Shown here: piece by piece, positions 1-64,000 of the stretch | How positions within the stretch are numbered: the first letter of the stretch is position 1 | How the letters are laid out: the number at the start of each line of letters is the position of its first letter | Origin: Microthyrium microscopicum | Lineage: Eukaryota | Direction: 5' to 3' | Length of the DNA stretch: 64,000 nucleotides | Assembly: GCA_010405405.1 (NCBI GenBank) | Contig: MU004237.1 | Location: forward strand, 1,437,345 to 1,501,344 | The notes under the pieces: generated by a model | Databases searched by the model: none | The model's input: only the letters and a program-made list of their open reading frames with translations | What the model was told of the DNA's origin: nothing | Made by a program: the position numbers and the translations under genes

Positions 1-516
1 GGCAATGGCTCAGTGACATTGCTGAACTTACGAGACGTCCACTTGCCAAATTAGGAAGTCATCACAACTGAATGTATGACCTAGTACCTAGGTAGAGTTC
101 AAGAACCAATCGACTCTCAAGTCAAGTCGCTGAGTTTTGTATCCGTGAGCAACATCGAGTGCGGTAATTGTATCCAAGTGAGCAGTCGGTGTCAGGGTGA
201 GTCGAGGTCAAAATACTACCTGGTCATCCCTTCCTCATCTCTTCCCTCAACTCAAGTCTCTTGAACTTGACTGCCTGAGAAACATCAGTTACCGTGACGA
301 ATACACATGAGCAGTCTCTTCGTGTCCGAATTGGGGAAACCAAATTTTGTAAGCACTATATAATTTGACCTCCACCCAGAGTACCTCTCCATTACTTTTA
401 CAGTCCACTACCTCAACTCCTAAGCTTGTCTATACCCCATTGAATTTATCAACCAGTCTCGATTAAGAAAAGCTACACATTGGCCCCTTTTCCCATTGGG
501 TGTTTCACCACCAGCC

Positions 517-3500
517 ATGACTGAACCATTAAGCTCCGGCAAGTTGCCCGACATCAAATATGACATCAAATATGATACCAACACTATCGTTCGCATGAGA
601 GCCATGACAGAGCAGCTCAAGAATCGCGGTATCAAAAATTTGAAGGACCAAGCTTTCAAACTGCTCAACTTGAATGATGACCATGACCTCAAGCAGCTCG
701 TGATTGGACACCCATGGTTTTGGAACCTTTGGTACAAATTCAGAGATGGCTTTGAATTGAATCCAAATGCTGTGAAAGGCAACTGCCCTACAGATGCGAC
801 AATTGCCGGTCAGAGTCTCGAGTACCATTTGGATGTGAGAAGTAAGTGAACGAATCGTCCAACCAGTGGTACTTACCAAGAGCACCTGTCATCTGCATTG
901 ATTTCAATCAAGTCGGCAAAGTTACTGGCTGGCGGGACTTGGCGTCCATCGACTACGATGTTTGACTTAGCAGTTTTGGTCACATACTAACTCCTCCAGG
1001 CATTCATAATTACGGCGATGACTCCCAGTGCTGCATGCATTCGGAAATTGATGCATTGACATGGATTACGTTTAACGTGCTCAGAAAACTGTCAGCCGTA
1101 ACATTAGCACACCCTCATACAGAAGAAGCAGCCCTTGGAGTGGTTAAGCTCCTCCTATGGCTTCGACAGCCTTATCGCACTACCAAAAAGGTTCCTCAGA
1201 CCGAAGCATTGGACGACTGTATCGAAAAAGAGCTTGGAATCCCACTTTATTTGCCCGACGAAGCGGCTTACAAACATGTCAACGTCTACAATCAAGTCTT
1301 CGTCCATAGAAACGGAAATTTCTTCAATACCAACTCGGACTGGAAAGACCCCGATCCCATTGAAGATGAGAACTCGCCAGTTGCTAGCGAAAAGACTGCG
1401 TTCAATTACGACTTGTTTGCCGGCACAAAAGAGGAACACCAAAAGCAAATCGACGCACTAGTCGCAAGTGCTCCCGAAGAGTCTAAGCCCACGTGGGAAA
1501 AGTGTCTGAAAGTCTCCCATCAAAACATCAACCACATTGGCGAGCTCGAAGCGTCTCCAAGCGTAGTAGAGCGCTCGTTGCATTTCGGCAGCTATACGGA
1601 GCTGGAGGACGATTGTCGGAAGCCTCAAGTCAACAAGAAGAAGTTACCAGCAGTCCCAGTCCTTGAATCTCAGCTGGCTCCATCAATCTCCTCTATCGAA
1701 CGAGCCCAACAACGTGCAGCAGCTGAAGAAATTGAGGAACTAAGAAAACGTACTGACGAGTTGAGTGACATGTCTGATCCTGGAATTTGGAACTTGACAT
1801 TCAAGGAATGCTGCGAACTCATCAATGTCAACCCCGAGCACGAATTCAAGAGACCTCCTCTGATGAACCAACCCTGGTATTTACTAGATCACCAGGTCGA
1901 AGCAGTGGCAGTGATTATCAAAAACATCATTCCTATCAAAAAGATTTCACAAAACTACGATCTCAAGGACCCTAGACGAGGATTCCTTCTGGCAGATGGC
2001 ACAGGCCTTGGTAAAAGCATAGAAGTGTTCGCATCAATACTGACTCTGATTCACAAGCGTCTCGAACTTCAAAAAAACTACCCGCATCTTCTGGAGGATG
2101 TGGAGGCACAATGGCCAGACAAACCACATCTCGTGGTATGTCCTGCGGATCTGGTGCTTGACTGCGTGCGAAATATGAAGAGCTGGTCTTCTGATGTACA
2201 TGTCATTCAGTATGACGATCGCATGAAGATGGATTTAAAGGAAGCAGTCTCCGGACCCAGCAACAAGAAAGGCCCACACCAAACCATAGTGGTCTGTTCA
2301 TACCCTTTTTTAGTTGCACGACATGGTACCGGAGGCAAGGCACAGCAGAAAGCTCGCAAAACTTCGGGAGAGAACAAGAATTCGAGCTCTGTCACTAAGA
2401 AGATTATGTCAAAGCCTAGCTTGCAAGGCATTTTCGGTGGAGTATGGGCAGATGAAGGCCACTATCTTAAAGGTAGAGGTTCCACCCGCACTCAAACTAT
2501 GCTCGAGCTGAGAGCATCCTTTTACGTTCTGATCACTGGTACTCCAATTCACAATATGAGCAGCGATCTGGAGGCGCAAATGGACTTCCTCGTTGATCCT
2601 TACAAAGCTGAAGCTTATATCAGAAAAAGATGGACTGGAAAGCATATTCCTTTTAGTTGGGACCCTTGGACAGTATCTGTCGGGGAGGATGAAAAATGGG
2701 TATATGCCACTCGGTACGGAATGGCAAGCATTAGAGACAAGGAAAAAGGCCCCGAGCAAAACGAGATGATCAAAAATGCAATGCGGCCATTCACTATTCG
2801 ACGCTCTACCACTACGGTGGTAAATGGTAAGGCCATTGGTGAGGACATTCCTCATCGTGTCATACGCAAAAACGATCTAATGGGAACTCCCGCGCATGTG
2901 GCGATGAAGAGAAAGGTGATTTTGCGTATTTATCCAGACTACGACAGCCCTGAATTCAGATTCGCCTTTGACACCGAAAGACTACGAGTGTTCACGCATG
3001 CAACGTTTTGCACGGCCCTTGAAAACGTGCAACTGATGTCAAAAGATATCGCTAAAGCGTGGAGCATAGTTCAGGTTTGTAATCCGGAAGATTCACTTCG
3101 AGAGTACTTCAGATTTCTCTGCGAAAACGACCGTAGATTCGCAGCCAAAGAAAAGCCGGAGTTCTTTGAAGCAGCGAGCGATGAAAAGTTGCTGTCCTAT
3201 GTAGTCGACCGCTCCGTCAAGCTTCAGCTCCTAGCTTATGACCTTGGTGTTCGAGTTGTTCTACAACGGAAAAAGATCATCATTTGGGTCTTCTGGCCTT
3301 GCATTCAGCTCCTGGTGCTGGCTTTCCTTCGATCATTGGGCCTGAAAGCGGCGGCCTTTCATGCTCAGCTAAGTCAAGATGCTCGTCAACGATTAGTCAA
3401 GAAATTCAATGAAGAAGACGGTATAATCAACGAACCCTTGCTAACTGGTGCATTGCTAACTTTCGCCAGATATTATGATCCTCGTCATGAATTACAATGT

Positions 3501-3966
3501 CGCGTCTGAAGGATTGAATCTTCATTTCAAGTGCCATACAGCAATCTTGCTTTGTCGGGCTGCATCTCAACCTGCGGAGGAACAAGCTCAGGCTCGCATA
3601 TGTCGGTTATTCCAGACAATGCCACAGACCATCATTCTCTACATGGAACACGGCACTGCTGATGTAAATCAAATGCTGTGGAACATGTTCAAAGATGCTC
3701 CTCAGACTGGTACCTGGCTGGATATGGACAAAATCAAAGCACAAAGCGAAAGCGGAAAAGTGCAAAAGCGCTCCTTTGAATCTTCAGATCTAGAGGAGGA
3801 TGCTGATGAGGGGATTGATGACAGAGATGAGTACGCAGAAGTTCTCAGTGCTGCCGCAGTGTTAAGTAGAGCTCAGCTGGCCAAGGTTGGAGTGAATGAG
3901 GCGTCTCGAAAACAAAAGGCAGCTGATGCGAAGAAGGGTCAAGCCGAAGCTAGCAATGCGATGTAG
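517..3966 (+). CDS. Divergent SNF2/SWI2-family helicase-like ATPase (multi-exon; 5' exon structure uncertain)
   Basis: ORF 1035-3509 has Walker A GFLLADGTGLGKS, DEGH and TGTP. Intron 3421-3469 (GTATAA...GCTAAC...CAG) joins it to ORF 3475-3966, which has ASEGLNL (motif V) and EEQAQARICRLFQ (motif VI). Upstream ORF from ATG 517 ends at a GTAAGT donor at 842. Confidence 0.8.
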
Positions 3967-6900
3967 TTTTGTTTATAAGGCTCCCAGGCATTGGCCTTTT
4001 TGCTGGGACGAAACAAAAATAACTCTCAAAACGGTGTTAGAGTTGGCAACGGGTTGATGTGTTCACGGAAAAGAAATTGAAGTCATGTATGAAATCAATA
4101 TTCAGTCTCGAACTCTCTCTTTAGATTTCCCGTGCCAGTCATCGTTGCTAACTGTCTTCTCACCCTTGCAATTTGAGCGTATTTCATACTATGGTTTGAG
4201 CAGCAACGAGGAGTAAGTACTCCAATTATCTTCTTCTTATCCTCATCAGGCTAAACTTTAAAGCAAAGCCTTTTCACAATCTTGCGTTTTGAAGGCATTT
4301 TGTGACGGCACATCACTTGAATCGAAAACGACATCCCTCATTGCTTTCGTAATACCAGAATGAAACACCCATATCGCGCTAAAAGGATATTACGCGAAAC
4401 TCGTCGCTTCGTGGAGCTTCACGAAGCCTCAACTTAGCATCTCATCCACGATGGATATCAAACAGTTTAATGAGTATCAAGACAATGTGCCACCTTCCAT
4501 GTCCCATCCAAGAAGCGCTGCCCCACAACCCAGCAGCTCGAAGGCATTCCAATGCGGCGCCCTATCAGCGATAAGCAGTACGCATCCTATTTGTCTTCGA
4601 GATGAAGGTGGAGCATTCACGGCACAGCTTATAGCTTGTTATAAGGCAACGTAGATCGAAGGCACTTTAAGGTGACACCTTTCTAGCAATGTAACGGGAA
4701 CTTTAGATTGTGCACCAAGGAACCAAGATAAAACTCTATTAGACTTAGAGGGTACATATATGAGGATCAGCAAGTGCTTCGCAACAAACCTAGAAGCTCG
4801 AAGGCATGTCATGCGGGCTTTCTAACAGCTTTGAGATGAATCCATCCTAATTACCTTCGAATTTATCATTTGAAAGACATGCATACAAAGTAAGAAACGA
4901 GTACTTGACAACTCTGATAAACCTGATAACTATGAACATGCTTAAAATAGGATGGCATCTCAACTTAGACTCTAGTAGCAACAAGAATGTCTAACACCAA
5001 GAAAATGCCTCAGAAATCAAGTCTGAAGCCGAAGCATCTCAGTCGTCGTTATTGTCGAGGTGATTTTCAGGATATTGCGAGCACTTAGTGAGTTCATAGC
5101 CACTCTGAGTTGGTGGCATGACCCAGCAATGACTTCGAAGTCATAGGATTTAACCGTAGAGGATCATATTGAAAGATGTGATTTCTCGTCGGGATACCTC
5201 AACCGGAATTTGATGTTCAGATCTTCAGACCTGACAATTCGAATCTCAGGTTCTTTCCTCGTTGCTGAAGAGTCTCTGTTGCTAAAGAGGAATCCATTCA
5301 GATTCCCTTCGAGACTCTTGGGTGTTACATAGCATCTGGAATGTAAATGCAGAGATGTTCTTATGATTCCAACTACTGGCCGAGGACAGCTCCAATTAGC
5401 TATCAAGAAGACGATCTGAAGGTTTGCTACCAGGATCAGGAACTGCCGCTCAAATCGCATATTAGGATTCCTGGAGTCGAAAAATAGATAGACTCAGTGG
5501 TTGTGGTGCTCTGGAAATTCGAAGGCAATTGAGCCTGACTCTCATCGAGTGAGGAACGGGAAGCATCTTCATTGGCTTCAAGATGACTGATTGAAATATT
5601 TGGAAAGCAGGATTTGAAGTAGCTACTGAACTGGTTTCTCAGCTTGCTATTTGAACTATCGGCAGGTCTAAAGAAGATGAACCAGGAAGATAGTTCGAGT
5701 TGATTCTCTTTCAGACAATGGTTTCCCCATACATATCCCCGAGAAACCAGCTTGCAAGTCTGAATATCATAATCATGTCTGTGTTTGGAAGCTTCTCCAC
5801 AACATGCCTCTCTACATAGCAGAAGTCCGAGTGCCTTCGACTTCATGTCATGGTTTGGAACTTGCTTTGTGGATGCGGTAAGTTGGTATGGTGTAGATTT
5901 GGCCAGTTATAGGGGAATGGGGAGCTAAATGCCAGTGAGTGATATTGAAACGATACTTCAGAGCTCCTGGCTGGTCGATCACCCCGGAGTCAGTATGAGG
6001 TCAAGTCCCTGCATGTTGGGAAAGCCCAGCATGTGTCAATCATAGAAGGCACGACAGGTACCTGTCAACCAAATCAAGTAATTTTGTCCCAAATCAGACA
6101 GTTCAGTAATCCGCGTCTCCGCAGTCTTTATCGACACGAGACACTAGCATGATCCGCATGGTCCAGGATTCTCCAGGTTCGTTTCAACCATCCTTGGAAC
6201 TAGGAAGACAAGCTGATTTCACGAGAACAGTACCGGTTGAAAGGAACAGCAGTACAGAATGCGGCTCGGCCAGTAGGTAGCGTCTGACATTGTCTGTACC
6301 TTTGTTGACCAACCAGGAATCGTAAAGGGCCAAGATCAACCATCTGCAACTAGACTAAGACAAGATGGCCGAGGAATAGTTCACAGGCAAGACTGGCAAG
6401 AGACTCAGAAACAGGCTGCGGATCCGCGATATCGAGTGGCGTCCGGAAGGGTAGTAGCTGATTGTGGGGTAAGCAGTAAGACTAAGCTGGTAAATCCGTA
6501 AAAATGCCCCGCCATCTCCAGATATATCCACGTTTTGGGCTTTCTTTTTGCTTTTTCTCGCCTCCAAGGCTGACGACTCTAGCAGCTGATTGGTGGATAT
6601 GACACCTTCAAGGCTCAATGGGTATTGCGTGCAGGGGATCTAGCTCCATGGGTCCTTGGTCTTTTTTTCTTCGCGATGTGCTTATGATCGGCGGACCCGC
6701 GGTCGTTTGACGCTGAAAGAGGTCTGCTCTCACTGGTAATACTGGTATTTGGTTGCTTGGGAAGAAGGTGGACATGTTCTTGATCCTGTGATGTTAACTT
6801 GCATCCGCGAAACCATTGGTGACAGCGGGGCCAGGCCGAGTATAGCGGATGCGCGGTGCGGGTCTTGCCTCGTTGCACCGCACGACGATGGGAGAAGGAG

Positions 6901-7102
6901 GAGGAGGCAATTGATGTCAAGTGTTCGGGCTATGACATCTAAGATCGTGGTTTGTATATGAACCCATTGCCCCTTCCTCCAACCCCGCATTTATTGTTAC
7001 CCATTACCTCACCTATCCAACCCTTTTCTTCCTCTAATATACAAACTCTTCAACCACTGCTTTTTGTTCGTGATACCCATCTGCTTTTGTAAACTATCAA
7101 TC

Positions 7103-8754
7103 ATGACGAGCACTACTCTCAAAACCCCCGCCACGGGTGATTATGAGCAGCCAACCGGCCTGTATGTCTTTCCCCCCGAAGCACGAGTCAGATGGAGAAC
7201 GAAAACTAACTGACGTTTCTAGCTTCATCAACGGCGAGTTCGTAAAGGGCGTCGAAGGCAAGACCTTTGAGGTCATCAATCCCAGTGACGAGTCCGTCAT
7301 CTGCTCCGTCAGCGAGGCTACCGAGAAGGACGTCGACATTGCCGTCAAGGCTGCTCGTGCTGCCTTTGAAGGAGAATGGCGAAAAGTCACTCCTGAAGAT
7401 CGTGGAAAGTACCTTCACAAGCTCGCCGACCTCTTTGAACGCGATCTCGAAACTCTCGCCGCCATTGAGACGCTAGACAATGGCAAAGCTTTCTCTATGG
7501 CCAAGGGTGATGTTGGCATGTGTGTCAGCACACTCCACTACTACGCTGGCTGGGCAGACAAGATAGAGGGTAAGGTTATTGATACCAACCACGAGACTTT
7601 TAACTACGTCAAGAAGGAACCAGTAAGTCTTAACACACGAAGCACTCTTGTGGTGAAGTCTAATATGACAGATCGGTGTTTGCGGTCAAATCATTCCATG
7701 GAACTTCCCACTTCTCATGTGGGCATGGAAAATCGGTCCAGTCCTTGCCACTGGCAACACAGTCATTATCAAGTCCGCCGAACAAACACCTCTCTCCGCT
7801 CTCTACGCCGCCAAACTCGTTAAAGAAGCTGGTTTCCCCAACGGTGTCGTCAACATCATCTCCGGCTTCGGCAAGGTCGCTGGTGCCGCCATCTCCTCAC
7901 ACATGGATATCGACAAAGTTGCCTTCACTGGCTCCACAGTCGTTGGTCGCCAGATCATGAAGGCTGCTGCCAGCTCCAACTTGAAGAAGGTCACCCTCGA
8001 GCTTGGTGGCAAGAGCCCTAACATTGTCTTTGACGATGCTGATATCGACAACGCCATCTCCTGGGTTAACTTTGGTATCTTCTTCAATCATGGCCAGTGC
8101 TGCTGTGCCGGCTCAAGAGTCTATGTGCAAGAAGGTATCTACGACAAGTTTATGGCACGCTTCAAGGAGCGAGCATCCAAGAACGTTGTTGGTGATCCAT
8201 TTGGCTCCGATACCTTCCAGGGACCGCAAGTCTCACAAGTACAATTCGACCGCATCATGAGGTAAGCCATTTCCAATCCTTTCACCATTTACAGTCACTA
8301 ACATTTCCTCAGCTACATCGAACACGGCAAACAATCCGGCGCCACCGTTGAAACCGGCGGCAAACGCAAGGGTGACAAGGGTTTCTTCATCGAGCCCACC
8401 ATTTTCTCCGGCGTCAGCGAAGACATGAAAATCGTTCAAGAAGAAATCTTTGGCCCCGTCTGCTCCGTCAGCAAATTCAAGACCGCCGAAGAAGTCGTCA
8501 AGGCCGGCAACAGCACTACTTACGGCCTCGCCGCTGCCGTACATACCTCCAACATCAACACGGCCATTGAGGTGTCAAATGCGCTCAAGGCTGGCACTGT
8601 CTGGGTCAACAGTTACAACATGCTACACCACCAATTGCCATTCGGTGGCTACAAGGAGAGCGGTATTGGACGGGAGCTTGGTGAGGCTGCACTAGAGAAC
8701 TATTTGCAGACAAAGACTGTGTCTATCAGACTTGGAAATGCTCTTTTCGGTTAA
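7103..8754 (+). CDS. aldA: Aldehyde dehydrogenase (NAD+), 4 exons
   Basis: Spliced product has [38 protein letters not shown] and PFGGYKESG; canonical GT-AG introns near 7162, 7623 and 8262. Confidence 0.95.
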
Positions 8755-8928
8755 GGAATAGGTTGCGTGATGTATTTGATGTGGTTATGAGAATGATACT
8801 TCTTTTGTACATAATTTAAAATGGCCTACAATATATTGCCAAATAGTTGAATTGAGTCTTTCCTTGCCTCATTTACTCCTACAAATGTATCTGATGTTAT
8901 AGTATATCACTATATCTTGACAACCCGC

Positions 8929-10658
8929 TCAGCTAGCTGAAACCACACTGTTTGCAGGATCATCTTTCTCCATAACCACTGCTCCACTCTCAATCGTCGT
9001 CCACTCTTCGTTCATCTTCCTCAACATTCTCCCCAGAAGATAACCATATGACAATCCAAAGATATGGTTAACGTGATCCAACCGTGGCGTCTTCGCCAAC
9101 CTCATACTGACCACCTCAGCAACGACCAATCCCAGCACCATCACCAGACCATCTGCCTCTACCGGTCCTAGGCCTAGGACATTCAACCGCCTACTATCCT
9201 GCAGTCCTTGATATGCGCCAAATAAGCCCAACACCGCTCCTGAGGCACCAAGACTGGCATATAAACCATTTCGCTTCATTACGTGCGCACCGAGGGCCAC
9301 TGCATTCGCGTAGATGCCAGCCCCCACATAAATAGCGAGAAAGTTCGTGGTGCCAACTTCATCATGCAACGGCATGCCTATGCTGAAGAGTAGAGCGGTG
9401 TTGATGGCCAAGTGCCATATCCAGCGTTGGTGGCTGAAGACGGCGGTTAGGAGGGAGATGGTGCTGGGTGAAGAGGCGAGGAGGAGGAAGTGCCGGTTCA
9501 TGAAATGCCAGAAGCGTGGCTGTTTCCAGGCGAGGCACACGAGTAGGTTGACAGCTGTTATGGCGGCGCAAGTTAGGAGAGCTGGTGTGGGGTTGAGGGG
9601 GTCGTATTGTGGGGGTGTTGAGGATGGTGGGTGGACTTCTTGGGGCGAGAGGAAGAGGAGTAAGAAGGTGATTGAGAGGAAGGCGAATGTTATGGGGCGC
9701 ATGAGGGTGCGGAGCTGGGAGGGGATTTAGTATGAAGGGAGAGAGCTGGAATGGGTGGTGAACATACGCGATTGGGATTTTGCTTGACGGCTTCGGGGTC
9801 AAAGTCTAACGTTGCTTGTTGTTCGAGCTTGTCCCACGTAGCTAACTTCTCATCCCGTCGTTCTGCGAGTGCGATTTGATGGTTTATAATCGCTAGGTGC
9901 GTTTCCTCGAGTTCGCGGATTGCTTTCTCAAGCTCATCTTGCTTCATCGTCATTTCCGCATCAACTTTATCCACACTCTCCATCGCCGTATCGTTGGTAT
10001 ACTGGATCAGCGCGCCCTTGATATGTCGCCTCTTCCTATTCTCACGCCATTCCTCCACCTTTTTTGCCAGCCGTTTTGCCTTTTCTTGTGGGTCATCTTC
10101 GTTTTCCTTCACAGAATTTTTGTATAGCCAAGAATTCGCTGCCTTCTCCTCGAGTTCGGCTCGTAATTTATCGTCTTCTGCTAGCGCGTACTCTGCTGCT
10201 GCGGCAGCTTCGTCGGCTGGGTGGTGGAAGCGTAGCCAGGAGAGTGCACGATTGCCTTGTTCTTCGGTGATTTCGGGGTAAGCAGGTATATGCAAGCCGG
10301 CATCAACGAGGGTGCCACTGATGCGGCGTTTATGAAGCTCGTATATCACTGCGTTGCCGGTTCTGACGTCGATGCTTGGCCCGAATATGGCACGGATTTC
10401 GAGGGCGGGGACGCGCTGGGTTTGCGCAACTGGTGCCGTTCGTCGAAGCCTTGGAGCTTGTAAATTTCTCGAGGTTTTCGACCGAGTTGAATTTCGCGGT
10501 GCGGCATATTGTTTTCGTGAGAGGCTAAAGTCCCTTATAGCTGACCGTTTCCAGCTCAGACTTTCGGCGAGCGGAGGTAGGATGCGGCATGTTGGACGGA
10601 GGGTGTTTTGGAAGCCCACACAGGGCTGACGGAAGATCCCAGCCCAGACATTGTTCAT
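8929..10658 (-). CDS. Mitochondrial rhomboid protease (Pcp1/PARL-like)
   Basis: Arg-rich N-terminal leader; TM domain with AVFSHQ..WHL..N, catalytic GASG and downstream His (DHVNHIFG); one intron near 9730-9766. Confidence 0.85.
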
Positions 10659-11023
10659 TTCGGGTGGTTTTGCGCGTCTCCCGGAAGTAACACCATAGTT
10701 GTACGCAGGGTGGATGTGCTTGAGGAATGAAGCTATCACGAACCTCCTGATTGGGGCTGGGATGATGTTGTAGATTTTCAAAGTCACGTGCCGAAAGGTA
10801 TACACATGTGCAATGTTGACCAATTTTTATCAAGAGCATCGAATATATCCAGATGTTATGATGAAATCTGATTAAGATTTGAAATAGACTTGACATCCTC
10901 ATCATGAGTAAATTGCTACGATGGCCATATATACAAATTTGACCGATGCGATGAGCAGATAGTCATGGATCTGAGATCATCAGCTCCTGTATACTAGTTA
11001 GTACTGGCATATTTACCTCAAGT

Positions 11024-11191
11024 CAGCTAGATTCAAGACAGCGAGATTCAAGACAGCGAGATTCAAGACAGCGAGATTCAAGACAGCGAGATTCAAGACA
11101 GCNNNNNNNNNNAGATTCAAGACAGCGAGATTCAAGACAGCGAGATTCAAGACAGCGAGATTCAAGACAGCGAGATTCAAGACAGCTAGAT
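11024..11191. repeat. 15-bp minisatellite (AGATTCAAGACAGCG)n, at least 10 copies, spanning an assembly gap (N 11103-11112)
   Basis: Perfect tandem copies visible on both sides of the N run. Confidence 0.95.
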
Positions 11192-12225
11192 TCATGCCAT
11201 CTTTCCAGGCACAAACGGATGGCCAGCACTCAATCCACCACACACCGGGATCGATTGCCCATTAACATAACTAGCCTCATCACTCGACAAAAACAAAACC
11301 ACACGCGCCACTTCATCCGCAATGCCACCGCGTCGTAGAGGATTCAATTGCCCAATCTTTCTCTCCGTCCCCCGTGTCCGGGCCATCTCATACATCGGCG
11401 CTGTCATACCGGTCTCGATGATTCCAGGGCAGATGGCATTACATCTTATACCTGTGCCCGCCAGTTGGTATGAGATAGTTTGAACCAGTGACATCACAGC
11501 TGCTTTCGATGCAGCGTAGTCTGATGCGCCCGCATTTGATCGAATGCCAGCGACGGAGGCAGTTCCTATGATGGAGCCGGTCGGATATGGTTTATTCTTC
11601 ATCATAGCCTTCGCAGCATGTTTCGCGGCCAAAAAAACACTACAACTTCGTCAGTCCCCCTCTCACATGTGCACAAAATCATACATACCCAAGCGCATTA
11701 ATTCTCATAACCTCCATAAACCCCTCCGCCGTCGTCTCCGTAAACAACTGCCCACTCGCAACACCCGCGTTCGCAAAAAACACATCCAATCGCCCATAAT
11801 CCTTCACTGCTTCTCCAACCACCTTCTCCACCGCTGCCTCGTCCGCAGCGTCAAATTGGCGAGTGTGGATGTCGACAGATGGATAGAGGGATGCTAGCTC
11901 CTTTTTGTGCGTGGCAAGGTTGTTGTCCATGAAATCGCAGACGTAGATTGCGCGGGCGCCGTTTTGTGCGTATTGGTGGACTGTGGCGCGACCAATGCCT
12001 AGGGCGGAGTTTGCGCCGGTTACGATGCAGACTTTACCGCTCATGCGACTAATTGCCAATTAGTTCGTTGCGTGAGGAGAGGATGGGAAGCACTTACGGG
12101 CCTGCTGATGGTCCCGCTATGTGCCGTATTTGGGGGATATCTTCGAACATGCCTGGTGTTGCTGGAAATCCTTCAACGAGCTCTTTACTTAGGACTGGCG
12201 GGGTGGTTTTCTTTGCTGACGACAT
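11192..12225 (-). CDS. Short-chain dehydrogenase/reductase (3-oxoacyl-ACP reductase-like)
   Basis: VTGANSALGIG, FFANAG, YAASK catalytic motif, NAICPG; 3 exons with canonical introns. Confidence 0.93.
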
Positions 12226-12697
12226 TTTGGCTTTGTATGGTATGAGGCTTCAAGAGTGTTTGAGTTTACACAACGGATATGGGTTTGTCGGATGTGATGG
12301 CGGGGATTGAGTGAGGTTGAAAATTGACAGCCGAGGCTGGAGGAGCTCGCAACTTCATCTGCTTCAAGTAAGTCGATGTCTCCAAATTTTCATTGACAAG
12401 TTTAGTCGCATTGTAGGTGAAAGTCTTCTACCAATAGCTACAACCACGTCGCGGCTTTTGAGAGCAAAGTCCAAAGTTGATGCTCCGCATTCATAAATCC
12501 TCAACCTTCTTTATTCGGCTGGAAACGATTGTTAAAGTACCTACTGGCGTGCTTAAGTTCAAACATTCGGTGAGATAGTACGATGTAGTGTTAATGAAGC
12601 TAAGACTAATCTCAAACTGACGATTGAATAGAGAGAAATCACCCGTTGATAAGGGTTCACGACAAGACCAGCCGATCGCTCATGACTCCGTTCTTAA

Positions 12698-12820
12698 ATC
12701 GACCTGTTATATATCGACCTGTTATATCGATCTGTTATATCGACCTGTTATATCGACCTGTTACATCGACCTGTTACATCGACCTGTTATGTCGACCTGT
12801 TATGTCGACCTGTCATATCG
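12698..12820. repeat. 13-bp minisatellite (ATCGACCTGTTAT)n, about 9 imperfect copies
   Basis: Visible tandem copies of ATCGACCTGTTAT with variants. Confidence 0.92.
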
Positions 12821-13558
12821 CTAGCTCCATCTCAGTTGAATACTGGTCAACTTTGCAGTCCAAGGTACCGAAGAGTTAGAGCTTCGATGTCTATTTTTTT
12901 GTGACATTATCTAAACCTGATCGGGTCAGTTCCATATATGCCCGTGGTATCTTCTGGCCTACAGAAGTAGCTTGTTGCTCGCCACATTTTGGGATGTTGG
13001 CAACGCAGTTTGAACACCAATTTCCTGTTTTGCATTCAATTAGAATCACCGGCCAATTGTCAAGCTAAGCACCGTTAAAACCCTGATTCATGGAGAAGGG
13101 ATCTGTCTGATTTTCTCACAAGTCGACTCTGGCTTAACCTCCAACCCAAGTATAGATACCTCGTCATAATAGAGCTGTAGCGTGATAACTCGCTAAGGAC
13201 GACTGTAAGTCATTTCATTGGCAGAAAAACGTTGCTCACTTGCTCATTAGGCGGCTTTTCGAAGTTGGTAGCTCGTGGTCCTAATCGCAGTAATACCATC
13301 AATTGATACTCATGAGCTCATTAGCCGTGGATCGAATGGTAGAGTAGTTATATTGGTGAAAGCCTGGAAACAGGTCCTCCGCGCCTCTGGGGATTTAAGC
13401 AGTAAATAAGAGAGGATTTAGCCAAATATTTCCAAACATGAAGGATATGTAAATTAAAACTGTCAAGACTTAATGATATGAACGGAGACTTGAACGATTC
13501 GGTTCGAAATACAAAGTACATAAGAGCCAACACCCGGACGCCCTGCTAAATCGCTCAT

Positions 13559-16128
13559 TCATCTTCTCCGGATCCTGATTATCACCAACGACAGAGTGAG
13601 CAAAGCAAACACTAGAAGCAAATACTGCGTCTGTGTTCTTATGACTTGCTGGGACAGTTTCTCCCTTCCCCACCTGTGAACCTTATGGTAGCTCTTGAGA
13701 GGTACAGGTTGATCGGGCAGTTCTTCCCGTCCCCACTTGTGAACCCTGTCATAGGCCTTGATAGGTACACGTATTCCTGCGTATAATTCACGGCGGTGTA
13801 GTGGAGGTCCTTCCCTAATGCTTCTTGACTTGATGTCGAAACAATCATATTCCACGGGATACGTGCGCGTGCAGAGTGGCCAGATGACTCTCGTGTGCAT
13901 GTCGCAGAAGAGGTTCTCGCGACGATTGTAGAAATCTGGGCCATGTCACATTGGATCATGGCAGCATCCGTGAACAGTGTGGTTAGGGTAAATTGTGTCG
14001 ATAAGTGTGCCATTCATTGGTTGAGTTCCGTCAGCTCTCTTGGCTAGTGGAGGCCCTTGAGGAAGCCATCGTTTCGGTTTATGTTCCCTGCTGGGATCAA
14101 GGACGTTGTTGAAAAAGCCCAATTTTTCACCTGTGTAGCCTTCTTCAATGAGATGGCGTGCAAAAGTTTTGTTGAAGCTGGCAGGGGCGAGGGGAATGTC
14201 TCTTAGATGCCAGTCTGTATGTTTGAACTGATCACTATAAAGCAGGCCTGTGCCATCGATGATCCTTTGCTCGTCTTTGTCGACAGATCCACGCGACTGA
14301 TCTTCGTATTCCAGCTTTGGTTCGAAAACTGGAACATTTCGCAGCTTGTCCATTTCAAACCACATTTGAAATCTTCCTGGAGAACAGACTAGTCTCGGGT
14401 CAATATTGAATCGGTCAATGCGTTCTTTAGTGGGCCTCATGTCTCGAATATGCATTGACATGCCTTGGAAGGGAATGCCGTCTTGACGTTGATCCTCAGC
14501 AAGCCAGACGCAGACTGGTTTGTGAGTGTATGATGGATCTTTTGAGTCGGCTGTGATGGTAACGTCGGAATATCCCCACTGTAGATTTCATCAGTATGAA
14601 GTTACAATCAGAGGCAAAACACCTGCAAAGACCATTTGCTCTTTCGGCGGTGAAGACGTTAAATACCCATTGCATTCGATGGCGCCCATATCACCAGAAT
14701 ATTGAACGGCTTTAATGGGAGCCATCGAGTGCGATGGGAGATGTGATGTTTTCTGTTCAAACAGATATTGTCAGGAGATGTGGTTTATTTGACACGGGGA
14801 TTCTTACCATGGCACCGCAGGCTCGGCCAATGTCACTATCAAAGCATGTCAACAGCTGTTTACAAGGCTCAACGGACTGGAAAAACAAATGGCGTGATCT
14901 CAACAGCTTCGTTGGCTCCCATACGCTACGATCTACTATACTCTTCAGTAGCTTTGATGGGAGCCATCATCGCTGGAGGTAGCGTGCCTCTCATTTTGCC
15001 AACCCGCGGACAATGGTTTTTTTCGGCGGATGACTTACCCTGTCCAATGGAAAACTTCATTGCTAGGCCATCTAACAGAGATGTGTTGGATGCATATGGC
15101 ATCATCGTTAGTGTCAGACTTTGTAAACTGTATATATTCTGCTTGGTTTCCAGGAAAGTGCGGCGAGTGGTGGATAGTATGATATCGTGTAGCTCCTGCA
15201 GAGATATGTCCGGTTCTGTAAGGCTTCTTGCCTTCAACGAGCCTGAAGTTTGTCAGTAGATTGTTCCGAGGAGAGCTGACGCACTTTGGGAAACACTATT
15301 TGACTTTTGGAGATGGAGTCACGAAATAACTTTGAGCCTTCGCATCTGGTGGGAACCATCGCATTCGACAAAGAACGCATACTATAGAAGCCACCAACTG
15401 TGCTGGCAGCCACCAACTTACCTGCGACCTGTATTGTCGAGAAGGTTAATCCAGGGACCACCAGATTTGTTTGTTCCATAACCATGCTGGCCGGTAACAT
15501 TCTCCTCATTGTGCTGTGCGTATATGTCGCCAGTTTGCCCAACCGTTATTCCAAGCGCAGTGGCCTCATCAACTCTTGGAGGTGCTTTCTTACCCTCAAC
15601 TACATTGGCGATTGAAAAACCTATGTTTACACCCAAGTTGACGAGGCCTATCACAGCGTTAAATGCATCCATTTTTGTGATCGGGCCCTTTTCTGCTGGA
15701 GTTCCTCTGTGAAAAGGATTGACTAAGGTGCCATTGATCCACGTATTGTTGATGATCGTGTTTACGTTGAGCCCACCCTTCACCAGCAATGGTCCGAATC
15801 TTGTTAACCAAGCTAGCCGGTCAGTCTCGTTGTAGTGCTTTTCAGGAATTTGCTGGAGGTTGCTCGGTCCAGGAGCCGAAGGAGGTACTCCAAGAATATC
15901 TAAAAGTGTACTCAAGTTGTAACGAGAACCCGGGCTGAGAGAAGAAGGGGCGAGGCTGATCAAGTATTCCTCTTCTTCTGGTTCTTCGTTGTCTATCTCC
16001 TGATTTGTTGGCAACGGGTGAGCAGTCTGAGACACGCTGCTGACACTAGGTTTCTCACCGTAGAAGAAAGAGGAGTAGATCCTGCCTGCGAGGAGAAGTA
16101 TGCAATAATGATAGCGATGGACCAACAT
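13559..16128 (-). CDS. Secreted Cys-rich fungal hypothetical protein, 4 exons (16128-15422, 15242-15039, 14835-14808, 14578-13559), with an in-frame TGA at 13946-13948
   Basis: GT-AG splicing in phase gives GGPWINLLDNTGRR..QAEYI..DDAICIQHISVRWP..WTGDIGRACGAMWGYS..PVCVWL..GMSMHIRDM..HGPDF..FCDM..WPLC..CFD. I recognise this pattern from an uncharacterised secreted ascomycete family (recall, not a database result). Hydrophobic N-terminus. Confidence 0.8.
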
Positions 16129-17745
16129 AGGAGTAGAAGACCAAGGCTCAGAAGGTGTAAATTTTCACCAAAGAGCAATGACACACTGATAGGACGGGGA
16201 ACTTAATGAGCAGTCTTATCTGATACACTGCTATTCCTAAGAATGGTTCAACTTCGAATGAATTCACGACTCCGAGGGACCCTCTCTTCAATAGACCAGG
16301 TGACGATTTCTAGTCACCCTCAATCAAAGGAGACCCTGAGGAGATGATAAGAAACTTCTTTTTAAGGACGCGTTTAAAACGGGATGATTGTCAAAGTGCT
16401 CGATTGCTGCGGCAGTCTTTCCAGGTATTGGTCGTCGAGCAAGAGTCATGAAGGGCTCTTACCACTGTGTTGATCAGCTTAACTCCAAATATCTTGAAGA
16501 AACTAGAGTAGCATGCGAAGATGAGCAGAGATGTATCCTATCGTAACTACTACGTGCTCAACCAACGGTAGAGTTGCGTGTCAGACGATGCATAGCGGAT
16601 GAGGCTGGCGGCCTGAAAGAGCAATATCTATCAACTCGGCTTGGTAGAAGCCAACGTCTCGAGCAGCCGGAAAAAATTCCACAGGTCACGATAGGTATTG
16701 GATTTGATTCTCGTCTAACAAGACTTGACCTCTGTTCGCCGTGGTCAGCTTCAATCGACGAGATATGATTCAGTCCATGTGCGCAAACTTTGGTGCATGA
16801 GGATCAAAATTTTGATTGAAAGTCTTTTAATAATACCCATACAATTTGTTTTCAATGTGTGAGTGGTCGAGAATGAACATAACATGTAAAACCGAGAAGT
16901 GGATTGTATCAAAAAACGGTCCCATGCGATTGAAAATGAGCCATCTCAGCCTCTACAACCAGAGATAATGCTCAGCTAAACACTTTCATGGTCGAAGCTA
17001 TTGATCCAATCAGTAGTCACAAACCCAAAATAGCACCGCTAGGGTTCCCAACTAAAGTATCGTATGATACATATCAAAGTCCGAAGTTGAAAAGACAACA
17101 TCATATGAGCGTACCTCCTTATACAGAATGAATCGTCGATGTCGATGAAGATCATCATTGTCCACTCTGGACACACGATATAGTGCAAGCCAGATTCCAT
17201 CTCTTGCCTAACAGACTCAAACAATTGTTTCTGACAGCAGGATACGTGAAGTGGGTCCGGTTTCCTGCACTTTCTCATGCTTCCTAACGATATGCCAACC
17301 GATAGAAGAAATGGCCGGCATGTGCCAATTAACTTCGATGGCTCTCACACAAGACTACATGGTAATGAGTGCGCTCAGCACCACAAAGGGCGTTCAGACT
17401 ACCACAGCTTATCGAATGCGCTGGCCACTTTAGCACCTTTTGTTTATCGGGGTTCGTGGGAGCCATTGGAGCTGATGGAGACACACCAGGTATTTTGTCT
17501 ATTCCTTGATATGCTTCGTTGACGATCGGTCGTCTGTTGTCACAGCCTTGCTGTAACCAGGCCTTTTTTCGCTTAAAGCTACAATAAGAGCGCCGGCTAC
17601 TATATTCAGATGAGCTGGTGACTCTAGAGGTCTTTCCACACAACAGAATACCAAATATCACGTCAACGAAGCAAAACTCGTCCTTGATCTGACCTAAAGC
17701 TTGTTTAACATGTAATTTGTTGTTCATTTCTAAAGTACAGCGCTG

Positions 17746-19188
17746 TCATTCTTCATCTCTATTACTGTCTAAGGGTATGTAATCCACATCTTTCGAGTCT
17801 TTCCCACCACTCTGCACCGAGTCTTTTTGAAGAGCTACATAAACGGCCGATCCAACAATCAAAGATGATCCCACTATTGTCAACAGCCCAGGCACTGTTC
17901 CCCATATAACCAAGTCAAAGGTGACTGCAAAAAGCATTGCTGAATAGGACATATTGGTTGCCCTTGAAGACTTTTCGGCACCAAGGCCTGATGCTAACAG
18001 AGCTTGCTATAATTTGATCAGCATACTACGTGAAAAGCTCTTTGGATAAGGAACTTACCAGTATTATACCGCTGGCGCTTAAGACTGTGATGTAAAACCA
18101 ATCTAAAGCCGTAGAGGGCAGTGCAAATGGCAGGCCAGGGATGATCGTCAACATAATCCCCGATATTATTCCAACGCAGACATTCAGATAATTCACGGAT
18201 ATCAGGGGATGTGCCCTGGTTCCTATATATCTGAGGCACACAAGTTGTGTTCCACCGCCCAAGACTCCTAGCATAACGCAGCCCACTCCTATAAGTCGTT
18301 GTTGCGGTGTAATCAGATCTGAAGTCTGGGATCCAGAACCATGCGTAACTTCCCCGATGCCACTAGCCGGTGGTGGTGTAGCCGCACTGCCAGAACTGAA
18401 CACGGCCGTTGGTTGAGATATCAAGACTACACCGAAGAGGGATATCATAGTTGCGATTTGTTCCAAGCGAGTGAAAGGCTCTTTGAGGATGTAGGAGCAG
18501 GCCAGACAAGCAAGCGGCGGAGCTAGGAAGCCTATAACTGTGGCGTCGGAGAGAGGAAGATATTGGAGGCCGAAAAACATGCCAGATACGCCAACAAAGC
18601 CAGATACTCCACGGAAAGCGAGCACAAAACGAACGGATTTATGGCCGAGAGGTTTCTCTGGAATGTTGGAGTAGAAGATATATATGGATGTAACGATTGT
18701 AGATATTATCATTCGGTTGAAGAGGATCTGTAAGCTAATGTTTAGCTTTTCATGAATCTTTATAATTTGTTTTCTCTTACTTGAAATGGGTGCATTCCTT
18801 TGCGATCCGGGCCGCCTTGCTCTAGTAATCTTGCAGTGACTCCCATCAGAGTCCCAAAGAATTGTGCGAAAAAGACATATGCTAAACCCCAATTTCTTTG
18901 CCAGAATGATCGAAGTTTTGATTTAATGCCATGCTGGTGACTGTTATCCGTGGAACATAATTGAGCTTCCGTCGAATCCAACTCGGTGAATATCGGTCGA
19001 CTATAGCTTTCCAGAGTAGAAACGGATATGTCAGACAAGGCTGGGCTGGCGAATCGGCGTATTTTAGGAATCGTCAGATGAGATGATTTCTGGAGCTCAA
19101 TATCTTTTGCTGTTAAGCTCAAGTTATTCGGACTTATGCTTCGAATACGATCATCGTATGAGAGTCTGATAGGTTTGAGAGAATCCAT
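17746..19188 (-). CDS. EamA/DMT-family drug-metabolite transporter
   Basis: GMHPFQ, LAFRGVSGF, YLPLSDATVIGFLAP, LKEPF and GSSLIVGSA motifs; multiple TM segments; 3 exons. Confidence 0.9.
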
Positions 19189-20236
19189 GCTGTGCAGTCG
19201 AATATGCAAATTGGACATATGCAAACAAAATTGAAGGGCATGAACGACAAGGAGATAGAGAGGAGTTTATGATGATGAGATAGAAAGGCAATACGATCTT
19301 GTCTGATCTAGGTAAATATGCAGTATCTGCAAGCCCGGCACCGGCCTGACGTAAACCAGTAGCATCAATGAGGAATATAAACTTCCAAGTTTCTCAATGA
19401 AGGCATCCCTGCGCAAGGCTTGTTGCTAATCTTGAAACTCGCGATAATTCGAAAGCTTCGTTACTCAACTCATATCTAACTTTCGCATTTGACTTCAATA
19501 TAACTTCGTATTGCATCGGTGTTGCTCGCAGTGTATGAGAAGTGACATGATAGCTGCCTTGAAGTAGCTTATTCCCGCGACGGAAGTGGGGCGTTCACCA
19601 AGTATAAACCAGATGTGTATCCACAATATGCGGCTCCAGGAAATAATTACTCAGAACTGGTCAAGGATTGGAGCCACGAGGTAACTAAACTTCTCGCAGG
19701 GTACTTCATGTATGTGTATGCCTGGGCATGGTATTTTGGGTCGAACCCAACATTGAATGGGTTACCCGACCCATGCCCTGGCATAACTTCATGGCTTCAA
19801 CTTCTGAGATGATTTCACAGTACCCAAGACTAGGTCAATTTTTTTTGGTTAAAGGTATGATTGAATATACTCATTTTGACCAAGAAACATACTATAATCT
19901 ATGGTTTTGCTACAACACCACATATTTGTTTCATCGATTGGCATTTTCAATCTTGCTGGAAGAGGATCTAAAGGGGTCCCAAGCGAACCAATACAGGAGG
20001 TAAGTTCACGAGGTGGACCACACCACAAGGCTGATTCCAGAGCCAAGAGCATCATGCAGCCAACTGAGACAAGCAACAATTGCACTTGAAGATGCATGAG
20101 GCGTATTCAGTCTCCTTTCTTCTCTCGCTAAATGTCAATAATTCCTGCACATGGATCAAGCTGGCCCAGATATATAATTGAGTTCTGCTGCCATGATATT
20201 TATAAATTATTTCTGACTTCAGCCATTGTCACCACC

Positions 20237-22208
20237 ATGGCGAAACCTGCCTTCATAGCATTTGGACTTCTCACTAGCCTTTGCAACGCCGTATCATCGC
20301 CACTTCAAGGATGCACAAACTATATCCAGTCCCACGGCATCTACAACAACAGTGATTCCAACATCAACTGCTCGGAAGTCATTGGGACTCAATGCATAAG
20401 GCCAATCTTAACAGAGAGAGGATGCGACTCCATTTGTGGAAAACTGTTCCATATTGACAGCCTGAGCGATATATTTAACAGATGGCTGTTATGGATTTGT
20501 CCCGCTATTATACTTATAGGTCACTTTTCATTGCCTGCTCTGGATTGGAAAAACTCTACACAAGTGGTTATCAGCCTGATTGGCAATCCCATAGGCAGTT
20601 TTTGGGCTATGATGACGCGACATGAGTTGATTCAGCGGGCAACTCGAACTTGCTTGACCCTTGAGTTATCAAAAGAAGCTGCGCTGGACATTGCGACTAT
20701 CGCTGCCATCTCTGATGAGTATGGCTGGAACAACCCATTGGTTCGGATTCGGGATGTACTGAGGTATCGTCGACAATGCCAATTGCCTCATCCCACTCAA
20801 GAATTGCTCGATTTGCTGGAAGAAGAGGAATCGAAGAGTCCCGAAGTCACATTCACTGGTGTCCCAGGCGACGTTGACGAAGAACAACAATCACCTCGCG
20901 ATCAAAATGACGACGACTGCGGTATTCCTGGGGAGCTGGCAGAAGCAAATGACATACGGTCCCAGGGGCACCTCGACCACCAAGACGCCATAGCCGACAA
21001 CAGACCTGAGGTTGAGGCAATGGACTCGCCGCTTCTGGACCGAGAAGAAGAGTACATTATAGCATCGGCCAGGCATGCCATCATTTCTCACCGTAACGAC
21101 ACCCATCTTGCAACATGGCTCGCTATCTTAGGTCTTATCTTTGCACTGGGGGCTGCATTCGTCAAAGTCTACATGAACAGAGATCAGCCTTTCTCAAGTC
21201 GGCCAATACCAATAATTTTACTCATCCTCTTCCTGCTTCCAATGGTTCAAATGAGTAGCAATATTGGAAGTTCAACCTCGGTTTTTGGGCCTTCTCTTGC
21301 TATACAGCAGCTTCAGCATGACCTTTATTATCTACCTACAGCTCGAGCAGAAAACGAGCGATTGGACTTTTCTCTCAGGCCCATCTTGGATAATCAAGTT
21401 GCAGACGAAGGCATCCAAGGCCTGGAGGAAGCTAACGCACCAGGAGATTACTACTCTGAAAAATGGCTACATAACGCTGCCAGGTACTCAGGTATCAACT
21501 CGACTTGGCGACCAGACAAGTTCAAGTGCCTCACACAATCTGGAGCCAATGGAGACAGGACCCCGATCCAGCTGCTTCTTTACTCCATCGCTTTCGTGGC
21601 AACGTCCGGCGTCATGGCAATCTTACAATCTTATTTGGTTGTAGGACACATAGGTTTCGGCTGTCGTAGCCTCACTTGGTTTTTGATTCTCTGTGCATGG
21701 CTTTTAAGTCCATGTCTTGATATAATACTTCAAAATGGAATTGCTGGTGTCCACCAAAGACGAACTTTATACCACCGGACGATGATCAAGGATGCGGTGC
21801 TTGCAGTCTCTGTTATCCTAGCAATCATCGTTGTGCATATAGGATTAACTGGTGAGCCATCTCCCCTCCCCTCTTCTCGTTGTTACACACTTCAGGATTT
21901 CGTTAATATCTCTTCTAGGAACCTGCTTTTGCTACACAGGAACACTGAGCAGCTCTCCATCAGCCCACAACATCGATCTCTGGCCCCTGAAAGGCAACAT
22001 ATTGAAGTGGTGGTGGATTCAAACTATAACTGGACCAATCGTAAGTCTCATAATAACAAGTTTTCTGCTAGTATGGACTCAGTTCGAGATGGGGACAATG
22101 AGAACGATACTCTCACCAGTGCAAGATGACAGACATAAAGTCCAAGCCAGGCTGCAGATGTTGAGAGAACGATTGCCCCGGGAAAGATTGCGCCACGTTG
22201 GGAATTGA
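20237..22208 (+). CDS. Hypothetical multi-pass membrane protein with signal peptide and Cys-rich N-terminus
   Basis: Long ORF with several TM helices and a GFGCRSLTW motif; intron near 21852-21918. Confidence 0.75.
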
Positions 22209-22898
22209 GATTGTCAGCGGCGGAGTCGTGGAGTCTATGTCAGACTTGGACTTGGACTGATCACTGTATAAATTCTTTGATGTATTGACGCATCAACGGT
22301 TCGCCGGAGGCTCAGCATTCTCCATGTATCTGGCAATATGGTCAACAAGAAGAGGGATAATCATCATCTTGCAGCGCATCGTATGTTTGACGGATTTTGT
22401 TTTTTTTATATTCTCCTTGTAAGCTCCATATGTTTGCTAAGGACGAGACATACGGTATGGTAATCATTTTCGTGCAGCATATCCCACAGGTATCAAACTT
22501 TGCCGTAGTATTTACTACCCTTTCTCCTCAGTTAGCTATCTTGCTTGGCTGCATGCAAAAGCTTGGAAAAGAAGAAAGTACATACATAACTAATTGCATG
22601 AAGCTATAGGCAGGAAGCCTGCATGGCCCGGGCTCCTGCAGCTTCGCAGAGCGACCTGCATGTACAATCGTACAACCAGACCAGATGCTGCCGTTGGATT
22701 GGTGTAAAACCCGCGGTTCGCCCATAGTTCTCGAATACTCACAGACTAATAGCGGTCTAGTAGCCGCAGTTGTTGAGGGCTAGAAGATAAAGAAGTAAGC
22801 TCGAGGTCAACGGGTCGTGCCGTCTTTGGCCATTTATATCTTAGGTATCCGCAACTCAAGTATTCGCGACTCCAACCATTTTGTGCAAACCTTACATC

Positions 22899-24734
22899 AT
22901 GGAGACGTTCTCTTCAGTCAAAGAATTTCTGTTCCAGCTTCCAATTGGCCCTTATGTTGCCTCGCTTGTCGGTGCTGTTGTCTCGTACTATGTGTACCAA
23001 GTAAGAACATCTCGATTGGCGATATTGCGAACTTTGTCTAACGTTGTGTACTCCGTAGTTCATCGTAATCTACAACAGTCCACTCACTCGACTCAACATT
23101 CCAGGTCCAAGATGGTCCAAATACTCCGGCCTCCGAATCGGCATCCTAGACATCGCCGGCTATCGCCATCGAGAGACCTATGAAACCCATCTCAAATATG
23201 GTCCTGTTGTACAGCTGGGTCCCCAGGAATTATCTTTTGTACGCGCCATTCCCGACAAATACACTCCTCCTATACATCACTCACTTACTGACGTACTTCA
23301 TAGATGTCCCCAAAAGCCTGTCGCGACATCTACACCGGTCCAAAAGCACTACCAATATCCGACATCTACAAGCGCTTCGGCGATCGCGAAAAGGGAATGA
23401 TGTTCGTGTCCCCCGAGCCCAAACATCGACAGAAAAGAGCAAAGATCGTACATGTGTTTTCTAAGCCTTCGATTGCGAATTTGGAGCCGGTTTTGCATCA
23501 ATATTCGCAGAAGTTGTTGGGGAAATTGGAGGAGAGTAAAGGAAAGCCGTTTGATTTGCTGTTTTGGGATAGGATGCTTAATATGGATGTTGCTGGTAAG
23601 TACTCTACTACCCTGGAGAATCGGAGGTTGGGATTTGGGTAGGGGATTTTTGTGGTGCTGATTTGTGCGGTATCGCCATACTGATATTTGTCCAGGTGAA
23701 TTATTTTTCAGTAAACCCTTTGGCGGCTTAGATGGAAGTCCAGAAGCGAAAGAATATGCGCACATGATCGATTTTGCCTTTGCCAATTTTCTGATCAAAG
23801 ATATCTCGAGAACGTTCCTCACAATTCTCAAGGCGTCCAAATCCTTTCTTCCAAAGGCTGTACGGGATGTTGCTATTGCAGGTGACTACGTCGCAAATGT
23901 AAGTCTCTCTCATCTCTGCCAACTCACCTATCTCACTGACCCAAAACCCAGCACGCCAAAATGACCTTGGCGAACTATATCAGCGAAAACGGACGAGACG
24001 ATGATGGACGCCGCAACCTCCTGACCAAACTCCTCGCCTCCGATCTTCCAGACCACGAAATAGAAGTCGAGATCTTTGGGATGACATTTGCTGCAGTAGA
24101 TACAACCGCGACGGTAATGACATATATCATGTACGAGTTATCCTGCCATACGAAATGGCAAGACAAGCTTCGATCGGAGCTTTTGGCAGCAGAGCTAGAT
24201 GGCAAGGACTATGCGGTCTCAGAGCTATACAAGCTGCCGATCTTGGGGGCTGTAATTAACGAGACGATGCGTCTCCATCCGCCAGCCATTGCTGGATTAC
24301 CTAGGATAACACCACCTGAAGGTGCTGAGATTGATGGATTGGATGTGCCTGGAAATGTAAGTTCTTCACTTCTTCCTATATCCCTCATCCTCTAACGAAT
24401 TTGCCAGGTCTTCGTCAGCGTATCTCCATTTGTATCTCAGCGCAATCCAGAGATATTTTCGGAGCCAGATACATTCAACCCGGCCCGCTGGCTGAACGGC
24501 GAGTGCGATACACCAGAAGCGCAAGATGCGTGGATGCTATGGGGCAAAGGAGCGCGTGAGTGTTTAGGTAAGCAGTTGGCGCAGAATAATCTTCGAGTGA
24601 TGGTTTCGAGGATCTTGTCGAAGATGAGAGTAAAGCTGGCAAGTGAGCAGGTGCATGATGATATGGTTCATACGGATCATTTTGTGTTGATTCCAAAGGG
24701 TATGAAGTGTTTGTTGATTTTTGATGATGTTTAG
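22899..24734 (+). CDS. Cytochrome P450 monooxygenase (multi-exon)
   Basis: I-helix AAVDTT, ExxR (ETMR), PARW (PERF equivalent) and heme motif WGKGARECLG. Confidence 0.93.
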
Positions 24735-26199
24735 AGACACCTGCACTGTACCTGTTATTTTGTGGCAGAGATGTGGAGAGATTTATCTGTATGCACATGT
24801 GCTGGAAGATTCTCAGAGAAGCAAGGCCGTTTTGTTTGAATGATATGCTGCATCTGGAAGAATTCCTCCATCAGCCACGCTTTACCTTAGTCCGTTTTGC
24901 GTTGCTGCCATATTTGCTATGTAAGAATGATGTATTCATCTGGCAGCAAGAATTTGGAGGAACAATTCCAGGATCGGCAATTTCCGAGCAATACTGACCG
25001 ATTATTTCTGATCCCATGCTCTTTCTACCATCGAATGATAATAACATATTCAATTCCGAAGGCAGCTGGCTCTTTGCGAATGATTGTATGTTTTGGGGCA
25101 TAGATAGAGTGTCTTGTGTCGCGGATGCGCGTACCAGCCATCATAAGGTGAATTCAAATGCCTACATAAGGATGAAATATTCCCACTGAATGAACACGTT
25201 CTAGCTTCTTGCTAAAATCTAAGGTGGTAATGGGGATAATTGTACGAAAACAGATTTGAGGACTCCGTACGGAGTCTGTAGTACGCAGCGCGCAGGACGA
25301 GACGCGTCATCTCAAATGGAGATTTGATGTACCGTCCTCAGCTCCTGGGACCTTGGCTCGTTGTTGAGGCTCATTTGGAGCAGTCGCGGAGAGATATTCG
25401 CCGAAATCCGAGAAACTATTGAAAAGGGTTCACTAATTCAAGTTGAACCAACAGGAAGCATCAGGAATACCTGGGCGTCTTGGTGAAAAGGCGGTTACAA
25501 AGGTCGTACTGTACTTGTAGTCTTGTACATTCATCGCTCTTGCCGATAAAAAGCAACAAAATAAAACGAACTAATTTGGGAAGGAGCTTTTGGCCGCTGA
25601 CCGTGGTTTCCCCAAATCCCGACATCCCCGATCACTCCTGTCCTGTGCTCCTGCTTCTCCACGCAGTTCGCCCAGTACTGAGCAAAGTAGGCAAGCGCTA
25701 CCGTACCTTACCCAACAATTTGGCAACTGCACTGCACGCCCAGTGCTCCTCCCCAAATCTGTCCTCATCACTTCAACAACATCAACCGACGTCAACACCA
25801 CCTTCTTACATTCACCCTCTACACAACCTTCAACTCATCCATTCAACTCCCAATCACTTCCGTCTACGCATCCTCGTATTCCACTTCGCCACACTTAATT
25901 ACCGAATGGCCAACTAGCCCTCAATCACCGCTCCAATTCTCATCCATCCCAACCCTTACACCTGTCCACTGTCCACCTCGTCTCCCCATTATCCGCCAAG
26001 CAATCTCGACAGACAAACTCCTTGCTTCATTATCATCCAAACTGTCTTGAATCTCCAATATCTCTTCCTTCCACCCTTAGCACTTAGCCATTGTCTTTAT
26101 ACCGACATCGATTTCTGCCCTCTCTTGCGCCCCTGACGCTGCGCATCATCGCTATATACCATCCAAATCCGATCAAGACATCTCCATCAGAGACTCGAT

Positions 26200-27366
26200 A
26201 TGTCTTACGAGTACGCCAGCGCTGCGGTGAAGTGGGTTGTTTTAGCTGGCATCGTAGGCGCAGTATACACATACAACAAGCAACCCAAGAAACAGCCTGA
26301 CCGGAGGCAGACCGTTCGCGCCAGACAGGAAAATCCCCGTCAAAGCACCGAGCGACGCAACACCAATACTACTAAAGCGCGTCAACCAAAGACTAAATCA
26401 GAACCCTCCTCTACAGCTTCACCTGCGTCCTCCATCCCCATCTCTTACAACGACAAGGAGGAGAAAGAGGACATGTCCTGGGTCACAGAATTAGCCAGCA
26501 AAAAGAAAGGAGCAGCCCCTAGCAAGACTGCTCCTGTTCGCCAGCAAGACTCGCGCCTAAAGACCGTAAAGCAGTCCACTGCTAACAAAAAGGCCGCCGA
26601 ATTGTCCGGCGATACATCAACCACTGGCGCCGATGGCGATGACGATCGATCCTCAGCAAACTCTCCAGATCTCGCGTCCACCCAACATGTCGTACCAGTC
26701 GTTGGCGACATTCGAGATATGATGGAGCCAAGCAGTGACGGACCATCCGTTCTCCGCCTCACTGAGCCAGAAACCTTTATCCCCGCCCGCCAAAAGGCCC
26801 CAAAAAAAGAAGCACAACAACCTGAGTCCAAGAAGGCACGCCAGAACCGCAAGAAGGTGGAGGAGCGTAAAGAGGCGCAGAGCGAGATCGAAAAGGTTCG
26901 CAAATCTCAAATGGAGAACCAGCGTCGGTCTGCTCGTGAGGCTCGTGGTGAGCCCGCGAAGAATGGCCTCGGTGCACCTCCAGCAAACAATGCCTGGGAT
27001 GCCAAAAAGTCGGCAGCTCCTCATGCTAACGGCACTACCCTCTTGGACACATTTAGCCAAGAGACCCCCGCTACTGCCGGTGCTGAAATCAAACGCTCCA
27101 ATGGCTGGAGTTCTCAAAACCTGCCAAGTGAGGAGGAGCAAATGCGCATTCTCATGGAAGACGATGAAAGTGCCTGGAAAACGGTCTCAAAGAAAAAGAC
27201 CACCAAGCGCAAAAACACCGACTCTAACGATGAGGAAGGTGGAGCAGTCAAGCCACTCGAGCTTCTCCCAAAATCCGAACCAACTCAGTCCATTCCAGCT
27301 GAAAGCGCTATCGCCGATTCAAATGACGGCCACCAAGACGACAATGAGGGATGGACTGTCGCATAG
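26200..27366 (+). CDS. Hypothetical protein with N-terminal TM anchor and charged/coiled region
   Basis: 388-aa intronless ORF with strong coding-like composition. Confidence 0.8.
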   Translation: MSYEYASAAVKWVVLAGIVGAVYTYNKQPKKQPDRRQTVRARQENPRQSTERRNTNTTKARQPKTKSEPSSTASPASSIPISYNDKEEKEDMSWVTELASKKKGAAPSKTAPVRQQDSRLKTVKQSTANKKAAELSGDTSTTGADGDDDRSSANSPDLASTQHVVPVVGDIRDMMEPSSDGPSVLRLTEPETFIPARQKAPKKEAQQPESKKARQNRKKVEERKEAQSEIEKVRKSQMENQRRSAREARGEPAKNGLGAPPANNAWDAKKSAAPHANGTTLLDTFSQETPATAGAEIKRSNGWSSQNLPSEEEQMRILMEDDESAWKTVSKKKTTKRKNTDSNDEEGGAVKPLELLPKSEPTQSIPAESAIADSNDGHQDDNEGWTVA

Positions 27367-29099
27367 CAACCCAATATCCAAACCAACGTGTCATTGACCT
27401 GATTCTTACACGGCGTTTTCCATTGGCGGCATCCTCTGATACCGGCGTTCTTTCTGGGCACTACGCATTCACACGAAATGATACTGCTGTATTACAGAGC
27501 CTCGATTTTTCTACCATAAAAGATTTTTTTCAAACCTTTGGTTGGCGTTACGGATAGCCTGAAACGGCAGGCATGCTGGATTTTTGCGTCAACAAAACAC
27601 AACCAACAATACGTAAGTACCATTTTTTTCTACTTGCTTACATTGCTGGTGTGTGTGATTCTGCGTGTGGTTGAAGACGAGATATTATGCATTAGGATTG
27701 AGGATATATACTACTTGTACGATGGGAACTCTACCGGCTCCGGGGAATGGGGAACGGATCTGGCGAGACTGGCTCTGGGGAAGGGGAAATACTAGCAAGC
27801 GAGTAGTAGCTATTTGCTGACGATGGACGATTGTCTGTTATCGGAGCAAATTGCAGCTTTCTTGTTTTCTTTTGCTGGGCTGCTGGGGTCAAAGTGAACA
27901 AGTAGATGTTTTCAGGATAGGAATTGAAGAAGATGAACGATGAATGACTGGGATCGTGTTGCTACAAGTTGTATCTATCAGTTGTGGGTTTAAAATAGCT
28001 GCATCCAGAGCAGACAAATAGCTGCACCAAAAATCTGCATTACACAGGCTTTATCAGAATGTCCAGCGATACGAGAGACTTGTAAATTTAAGCTTATTCC
28101 TAGAAGCTGGACCTATCGATAGTAACTTGTTGATATAGATACTAGTTTATCTATTCCGTATGTGATATCAAAGAACTGCTTTGGGAATGATGATATAAGA
28201 ACGCGATTGACTACCTAGGTTTCGGGCAATGCGCCCAGAAGGCGAAAGTAGTGCTGATAGTGATGACACGATATAAAAAGTAGCTGATGTGCGGTGTGCT
28301 GATGTATCAAATGTCGGCCAGTGACAGGGCGAAGCAATCACATTGCTTGCCACTCAAACGCTATTAAAAAGAGCCTACAATGAAATATCCAGCTTGCCAA
28401 ATACTATACCAAAGCCATATAACAAAAGAGGCCAGAAGTTAGAAACGAAGATAGATTTAGTGTTGTTTCGAGTTGCAGATGCAATAAACTTTTGATAAAA
28501 CATACCTAGGTAGGCAAGTAGGCTAAATCCGTACCTGCCTTGAGCCTTGCCTCTTGCAGTGAGAGAGACTCACTAAACAACCCCTGTCAGTAACCAACCC
28601 TGGTACGTCGTGCCTTCCTAAGGCCAGATCAGCAGCTCTACTCTAGTACTCTCAAGTACACCACCAAACGCAGACCACCTTCAACCTCCACCACTTCTCT
28701 CCAAAAGACGCCCACCCAACTTTCTTCCATCAATATCCCCTCTTCTCTTACAAAGGCACGCTGCGACTGGCGGCGTTTTCATCTTACCTAGAACCCAGCG
28801 CCTTCATCTACACTGTGGACTTTGCTAGTGCAGTTGAGAGCTGAGAGCAACAGAAAGCTTGGTACGATATCCCTTGCTTCCCCATCAATCTTTCACAATA
28901 GAAGGTTTGGTTGCTGATTGCTTCTAGATTGTCAACAACGAAGCCTCATCCAGTTCAATTGACCGTATAGCGTTACGGTCTGATTTCTGGCTGAGTTGGA
29001 GCTGAGATAGCTTCTTTAGCCTGCTTCACCCTCTCTGTCTCTAAACTCCTCCCCTACGACCTCGCCTCGTTTCAACTCGGCTCATATTCAATCATCGCA

Positions 29100-30287
29100 A
29101 TGGCTCAGATTCGCGGTACAGCTGGTTACCATCTTGGTAACCAGCATCAATTCGGTGGCCCTGGCTCATCAGAAGCAACAAACGATCCCAGTCCACTTGA
29201 TGCTATCCGTGAGCAAACCAGCAAGATCGAAGACTTTCTCGACACCATGGCCGATCCTATAAAGCCGTACGTCTACCAAACATTAATAGCGCACTGCATT
29301 ACCTCGCCCTCACCCCAGCTCTCCCCGTACCGTGTCTCTCAAGCTCGCAAGATCGCTCTCTCTTGATCCACAAAACTAACAGAAGTTCTCTCAGTTACCT
29401 ACCAGCAATTGGCCGTTTCCTCATTGTCGTAACCTTCCTCGAAGATGCCCTCCGCATCATCACACAATGGAGCGACCAACTTCTTTACCTCCACGACTAC
29501 CGCCACAGTATGAGCATCACGAATTCCCGCCCATATAGTAGCTAACGTCTCCCAGTTCCATACGGCATAACCCACATCTTTCTCATTCTAAACGTCATCG
29601 CCATGACCGCCTCTTCCGTCCTCATCATCATTCGCAAACACTCAGAATACGCCGTCGCCGGTCTCGTCGGTGTCGTCATCACCCAAGCTCTTGGCTACGG
29701 TCTCATTTTCGACCTCAACTTCTTCCTCCGCAATTTGTCAGTCGTCGGTGGCCTCCTCATGGTTTTGTCAGATTCTTGGGTACGACAGAAGTTTGCGCCA
29801 GCAGGCCTACCGCAATTGGACGAGAAGGATCGAAAGATGTATATTCAATTAGCCGGTCGTGTGCTGCTCATCTTTCTCTTCTTGGGATTCGTGATTGCAG
29901 GCGAATGGAGCATTTGGCGCGTGGTGGTGAGCTTGTTTGGCTTTGTGGCTTGTGTCATGGTTGTGGTGGGCTTCAAGGCCAAGTTTAGTGCCATAATGTT
30001 GGTGCTATTGTTGAGCATTTTCAATTTGTTGGTCAACAACTGGTGGACGGTACGTAAATCTTCAGGTATTGCAAGGGAATCATACTAACATTAATTCCCA
30101 GCTCCACGGCCACCACCCCCACCGCGATTTCGCAAAGTATGATTTCTTCCAGATTCTCTCCATCGTGTAAGTATCTTCCCTGCCCGCCCACAATTAAATA
30201 CTGACATCCCATAGTGGCGGTCTTCTCCTCCTGGTCAACATGGGCCCTGGTTCATTCAGTGTTGACGAGAAGAAGAAGGTATATTAG
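29100..30287 (+). CDS. ERV29: SURF4/Erv29 ER cargo receptor
   Basis: PYLPAIGRFLIVVTFLED, FFLRNLSVVGGLL, YDFFQ and C-terminal di-lysine DEKKKVY; 5 coding exons; probable 5'UTR intron near 28862-28927. Confidence 0.93.
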
Positions 30288-31547
30288 AAAGGACCGAACG
30301 TGGCGAGATGGAAGGAGAATTGCACCTCGGAACAGCTGCAAAGGAAAGCGAATGACATGGAACGTTGCGAACGGGAGAAGTGGGGAGAAATGATGGGCAA
30401 TCGAACGAACAAAATATATTCCCCATGGCAGAGCAAGAAAACGCCCATTCTTCCTTATTACTCGTCTTCCTACGACTTGTCTCGCTCAATCCAAGAATCC
30501 TATGTATGATATTCATTCAAAAGCTCGGGAAACACATTGGCGTCCTGCGGAGTTTTGTATGCTTTTGCTTTTGGCTGCTGGCTATTTTAAGCCGCGTTGA
30601 GATAGTGATGAATGGATAGTGTCCTATACCTAACCTTGGCATCTTATTCGTGACGTCTGGCATATTTACGGGGATGCGAGTGATAAGTATGACTTCTAGG
30701 TTGAGATCAAGGATATACCGACAACCTGGTGAAAGGCAAGGCAAGCTAAAGATGTAGCCAGCCTTTTTATATCCTACTACACATTACATATTGTCAGTTT
30801 AACCAGTTGACCGGCCATCATCTTTCATGATAAAGTATCAGCAAACCGTCCTAATAGTGTCGTACGTAGTACTTCTCCATATTCCGCATCTATAAAACCT
30901 CCACATATCATCCTGTCAGCCATCAAAACTCTCAGTATCAGACACAAGAGTAATGAAGCATCCTTGGCACTGACCAGAACTAAACCAATCACTCACCGTC
31001 TCGTCCTCCCTCCCAAATCAGCCTTGCCAAGAATGATTCGGCCAGCCAATCAATGCATCTAAAAGCTAAGCCCCCACAATCTATAAGGCTGAGCAAAAGG
31101 CCCAGACCTTCAGCCGTATACTGCCAAGCAGCGCCCGCAGGTGGTATATCTCTCTTTGTCCAGTTATGTGGGTAGGAGGGATTAATTAAGCGAGATCAAG
31201 CAACAGTTCAAAACGAAACACAAGACGAACACAAGGAAGCTTGGTTCTTCAACGGCTAAGAGTATTTTAGTTTTCAGCTGTTTCTGGTGTGTTCATGCTT
31301 GTCGGGTTTGAACGCCACTAAGGATCATTTGATGCTCTTTTAGACAAGTCTCGCCTATTTTGAGATCTTGACTGCGATGAACAGTATAGTTACGAAGCCA
31401 CAGATATGTTTTAGTGATGTTGAAGGATTGGGCGTTTCTGAAGGATATTTAAATACATCTGTCTTTCCGCGCGATCTTGTGCCATTTCTTTCTAATCCAT
31501 CTTTCTCACAAACGACACTTGATCGCTCAGCCCAGATATCAGCAATC

Positions 31548-32472
31548 ATGACTCCTGTTCTAACACAAATTCTCTTCGGCACATCGTCGCTCCTTACTGT
31601 AACTCACGCAGAATCCTACCTCGTCGGCACCATTCACGATCTCCAAAAGCGCCAGCTGCCCGTCCAAGGCTGGGCTCTCGTCGAAGACGCCTGTCCCAGC
31701 GGCACTGGAACCTGCGGCCTACGCTCCTGCTGTCCAGTCGGCTCGTTTTGTGATACGGATTCGTTTACTAATTCCAATGTTTGCTGTCCGACTCGTAAGG
31801 TCTCCTTCGTTTTCTTGCATGCTCCCTACCTCCCCCCTGTCCAGTGTCACTCCAATAACTCGATATAATTATCCTTTGATCGCAATTCTTCATATCGGCA
31901 TACATACTACCTGCACCAGAGGGAGACGTTGCTGATGTAATGTGAATGAACAGGTGAATCATGCGGCTACAACATAATCAAAGAATCCCGCTGCGCCCTC
32001 GCCTCTTGGACGCTCTTCACCACCAGCAAAGATCCCATGTGCTGTATGCCTGGTGAAGTTGCCGTCAATCCAACTGCTAGTGAGAGTTATGGGCACTGTG
32101 TGGGTGCGGGTGCCAATGTGCCAGTAGGGAGTCAGGCTACTCTGGTGGGTTTCCCCTTTCCTTCGGTCCGGTTTGAGTGGTGGTATAGTTGTTAGGGATT
32201 CGGCTAACCTTTGGTGGTATGTTTAGATTGGAACGGGTGGCACGACAGCGCCTTATGGATCTGTGTATGCTGGTCCAACACCGACTGGAACGCCGATTGC
32301 GACACCGCTGGGGACGGGGACGAGAACAACGGCGACGGCGACGGGGTCGCAGACGGCGGGTAGTGCTGCGAGTACGAGTGCATTGACGACCAATGGTGGT
32401 AAGGTTGTTGGGTATAATATGGGTGTGCTGGCTGCAAGTGTTGTAGGAAGCTTTCTCTTAAGGTTGCTGTAG
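31548..32472 (+). CDS. Secreted Cys-rich, Ser/Thr-rich, probably GPI-anchored cell-surface protein
   Basis: Signal peptide, KR site, CCP repeats, Thr-rich linker and hydrophobic C-terminus; introns near 31795-31953 and 32145-32227. Confidence 0.8.
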
Positions 32473-32674
32473 TGGGTGATGTAGGAAAAAATGAGGTCGG
32501 AAATCGGCTAGAGTTGCTCGTTGATGATTGATATGAGGCTGGGCCGGGCATCAATTGCAATTTTATAATGCTGATGATTATTGCAAGTTGACGCGCTTGA
32601 TAGTAATTTTCGATATCGCGCGTACCGGTCTGTTGTTCGATGCTTGGAATTTGATCATATCTGTGGCATGGCTA

Positions 32675-34187
32675 TCATGATTGTGGATGTGTCTCGGTCC
32701 GGAGAGTCTTATGTCCCGCCTCTTTTGCACTTCCATCAACTGGCAGCGCCTTGTCCTGCTTCTCTGTAATCTCCTCAGATTGTGTCGCCTCCGGATCCGG
32801 CAGTATCAGCGTCAACCGTCTCCTAGTCTGATATAACGCAGTCTCCCAGTCTTCACTGCGGTTCGAAGATAACACGAGATGAGGAACTCGCGAGCTATGG
32901 CTGGTCATTGGCCGTTTGCCTGCCCATCCCAGTCGCCTGATCAAGGGAAAACAGATGAGGGCGTTTGCAACCTTTGACACGGTCAACAGCGAAATTAGGG
33001 TCTAACCAGGCTAATACATACAATCATGGCACTACTGAGGAATCGAATGGTCCATAGATGCCAGCCAGGTTTACTAGGATCTATCAATGCCAGTATCTTC
33101 AGGACAACACTACAAGCAATCTGAATGGTTAGTGATTGGTGAGGGTGGGAAATTGCGTGTGTCTTACTGTGAAAATAGCCAGTGCAAACATGCATCCCGC
33201 AAATAATTTCCTATAAAGTCATCCTCGTCAGTAGTTCAACCTGTCATGGTATCGTTGGAGAAGAACTTACTTGGACAATGGTAAATGTGTTCTGGCAAGC
33301 ATAACCGTTGGAACCAAAAATATGAGTAAGTTCGACGAAAGGTCGCAAACAATCTGTATGATAAAGTAATGATACCAATAAACACATTCCATCTCTGTTG
33401 CCTTGATTAGTCTCACTTGCGGATCTTGGATCACCCTGAGCTCTCACTGTCTGGGGGAATATCGGTCTTCATCTTGAATATTGTTGAGATTGGTCGACAC
33501 CAGCCACCGAAAAAGGCTACTAGAACGGTTATATATGTCAGGAAGACGTATATGCACAGAACTTGGACGACTCTTCGGTATGTTACTGCATATCTGTAGC
33601 ATACATCGTCAGTCAGTTTGTCTCATAACAATTAGGGAGGTAGGTTGAAGGGAGTTAACCTACTCGTATCGGTAGAAAATTATCAAGAAGCATGCTTTGA
33701 TAGCCCATAGCATGGTCTGAGTGCAAGTCTCAACAAGGATAATTAACGTTCCAATCTGTTTACCCGCCTGATGCGCTTCGGAAGGCTGTATTGATGCAAA
33801 GTTTATGTTTGAGATGACACCGTCGAACACGTAGATACCTACGACACTCATGATATATGTGCACTAGTGTTCAAATTGTCAGCACTTTCAGTATAAACAG
33901 CTTCGCTAGGAATGTTTTGATGGCAGCACCTTGGTGACAACATCTCGATTGTAACAGCAGATGTATGAATAAGAAATAGGAGAAACTTTACCAGCGCAAG
34001 AACCATAACACCATCATCAGCTCTTAGTTTTGAATATCGGAATCGCGTAAAACTAGACCTCATAATCAGTGCAAATCCACGAGACTAGACGAACCCCTTA
34101 CAAGCGAGCAGCTGTGACGAGTATAACGACAGCTAACCAAATGAACGCCTCTCTAGTGAGCGACGGTCTCGCAGGGTGAAGACCCAT
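32675..34187 (-). CDS. PTH11-like/fungal rhodopsin-domain integral membrane protein
   Basis: R..ADDGVMVLAL, LWAIKACFLIIFYR, FFGGWCRP and NVFITLSD-like motifs across several exons. Confidence 0.8.
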
Positions 34188-35370
34188 AGCAATCAGGTTC
34201 GTATGGCTCTATGCAAAGGTGACAGAACAGATTGTAACGAGCATATTGAGCCAGATACTTTCTGGATGAAGGACCAATGTCCGCTGTACGCTTATTTGAC
34301 TACATGGTGATAATTGTGGCACTATGTCTCCTTGGTTCAGGAGATATGTCCGGATTGGTAAGGATAGAAAACGGTGATGTTTATGTAGCTTTGTTTACGG
34401 CTTGGGGATTGGTGGGTTGTGTATTGTTGATTCTAGCTTACCAAGTTTGAAATGGGAACGAGTACAGCGTTAGTTAAGTTAGCTTGTTTGACGAGCTTGG
34501 TTGGAAAAAGTCTCTTAGGAGAACCCCGGATATAATAGCTTAGACCTTTCGAAGATGCACATTCGAGTACAGAGATGGAAGCTTATTTGATTATCTGCTC
34601 CCACCATGGGGGCAAATTTGGAGGTTGTAAGAAAAGCTTAATGAGTTGAACGAGGTCATGGTAGATAAAGGAGCAAAGGAAAAGGGGGGATACGATAATT
34701 TCCAACACTCTGAGAACAAAATATTGATGAGAGAAACATGTTGCTTGAACAGTTGACGTTGATGGATCGTGAGGTATTGAATGACTCGCTCTTGAAGTCT
34801 GATGGTCTGTGAGCCTGTGGCCGAATAATGAATATGCTATGCATGGCGATAGACAGGCAGCAGATGTTCAAAGCCCGATCTAATAGTCCCGAAACTTGGC
34901 TCTGTGGACTCTTTCTTTCTTGAAAATGTACATGTCTGAGAATATTTCGTCTGCCAGGGACTCAGGGGCTCGAGTCTCGAGTCTTGGTGGATTGCTGTAT
35001 GTCTGGGAAATGAGCAGGGGATTATATATATTTTCCATACTATTTCACTCGGGGTAACCGCATCAATATGAATAAACCTTTAAGCTTCAAGCAAAATACC
35101 TGTCGTACCAGTAGTCTTTTGTAAGAGGTGGACGACATGAGATGAAGTTGGAGGCTCAAGTCGTGACTCGTGGCGGAAATCCCAACCTCCTCGGGATTCC
35201 CTGCCCATCTTTGCCATGGCCCCTTGGTAACACCCATCCACCAAATCATGACGATTACGATGCATCGCATCGCTCTTTTTGCATGCATATTACCAATTGC
35301 GGCTCCATAATTAAGTGACAGTAGCATGGCTGACTCGAGATAGTTCGAACGGCTCAATAATGGGCTGGGC

Positions 35371-35401
35371 ATCCAAGGTATCCAAGGTATCCAAGGTATC
35401 C
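35371..35401. repeat. 9-bp tandem repeat (ATCCAAGGT)x3
   Basis: Visible directly. Confidence 0.85.
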
Positions 35402-36119
35402 CACGTTCTCTTTCCGCTCAAAGATGCTGGTCAGATCTTCACAAGGGCCAACACCACATCAAGATGATGGTTCCAGCGGAGCACCAGCATTAGTCTTCTT
35501 CTAGCTATGGATTGCACTTCAAGCAGAAAGAAAAGCTAGGACCAGATAGCCTTGTTGAACCAGACATGGCGTCTCTTCCTTCTCATTATTGCTGAGGACG
35601 AGAAAAACATGGGTATGCATCACACTACCATCCATCTCCAAACTGCTTATCGGGTGTCAATCGGCCAGCCGGATAAAGCGCTTGGGCAAGTGAATCAAGG
35701 AACCCATTATTCTGGCAAAGATAACGAGGAAACTCGAGACTTGGTTCCAAGAATATGCATGTCCATACCCCGCAGCTCAAGTGCACATTTTGGCCGCATA
35801 CCGTACTTTAGCATCCACCTGTGAGCTTTGAGTCTTGCTCTTGTCTTTTCCGAAACCAGCCTGGTGAACAAGGTACTTTTGCTTGAGTCCAGTACCGTAT
35901 GATAGGCTGTTACAACTCAAGTTGCATGAAAGCTCAAGAGCTAAGGTAGGCTTGCTCGTTCAAAAGCAGCGTAGATCGCACAATTCCTGGGCTCACAGCT
36001 TTTGGACTCTTTCTGTATCTTCACTGGCCCTTAACCTCTCTTGCTGGGTAATTGCCATTGTAGCTTCACCTTCGAACGCAGGTTTTGTCTATTGTGACTT
36101 CAATAAGATCTTGAGCAAA

Positions 36120-38082
36120 ATGATTGAGAGATTGAGTTCCCGAATATTGGCAGTAATCGCATCTGCGGTTCTATTACTCGATAGTGCACAGCATGGGGCG
36201 AGAGCTCAGGGAATCACTGGACAGGCAAACGAAACTACGCAATACACAGTCTATGCAACCTGTTAGTTCAATGTTGTAGCTCTTGATCGGTTACTATATA
36301 CTAATTGAATCAGTCATATATGCAAGAACCGGCGAACGTACACCACAGCTTATACCAGATCAAGAGCTCACGTTGACTTCCTTCGGCGCCCAACAAATGT
36401 ATAACCTGGTAAGTTTATAGCCCGTTGTGTGCTGGCAAAATCTAAATGTCCTCGAGGGTGGTTTCTTTCGAGATAGATACATTGGAACCGGAATATCGGC
36501 TCCTGCATATATGCCCGGCTTGAACACAAATCTCTACAGTGATGATCAAATGAGCGTTTTAGCACCCGACTGGGATTTTACGACCAAGTCAGCACTGGCT
36601 TTTATGCAAGCATTCTACCCGCCATATCGTCTAAACTCAAGCGGCGGTGAATTAGATCCTACTGCAATTATGGCGAGCAACAATTACCTGGACTGGCCAT
36701 CTGGTGGAACACAACTACCTCTCATACAAACATATTCAATTTACTCGCCCGAACGAATCTGGATAGATGGTGAAGACAATTGTCTTAATGGTGATATCTC
36801 ACGGAGCCTATATTACAACAGCTCAACCTATGTCCAAAATTTCTATCAAAGTCTCGATCTCTACAAGAAAATTGGACCACTATTCGCTGGAACGAATATT
36901 GATACCAGCGAATGGTCCTATGGTGAAGGGTGGAGCATCTACGAACTCCTAGAATATGAAAATCGACACAACAGTACTATCGCAGCAGCCTTATCCTCCA
37001 TTGGTGCATATAACGGATATCTCGAATTGCTTTCCGGACAAGCCAATTCCAAGCTATGGGATCTATATGGCAACACCTCCACAGTCACCAGCACCAATGG
37101 TGCATATATATCCAGCCCAATTCTCACCATGGGCGGCCAAACCCTCGCGGCCAAAATCCTCGGCATGCTGCAAAGCAGTATCGAAAACAACGCCTTCGTC
37201 AACAAAGTCACCTTCGTCGCTGGCGAATTCTACCCTATGCTCTCCCTCTTCTCCCTCCTCGGTCTAGGAGACTTCAACTCACGATTCCAAGAACTACCAC
37301 CCTACGGCTCCGCAATAGTCGTAGAAGTCTTTTCGTCCCTAGAAAATCCCCCACCAACTCCCGATCCCAGCAACCTGTACGTCCGCTTCCTCTTCCGCAA
37401 CGGCAGCGATCCAACCTCCTCCAACGCCGGCAACGTATCGCCTGACCTCGTGGCTTTCCCCATGTTCCACCGTGGCCCCTCCGGCACAGATATGTCCTGG
37501 AATGACTTCCAGACCGCGATGCAGAATATTCAGACAGGCAGTGTGCTGGATTGGTGCACACAATGTCAAGCGCAAACTCTCTTCTGTATACCCTTCCTTG
37601 ACGATTCCTCATCGACCACTGCTTCTGGCAAAAAGCACATATCCCCAGCTGTAGGCGGTGTAATCGGCGCAATCGTCACGCTCGCTATAGCGGGTATCCT
37701 AGTCGGCCTCCTGATGCTGTTTGGCGGTCTACGATTCTATAAAAATCCCAAGTCAGGCAAGAAATCTGCGCTAGGAGGTTTCAAGGGCTCTGCGAAATTA
37801 CACTCTGATGCAGATCTCAATATACCCAAAAATGGAGCACCTATTGGCATTTCTGTTCAAGATGTTGGTACCACGAAGAAGGGACATGAGCGCGTTGGTA
37901 GTTGGGAACTTAACCCCTCTGGCGAAGAGAAGGACAATGAGACGTCAGGGGCAGGATTCCATGGGCAGGGTCATCAGCGCTTTACTAGTTTGGGGAGCAC
38001 AGTTGTAGATAGACCGAGCTTTGAAGAAGATGATGGAGATGATCATATTGGTATGCCGGTTAGACCCAGGGAGAGTGTTTAG
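36120..38082 (+). CDS. Histidine acid phosphatase-superfamily protein with signal peptide and single TM, degenerate active site
   Basis: ARTGERTP in place of RHGxRxP; SALAFMQAFYPP; VRFLFRNG; TM GGVIGAIVTLAIAGILVG. Confidence 0.85.
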
Positions 38083-38674
38083 ATTTTACGCGATACCCTT
38101 TTCTTGATATTGTAACACTTTTCGTTGTAAATTTCTGGTTTTGTGCTTAATGGTAGGTATATGCTTGATTGTGTGCGGTTGATGGCATAGGCGTAATCAA
38201 TGTAATCGATGATATTCATCATAGAGTTATCTTTTGACGTTGCGTATGCTTCTTTGATGGTAAAAGAGTACTGCTGGCATCGACTCGGTAATCGCTGCAG
38301 ACACAATATGCGAGCTTAACATGCGTTATTAATTTCATAATATACTGCATGAGAGCTTTTCATGAACCTAATAGAAAGCTATGCTTTCAAAAGATCATGT
38401 TACCTCTCCATTAATCATTACAAATTCCGCAGTAAATGGAGAATCCTGCAGTAGCCTTTGGTGTTGACGCCAGCAGGTACCTCAACTTAGAGTCGTGAAT
38501 ACTTGGTTACTGACCAAGACTCCACTGGCTGAAAAATATTCAATTACCGTAGTTATTTAGCTCATTACGTTTTTGATAGCATTATCTGGCAAGAATAATG
38601 GCTTACAGTCATATATCGCAGCACTGGAGGTTATAATCGAATTTTGGTGAATTTCAAGCTAATTCTTCCACCCA

Positions 38675-38755
38675 TCCGAATTAGTCCAGTGGTTAGGATT
38701 CCGGTCTCTCATTTGAGCGACACCGGCGGCCCGGGTTCAATTCCCGGATTCGGAA
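38675..38755 (+). tRNA. tRNA-Glu(CTC) with 9-nt intron (38712-38720)
   Basis: Acceptor stem TCCGAAT/ATTCGGA, D arm, anticodon stem CCGGT/ACCGG with CTC, T arm CCGGG-TTCAATT-CCCGG. Confidence 0.95.
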
Positions 38756-38761
38756 TTTTTT
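38756..38761 (+). terminator. RNA Pol III oligo-T terminator
   Basis: T run immediately after the tRNA discriminator base. Confidence 0.8.
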
Positions 38762-40418
38762 GATCTCTTCTTTTACAAACGGAGAAACATTTATTTTTTT
38801 GGATCGTGGATATATGGCGATTAAAGCTTTTTTGAAGGTAAGAGAGAACTTATGTAGACAATACTGAAAAAAAGGTGATACGGAGTATGTGTGGTAGACA
38901 GCAAGCCCTAGATACTGTAACGATGTTGTTTGGTTGTATTGTCTAATGCATAGGTACATATCATTATTTTTGAATATGGAGCTGTTTTTGTTAGAAGTTA
39001 GGCGTTTCTTAGTAATCTTCTTCATGTGAGGAAGGGGATTCATGTGTTTAGAGCTCAATTATTTTCAAGCATCTACCTATTGACTCTAGGCATGCTTGCG
39101 TGACGACGCTACGATGCTTTGCAAAAGAAATCCCAGACATTTCAACAGAAAAGCTTCTTCCTTGGCCATGGTCGGCGGAATGTTAGAGATACATTTTACT
39201 TCATCCTTAGTAGCAGTAAAGGCTTGGCTTTCTCCCATGCATCGGCCATCGAGCTATTTGACAGCATAGTTCCCAAAATGCCTCGTTTGTCGAGCCATTG
39301 CCTGGAAAGAGGGTCCATTCATTGGTTCACATGTTAAATACGAGGATATAGAGCGTAATAAAGTCAACAGGTTGGAGTAAAAGACCTGGTCATGGTTGTT
39401 GGGACGATAGACCCCTAAGCTTTACTGTGCGGTGTATGGGCTGCCCCTTTTACAAGTAAACACTCATGTGGAACATGTACCCACCAATTTCTTCGTTTTC
39501 GTTCTTCCTAGCATTACCTTTCCATGACAGTAGTTTCAATGCTGATTCTTTTCCAGAGCCTCTGGCCTCGAAGGCATTGACATGAGCTTTGTCTCATCCA
39601 ATATGTTCCAGTGACTGTCTTGCGCTTTTCAACGTTTGAACACCAAGTCCATCTTATCAATAGTGTTTTAAGATCACTTATGGGGTAATTGTGTCTCTGT
39701 AAAGCACAAAGATAAATCACTCTTGTTTGGTCAATCTATTGACTTCATTCTAGGCACGAATACGATCTCTTAACCTATTCTGAGACCCTTCAGAAACGGA
39801 TTGTCGCCATCAGCATCCAGGTCACTTGGAATTATAGCATCAAAGCTCATATCCTAAGAAGATCTGCTTGATGGAACATTCCTTCGAACAGTGAAGGTTC
39901 ATCTGCTGTGTGATTAGGTGGGGGAAAGATTGAATGTTCCAATTGGTACAAACTGTCCTGAAGGCGGGACTTATATAGGTTAGGTAAGTACTCCGTACCT
40001 TAGTATGTTAGCAATTGGTTATACAATTGCGAAGTTCCTATCATCATAGAATCTCCATGTGCTATTCACATGAAGCTGAGATACCAAAGAAAGGTCAAAT
40101 GTATGTACCTACTCCAGAAGTAGTCGCAGCCAAGCTATAAGGCTTATAATAAGGCTGAGAATAAGGCTGAGGGAACCCATTGGCTGTCAGGCAACTAGCT
40201 CATCAACTTGATTATGTCAAGGCGCCATCCCCAATACAATTCGATAATGCCAAGACTCAACTGACTTCGCCTCCACCTTCTATTATCTCCAGCGCGAATT
40301 TTCCAAAACATGTCAAGGAGGCCGCATGAGAAGAATTAGTGCCATAGACTTTACTCCGTCTATTTCAAATCCTCCAGCTTGGCTATCCTAGGTTTGGCCA
40401 AAAAGCTGCAAACTGGAC

Positions 40419-42784
40419 ATGAATTCCTCGAGCAATGCCTTAGCCATCAGGAACAACAAGCTTATCAAAAGGACTGAAAGTAGGCATGGGGAATTGAGCA
40501 CAAGCGAAGAGCTTGCCAACAAACATATTTTGTGCGAACGCTGTCAAGATATATTTGGGCATCTCGACACAGTCAATATTCTGGCATCCAAGGCCGGGCT
40601 TCAGTTCAAACGCAAATTACCCAGCATGGTGATATCTGCGCTGGAAGGTTGTTCCATGTGTCGAGAGCTATTATGCATGCCATATCGTAGCAACAAGGTC
40701 CCGAGCTATCAAAGAAGAAGCCCAGGATTGCCTGAGACCCAGTGGCCTTTGGCAACGTGGAGGGATTTGACCTCTTCACCAAATTATCTTCCTTCATTTT
40801 TAGCACCTACACTCCGTTTTGTTTTACGCGGGAACACTGCTAGCCAGAAACACATCACGGCGACGACTCAATTTGACGACCAGCTGGACTTCGAAATCGC
40901 GACGGAACATAGTATGTCTAATCTGTCTCTATCTAAAAGCACATAATGTTGACGTCTTCAGGTGACCTTGCGGCAGAGTATGTACGCGGCCGGTCCGTAG
41001 TTCGCAGAAAGAATCTCTACACGTACGAGAGAATCCGAAACTGGCTCGAAGATTGTGATTCAAGTCATGACTGCTGTGAACGTCAGGCTGTCGGCTCAAA
41101 TATACGCCCTACATTTCTCTTGGACCTCTCTCGTACTAGAAATAGCCGCCATCTTATCAAATTACATAGGGTAAAGGATGAAGATCTCAAGTATGCTGCA
41201 TTGTCATATTGCTGGGGGCAGGAGTAAGAATCTTCCCGTGCAGACTTATCTAACATGCTCGGACCAGATAAATGGTGCTCCACTGGGATTTTACATTGTT
41301 GAGATTCTACAATGTAGCATTTCAATGGAGTGGTGTTTGCTCAAGTCTTATGCTAGCTAACACCTTTCCCTTGTCATATTATTTCTGACAGAAAAACTAG
41401 ACAGCCTCTTGCATGCTCCACTGCAAATATTGATGTTTATTTGACCCAAATCGAGGTGGTCACACTTCCGAAAAGTATTCGAGACGCAATCTGGGTTACA
41501 CGAAGACTCAATCTCAGATTTCTCTGGGTGGACTCGCTTTGTGTTCTACAAGATGATGAATATGCAAAAATACACGAGATAGGCAGGATGGAACATATTT
41601 ACAGCAATGCTCATGTCACAATCTCTGCCGATTGTGCATTGAATTGTATGACAGGCTTTCTCAGTGTACGGAGACCCTTCTATAAGCCAATATCGCTTCC
41701 ATTTCGTACACCCAACAACACTGTGGGCAATATCAAATTGATATCTGTCGAACAACCTGGACGGTTACCACAGGATAACGAATCTCATGAGAAGCAGCCG
41801 ATACACAGTCGGGCCTGGACATTTCAAGAAAGTTTCATGTCCCGTCGAATCGTTATTTACAGCGAATACAAGATATTTTGGGTTTGTGCTCGAGCCAGTA
41901 GTACGGATGGTGGCAACCAAACATATGTTAATTACTCAACGCCGACCTCAACTGGCTTAAATGTTCAGGTCTTCTCTAGACGAACACTATTATCTCCTAC
42001 CTACTCTGACTGGTGTCAAGTTGTGGAGGAATTCTGTCGGCGGAAGCTGACGAACCCGGAGGATAAGCTAGCTGCGCTTTCAAGCGTTGCTGGGTACTTT
42101 GCAAACTCGTTGAATGACAAGTATTTGGCTGGTCTATGGGAATCAGCACTCCCAAAGCAGCTCTACTGGCACACTACCGATGAGGCATCTACAAGTCCTC
42201 GACGGCCTCCGGCCTGGCGCTCCCCCTCTTGGTCTCCTATGTCTGTTGATAGTGCTATATCGTTTGCGCAAGACCAGTCTGGCCACCGAAAATATGCAGA
42301 AGAGCCTGATAATATTGCCTTTTGCACAGTACTAGACTCGGATGTAGCACCAGTCCACTCTGATGCGCCCTATGGTCCCGTTGTCTCTGGGAGTATTGAA
42401 TTACGGTGTCGAGCTCTAAAAATGCATACACCTGAGCCAATTCAGGGCAATGGTAGAGCCTATGGTTATGTTGACGATGAGCATGCTCAAACAAAATTCG
42501 TTTTGAAGTATGACACGTTCGAATACAACGAACTGGATTCTACTGCTACGTCCACGCTCCACCTCCGCGTCAATACATCGTACGGTGTACTTGAGCCTAA
42601 AGCCGACTTATGGTGTTTGATGTTATTCACCGAAGTGGATGATTGGAATTGCGAGAATGTCTTTGGCCTTGTATTGGCAAAGCTTCCTGATGACAATTAC
42701 CATAGAGTTGGAACTTTTTTCGGACAACCGGCAGCTGTCGAACTCTTTCATGCACAGCAATATCAAGATGTTACGATCGTCTAG
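40419..42784 (+). CDS. HET-domain (heterokaryon incompatibility) protein, 3 exons
   Basis: Spliced YAALSYCWG..LPKSIRDAI..FLWVDSLCVLQDD..MEHIYSNA..RAWTFQE..DKLAALS..YLAGLW..PSWS; introns 40912-40961 and 41224-41400. Confidence 0.92.
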
Positions 42785-42813
42785 GTCGGGCGTCATCGAT
42801 ATGCAAATTTTGT

Positions 42814-44071
42814 TCATAAGTTGAATAGTCTCTTCCCTGGTACAAAAATGAACAGTGAGCACAAGGCTGCGCTAATACAAGATATGATCAAAAGTTGAAC
42901 CAACGCGCGTCTTATCTGTAGGTTACGAACAAAAGGTTCGCGAACTCGCAAGAGGCTGAAAAGGGTATATTCGGAGTAGCCCACGATGGTAATGATAGGA
43001 TCTAGCCTAGACCAATAGGACATGAGGGAGTAGACGGCAAGGGTAAAAGGCAGAATGAGCTATATGCAATACGTTAGCCATCAAAAAAAACATAAGACAC
43101 GAAGGACCTACCCAAGATCGTTGTACTCTAGAGCTATTCGAGAAGATTAGGACAAAACCAGCAGCCAAGCCACCTAGCAAAGATATCGATCCCAGCATGA
43201 AGCGTAAATACATACTACCTGGCACCATATTCCCCAAGGCTTTAAGTTGTAAGAATCCCGGATACGCATCGCGCTCAATTGCTTGGAAGACATAATCCTT
43301 TGCTTGCTCAAAAACCTCCGGATCGTCTCTGTCTTCGCGTTTAATCATATTCGAGACTTCCATCAGCGTGTTTCGTGGAAGAACTATTTCGCGTTCCGCT
43401 CCTGGGAGTAGATATGTGTGAAGGATACGTTCTGCTGAAGCTCTCACGGCTTCTCGGTCAACAACTTCCGGCATAACGCTGCTGAGATCTCCAGACGTTA
43501 TGTTTGATATGGTCAAAGAGCGGGAATCCATACTTCTGACGGAACGAGGACGTATGATGGAAGGTATCTCGTCCAAAGAAGCTGCAACGGGCGGATGGGC
43601 TGCGGGCTGATCGGTTGCCGGTTTTTCTGCTGGTAACCCAGAGATACTTGGGTCAATTTCAGCGCTCTCTATTGCATCGCTTGGCGTTATACTAGATGGA
43701 GTGCGTGAATCCATAGGGATTTGGCGAAGAAACTGTGAAATGGACCAGTCATAGTGCTTCTTCTTGTCCGACTGGCTGACGATTTTCTCCTCATCTTCTG
43801 GATCCTCCATAATGACAGTAAGCTCCCGTACATAGTGACGGCAAAGAGACATATGTTGAGTGACATCAAGCCTACAATGCAAAGGACTCAGCTAAAATAA
43901 ATGAAGTCATCGACTTACTTACCAGAAGTCTAGATAGTCGACTGATCGTTGTTGATCGCGCATATAGATGTATAGACTAAACAAGTCGACTGGTGGGAGG
44001 GTTTGTCTGCTCAACACTTCAAAAAGAGTTGGAAGCCTACTCCTATCAGTAGGGAGATCGAGTTCTTCCAT
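42814..44071 (-). CDS. RAX1: Rax1-like RGS-domain membrane protein (polarity landmark)
   Basis: LPTLFEVLSRQTLPPVDLFSLYIYMRDQQRSVDYLDFW, RDDPEVF, VREPFVR and FIFVPGKRL. Confidence 0.88.
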
Positions 44072-45456
44072 CTTACAACAGATATATTATCGTATTGAGC
44101 GAATCCTAGAAATAAGCTATGGTCCAATTTATTTCAGGTCGCCAGTATTATCGTGACGCATGTTGGTTTGACTTCCAGCAATAATACAAACCGCGGCCAA
44201 CCTTGGAACGAAGGAAGATGTACGAGCTGCGCCTCCACCATTGACGGCTCTCGCAGAGCGCCTCTGCACTTTAGCCGCAGTCCACACTCAGAGGCTATCC
44301 ATATCCAACGGCTGCCCAGATCATATTTATAGCATAAGAAATAAGTAAGCTATAAGCTATCAAAGAATATACTCAGAGCTAGCAGCGGCTCCTGAGGTTC
44401 AATAAGGTCTCCGCCTTCATCAGCAGTCGGATGCTAAGCCCTGCATCCATCAAGTTGCCTGACAACCTTCTTCCGAAACCACTTAACAGGCGCATCGCCC
44501 CCGAATTTACACCCAAAATCCCCTCATAGACAACGGACCACGACTTTTGCATATCCAGGTACACATGGCTCATGCTGCCATAAAGCAGTAGGAGTACATT
44601 GTGCAGCAGGACATCTAAGTTGCTTCGGCAGCAGGTGAGATCTAAGACAAAAATGTAAGACAAATATATACATCTCATGATAGGAGAGCTCAAAAAGGTA
44701 TACTTCGTCACTATAGTCCTCGCTATTCCAGGGCAAAACTCAGACAGACAGCGCATTTGGTCTTTTTTGGCACGTGCCTAATTACCACAGGATACCTTGG
44801 ACATGCGAGCAACCTAATTATAGAGTAGTTCTCTCAAAGAGCGGAAAGAGGTCTGGGCTACCTTGCAAATAGTGCGAACAATGAGGCCGGACACGAGCAT
44901 TGTAAGAATGAAGCAAACACTGTTTACGGACAACTACTTGCCATAGGGACCACTGATAACAACTACCAAGTGTATGAACATAATCCAACTCTTTTTCTCT
45001 CTTGAGACATTTTCAGACTCGGGATAATAACTCAAGGCAAGAGAAGAAGTATACAGATCAGAAACTTAAGTATAAGGCTGATGACAAGGCTGAAAAAGAG
45101 GCAAAGAACCGTGCGTTGTGAGGCTCTTCCATTCTTCCTTCCCATTGGTTGTCAGCCCATCGAGTTAATCAAACACGCTATTCCCAATTTGACGATGCCA
45201 AGGCTCGACTGACTTCACTTCCACGTTCTTGAGCCAACATTTCCAGAGCGCGACCTCGTCTACCATCCACCACCTTTGCGCGTCTTTTCGTTCCAGACCA
45301 CTAATTCGCGCTCCCATATCTCTTCAAATTCTCGAGCCGTCTCTGTCTCACGGTTCTCAATTACTACACCCCTCCTTTTTCCCTTGCTTCAATTCTCACT
45401 AACTCATCTCTTCGCCGCCTGGTCCGCCTTGAACCTCGCTCCTTGATCCGTCGATC

Positions 45457-48086
45457 ATGGCTCCGCGTAAACGAACTCGCGCAGAAGCGCATGAGGTCGA
45501 GCCGCCAATGACCATACCCAAACCATCCCTACTTGACCGTATCCGCAGTATGTCAGAGTTTGCTGCGTTGATACAGTTCCTGGACATATTCGGCCCAACT
45601 CTTAAAATCCAGCCAATTTCCATCGAGGTACGTTCTTTCAGGTCTCCCCTCTATTATGTCACACATTACCTTTCTCTGATCATAGCTAACAATCATCTTA
45701 GGATGCTGAGCAGGAATGTCTTAAACCAACGCCCTCACAAAAACTTGCTGAGCTTGGCCTCGGGCTGCTCAAAAACATCTCGTCACATCGCGGTCTAAAG
45801 TAGACATGCCTCCCCTCGTCGCATCATGCACAACTAACATTATTACAGTCTTGAGATCTTCGACGAATACACCCGTCGCCAATATGTGGCCAAAGCTCCC
45901 GAAAACAATCTCTATGGTGTTGAAGAAGAGCCAAAACACTTTGACGACTTCGACATCTTCACAAAGATCCGTGTCCTCCACCAGCTAACATTATGGACAT
46001 TCTGGAATCCTGATCGGATGCGCGAAAAGATGGGCGATATCGCTTTCGAGGAACAAGCTCTGAACTGGCGAATGAATCCATACGGTTGGGACTCTGAAAA
46101 CCGCACATACTTTGTCTTCGATCATGATCGCCTATATCGTCAAACAGACGCGCCAATCCCCGAACCCATATCCAAACCCAAACAAACACCCCGCCGCGGT
46201 CGTGCCTCCAAGCGTCGTCGAGTCAGTAGAGTTGTCGAGTCGACTCCAGAGGACACTGCCGACGAGCAGGTGGATGTAACAGAAATCGGCGCAGAGGAAC
46301 CACGTGGAGCTGATTATGAAGAAAACTTCATGGGTCGCAAATGGGAATGTGTTGCAGTGTCTTTTGATGACTTTCGCAACTTCATTGATGGTATTAAGAA
46401 AAGCAAGGACCACGATGAAAAGGCCCTCTGCAAGCGCCTAGAAGTCGAGATAATACCTCACCTCCAAGCGCAAGAAGAGAAGCGTCAACGAAACGAATTG
46501 CGTAGACTGAAGGAACTAGAAAATTTACAACGCCTATCAACCGCCAAGCGATCCAGTCGCCTTGCATCAAAGATGGAGACGAAACGTGAGCAAGAGCTTC
46601 GTGAAGAAGAGGAGCGGAAACGTGCTGCCGAGCTTGAGATGGCACTGAAAGAACAAAAGCGCAGTCAAAAGATGGAAGAAGATCGCGAGTCTCGTATGAT
46701 GACTCGAGAACAGCGCCTCAAAGAACGAGAAGTGAAACGCATTCTGCACGAGGAGGAGCTACGTAAAGAGAAGGAAACACTAGAGAAAATCGCTGAAGAA
46801 GAGGCCAATGGCAGTGCCAACGGCCGTATATCAAAACGCCAGCTCAAAGCCGACATGGAGAAGCGACAAAAAGAGTTGGAAGCATTACAGGCTGAAGAAG
46901 ATGACTGGATGTTTGATTGCTCAGTCTGTGGTGTTCACGGCAAAAACTGGGATGACGGTTCTCATAGCATTGCTTGCGAAAAGTGTAATGTCTGGCAGCA
47001 TAGCAATTGTCATGGTATCGCCCAGGAGGAAGCAGAGAAAGAGAGCTTCCACTTCATCTGCAAGGAGTGCAAGAATCCGGTCCGAACAATCAAGCTCAAT
47101 ATGGGCAACTCCAGCAAAGAACCTATCGAAAAGTCATCGCCAGCTTCCATCAAGAAGGTCAAGACTGATACCAAGCCACCTGGGCCTCGTATCAAGACGG
47201 TCAAAAAGAAAGACCCGACCTCATCTAGTCCTCCTACTTCTCAGGCTGGAGCTCTACGTTGGCAAGATCCGGCGACTGGTGCTACAATGCAGCAAACCAA
47301 TGGGTTTAACCACCAGCGAGGTGGGCCTCCCAATGGCTCTGTCCCTGCTTTTAATGGTGTACAGCTTCCAGCTCCTGCACCACGACTGATTTACCCAGGT
47401 ATGTTTTCTAGAACCATGCCATCGACTCAACTAATGTTTGTCTTATAGGGCCTCCACCATCTGCACCAAATGTCTTCCCGCAACCAACTCAGCCGCAGTC
47501 ATCCCCTCCAACCGGTTTCTCACATCATCAACCGCCCGCAAATGGGCACGTTGCTCATCAAAGTACTGCTCGTACATATCAATCTCCAGGACAACAACTA
47601 CCGGTCCCATATCAACAGTATTCGCACCCACCACCACCACAACCTCAATCCCTCCCTCGACCTTCACAACAACCTAGCCCAATACCGAGCTTCTCAGCCT
47701 ATCAACCACGGGCTACATACCATCACTCATCATCTCCACTTCAGCAAAACTATCATGGTACTCCAAATCCCATGCCATCAACTCCTGGTGCGACCGGACC
47801 GAACCTAAACTCAAGTGTGTCAGGACTACGAGGCTCGTCACCAGGCTACTCTCCGACTAAGCAGGCATCACCACCGCGCCCTTCTCCTACGACTGCATCA
47901 TTCGGGGTTGATCGCCCAATGGTGCCTCCGATCGCCCTATCGCCAGTCTCGAGGCCAACAATCAGCCATCCGCCGGTTAAAAACCCAAGCCCGCCAGCTC
48001 CAGCAGCGCCTGCAGTTGTACCAGTTGCTTCCGCTGTCCCCGCATTTACAACGAATGGACGGGCTCCAAATGGTGGATCCAACTGA
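45457..48086 (+). CDS. PHD-finger chromatin protein
   Basis: DCSVCG..IACEKCNVWQHSNC..FICKEC PHD finger; coiled coil; 4 exons. Confidence 0.88.
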
Positions 48087-48936
48087 GCGACTCGAAAGAC
48101 TTTCCGGAGAAATAGATTGCGCCAAGGCGACACGAACGACAGCATGTTTAACGAAATAGAGAGACCAGATAATCGCCGAATTGAGTAGCTTTGAAAGCTA
48201 CGTCATGTTTGAATAAGTATGGGTTGTCGATGAGCCTAGCTCATGACTAGATTCTGGTCGAATGATAGCTAATGAACGAGTTGAAAAATCTCGATTTATT
48301 GAAATGTATCAATACCCACTACTAGTCATATTCTCTGGCAGTGATTTGGTGTAAGAAAATTCATTAACTTTAGCTGAACATTTTTGCTCAACGCTTTGGA
48401 GGAAAATCCGCCTCTCGGCGACGTCCTCCAGCGAAGAACTATGGTTGGTTTGATTTGGTGGTGAGGGTTTTGGCGAATCTAATACAAAAAAGGAAACTGA
48501 TACCGGTGTCCCCTTCTAGTAATCCAGGTTCCAGCAAATCATGGTCAGGTACTGAACAAGGACAACGCAGGGTGGATGCCGCATAACTTATCGATATTGC
48601 AAAAAATTCACATCGAGAATCGATCATCAAGACTGTTGGAGCGGCGATAGCTCAAAAACTCGCCCTTCTCAAAATCATCATCACTCTGAGATTTCTTGTC
48701 ACCAGTCAGAAAACCCCGCAACTTCAGCCCAGGCTCTTGCTCGCTGTGTGTGCTCTGTGCTGTGGTACGAGCAGCTCTTGGAAGGAATCAATACCTGACC
48801 AATTGTCCAAAGTCGAAGTCCGTTCCGTCGCTGCAAAAGGCATTATATCACCTTGGCCATACTAATAGTCACACGGATTGCAAGGAAAACTATCTTCTCA
48901 TAGTGCTACTATCGCAAGTACAAGCAACTCTCCGTC

Positions 48937-50907
48937 ATGGCACTCCAAAATTCTGGAAACACGGTCTTCCTAACCGAACAAGAAGCAAATCGCATCCGAA
49001 TCACCGTTCAGAATCGATCCAAGAAATGCTCCGATCTTCAAGGAACCACACGAGAATCGAGAGACTTCAAAACCGCAAAGAGTCAAGCAACTGGCGCGTC
49101 GTTGATGGCAGATATGGGTGGCGCGCGCGAGGATACGTTGCCTGCATTGGCTGTAGGTCAGCCTTATTTACCTTGCACTTCCTCTTTGGAGGACCTGGAG
49201 CCGATGGCACTTGCGGATCTTAAGCTGGAAACACATCATCGTGGCCGGAGAATGACAGTGAAGCGCACGTGTCCTGTTGTCGTGCTGGCGGGCACGTCTT
49301 GGACGATGGTACAAGACGATGCCTCCGAGACAGAACGGTTGGAAATCGTGCTTCACAAAACTAGGTTTGGTCAGGATGTACTAGAGTCAGCAAAGCAGTT
49401 TGTGATCAAAGAGCCATATTTCACTGTCACTGACCAGGATGAACCGACTATACGAATCGACCATCCTTCGGATCTAGTTGTATCCATGGAAGATCTTACC
49501 AAGAGCGGGCTTAACTTGAACTTTGAGGTGAATGGCAATGCCGACGACTCTGCGGCTGCAGAAGCTATGGCAAAGAAATGTAAAGAGAAAGGCAATAAGG
49601 CGCTCAAGTCGCAGGAACTACAACTGGCTCACGCGCATTATTCAGAAGGACTCAAGATTGCCAGGCAGGAAATAGTGGTGAAGAGTAATCCTGATCTGGG
49701 CAGAGATATATCGCGGAATCGTGCTCATGTTAATCTTCTCTTACAGCAATTCGATGAAGCGAAAGCTGATGCAGAGGCAGCTCTTATTGGTAATCAGGAT
49801 ACGCGATCGAAAGAGCTTGACAGTAAAGCTTACTTCCGCGCCGCATCTGCCGCATATAATCTCGCCAACTATCAGGACGCTAAGGGCTACATCGGAAAGC
49901 AATTGGAATTGTCACCAGAAGATAAAGAAGCAAAAGCATGGCTACGAAGAATCGAATCTCGTCTCCGCGAGCAGGATACAGGAAAATATGCGCTGAAGAA
50001 AACCAGAGCCACATTGTCTAAAGCCCGTCCACGAGCTGATGCCGCAAGTTTCTTCACCAATACAGAAGTGAAGGACAGTCCAGGACGAGGAAGAGGTCTC
50101 TTTGCCACCCGAGATATCTCTGCCGGTCAAATTGTCATGGTGGAAAAAGCCTTCTGCGTGGTCTGGGGATTTGAAAGCGAAGCCTTGACAGCAATGACCT
50201 ACGACGTGCGTGACGACCAGATAAGGGCCTCAGCTGTCGGCCTAGCTAAAGCGACTGTGCAGAAACTCCTCAACAATCCTAGTCAGACCGAAGGCGTGAT
50301 GGATCTCTATGGCGACTACGAGGGACTAGGGAAGAAAGCTTTGACGATCAACGAGGGTGTTATGGTTGACAGCTTTCAAGTCTACGACATTATTTCGCGC
50401 AACGCATTCGGTCCAGGTAACCAATACGGCGAAGAAGGTGCAAGAAATGCTAGCACTGGGCTTTGGATCTGGGCTGCTTACATCAATCACTCGTGCGTGC
50501 CCAACGCAAAGAAAGAATATGTGGGCGATCTGATGGTCCTTCGTGCAACAAAACCCATTGCGGAGGGCGAAGAGATCTTCCACAGCTATAATGAGTCTAG
50601 CGATTATGAAGCAAGGCAAGACGCGTTTAAAACTACCTGGGGCTTTGAATGCGAATGCGCTCTCTGTGTCGTGGAAGGCGCCGAGGATGCTGCTGTACGC
50701 AAGAAACGGCGCGAGTTTGTGAGACATGCGGAAGAGTTCGTTGCAAAAGAGCCTTGGGCTAATGCAAAGAAACTGTCAATTTCGAGGGCGCAGAGGCTCA
50801 AAAGGTCGATCCAGGATACGTATGATGGGGAGAAGTATAAGAATCTTCCGCTTGTAGGTATACAACGAATCGAGGAGTGGTTGGCCTTGGCAAATCGACG
50901 ACAGTAG
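48937..50907 (+). CDS. TPR + SET domain lysine methyltransferase-like protein
   Basis: TPR helices (KEKGNKAL, KAYFRAA); SET motifs GRGLFAT, INHSCVPN, EEIFHSY and post-SET WGFECEC. Confidence 0.92.
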   Translation: MALQNSGNTVFLTEQEANRIRITVQNRSKKCSDLQGTTRESRDFKTAKSQATGASLMADMGGAREDTLPALAVGQPYLPCTSSLEDLEPMALADLKLETHHRGRRMTVKRTCPVVVLAGTSWTMVQDDASETERLEIVLHKTRFGQDVLESAKQFVIKEPYFTVTDQDEPTIRIDHPSDLVVSMEDLTKSGLNLNFEVNGNADDSAAAEAMAKKCKEKGNKALKSQELQLAHAHYSEGLKIARQEIVVKSNPDLGRDISRNRAHVNLLLQQFDEAKADAEAALIGNQDTRSKELDSKAYFRAASAAYNLANYQDAKGYIGKQLELSPEDKEAKAWLRRIESRLREQDTGKYALKKTRATLSKARPRADAASFFTNTEVKDSPGRGRGLFATRDISAGQIVMVEKAFCVVWGFESEALTAMTYDVRDDQIRASAVGLAKATVQKLLNNPSQTEGVMDLYGDYEGLGKKALTINEGVMVDSFQVYDIISRNAFGPGNQYGEEGARNASTGLWIWAAYINHSCVPNAKKEYVGDLMVLRATKPIAEGEEIFHSYNESSDYEARQDAFKTTWGFECECALCVVEGAEDAAVRKKRREFVRHAEEFVAKEPWANAKKLSISRAQRLKRSIQDTYDGEKYKNLPLVGIQRIEEWLALANRRQ

Positions 50908-51004
50908 ATCAGATATAGAGGTAGAAATATCACATAGAAAAGAAGCGTGGATACCAATCCATCTTCATCGAAAGAGTAATATTATTCATACAGCACCAAC
51001 ATCA

Positions 51005-52873
51005 CTACTTCACCACATTGCTACTTTCAACAACCCCATCTTTCCCATTCAACCCCTTTCCACCATCACCAACCTCCACACTCTCCCTCTTGCCAACGCC
51101 AACCAGTTCAGCGCCTTGCTCTACATGATTCGCGCCCCCAAACAGCACATCCATCTCCTCCAACCGCACCCCCTTCGTCTCCGGCACAACAAACCACACA
51201 AATATAGCTAGTAACACATTGACCGCCATGAATAGATAGAAACATGCGAAACCTGTGTTGTTGAGAAAGGTAGGGAAGAATTGCTGGACGATACTGTTGG
51301 CGATGTTTTGCGTTTGTGAGGCCATGCCGGTTGCTTGGGCGCGGACGTTCATGCTGAATACTTCGGAGGTCCAGATCCATGTTGTTGCGCCCCATGATGG
51401 TTTATCTGTGTAATCTTAGCTAGGAATGGGAGGTGTAGGGGGCGTTCGGGTTTTATGTGGGCTATTGGGTGTGGAAAGGGGAGGGAGACGTACAGAAGAA
51501 GGAGAAAAGGAAGAGCAGAAATGCAATAGCAATCGCAACAGGTCGCTGCTTCGTCCCATGGACTTTATCATCCGTCGGTATGAAAATACCGCCTCTAAGA
51601 TCATAGAATGGTGTCGCGATACCGACTGTTGCGACGATAAGCATGCAAACGGCCATGCCAGCTGCTCCGACGATGAATAGGAATTTTCGACCAAAGCGAT
51701 CTGCTGTCCACATGGCGTTAAGTGTAAATGGGATGGCGAATGTTGCATTGAGTGCGTTGATCAGGCTGACTTGATCACTTTTGAAGACCTTCTTGTAGAT
51801 GATCGTGCTGTAGGTGTTGAGGGTTCCCTGTCCAGTGATCTGCTGTCCTGCGTTGAGGGCAAAGGCAATGAATAGCCGTTTGCGTACACTTTTATCCGTC
51901 CATAGAGCTTTGTATCCAGAACCAACGGATGTTCTCTCAAAGTTGATGGCTTCTTGGATCTCTAGCAACTCCTCCTCAACCTCCTGCTCTGTAGCTCTAA
52001 CTCGTCGTAATGAAGCGCGTGCCTTTTCGACTTGGTCACCATGCTGGATATACCACCGCGGAGTCTCAGGAATGGTAAACACGAGGCCGACTATGAGGAT
52101 GGGCACGAGTAGCTGGAAGACGATGACCATTCGCCAGTCCCAGTTCCCAAGGGATTTCTTGTGGATTTGGCAGGCGTAGTTCACCCAGTAGGCGATGAAC
52201 GACCCGACGGAGTAGAACATTTGCCAGAAGGTCATTATTACGCCTCTAATCTCAGGAGGTGCGAGTTCGTTGATGTATACCGGGCCAGCCGCTGTCGAAG
52301 TCAATTGTTAGCGAGAGAATCACTCCCATTACTGAAGATGATCATCACCAGGTATACATACTCAGCGCAAGTCCCTGTCCCAATCCAATGATGACCCGTC
52401 CCCCAATAAAAACCCCAATATTCCCTCTCGGCGCAAAAGCCTGCATAAATGTCGCCAAAATAACCAGTAATGCACCCGCTATCATTCCAGCCCGTCGACC
52501 GGCGTAGTCGGCTAGCGGACCGCCGAAGAACCATCCTGCTACGATTGCGCCGACAGTATATGCTGTGTTTATGGCGCCGTATTGGTTCGGTTTGTGGATC
52601 TGTGAAGTCATTGTTAGAGGATGTGATAGGTTGGTGGCACGGGGAGAAGGTGATAATTACGATATCGTCAAAGTAGGCATTCCAATTATCGGATCCCGAT
52701 ATTGCATTGAAGGTGGAGGCGTCGTAACCATATAAGACCATACATGATGCTGCTACGAGGGAGATATACCTGATAACTCCTCGTTAGCATTCGATAAAAA
52801 AGGAAATGTGTGAAGGGAATGCGCCTCAATCATGCACCTACCAATTGTAGACTCGCGTCTTGCTTGGTGCCAT
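51005..52873 (-). CDS. MFS sugar porter (lactose permease/cellodextrin transporter-like)
   Basis: LYGYD, DYAGRR, ELAPPEIRG, PETPRW, QQITG, DRFGRK and PETKGVRLEEMD. Confidence 0.93.
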
Positions 52874-54311
52874 GAAGGAGGAGTTGGCTCTAGGCCTATC
52901 TCGATGTGCAACTAAATCGCATAAGCTGGGCTGGCGATATCTTGTAAGTCTCACGCGAGGTTGGTGATTCGTGCTGTACAGACTTCGATTCTCAAATTTG
53001 TCAAGTTCAGTTACAGAGGTTCCATGGAAGCGTCTAATAATAAAATGACAGATAATATCGAGGTCTGGGCGCCAGATCTTTATACGTTGCTCGGGCTCAG
53101 GGCCTTTATGTGGACTGATATCCGTGCGGATCTTATTGCACCGAATTCAGAACCTTCTACTGGCTTTCAAATCCTTTGTACTGATAGGAATGCCAAGGGC
53201 CTCACAATCTGTCCAGTAAGAACTTGAGAGTCTAGCAGATGAGCCATCGTTGAAGCTAATGAACACCTTCAAGTGGCCTGTATTTGCGGGGAAATAGTCC
53301 AGGAAAGGCTTTAAGGGAAGACAAGGGTGGTGGCATGTATCTATGAACGGATATTGAACCAATGAGTAGTCTCGCCTTTATTGGTTGTTAAGAACGTGTG
53401 GAAGTGTGTATATCAAGCTATAGGTGGTTAAGATGCCTTCTTGATGGTATGCTACTGGTTTTCATGTCCAATTTTGAGAACATAAAAAGTCTTTCCAGCA
53501 TGAGAAATGGTCATTCTGAGGCGGCCAAGAAAGAATGCTGATGCTGCCATCGTGACCATCTCTAGACTTGTGGTTTTGAACAGATTGCTATTCTCTAGAC
53601 TACGTAAGGACGTCAGGTGAGGCTTTATGTCGAATCAGAAGCCTGAAGGTTGACAGAAAAAGAAGCGATAAGACTTTATATCGAGTACGGTAGCGGGCAT
53701 TTCGGCGTATTTGTGTATGGATGGAGTGATCGATGAGTTTCTTAGAGTCTTTTGCTACGAGTCGTCGTCTTGAAAAATTCCTTTCTTGATGTCAATCACA
53801 TCGCCTAAATTGTGAAGTAATGTGATGCTTCTGATAGTCGTGAGAAATCGGCGAATGTACAAGTTCTATCATTGGAGAGAATTGTTACTCAAATAGTTGG
53901 TTGATATGCCATTGGAAAGGGGCGGTTGAGAATCTCAATTGGGCGGGCCGCAAAGCCAGTTCCTAAGGGATAGAATAGAGACTTCTGTCTTTCCATGGAA
54001 TTGATTGCTGAAGGCCAGAATAACAATTTGAATGATTTTTACTTGGAGTGAAGTTGGAGAAGAACGGTGGTGTGGCGTTTGCAATTTCCGATGAAGAGAA
54101 GAAGGGAAGCCGATCAACACCAAGCTCAATTGGGCAGTCACCCTGCATCGTCATCTTGAGAGTCTTCCACCACCAAAATTCCACTCTACATCCACCACCA
54201 CATCTCCAGGCCTCCATCTTAACATCTTTGAAGCCATAAAGTCTGCGCGCGCCTATTGCGCATAAACTCCGCGCATGGCACCCCTCTCCCTCTCCCTCCT
54301 CCCCTGATACT

Positions 54312-57300
54312 ATGGAACTCAGTCGTCGCGATGTAATTCTCTCCGCCGTAGCCGTCTTCATCGCTTGGGGATACCTAACCCATTGGCTTCCCTCCCTACG
54401 CTTCCTACCTTACGCGTTCCTCGCTGGCGCCCTGTTTGTCCTCTTGGCCGGTTTATGGATCGTCCTCACAAACAGTCGTCCTTTGGAAGTAGACGATTCA
54501 CTACAACGCTATGGATCTCGAAACGTTGCCTTTGTTGCGCCATCGGCATGGAAGAAAGAAGTTGCTTCCTGGCGCGCTCGCTCAGCAACCCAGCCAAAAC
54601 CCATATACCCTCCCTCGTTACCGGTGTCGCATAGCTTCGATAAGCTGTTAAGTTTGGTCTTGCGCGACTTTGTGGTTAGTTGGTATAGCCAGATTAGCAA
54701 GCGCGCAGCATTCAAGAATGAAGTCGCAAAGGTTACAAGGGAATCGCTGGGAAATATCTTGGATCGATTACTTGACTTGGATCTGGTTGGAGCGGTTGTC
54801 TCACGCATTATACCAATTCTCACAACACATATGAAAGACTTTTACGAGGCTGAAAGAGCCGTACGTGGGAAGAAGCTCACGCGAAACATTACAGAGTCGG
54901 AAGATTTGGATCTGGCCATTGCAGCAAAGTTTAGGAATGGGAATCTGCACAAGGCAGCGTCTTTGGGTGCTGCAGACTCAAAAATGGTTCAACAGCAGTA
55001 CCTCCGGAGCGTTGTTATGCGACTTTTGCCTTTGATCATGCCAGTTGATGCGCTTACAAGCACAGCCGTCACGGTTCTGGTAAAAGAAATCGTAGCGTGT
55101 GCAGTCCTCGCACCTGCAATGAAACTTCTGGCCGATCCTGATACCTGGCACCAATTACTAGAGAACTATGGAAGAACTATTCTTCAAGAGCGAAAGAATA
55201 TCAGAAAACTCAGAGCCGCGTTGGAAGAACATGCTCCCCAAACACCAAAAGCCATCAAGCAAACGCCTTTCCCAAAGATCCATCCAAATGATAATGAGAG
55301 GAAATACGAAAGATTCATCCGAGCTATTAGACAATGTCATACTCTGTCTGATGCGAGAAGATTCAGGAGCGAAGTAGCTATTCAACTACGCAAGGAGTCT
55401 GATGTTTCCGGACAGGATCCCTTATACCTTCGAAGACTGGAGACTGGAAAGCGGATGCTTGATCAAAGAATATCACAACTTGGAGCTGCTGGGTCATCAA
55501 CCCAGAAAGGGGCGTTGCCAGTACAAGCCGTCAAGAGAAGTACACAATTAGAAACCACTACCCTGCGAGAGATTCTCTACAACGCTTCTGGTCTGTCGTA
55601 CTTCATGGAATTTATGGAGCGTCGGCATCTTATGCGCCTGGTCCAATTCTGGATCGTTGTTGATGGTTTTCGCAACCCTTTGGAAGATGAAAATGATCAA
55701 GCTACGCCTGTCAATTCTACATCTATAACTTGGACTCCAGCTGATCGTCAAGATATCGCTCAGATCAATGAGGGATATTTGACGAAACCCGAAATCAAGA
55801 TATCGCCATTAGCACATGAAGATGTTAAAGCTTTTCTTCGTGCTGGCAAGACTGCCACAAATGCTCAATACCAAGCTGCTCGTCGAGCAGTACTTCTCAC
55901 CCAGGGCACGGCTTATGATGAGATGCTTGACAACTACTTTCTCAACTTCAAGAAATCTGATCTCTGGTACAAATTTTTAGCTGCTGAAGACGCTATCGCT
56001 CGTCCCCTATCACCTCTCGGGAACCACACCTCAAACTCGCAGCACACAAACTCTCACAACGACCATCCTCCTACAAGACCAAAACCTCCACGCGCAGTCC
56101 ATACGTCCAAGGACTTGCGCCGTGCAGTCGCCTCATCCGCAGATCTCAAAGGCGCTGCAATCCGACACGTTGAAGAAGCCAATGGGCGTCGCTCGTTTGA
56201 TAGTAGTAGTAGCACGTCCCGCGCACCACTCTTTGATGACGATGTGGATAATGAACCAATGGCCAACTCAACAGCTAGCCTGGACTCGGATGTTGATGCA
56301 CCAACAAATGGCCATGAACAGGCACCTGAGGATCCACGCGTCGTTGATGCTATGCAAGCTGCACTTACGGATATCATGGGGTCCAAACCAGAGCCAGACG
56401 CACTCTTCTCTCCCGTCGACGATGACTCCATGCGCGGATCAATGGAACTTCCGAGGCCACATAGTGGCAGCCACAAATCTGCTTCAAACCTTTTTAAAGA
56501 TAAACCAAGTATTGCTTCACTGGGACTCGTAGAAGCACCAGGCAGACGAGGTGTTTTCGAAGATGACCTCTTCGCCGAGGAAACCAAATTCCCAGAAGAC
56601 GATAAAGAGGATCCCGATCCACCACTGCCTCAGGATGAGGACACCATTCACGAAGCTGCGCCTGGAGATCTGGGGCTCGCTGAAGCAATCGATGCCTTGA
56701 CGCTCGATATTGAGAAACTGGTGACGCAAGAATCCATTGTTGACTCATTAACCAAAAAGGCAGAATTAACCAACAATGCAGCCGAGCTACGGATATTGAG
56801 GAAGAGCAAGTCTAGTCTACAACGCGAGATAAGTAGGAAGGAGTTGCAAAGACAGCAGTATATTGTCCAAGAAAGTGACAACAGTCTGTTTGGCCGAGCC
56901 AATATCTCCATCAAGAACATAATGATCGGCGCTGAAGCGGATGGCAGGGAGTTTGCTATGTGTAAGCCACCCTTCATATATCATATTGACCATGCCCTAA
57001 CAGGAAACAGATATCATCGAAGTCGCCCGACAATCCAGCGCAGGCGAACAAATCCCCTCCGCAGTCTGGGTAGTAACCCGCCGCTACTCCGAATTTCACG
57101 AACTCAACAAACGACTCCGATCCCGCTATCCACAGATAAAGTCCCTCGACTTCCCGCGCCGACAGATGCCAGTGCTGAAACTTCAGAAAGACTTTCTCGA
57201 AAAACGACGCGGCAGCCTAGAGCGCTACCTACGCGCTCTGCTCCAAGTCCCAGCCATATGCCGCAGCCGCGAACTACGCTCCTTCCTCTCCCAGCATAGC

Positions 57301-58091
57301 CTGCCTACCGTTGGTGAACAGAGGAGTGATGAGGATAGTAGTAGAGATTTCGTCAGCCGCATCTATAGTAGCGTCACAGACGGCATGGAGGAGTTTCTAG
57401 GCAACATTCCTGTTCTGGATCAATTGAGTGTCGCTGGGCAGAATCTGATTAGTGCTGCTACGAGTCAGCTCAATGCCACCAATACTCCAGCAGGAACTGG
57501 GGCTGGTATAGAGGAATTGAGAGCGTCAGCAGAAGCAGAAGCTGAAATCGCCGCCTTTGAAACCAAGGAACTGGAACCCTTCGTCAAGCCCATCTGCGAT
57601 CTCTTTCTCGAACTCTTTGAACTTAACCGCGAAAACAACTGGCTCCGTGGACGTGCGGTCGTTCTCGTACTGCACCAATTACTTGGCGGAGCCGTTGAGC
57701 GGAAAGTGAGGGATTCTGCGAGGACGGTTCTGAGTCCGGAGGGCTTGACGAAGACAATTGATAGTATCACTGACCTCCTATGGCCAGGCGGTGGGCCACG
57801 GATTACGCCAAAGACGAGGAGCACGGCTGACAAAGCACTCAGTCGAAAGGAAGCAGGTGTGGTGCTAGCAAGTCTGGTCCCTGAGTTGGTGGGCAGTGTT
57901 GTTGGTAGAGCGAATGCGCATGGGGCGGCGAGACGATTATTGGCGATGTTGAATAATGAGCGGTTGAAGTGAGTTCCTCCATACTTCTGAGTTGATACGA
58001 AGCTAATGGTTGATCCAGTACTCATCTTGTTTTTACGTTGTTTGATGAAATCATAGCGATTGTATTTGGCGATGGCGTTGGTCGGGGGTGA
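54312..58091 (+). CDS. MDM1: PXA-RGS-PX-nexin C sorting nexin (Mdm1/SNX13-like)
   Basis: N-terminal TMs, LRDFVVSWY (PXA), GLSYFMEFM (RGS), RRYSEFHELN (PX), NWLRGRAVV (nexin C); introns near 56962-57010 and 57969-58018. Confidence 0.88.
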
Positions 58092-58459
58092 CTGTATATT
58101 AGCAGATGCTTCTACCGCAGGCTAAGAGAAGGCCCGGTGGAGGCCCCCTTGACCAGGGAAGAGGGCCATGTGAGGCTGTAAGTAATGCATAATTGAACTC
58201 TTACATTTATCTCTGGCAGTGGGAATTACACGATGCTTTTGGTGTTCCAACGTGAACCGGTAGACTCAGCCTGATACAGGGATACGGTATCCGATGTCGA
58301 CGGAAGCACGTCATTTGCAACAATTGACACCATCGCCGTGAAGCTTTTTCTTTGAACAATTTTATATCCACAACAACAATCGACAATCTCACATCATCAA
58401 TCAAAAAATAAACACAACCAAGCAACCAAAAGACTATATCATCAAACGGCATCGCCAAC

Positions 58460-59159
58460 ATGTCAATTAAAGCAACGCACGCCATCTCCCCATCTCCCCT
58501 CCCCCGAATCAAACCACTAATACTCCAATAGCAACATAACCTGGCACCCCTCCCTCTCCCGCACAGAACGCACAACCCTCCGCTCCCAAAAAGGCCTCAC
58601 CATCTGGCTAACCGGTCTCTCTGCCTCCGGCAAATCCACCATCGCCGTCGCCCTGGAACAACATCTCCTACACCAAGGACTCCAAACTTATCTGCTAGAT
58701 GGCGACAACATCCGCTTCGGCCTAAACAAAAACCTCGGTTTCAGTCCCGCCGACCGTTCAGAAAACATTCGCCGCATCGCCGAAGTCGCCAGACTTTTCG
58801 CGGACAGTTGTACGATTGCCATCGCTTCCTTCATTTCTCCGTATACAGCGGATAGACAATTGGCACGGGAGTTGCATGAGAAGGCTGGACCGCATGCTGA
58901 TGACAAAGAGGGTTTAGGTTTCGTGGAGGTATGGGTGGATGTGCCAGTGGAGGTTGCGGAGCAGCGTGATCCGAAAGGTCTATATAAAAAGGCGCGGGCG
59001 GGAGAGATCAAGGAGTTTACTGGGGTTAGTGCGCCGTATGAGGAACCGGTGAATCCGGAGATTCACATCAAGAGTGCGGAGACGAGTGTTGAGGATGCTG
59101 TGAAGCAGATTGTGGAGTTTTTGAATGAGCAGGGTGTATTGAAGACTGGATCGTCGTGA
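58460..59159 (+). CDS. MET14: Adenylyl-sulfate (APS) kinase
   Basis: [46 protein letters not shown] and FTGVSAPYE; first intron 58477-58531 is GC-AG. Confidence 0.95.
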
Positions 59160-59301
59160 ATGTAATATGCTAGGGATTCGATGTCGGATGAGGGAAAATG
59201 ATCTACACTGGCGTTTTAGACTGGCGGTGCATTTATTCAAATTCGGCTGCCGCCCGCCAGGTATAAGTTCCTGCTTTTGCAACACCAACTACATCGTGAT
59301 A

Positions 59302-59537
59302 CACCCGTTTGCGAAAGTTGAATGAGCGCCTAGACACCCCCTCCTACTACTTTTCAGGAAACTCGATCAGTTTTAACGAATCATAGCTTGAATAGCCGTG
59401 AAATGGAGTATGTAGAACGCTAAGTCAATACTAACTATTTTCCAATAATCGGCTGTTCTGCGCGTGAATGGTGCAAGTCTATAAAAATTAACATGCATGG
59501 GGGAGAGTTGGCGATCATCCCTTTTCGCAAACAGGTG
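59302..59537 (+). mobile_element. MITE copy A (Tc1/mariner-type, TA-flanked, 236 bp)
   Basis: Starts TA|CACCCGTTTGCGAAA and ends TTTCGCAAACAGGTG|TA; non-coding; homologous to 62296-62530. Confidence 0.85.
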
Positions 59538-59605
59538 TAATGAGAGCTTGGGTGTAATGAGAGCTCCGGTGTAATGAGAGCTCCGGTGTAATGAGAGCTC
59601 CGGTG
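59534..59605. repeat. 17-bp tandem repeat (GGTGTAATGAGAGCTCC) x about 4
   Basis: Units start at 59534, 59551, 59568 and 59585. Confidence 0.92.
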
Positions 59606-59862
59606 CAACCAATTCCAGTGCCTAGGCGCCAGACGTTTTCTCTTGAAGCTTCAACCCTCTCTCTCACTGCTTATGCTTGAATTGCTTTTCTCTCGGTATA
59701 ATGATCCATTTGCTGTTACCAGTTCATTTCAAACTATTTGGCTAAGCCAGAACTATCTTTCTTTGTCCCAGATTTATTAGTTCCACGATACTGCCATTTT
59801 TTGAACTCAATCATAGAGCAAGCAGTAAGAGCACAGGTAAACATATCGTTAGTCTTGAAACC

Positions 59863-60680
59863 TCAACGCAATGTACTTCCCCTTACACCCATAATCGAAA
59901 ATTCATGGTCGCTGAGACACACCACAGTGTTTCCCACATTCTTGACAGCGTCCTTGATAGGTGCGTTTGTGGTTGTATGTCCAGTGGCGTCAACTTCGGC
60001 TTTTACTTTAGTCTCAACGTATTTATCCTCAGCTTGGCTCTCATGCTCCGAATCAGATGATATGATGAACTTCGACACCAATTCACTTGGCAATCCGGAC
60101 TCGTCCAATTCCATGTATTGGGCTCCAACCAGATCATCACCTCCTCCTCTTCCTTGACAAGTACCTCATCTTCATCATCCTCTCCAGAATCATAGGTCGT
60201 CAGAAAGCGGTAGAGAGCTTGTCAGCCACTGCGACTCGACTTTTCTGCATGTCATCGGTAGGATAGATTGGCGCGCTCTTTTGAAGCATGCTGATGGCTC
60301 GAAGAGTTCTCTTCTTGGACTTTCTGTGACGTTCTTGTGCTTGATCGAACTGGCTTTTGAGATCTCCAATAGAACTGCGAGGGGTTTCTTGTGGGAAGAT
60401 TTGGACTTGAAAAGTCAGCGGTTGCTGTATGATTTGGATTCGACTTACGATTAACTGTTCCATTTCGTTCAAAGCCTTGCGAAGCATCTTGATCTCTTTC
60501 TTCTTGGGCATATTTGAAAATTTCCTGTAGTTTGTGGGTCTCAGATATGTTATGCCGCGTCGCTTTCATGGGTTGCAGGCTTTCTGTGTTGGCTTGCAAA
60601 TCTTCCTCCAGTCGCAGTGCTTCCTCCTGGTCTCTCTCTTCGTCGGCTTGCCGTCTTTGTGGGGCTGTCTGGAGTCAGCG
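59863..60680 (-). other. Possible orphan or degenerate multi-exon coding segment (charged, low complexity)
   Basis: Overlapping minus-strand ORFs 60252-60599, 60200-60511 and 59863-60114; CTGAC..CAG acceptor near 60670; no recognisable domain. Confidence 0.3.
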
Positions 60681-60997
60681 TCGAGGGTCATAGATTTGAA
60701 GTTTGCGTAGCATTTTGGCTGGATCAGATTGAAGGGTGCTTGGAGGGATTGGAAACTTCAAACTGTGTGCGCGAATAAGTTACGCCCAAATCTTGAATGT
60801 GGTTGCTCTTCGACCCTATTCCCCATACTGTTTTTCGGCGTTTTTGAGCTAAATCGGCCAAGGCTAGCAACGATTGTCCCAAGAACAACCGAGAGTGGAG
60901 GAGAAGTCAAAACACCGACAGATGTAAAAGTGGTGGGGCTGTCCCGTTATAGGCAGGAAGGAACGTCTCAAGCAGTTGCGCACTAACCGAAACAGGT

Positions 60998-61137
60998 GGG
61001 CACGATACAAACACGAGGAAGGCACGATACAAACACGAGCAAGGCACATGGCAAACACGAGGAAGGCACATGGCAAACATGAGGAAGGCACGATACAAAC
61101 ACGAGGAAGGCACAGGCAAACACATGGCAAGCACGTG
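60998..61137. repeat. 21-22 bp minisatellite (GGCACGATACAAACACGAGGAA-like), about 6 imperfect copies
   Basis: Visible tandem units alternating GGCACGATAC and GGCACATGGC variants. Confidence 0.88.
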
Positions 61138-61499
61138 GCCGGGAACTGGAAGAATCTAGTTCGTTCCTTCCATACATGCAATCTTGTGATCAAAGGCCAG
61201 AAATGGCATTTTGAGCCTAAGGCCTCTCGAATTGCGATACATTGTAGGGTTGGAAGTGCAAAACCATTGAGATTGTGTGGAATCAATTCGCGCAACCTGA
61301 CCTCTGAACTTTTTTTGTGTTGACCTAAGCGTAAAACATAAGCATCAAGAGGTTGGATGAAAGCTAAAGCTATATAATCAAACAGCAGAGCAGAGGGAAG
61401 CCGAAATGGGACAGAGAAATGGCCCAAGAAGCCTTCAAAAGGCAGAAATGCATATGTCCCTTTTGCAAAGCATGAAGTTTGTGTCAATTTGCATGGCGG

Positions 61500-61714
61500 C
61501 CAGCGGCATGGCAAAATAAATGGCGTACTCCCATCAGCTCTGATGGCGCCCAGAGGCTACGGTCTGCTATCGAGTGCTTTATTTGCCATAAAGGGCGTTT
61601 GGATTGGGAGTATTTATCAGATACGATGGGAATTAAAGCACCTTTTGGTTAGCAGCGCTGGTGGTAGCCATCAGAGTTGATGGGAGTACGCCATTTAAGT
61701 TGCCATGCCGTTGG
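61500..61714. mobile_element. Foldback/MITE-like element with about 48-bp inverted arms (61500-61547 and 61667-61714)
   Basis: CCAGCGGCATGGCAAAATAAATGGCGTACTCCCATCAGCTCTGATGGC versus the reverse complement of the right arm CCAACGGCATGGCAACTTAAATGGCGTACTCCCATCAACTCTGATGGC (4 mismatches by hand count). Exact ends and TSD not resolved. Confidence 0.7.
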
Positions 61715-62295
61715 GCGGCAGAGAACAAAATGGCGCTGTTGAGGCCGTTTTGTGAGCCGAGATTTCCCCAGCCATTCAATGTACAAAAATCGTAAAACAG
61801 CCGATGTTTTTGGAGGGCCATGATTGGATCTGAGCTAGAAGGTGGCTTTGGGGGTGGCTGGCGCACCTCAACCATGCTCTTTCATTGGTGGCCAGAAGTC
61901 ACAAAACTAACCCGGATTACGCGGGGAATGATCTAATATTGTTGTTTCGGGTGATGAAATCTTGACGGAAACCATTTTCCCCATTAAAGCTATTTAAATA
62001 TTTCGCAGCTCAATACCCTAGCGCGCGGGCAACATATAGCATACAGATTCGCTTCCTTGATCAGACGACTTTGAACATGTATGAAGTGCTTTCCGAGCTC
62101 AATGCTTTGCGTATCCAGCTCACACTCTTCAGTTGTAAGAGACAAACCTAGTTTAAGGATACTGGGTGTCTTTTCTTTATGAATTCATCCAAGAATATTT
62201 GGCAGTACACGGCATGAATGAATGCAACCGCAGAGTCTATATCCCAGTGCTTTCGCTAGCAGTACACCTCATTCATAGTCAAATCGCCTTGTATA

Positions 62296-62530
62296 CACCC
62301 GTTTGCGAAAAATGATGAGCGTCGACACTCCCTCATGTATGTCAATGTTTACAGACTTGCACTAATTATACGCAGAATAGCCTAGGGTGAGAATCGGTTA
62401 TTATTAGGCTAGCGTTCTAAATACTCCATTTCAAGGCTGTTTAAGCTCTCAATCGTTGAACTGATTGAATTTCCTAAAAAGCAATAGGAGGGGGAGTGTC
62501 TGGGTGCTTATCACTTTTCGCAAACGGGTG
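62296..62530 (-). mobile_element. MITE copy B (same family as A, inverted orientation, 235 bp)
   Basis: TA|CACCCGTTTGCGAAAA...TTTTCGCAAACGGGTG|TA; its reverse complement aligns end to end with copy A (e.g. GAAATGGAGTAT.TAGAACGCTA, GTGCAAGTCT). Confidence 0.88.
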
Positions 62531-62865
62531 TAGGCCATTATTTACCGGACCATACAAGTAGCTTTCTATAGAGCACCCCGACAGTTCCAGTAGTATCTGG
62601 TACGAGTTATTTCTTGACCTGATTATCGATCCCATTGCTTTAATCTCGTCATACAGATTCTGAAGATTGTTTGAACTCGGAAAGCTACAATTTATGGTGG
62701 AGCGTGTTCTACTATCGATTTCAATGCTATTGCGAGTACTCGACCGCTTAGAATGTAGATTGGGGTGGTATACTTAGAGCAGCCGAGTCAGGGAGTGCAA
62801 ATTCTAGATCTCATAAAGACTTCTTGAAAAATGGTGTATTAATCATCCTGCTTAAAAGAAAAGGT

Positions 62866-63381
62866 CTACTGCGCGGCCTTGATGGTATCAGCCCAGGTCT
62901 TGATATAAATCCTTTGCTCCTCTTCGGTGGTCAAGTTCTGGAAGACTTGATACTCGTACCTCCCAACGCCTAACAAATAATCCTTTCCCTCAATTGTCAT
63001 ACCCACATGACTCATCTCCACATTTCCAGTGCACTCTTGCACAACATTCCTTTTGACAGCCCTCCTATTTCTGGACCACTTCGCGCCCGAAATTGACTCG
63101 ATGTCATTCGAAACACCCCAGCACTCAAAGCCCCCGCCAATTAGAGCGCCACATAGGTCACCGCCTTGCTGGGAGAAGGCTTGGATGCCGAGACCCTGTG
63201 GAATCGCACGGGTCGATCTGCCGAGCCATCTGTCGCCGAGATGGCAACAGGCGCCTGGATCGATGGCAACGCATTGGCCGAAAATGCCGTTGCAACGGTT
63301 CTCATTGTAGAGACGAATGTCGACAGCGGTAATGCTGGAAGCCAGATAGAGGACGGCCATGATAAGTTTGGAAGGCGACAT
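62866..63381 (-). CDS. Small secreted cysteine-rich protein (effector-like)
   Basis: 171 aa; signal peptide MSPSKLIMAVLYLASSITA; 6 Cys before an RR/KR dibasic site, plus a C-terminal segment. Confidence 0.85.
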   Translation of the reverse strand: MSPSKLIMAVLYLASSITAVDIRLYNENRCNGIFGQCVAIDPGACCHLGDRWLGRSTRAIPQGLGIQAFSQQGGDLCGALIGGGFECWGVSNDIESISGAKWSRNRRAVKRNVVQECTGNVEMSHVGMTIEGKDYLLGVGRYEYQVFQNLTTEEEQRIYIKTWADTIKAAQ

Positions 63382-64000
63382 ATTGATTTCTGCACGACGC
63401 TGTTAGTAAGTACAGTGTGGAACTGGAGGCGTTGTATCCCACTTTGTAAGTATGTATTTTAGGCTATTGTGATCGAGAAGCTGGCTAGATCTGATGAAGT
63501 GATGGCTATCCGTAAAGCGAGACGAAGACTGATGGTTCGGAAGTCTTGACAATCGTCGTGCAGCTCTATCTTATATGCCATGCTTTGATTCTGAGATGGA
63601 TGCTGCCATTCCGTTTCTATAGTCCGTGATTCTTCAACTTATGCCCAGTAGGATTCAGAAGGATTGATTCTTCACTTGCGAAAAATTACGCTAAATATCA
63701 AAGTTATAGGATGATCATCCTGTAGGATTTGACAAAGGTCGTGCTGAATGGAAGTGAAGAAGGCCGAAATCAAGTGTTGCTAATAATACTTCTAGCCCTG
63801 GTTGAATGGAAAACTTAAATTGCAAGTGCTTGTCGTGATTTTTAGTCAAAATACAAGTCTACTTGTTACAAAGTATCTCGCTTACCGCAGCTTCGCAGCT
63901 TCCATCCAATTCAATAGCATGGCAAACCAGTCGTCCTTGGACGTAGGATTTTTCATTCCAAATCCATGTCCACCTCTCTCATAAATATGCATTGAAGCTG

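Follow-up and report, generated by a model that had tools for sequence, protein, structure and literature searches.

The host gene and its introns

The DNA analysed here (64 kb of Microthyrium microscopicum, hereafter the window) is a gene-dense fungal stretch. It contains a minus-strand gene of four exons, which we refer to as the host gene, since its introns contain copies of a foldback element that is also found elsewhere in the window (Table 1). The deposited 501-aa product of this gene is a hypothetical protein of M. microscopicum and a member of a conserved, uncharacterised fungal family, for which a library-wide HMMER search returned 48 related clusters (E ≤ 1e-3); named members come from Apiospora, Claviceps, Peltula and Wilcoxina.

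The deposited protein jumps from ...CIQHIS to WGYSD, thereby merging two introns and dropping a conserved exon of 28 nt that lies between them. An earlier note on this DNA had read the region as intron 2, a 28-nt exon and intron 3, and an alignment of 13 homologs agrees better with this gene model than with the deposited one. In tblastn comparisons, several homologs match through exon 2 to about 15032-15038 and resume at 14578, with 7-10 residues missing between. The 23 extra residues of the spliced model align with a conserved V.WP......W.GD[IV]G..C..G..W[YF].S block (MAFFT, 13 homologs), of which the micro-exon supplies the conserved GD[IV]G..C..G motif, absent from the deposited model. The predicted splice positions of introns 1-3 are supported by protein homology rather than by RNA: none of their joints is among those listed from the contigs of a presumed-RNA run, which gave 14 clean joints elsewhere, so that their splicing rests on homology. 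The same contigs skip 14 regular GT..AG introns of 48-128 nt between 11.2 and 31 kb.

Table 1. Features of the host gene and of the foldback element copies, in window positions
Feature	Position	Strand or orientation	Basis and remarks
Host gene, four exons	13946..16128	-	501-aa protein of the window (P0001); in-frame stop 13946-13948
Intron 1 (179 nt)	15421-15243	-	GTAAGT ... CTGAC-N7-CAG
Exon 2	15242-15039	-	Read from sequence
Intron 2 (203 nt)	15038-14836	-	GTAAGT ... TTGAC-N11-TAG; junctions by homolog alignment
Micro-exon 3 (28 nt)	14835-14808	-	MAFFT alignment of spliced model and 13 homologs
Intron 3 (229 nt)	14807-14579	-	GTAAGA ... CTGAT-N10-CAG
Exon 4	from 14578	-	Homolog match resumes there
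e61, best-preserved foldback copy	61501..61713	none	Inverted repeat, fold, flanking 8-mers
e61 direct repeat			ATGGCGGC/TGGGCGGC, at most 2 nt slack; also given as TGGCGGCC/GGGCGGCA; 6/8
e17, decayed full-length copy	17297..17507	none	blastn to e61; nhmmer; 7/8 direct repeat
e17 direct repeat			GATATGCC/GATATGCT; 7/8
i2, element copy within intron 2	14870..15009	+ orientation, as e61 and e17	39/52, 32/45, blastn
i2 direct repeat	14862-14869 / 15010-15017		ACAAGGCT/ACAATGGT; 6/8, no slack
Intron 3 copy, diverged	hairpin 14666-14689 / 14715-14738; candidate outer limits ~14605-14769		Inverted repeat, spaced motif
Intron 1 relic pieces	15340-15363 and 15391-15415		13-mer core, 2 mismatches, at 15348-15360

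One element family in introns and between genes

The earlier note had linked the intron hairpins to a foldback element 46 kb away, on the basis of ungapped counts of 39/52 for one arm of intron 2 (14870-14921 vs 61501-61552) and 32/45 for the other (reverse complement of 14957-15001 vs 61509-61553). Both counts are exact on recount. The hairpins and the inverted repeat at 61.5 kb are homologous members of one family of TIR/foldback elements, as counts, blastn and a spaced motif agree. When the 52-mer 14870-14921 was slid over both strands of the window, it reached a maximum of 25-28/52 at unrelated positions outside element copies; the other high scores fell on the second arm at 61662 (37) and on a third copy at 17296/17457 (32 and 34). 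Gapped blastn within the window aligned e61 with intron 2 over 83 nt (73%, E=3e-10) and with 17325-17497 over 173 nt, loop included (62%, E=8e-13).

The spacing CTCCCATC-N6-GATGGC-N-CCCA, which had been pointed out in intron 3, is real, and one intron 3 arm carries it exactly. At up to three mismatches this spaced motif has 5 matches in place of the 0.04 expected, a number reached in 0 of 100 shuffles, and the matches are both 61.5-kb arms, both intron 3 arms and one intron 2 arm. All six matches to the 13-mer core with at most two mismatches lie inside introns 1-3 or the 61.5-kb element. A profile of e61, e17 and i2, of the kind that the earlier note had proposed, was run within the window (nhmmer) and gave intron 3 as the only further significant match (E=6e-4), with intron 1 non-significant (E=1.5); e17 scores E=1.6e-64, though it belongs to the profile itself. 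Besides the two loci first compared, copies of the element are thus present at 17.3 kb and in intron 3.

The element is a non-coding foldback sequence of about 140-213 bp, and with 4-5 copies in 64 kb it is dispersed, multi-copy and short, as MITEs are. The family is also multi-copy in the genome: at least 7 further contigs from the source DNA run match positions 14704-14752 (intron 3), and the summed depth in this bin is 253 vs ~106-108. Identity between copies is 62-75%, and the family is old. Pfam and protein searches gave no match for the ORFs of the element, including a 100-aa ORF across e61. The long transposase-coding copy that the note had suggested looking for was not found in the window, with no transposase domain among its 97 ORFs of at least 110 aa (Pfam scan). 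The portions of the literature that were available on M. microscopicum introns, on MITEs in Dothideomycetes introns and on TIR introners of Dothideomycetes hold no earlier description of the family that we could find.

The copies differ in their state of preservation. The copy at 61.5 kb (e61) has an APS-kinase gene on one side and a small ORF on the other, and the surrounding ~3.7 kb contain no Pfam domains. Its inverted repeat (61494-61552 / 61662-61720) has arms of 59 nt that are 86% complementary and 109 nt apart, and the DNA folds with -76.3 kcal/mol (z=-12.4 vs shuffles). The copy at 17.3 kb (e17) follows the stop codon of an EamA-family gene by ~240 nt and precedes the start of the host gene by ~1.2 kb; it is collinear with e61, but its arms fold no longer (z=-0.2). 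In i2, the loop is shortened to ~35 nt and the arms have decayed, with 32/45 positions pairing. The intron 3 copy has an inverted repeat of 24 nt (88%); its local alignment with i2 gives z=8.4, and introns 2 and 3 align collinearly. Terminal inverted repeats, a trait of MITEs, are therefore present in e61, i2 and the intron 3 copy. In intron 1, a relic matches the right arm of e61 at 20/25 positions, and the 3′ half of the intron (15340-15243) aligns in inverted orientation with 14864-14948 of i2 (z=6.0), in an alignment that places the branch point and acceptor of intron 1 opposite internal i2 sequence.

Element ends and flanking direct repeats

Similarity among e61, e17 and i2 stops at the same alignment columns, and the flanks of 70 nt are unrelated: of six same-side comparisons, five lack significance and the sixth has P=0.017, uncorrected. 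This borderline pair contains CAAAGCATG, which the earlier note had seen outside the arms of both intron 2 and the 61.5-kb element. The sequence is present at 14840-14848 and 61466-61474, but the flank similarity is borderline only, its P value coming from one of 15 flank comparisons, and e17 shares no flank.

A search for termini and target-site duplications (TSDs), also proposed in the note, delimited the ends of three copies and found TSD-like 8-bp direct repeats within ±1 nt of the ends in all three (7/8, 6/8 and 6/8), as expected of the fixed-length TSD of MITEs. For flanking 8-mers at random window positions, P(≥6/8) is 0.0425 and P(≥7/8) is 0.006. The length of the TSD is uncertain by ±1-2 nt, and the e61 repeat is ambiguous, as its flanks (GGCGGC) might just as well continue the inverted repeat. 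The scan gave no TSD candidate for intron 1, and for intron 3 many weak candidates, none of them convincing, of which the best (7/8) leaves a skeleton of 76 nt.

Folding of the introns

Introns 1-3 show features of introners: they are longer than regular introns (179-229 nt vs a median of 52 nt, n=14), two of them have stable predicted folds, and their splice signals are canonical (GTAAGT/GTAAGA 5′ sites, CTGAC/TTGAC/CTGAT branch points and AG acceptors). The RNA of intron 2 is predicted to fold with -61 kcal/mol (z=-2.5), with its arms paired with each other, and intron 3 reaches z=-3.2; intron 1 has no fold signal (z=-0.9). A compensatory-change test gave no sign of selection for arm pairing: one of four double changes was compensatory.

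Probable insertion into existing introns

We lean towards the reading that the element jumped into pre-existing short introns rather than creating them. It is favoured by the position of the splice sites, the normal appearance of what remains of intron 2 without the element, the boundary criterion of a published introner survey, and the absence of introner families from that survey for this species. The homology of i2 to both non-intronic copies (e61 and e17) ends 23-31 nt before both splice sites. The TSD-like repeats lie inside the intron, and the splice sites 21 and 26 nt outside them; the question raised in the note, whether splice sites lie within the element consensus, is thus answered in the negative for intron 2, as both lie beyond the repeats that flank the element. 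Without the element and one of these repeats (203-140-8), 55 nt remain, close to the 52-nt median of the 14 regular introns; they still carry GTAAGT, the TTGAC branch point and TAG. The introner survey demands, in its section 12, that similarity reach the exon-intron boundaries, and otherwise assumes a secondary TE insertion (PMC12130899, section 12); its Dataset S1 gives 0 introner families for Microthyrium microscopicum (PMC12130899). By the boundary criterion as worded in that section, intron 2 is a case of secondary TE insertion. The DNA/TIR-type origin that the earlier note had suggested for these structured introns accordingly stands for their structured part, but not for the introns themselves, given the boundaries, the TSD-like repeats and the 55-nt remainder.

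The distribution of the copies bears on this reading in two ways. A 2.9-kb stretch holds three of the four well-supported copies (P=0.022), a proximity that local hopping would explain. Against insertion counts that all three introns of the host gene carry family sequence, introns 2 and 3 being only 28 nt apart, and that uniform random insertion would place two of four copies in ~250 nt of intron with P of about 9e-5. With local hopping and the purging of exon hits, the same clustering would have a probability of about 0.01-0.05, which is our own rough estimate rather than a computed value.

On this reading, the hairpins belong to a family of non-autonomous, MITE-like foldback DNA transposons with long TIRs and TSDs of about 8 bp, represented by one young copy between genes at 61.5 kb and one old copy at 17.3 kb. 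Further copies would have landed in short existing introns of the neighbouring gene, probably via short-range hops, and may have been tolerated there because of where they sit, with the 5′ splice site on one side and the branch point on the other. The arms could pair in the pre-mRNA and loop the insert out, which would leave the splice signals spaced about as in a ~50-nt intron. The data show the homology, the boundaries, the flanking repeats and, through protein homology, the positions of the introns; we infer the order of events, the short-range hops and the part that folding plays in splicing.

Intron gain and other explanations

The opposite possibility is that the element, or a derivative with splice-proximal linkers, entered continuous coding sequence and created introns 1-3, or that one element-bearing intron was copied within the gene. 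We consider such an introner-like or whole-intron-duplication origin rather unlikely, and keep it in play because of the clustering, the absence of the introns in relatives, the linkers and the documented cases of paired introner-like elements (ILEs). The first of these routes, insertion into coding sequence, is the one proposed for ILEs of other Dothideomycetes. The unusual length of the introns and the stable predicted folds of introns 2 and 3 fit this origin, as does the presence of the family in three of three introns of the gene, two of which are separated by a 28-nt micro-exon. Pairs of ILEs within one gene are on record, with two ILEs 145-626 bp apart in each of 4 genes (PMC4457414).

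Relatives provide a further argument for intron gain. Five metagenome loci were recovered, four of which cover the three intron sites (three distinct sequences, as L004 and L005 are the same there), and not one of these four has an intron there. The coding sequence is uninterrupted in L001, L003 and L004/L005, with W.GDIG..CG..WY.S contiguous in L001, L003, L004 and L005 and the site of intron 1 likewise unbroken; L001 does contain two introns elsewhere, one of 52 and one of 55 nt. These relatives are, however, only ~30% identical, so that lineage-specific introns are expected anyway.

The splice-proximal linkers are ambivalent as well. In register with the splice sites, borderline similarities were found between the 5′ linkers of introns 2 and 3 (P=0.021) and between the 3′ linkers of introns 3 and 1 (P=0.021) and 2 and 1 (P=0.09), the other 3 of 6 comparisons being non-significant; together with the collinearity of introns 2 and 3, and with the alignment of the 3′ end of intron 1 to i2-internal sequence, they would suit an origin of the introns from the element. 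However, the linker similarities do not hold up once the number of tests is allowed for. The hallmark of introners, similarity that runs up to the exon-intron boundaries, is not found, with i2 ending short of both splice sites and the linkers borderline. The TSD-like repeats and the complete canonical 55-nt remainder of intron 2, described above, likewise argue against intron gain, and on reading the sequence we see no direct repeat where intron 2 or intron 3 adjoins its exons. In addition to the lack of families listed for M. microscopicum, the survey asks in section 12 for similarity of 5′ with 5′ and 3′ with 3′ parts that is absent from exons (PMC12130899). Introners are also defined by a genome-wide count, at least 4 similar introns in genes of different paralogy groups; within the 64 kb analysed, every intronic copy is in one gene.

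It is highly improbable that the hairpins are functional RNA genes in introns (a snoRNA or a microRNA-like precursor), conserved for that role. The hairpins of introns 2 and 3 do fold better than shuffles, and the one in intron 3 has a sub-threshold match to MIR477 (30.6 bits, E=7e-4). This is the best Rfam score and falls well below the gathering score of 65; MIR477, a plant family, is a microRNA precursor model, on which any hairpin can score. No Rfam family reached its gathering threshold, and there were no matches at all in 61300-61900, where e61 lies. Moreover, copies also occur outside introns, with flanking direct repeats, one of them (e17) has lost its fold, and compensation was seen in just the one double change of four.

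A chance resemblance of GC-rich palindromic motifs without common origin, for which the lack of overall enrichment of the 13-mer core at up to three mismatches could be cited (26 matches vs 18.6 expected; 6 of 100 shuffles reach 26), has next to no probability left and is refuted by the 52-mer background, the blastn E values and the spaced-motif counts, as well as by the placement of all core matches with at most two mismatches within copies.

Comparison with known systems

Elements of the hAT-type MITE and foldback class are short and non-coding, with TIRs, TSDs of about 8 bp and a YARNG end motif. The termini of the present family begin with CA(A/G)C, and CAGCG or CAACG, close to YARNG, is found in 3 of 6 ends. 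Unlike usual hAT MITEs, its arms (59 nt or more) make up nearly the whole element, and it is without a known transposase partner. We tentatively regard hAT-like as the best guess for the superfamily, which rests on the 8-bp TSD and the end motif. Among the known systems compared, a MITE or foldback element is the best fit.

Secondary insertions of repeats or MITEs into regular introns resemble the present case in that the repeat is intron-internal and similarity stops short of the splice sites, and in having copies outside introns as well as direct repeats on either side. They differ from it in two respects: here every intron of one gene is hit, two of them 28 nt apart, and no intron position is common to the available relatives.

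Introner-like elements of Dothideomycetes were reportedly described by van der Burgt in 2012. Passages on them in later work (Collemare 2013, PMC3609843; Collemare 2015, PMC4457414) allow a closer comparison, and Dataset S2 of the introner survey classes Zymoseptoria introners as TIR DNA/hAT-type (PMC12130899). The present introns share with these ILEs (PMC3609843) the taxonomic class, a length of ~3-4x that of regular introns, stable predicted hairpins, canonical splice signals, the occurrence of several per gene, and the decay of sequence and length. Unlike in ILEs, no similarity reaching the splice sites was found here, the non-intronic copies are without splice signals, the family is old (62-75% identity), and the species is listed with 0 introner families.

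The internally symmetrical sister (stw)introns of Hypoxylaceae, with terminal inverted repeats of 45-55 nt (PMC8469720), are likewise multi-copy fungal introns that form long hairpins of similar arm length. Their repeats, however, are at the intron ends and have no flanking duplications, on which grounds the authors exclude DNA transposition (PMC8469720), whereas in intron 2 the arms begin after 29 nt of intron sequence and are accompanied by flanking 8-bp repeats.

Implications

Fungal ILEs are a main model for the origin of new spliceosomal introns, and the key distinction is therefore whether a transposon landed in an intron or made one. The locus described here is a compact test case for this distinction, since a near-intact free copy and decayed intronic copies are found together in one 64-kb stretch, with element ends that can be delimited and intron positions that are missing in relatives. 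It also illustrates why genome-wide surveys can overlook cases of this kind, given the age of the family and a deposited gene model in which two introns are merged and a conserved exon is lost. If the insertion reading holds, the outcome is a routine MITE family and an annotation correction. The bolder claim, which we hold to be possible but doubtful, is that three introns of a Microthyrium gene are new and owe their existence to a foldback DNA transposon, that the 28-nt micro-exon is what was left between two of them, and that the 'free' form of the transposon survives at 61.5 kb. If true, this would extend introner-like intron gain to the Microthyriales, a lineage scored as introner-free, and would place a source transposon and the introns derived from it side by side in a fungus.

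The host gene and its deposited model

The deposited 501-aa protein model of the host gene lacks 23 residues that are conserved among homologs (14808-15075, minus strand), corresponding to the end of exon 2 and the 28-nt micro-exon. These are skipped because the model uses a single intron of ~497 nt with a weak GTTAGA donor. Past the in-frame stop that ends the gene, the same frame runs on to ~13733 (minus strand) and encodes a Cys-rich block (GPDF...LFCDM...PLC...CFD) that is conserved at the C-terminus of the protein family. The tblastn matches of homologs extend across this stop, and its site is spanned, with 0 differences, by one contig of X5, a sequencing run presumed to be RNA. Such an arrangement could mean that the host gene is truncated or has become a pseudogene. 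Two tandem arrays, with units of 13 and 15 nt, lie nearby on its 3′ side. A 22-nt repeat is located ~360 nt to the left of the 61.5-kb copy of the foldback element, with which it shares a domain-free intergenic stretch.

Stop codon of the host gene and tandem repeats
Feature	Position	Strand	Details
In-frame stop ending host gene	13946-13948	minus	
Tandem array	12694-12820		13-nt unit, 9.6 copies
Tandem array	11018-11194		15-nt unit, 11.2 copies; abuts N run at 11103
Tandem repeat	60999-61139		22-nt unit, 5.2 copies
Tandem array	59534-59605		17-nt unit

Element copies inside and outside introns

Among the putative RNA contigs, the sole other long intron observed is a 128-nt intron in a SURF4-family gene (29267-29394), which the element profile does not match. 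Within the right arm of intron 3, contigs of the DNA run behind the window break and overlap at 14717-14744, from which we infer that an exact word of ~28 nt is present again elsewhere in the genome. The intron-3 type may therefore represent a younger, more abundant subfamily of the element. Furthermore, X5 contigs (putative RNA) from elsewhere match short stretches of element copies at 14887-14929 and 17409-17446; thus, some copies may be present in transcripts, within UTRs or introns that were retained.

Follow-up and report, generated by a model that had tools for sequence, protein, structure and literature searches.

Three long introns of a Microthyrium microscopicum gene and a dispersed palindromic MITE-like repeat that may have entered older short introns

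How one fungal gene came to possess three consecutive introns, each much longer than usual and each sharing a motif with the others, is the question raised by a locus of Microthyrium microscopicum located in a 64-kb stretch of DNA (the window). A preliminary description of this locus proposed that a single mobile palindromic family, comparable to the introner-like elements (ILEs) of Dothideomycetes, had created or repeatedly invaded all introns of the gene. On the minus strand, intron 1 (15243–15421, 179 nt, phase 2), intron 2 (14836–15038, 203 nt, phase 2) and intron 3 (14579–14807, 229 nt, phase 0) start with GTAAG, end with YAG and contain the branch-like sites CTGAC, TTGAC and CTGAT, respectively, and outside this splice consensus their 5' and 3' ends have nothing in common. 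A rough search for GT..AG introns over the window yielded 47 candidates, which included 10 distinct sites at 48–53 nt, and one candidate of 49 nt (7623–7671) is situated between two open reading frames with contiguous aldehyde dehydrogenase Pfam matches. By this rough check the three introns (179–229 nt) are indeed longer than usual in the window, by a factor of 3–4 when compared with the cluster of candidates at 48–53 nt.

Removal of the three introns leaves a single open frame of 523 codons in a gene of unknown function, which extends from the first ATG at 16128 through exon 1 (15422–16128), exon 2 (15039–15242), a micro-exon of 28 nt (14808–14835) coding for (G)DIGRACGAM, and exon 4 (13946–14578), the last one ending with an in-frame TGA at 13946–13948. 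Exons 1 and 4 show 100% identity with the deposited M. microscopicum hypothetical protein P0001 (501 aa), whose gene model consists of two introns, namely intron 1 and one intron of 498 nt (14579–15076) with the weak donor GTTAGA, and so skips the last 39 nt of exon 2 as well as the micro-exon. A protein profile search detected 49 proteins at E ≤0.001 including the query, that is 48 relatives, and a profile made from 12 homologues with the query excluded gave 179.8 bits for the three-intron model versus 129.4 bits for the deposited two-intron model, about 50 bits being gained by inclusion of the micro-exon. When P0001 was aligned with the 12 relatives, a gap appeared exactly at their conserved block V.WP....W.GD.G..CG.DW, and it is this block, with its conserved W.GD.G..CG.DW, that the extra exon sequence of the three-intron model encodes. 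The higher profile score and the restored block therefore indicate that the intron coordinates and lengths given in the preliminary description are right and that they are better than the public annotation; the three-intron model, with its predicted splicing and its 28-nt micro-exon, is preferred here. The correction matters for users of the deposited model, since the missed micro-exon codes for the block that is best conserved in the protein family, and the in-frame stop should be flagged as well.

No Pfam family was found for the protein of this gene or for six of its homologues, and in metagenome contigs an alignment of 6 sequences matched 29 stretches, none of which was confirmed as a relative by tblastn. 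In a contig set that is possibly RNA according to the guess of the tool (X5), positions 13800–14030 and 14101–14744 are covered and exons 1–3 are uncovered; the contig of 644 nt at 14101–14744, the sole possibly-RNA contig over the gene, is unspliced across the predicted acceptor of intron 3.

The motif GATGGYTCCCA had been reported on the transcript strand of each of the three introns and at similar offsets, which was borne out: the 64 kb contain exactly 3 occurrences, always on the minus strand and once per intron (intron positions 62, 71 and 82 in introns 1, 2 and 3), whereas 0.07 are expected, and none of 100 shuffled versions of the window reached 3. When one mismatch was allowed, 10 matches were found versus 2.12 expected, and extra matches formed inverted pairs at 17337/17457 and 61542/61662. 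These pairs belong to two intergenic elements, called e17 and e61 below. RNA folds of the introns were scored against 200 dinucleotide shuffles each, and z-scores of −2.52 for intron 2 (1 of 200 shuffles as good) and −3.22 for intron 3 (0 of 200) were obtained. In intron 3, arms of 24 nt at 14666–14689 and 14715–14738 are 88% complementary, the 21 of 24 positions counted earlier. The statement that all three introns fold back on themselves thus stands for introns 2 and 3 but not for intron 1, whose fold is at the level of chance (z −0.94, 30 of 200 shuffles as good).

The two intergenic copies define the repeated element. The best-preserved one, e61, occupies 61501–61713 (61495–61719 including flanks) and the decayed one, e17, occupies 17296–17508 (17290–17514 including flanks); when aligned, both extend from CARC.G to C..YTG and measure exactly 213 nt. 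At these homologous termini both copies are bordered by 6-bp direct repeats without mismatch (GGCGGC on each side of e61, ATATGC on each side of e17), for which we estimate a chance of about 1 in 4096 per copy and which occur in the same register in both. The e61 copy forms a near-perfect hairpin (DNA fold z −10.57; BLAST match to its own reverse complement, E 6.5e-19) and its outer arms agree at 51 of 62 aligned columns, while in e17 the arms have decayed to agreement at 37 of 60 columns (DNA fold z −0.41). By its anatomy the 213-nt repeat is a MITE-like palindromic element, most likely a short non-autonomous DNA transposon. It is short and non-coding, has terminal inverted repeats, shows a target-site duplication of fixed length (6 bp) in both intergenic copies, and is dispersed as five copies in the window, beyond which a profile search of the 64 kb revealed no others. 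A 213-bp element with 6-bp duplications could be used for masking or annotating the M. microscopicum genome.

The remaining three copies lie inside the introns. Intron 2 clearly carries what is, on sequence comparison, a copy of the element (14870–15009, 140 nt) with the termini CAACGG and CCGCGG and with about 70 nt of the central part missing. A profile constructed exclusively from the four arms of e61 and e17 found both arms of this copy with E values of 2.3e-9 and 1.2e-4. The next two matches of the same profile were both arms of intron 3, each being non-significant (E 0.49 and 0.68); the two lie on opposite strands with a spacing of about 40 nt, a configuration whose chance we estimate to be of the order of 1e-3. 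Intron 3 therefore probably contains a repeat copy of a related subfamily (14637–14767, hairpin core 14666–14738). In the case of intron 1, the matches of the intergenic-only profile had E values of 3.1 and 6.9, and arm profiles built without intron 1 gave 0.28–3.1, never below 0.28 and thus not significant. The stretch at about 15340–15368, with the motif at 15350–15360, might be a remnant of the repeat, barely a member of the family. Pairwise identities over aligned columns are low (e61/e17 57.8%, e61/intron 2 63.2%, e17/intron 2 51.3%), for which reason the assignment to one family rests on arms and profiles; such diverged copies are old or represent different subfamilies. Of the earlier proposal that a single family occupies all introns of the gene, the part concerning intron 2 is upheld and that concerning intron 3 is probable, but for intron 1 it is reduced to a remnant.

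To assess copies elsewhere in the genome, Logan contigs of four sequencing runs were aligned to positions 13800–17700 at ≥80% likeness. Two of these are DNA runs that probably come from the source sample (X1 and X3), and each of them represents the locus by two long contigs without differences. In total, 36 records were aligned in X1 and 48 in X3, 28 of the latter being <90% alike, and in each run all but two come from outside the locus. Above a baseline of about 930–980, the summed depth in X3 increases to 2829, 8068 and 4952 over 14586–14978, to 1313 over 15241–15371, and to 2869 and 1669 over 17337–17598 (2869 over 17337–17467). Among the matches listed, the contig pieces cover 14663–14763 (many contigs), 14868–14939, 14870–14922 and 17452–17502; about two other contigs align with intron 1 at ≥80% over 15340–15363, and two loose ends lie at 15340. 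Again among the matches listed, the alignments of other genomic copies to intron 2 start at 14868–14870, which coincides with the inferred terminus at 14870, and no contig piece extends to any splice site. Dozens of contigs from outside the locus over the arms imply many further genomic copies. The preliminary description, which a lack of further members genome-wide would have spoken against, is thus upheld on this point, and the family is real. Together with the e61 hairpin, the 6-bp duplications and the profile matches, these contigs substantiate the notion of a mobile palindromic repeat family.

A run from another study with low depth (X6) contained identical pieces, and so it does not provide a relative able to show an empty site. 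In metagenomes, the two-arm pattern was encountered at ≥120 loci, and none of the 120 listed had an arm-profile match at E ≤0.01; these loci were rejected as family copies and considered unrelated hairpins, mostly in GC-rich DNA. A BLAST comparison of e61 with a plasmid collection, which is uninformative, gave no match, and Tandem Repeats Finder detected no repeats over 13400–17800.

These data bear on two simple accounts of the similarity among the introns. If unrelated long introns simply had an 11-mer in common by chance, no family would have to be invoked, and intron 1 by itself does not stand out from chance; nevertheless, the three exact motifs, the leading profile match of intron 2 and the pile-up of contigs on the arms leave this account with next to no credibility, and for introns 2 and 3 it is refuted by the motif count, the profile matches and the contig pile-up. 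According to the other account, a single hairpin intron gave rise to the others inside this gene, through segmental duplication or intron transposition. Such same-gene duplication is a recognised class in the portion of PMC3609843 available to us, all three carriers are in one gene, and introns 2 and 3 have a stretch of 18 nt in common at 94% identity. On the other hand, intron 2 is nearer to the intergenic e61 (75.7% over 70 nt by BLAST) than to intron 3, with which it shares the 18 nt only, a duplication of flanking exon sequence is not seen, and the arms recur in dozens of other genomic contigs, so that we regard copying within the gene as very unlikely.

Whether the family created these introns or invaded them can be approached from the position of the element with respect to the splice sites. 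The copy in intron 2 ends 29 nt from the donor end and 34 nt from the acceptor end of the intron, and the 34 + 29 = 63 nt outside the copy are unique sequence containing GTAAGT, a branch site and AG, close to the length of an ordinary intron in the window (~50 nt). A target-site duplication was not seen at this copy (AAGGCT versus ACAATG, 1 of 6 positions matching). In intron 3, subtraction of the recognisable repeat leaves about 98 nt, which is more than a typical intron. In comparison with the homologue profile, the junctions of introns 2 and 3 show no gap and no coding sequence is missing there, and the junction of intron 1 shows an insertion of 2 residues within a variable stretch, which indicates that the flanks of the introns do not derive from coding sequence. 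A unit whose ends lack splice sites (CARC.G and C..YTG have no terminal GT or AG), flanks of intron 2 that have the size of a normal intron, and junctions without gaps argue together for insertion into an existing short intron.

Our favoured explanation, which we consider moderately probable, is that a short non-autonomous MITE-like transposon was inserted into pre-existing short introns of one gene. Copies of a dispersed element, canonically 213 bp, almost wholly palindromic, bounded by CARC.G...C..YTG and producing 6-bp target-site duplications, would have entered three older short spliceosomal introns and would have expanded them from about 50–60 nt to 179–229 nt. Donor, branch site and acceptor would have stayed in unique sequence outside the element, which the spliceosome would remove as passive cargo, and the RNA hairpins would be a by-product of the inverted repeats. 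The order of events, the intron first and the insertion later, is deduced from the present arrangement. Accordingly, of the two possibilities left open by the preliminary description, insertion into existing introns fits better, and intron creation of the introner-like type is not supported, given a repeat that stops short of both splice sites in intron 2 and two of five copies that are intergenic.

ILEs, which van der Burgt and co-workers are said to have described from Dothideomycetes in 2012, are the known system to which the locus had been likened. The accessible part of Collemare et al. (2015; PMC4457414) also deals with ILEs of Dothideomycetes. As in the present gene, ILEs occur in fungi of the same class as long introns that form a multi-copy family, and the lengths of 179–229 nt fit their being longer than regular introns. 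ILEs also have a predicted stable structure, which here is seen in introns 2 and 3 and not in intron 1. In contrast, an ILE is repeated as an entire intron, with its donor, branch point and acceptor, whereas here, as seen in intron 2, the repeat is internal, and it is also found intergenically, where it is accompanied by duplications. ILE copies are numerous, near-identical and situated in introns of unrelated genes; here, dozens of other contigs have the arms at ≥80%, and the window shows three intronic copies in one gene plus two intergenic ones. Collemare et al. (2013; PMC3609843), in the sections consulted, did not retain as ILEs those high-copy introns that are repeats inserted into regular introns, a distinction that agrees with the one made here.

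It might still be argued that insertions of an introner or introner-like family into coding sequence made the three introns and that the apparently unique remainder of each is decayed element sequence. The motif at similar offsets in all introns of the gene, their length of 3–4 times the usual one, the stable folds of two of three, the 2-residue insertion beside the intron 1 junction, and a distance of merely 28 nt between introns 2 and 3, which is odd for ancient introns, would agree with this, as would the description of ILEs as long, structured and fast degenerating in the part of PMC3609843 seen. Against it stand a mobile unit that is delimited by duplications in two copies and lacks GT/AG ends, an intron 2 repeat that stops 29 nt before one splice site and 34 nt before the other, at a boundary shared by the genomic alignments listed, intron ends that are alike only in the splice consensus, and two intergenic copies among five. 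In addition, the supplementary table of the 2022 introner survey, as far as it was available, has the row 0.0 0.0 0 0 for M. microscopicum and rows of 0.0 1.0 0 1 for Alternaria, and the former appears to mean that no introner family was called in this species. Creation of the introns by such a family is therefore judged unlikely. Within the papers searched, Microthyrium microscopicum and introners were not found together. Judged by length, motif and folding alone, a palindromic transposon residing in introns can be mistaken for an introner-like family; the distinction lies in whether the repeat extends to the splice sites, whether copies between genes have duplications, and what is left of the intron once the repeat is excised.

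Introners derived from transposons, reportedly described by Huff and co-workers in 2016, resemble the present case in that the introns house a DNA element having inverted repeats and target-site duplications. According to the part of Gozashti et al. (2022; PMC9860276) at our disposal, transposon introners carry or recruit splice sites at the element boundary or in the duplication, and ascomycete introners are outliers that are generally devoid of inverted repeats and duplications. Here, by contrast, splice sites are neither supplied nor recruited at the boundary: the termini have no GT/AG and the element ends 29–34 nt inside the splice sites of intron 2. An early or cryptic DNA-transposon introner, whose clustered insertions into coding sequence recruited splice sites beside the element and so made all three introns including the pair around the micro-exon, is a reading that we hold to be quite improbable. 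If it were true, it would represent a duplication-bearing introner in an ascomycete, in a species that was apparently scored as introner-free in the portion of the 2022 survey consulted. Internally symmetrical (stw)introns of Hypoxylaceae (Fekete et al., 2021; PMC8469720, in the part available) are likewise fungal multi-copy introns with inverted repeats, which measure 45–55 nt and have the potential to form long double-stranded RNA. They are described there as seamless and without flanking duplications, with a symmetry that spans the termini, whereas the element studied here has duplications and its symmetry is internal to the intron.

The features of the element are those of fungal MITEs mobilised by hAT6- or IS3EU-type transposases, which are also short and non-coding, have long terminal inverted repeats, generate 6-bp duplications, and exist as many dispersed and diverged copies in introns and intergenic regions. 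MITEs have an autonomous partner; here, no transposase Pfam family was detected in 28 scanned ORFs out of the 37 ORFs of ≥160 aa in the window. The end motif of hAT elements is YARNG, which the termini of the element may resemble. Passages of PMC12730594 state that hAT6 and IS3EU elements make 6-bp duplications, and the IS3EU ends of Pucciniales given there (TAYGG..CCRTA) do not match CARC.G...C..YTG. The Styx element of the Dothideomycete Zymoseptoria, which is related to IS3EU, produces 6-bp duplications and tends to reinsert near its source, in clusters, according to the part of PMC10853768 consulted. Most likely, then, an undescribed but conventional family of the MITE type is located inside older introns, and no new intron-making element or mechanism would be involved.

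The stable hairpins of introns 2 and 3 could alternatively be functional RNAs hosted by the introns and conserved on that account, such as a miRNA-like precursor, a snoRNA or a structure regulating splicing. A match to a plant miRNA precursor of Rfam at 14655–14744 is in line with this, but it is sub-threshold (30.6 bits versus a gathering score of 65), and at gathering score no Rfam family was detected over 13500–18000. As the same sequence also occurs intergenically with the hallmarks of a transposon and as loop and length vary strongly among the copies, a functional intronic RNA is highly improbable.

One curious point is that none of the gene's three introns is free of a copy, a pattern far from random insertion. 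Four of the five copies of the window are found within 3 kb, the fourth being e17, located 1.2 kb upstream of the start codon, and given one copy, the probability that at least 3 of the other 4 fall within the same 2.9 kb is about 4e-4. For insertion of a MITE-like element into existing introns, such clustering might arise if a cut-and-paste element reinserts locally and a possibly decaying gene tolerates insertions in its non-coding DNA. Local hopping is assumed as a cause in this proposal, relaxed constraint is attributed a part, and the in-frame TGA suggests that the gene may already be decaying. The surroundings are ordinary gene-dense DNA, in which SNF2, aldehyde dehydrogenase, rhomboid, EamA, SURF4, HET, SET and other domains are encoded.

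In the deposited protein model of the minus-strand gene, 39 nt of exon 2 are left out along with a micro-exon of 28 nt (window 14808-15076, minus strand), and these two segments jointly encode the most conserved block of the protein family. When compared with homologues, the model with three introns scored 50 bits higher than the deposited model.

The gene ends with an in-frame TGA (window 13946-13948, minus strand) at a position where homologues carry a sense codon. In the same frame beyond this TGA (13700-13945, minus strand), the conserved C-terminal cysteine-rich domain continues (GPDF..LFCDM..WPLC..CFD..KAY...W), and the translation in which the TGA was replaced by X obtained 168 bits against a profile built from homologues of the protein. 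The TGA was matched in all four sequencing runs with contigs aligned to this region, wherever their contigs span it. The stop at 13946-13948 is either a recent nonsense mutation, the gene then being one in decay, or a read-through stop. Also 3' of the TGA, at about 13610-13750 on the minus strand, the translation contains a stretch of about 21 codons that is duplicated in tandem, with divergence between the two units (..PIKAYDRVHKWGREELPDQ and ..PLKSYHKVHRWGREKLSQQ). This duplication is absent from the Tandem Repeats Finder output.

With regard to the MITE-like palindromic repeat, copies elsewhere in the genome vary in architecture, as seen in contigs aligned at window 14678-14715 and 15363/14715. 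In one such copy the 36-nt loop found in the intron 3 hairpin is missing (14678-14715), and another joins an intron 1-like arm to an intron 3-like arm with 20 other letters in between (15363/14715), suggesting that the family comprises several subfamilies or rearranged copies. Contigs of X5, one of the four runs, hold further copies from other loci, which align to window 14663-14744 and 17432-17502, and the word depth of these contigs is high (428, 342, and 241). X5 is classed as RNA by a software guess; if that guess is right, some family copies may reside in abundant transcripts, within UTRs or retained introns.

Elsewhere in the window, a short N run at 11102-11112 (10 N by script count) marks either a gap in the assembly or masked sequence.
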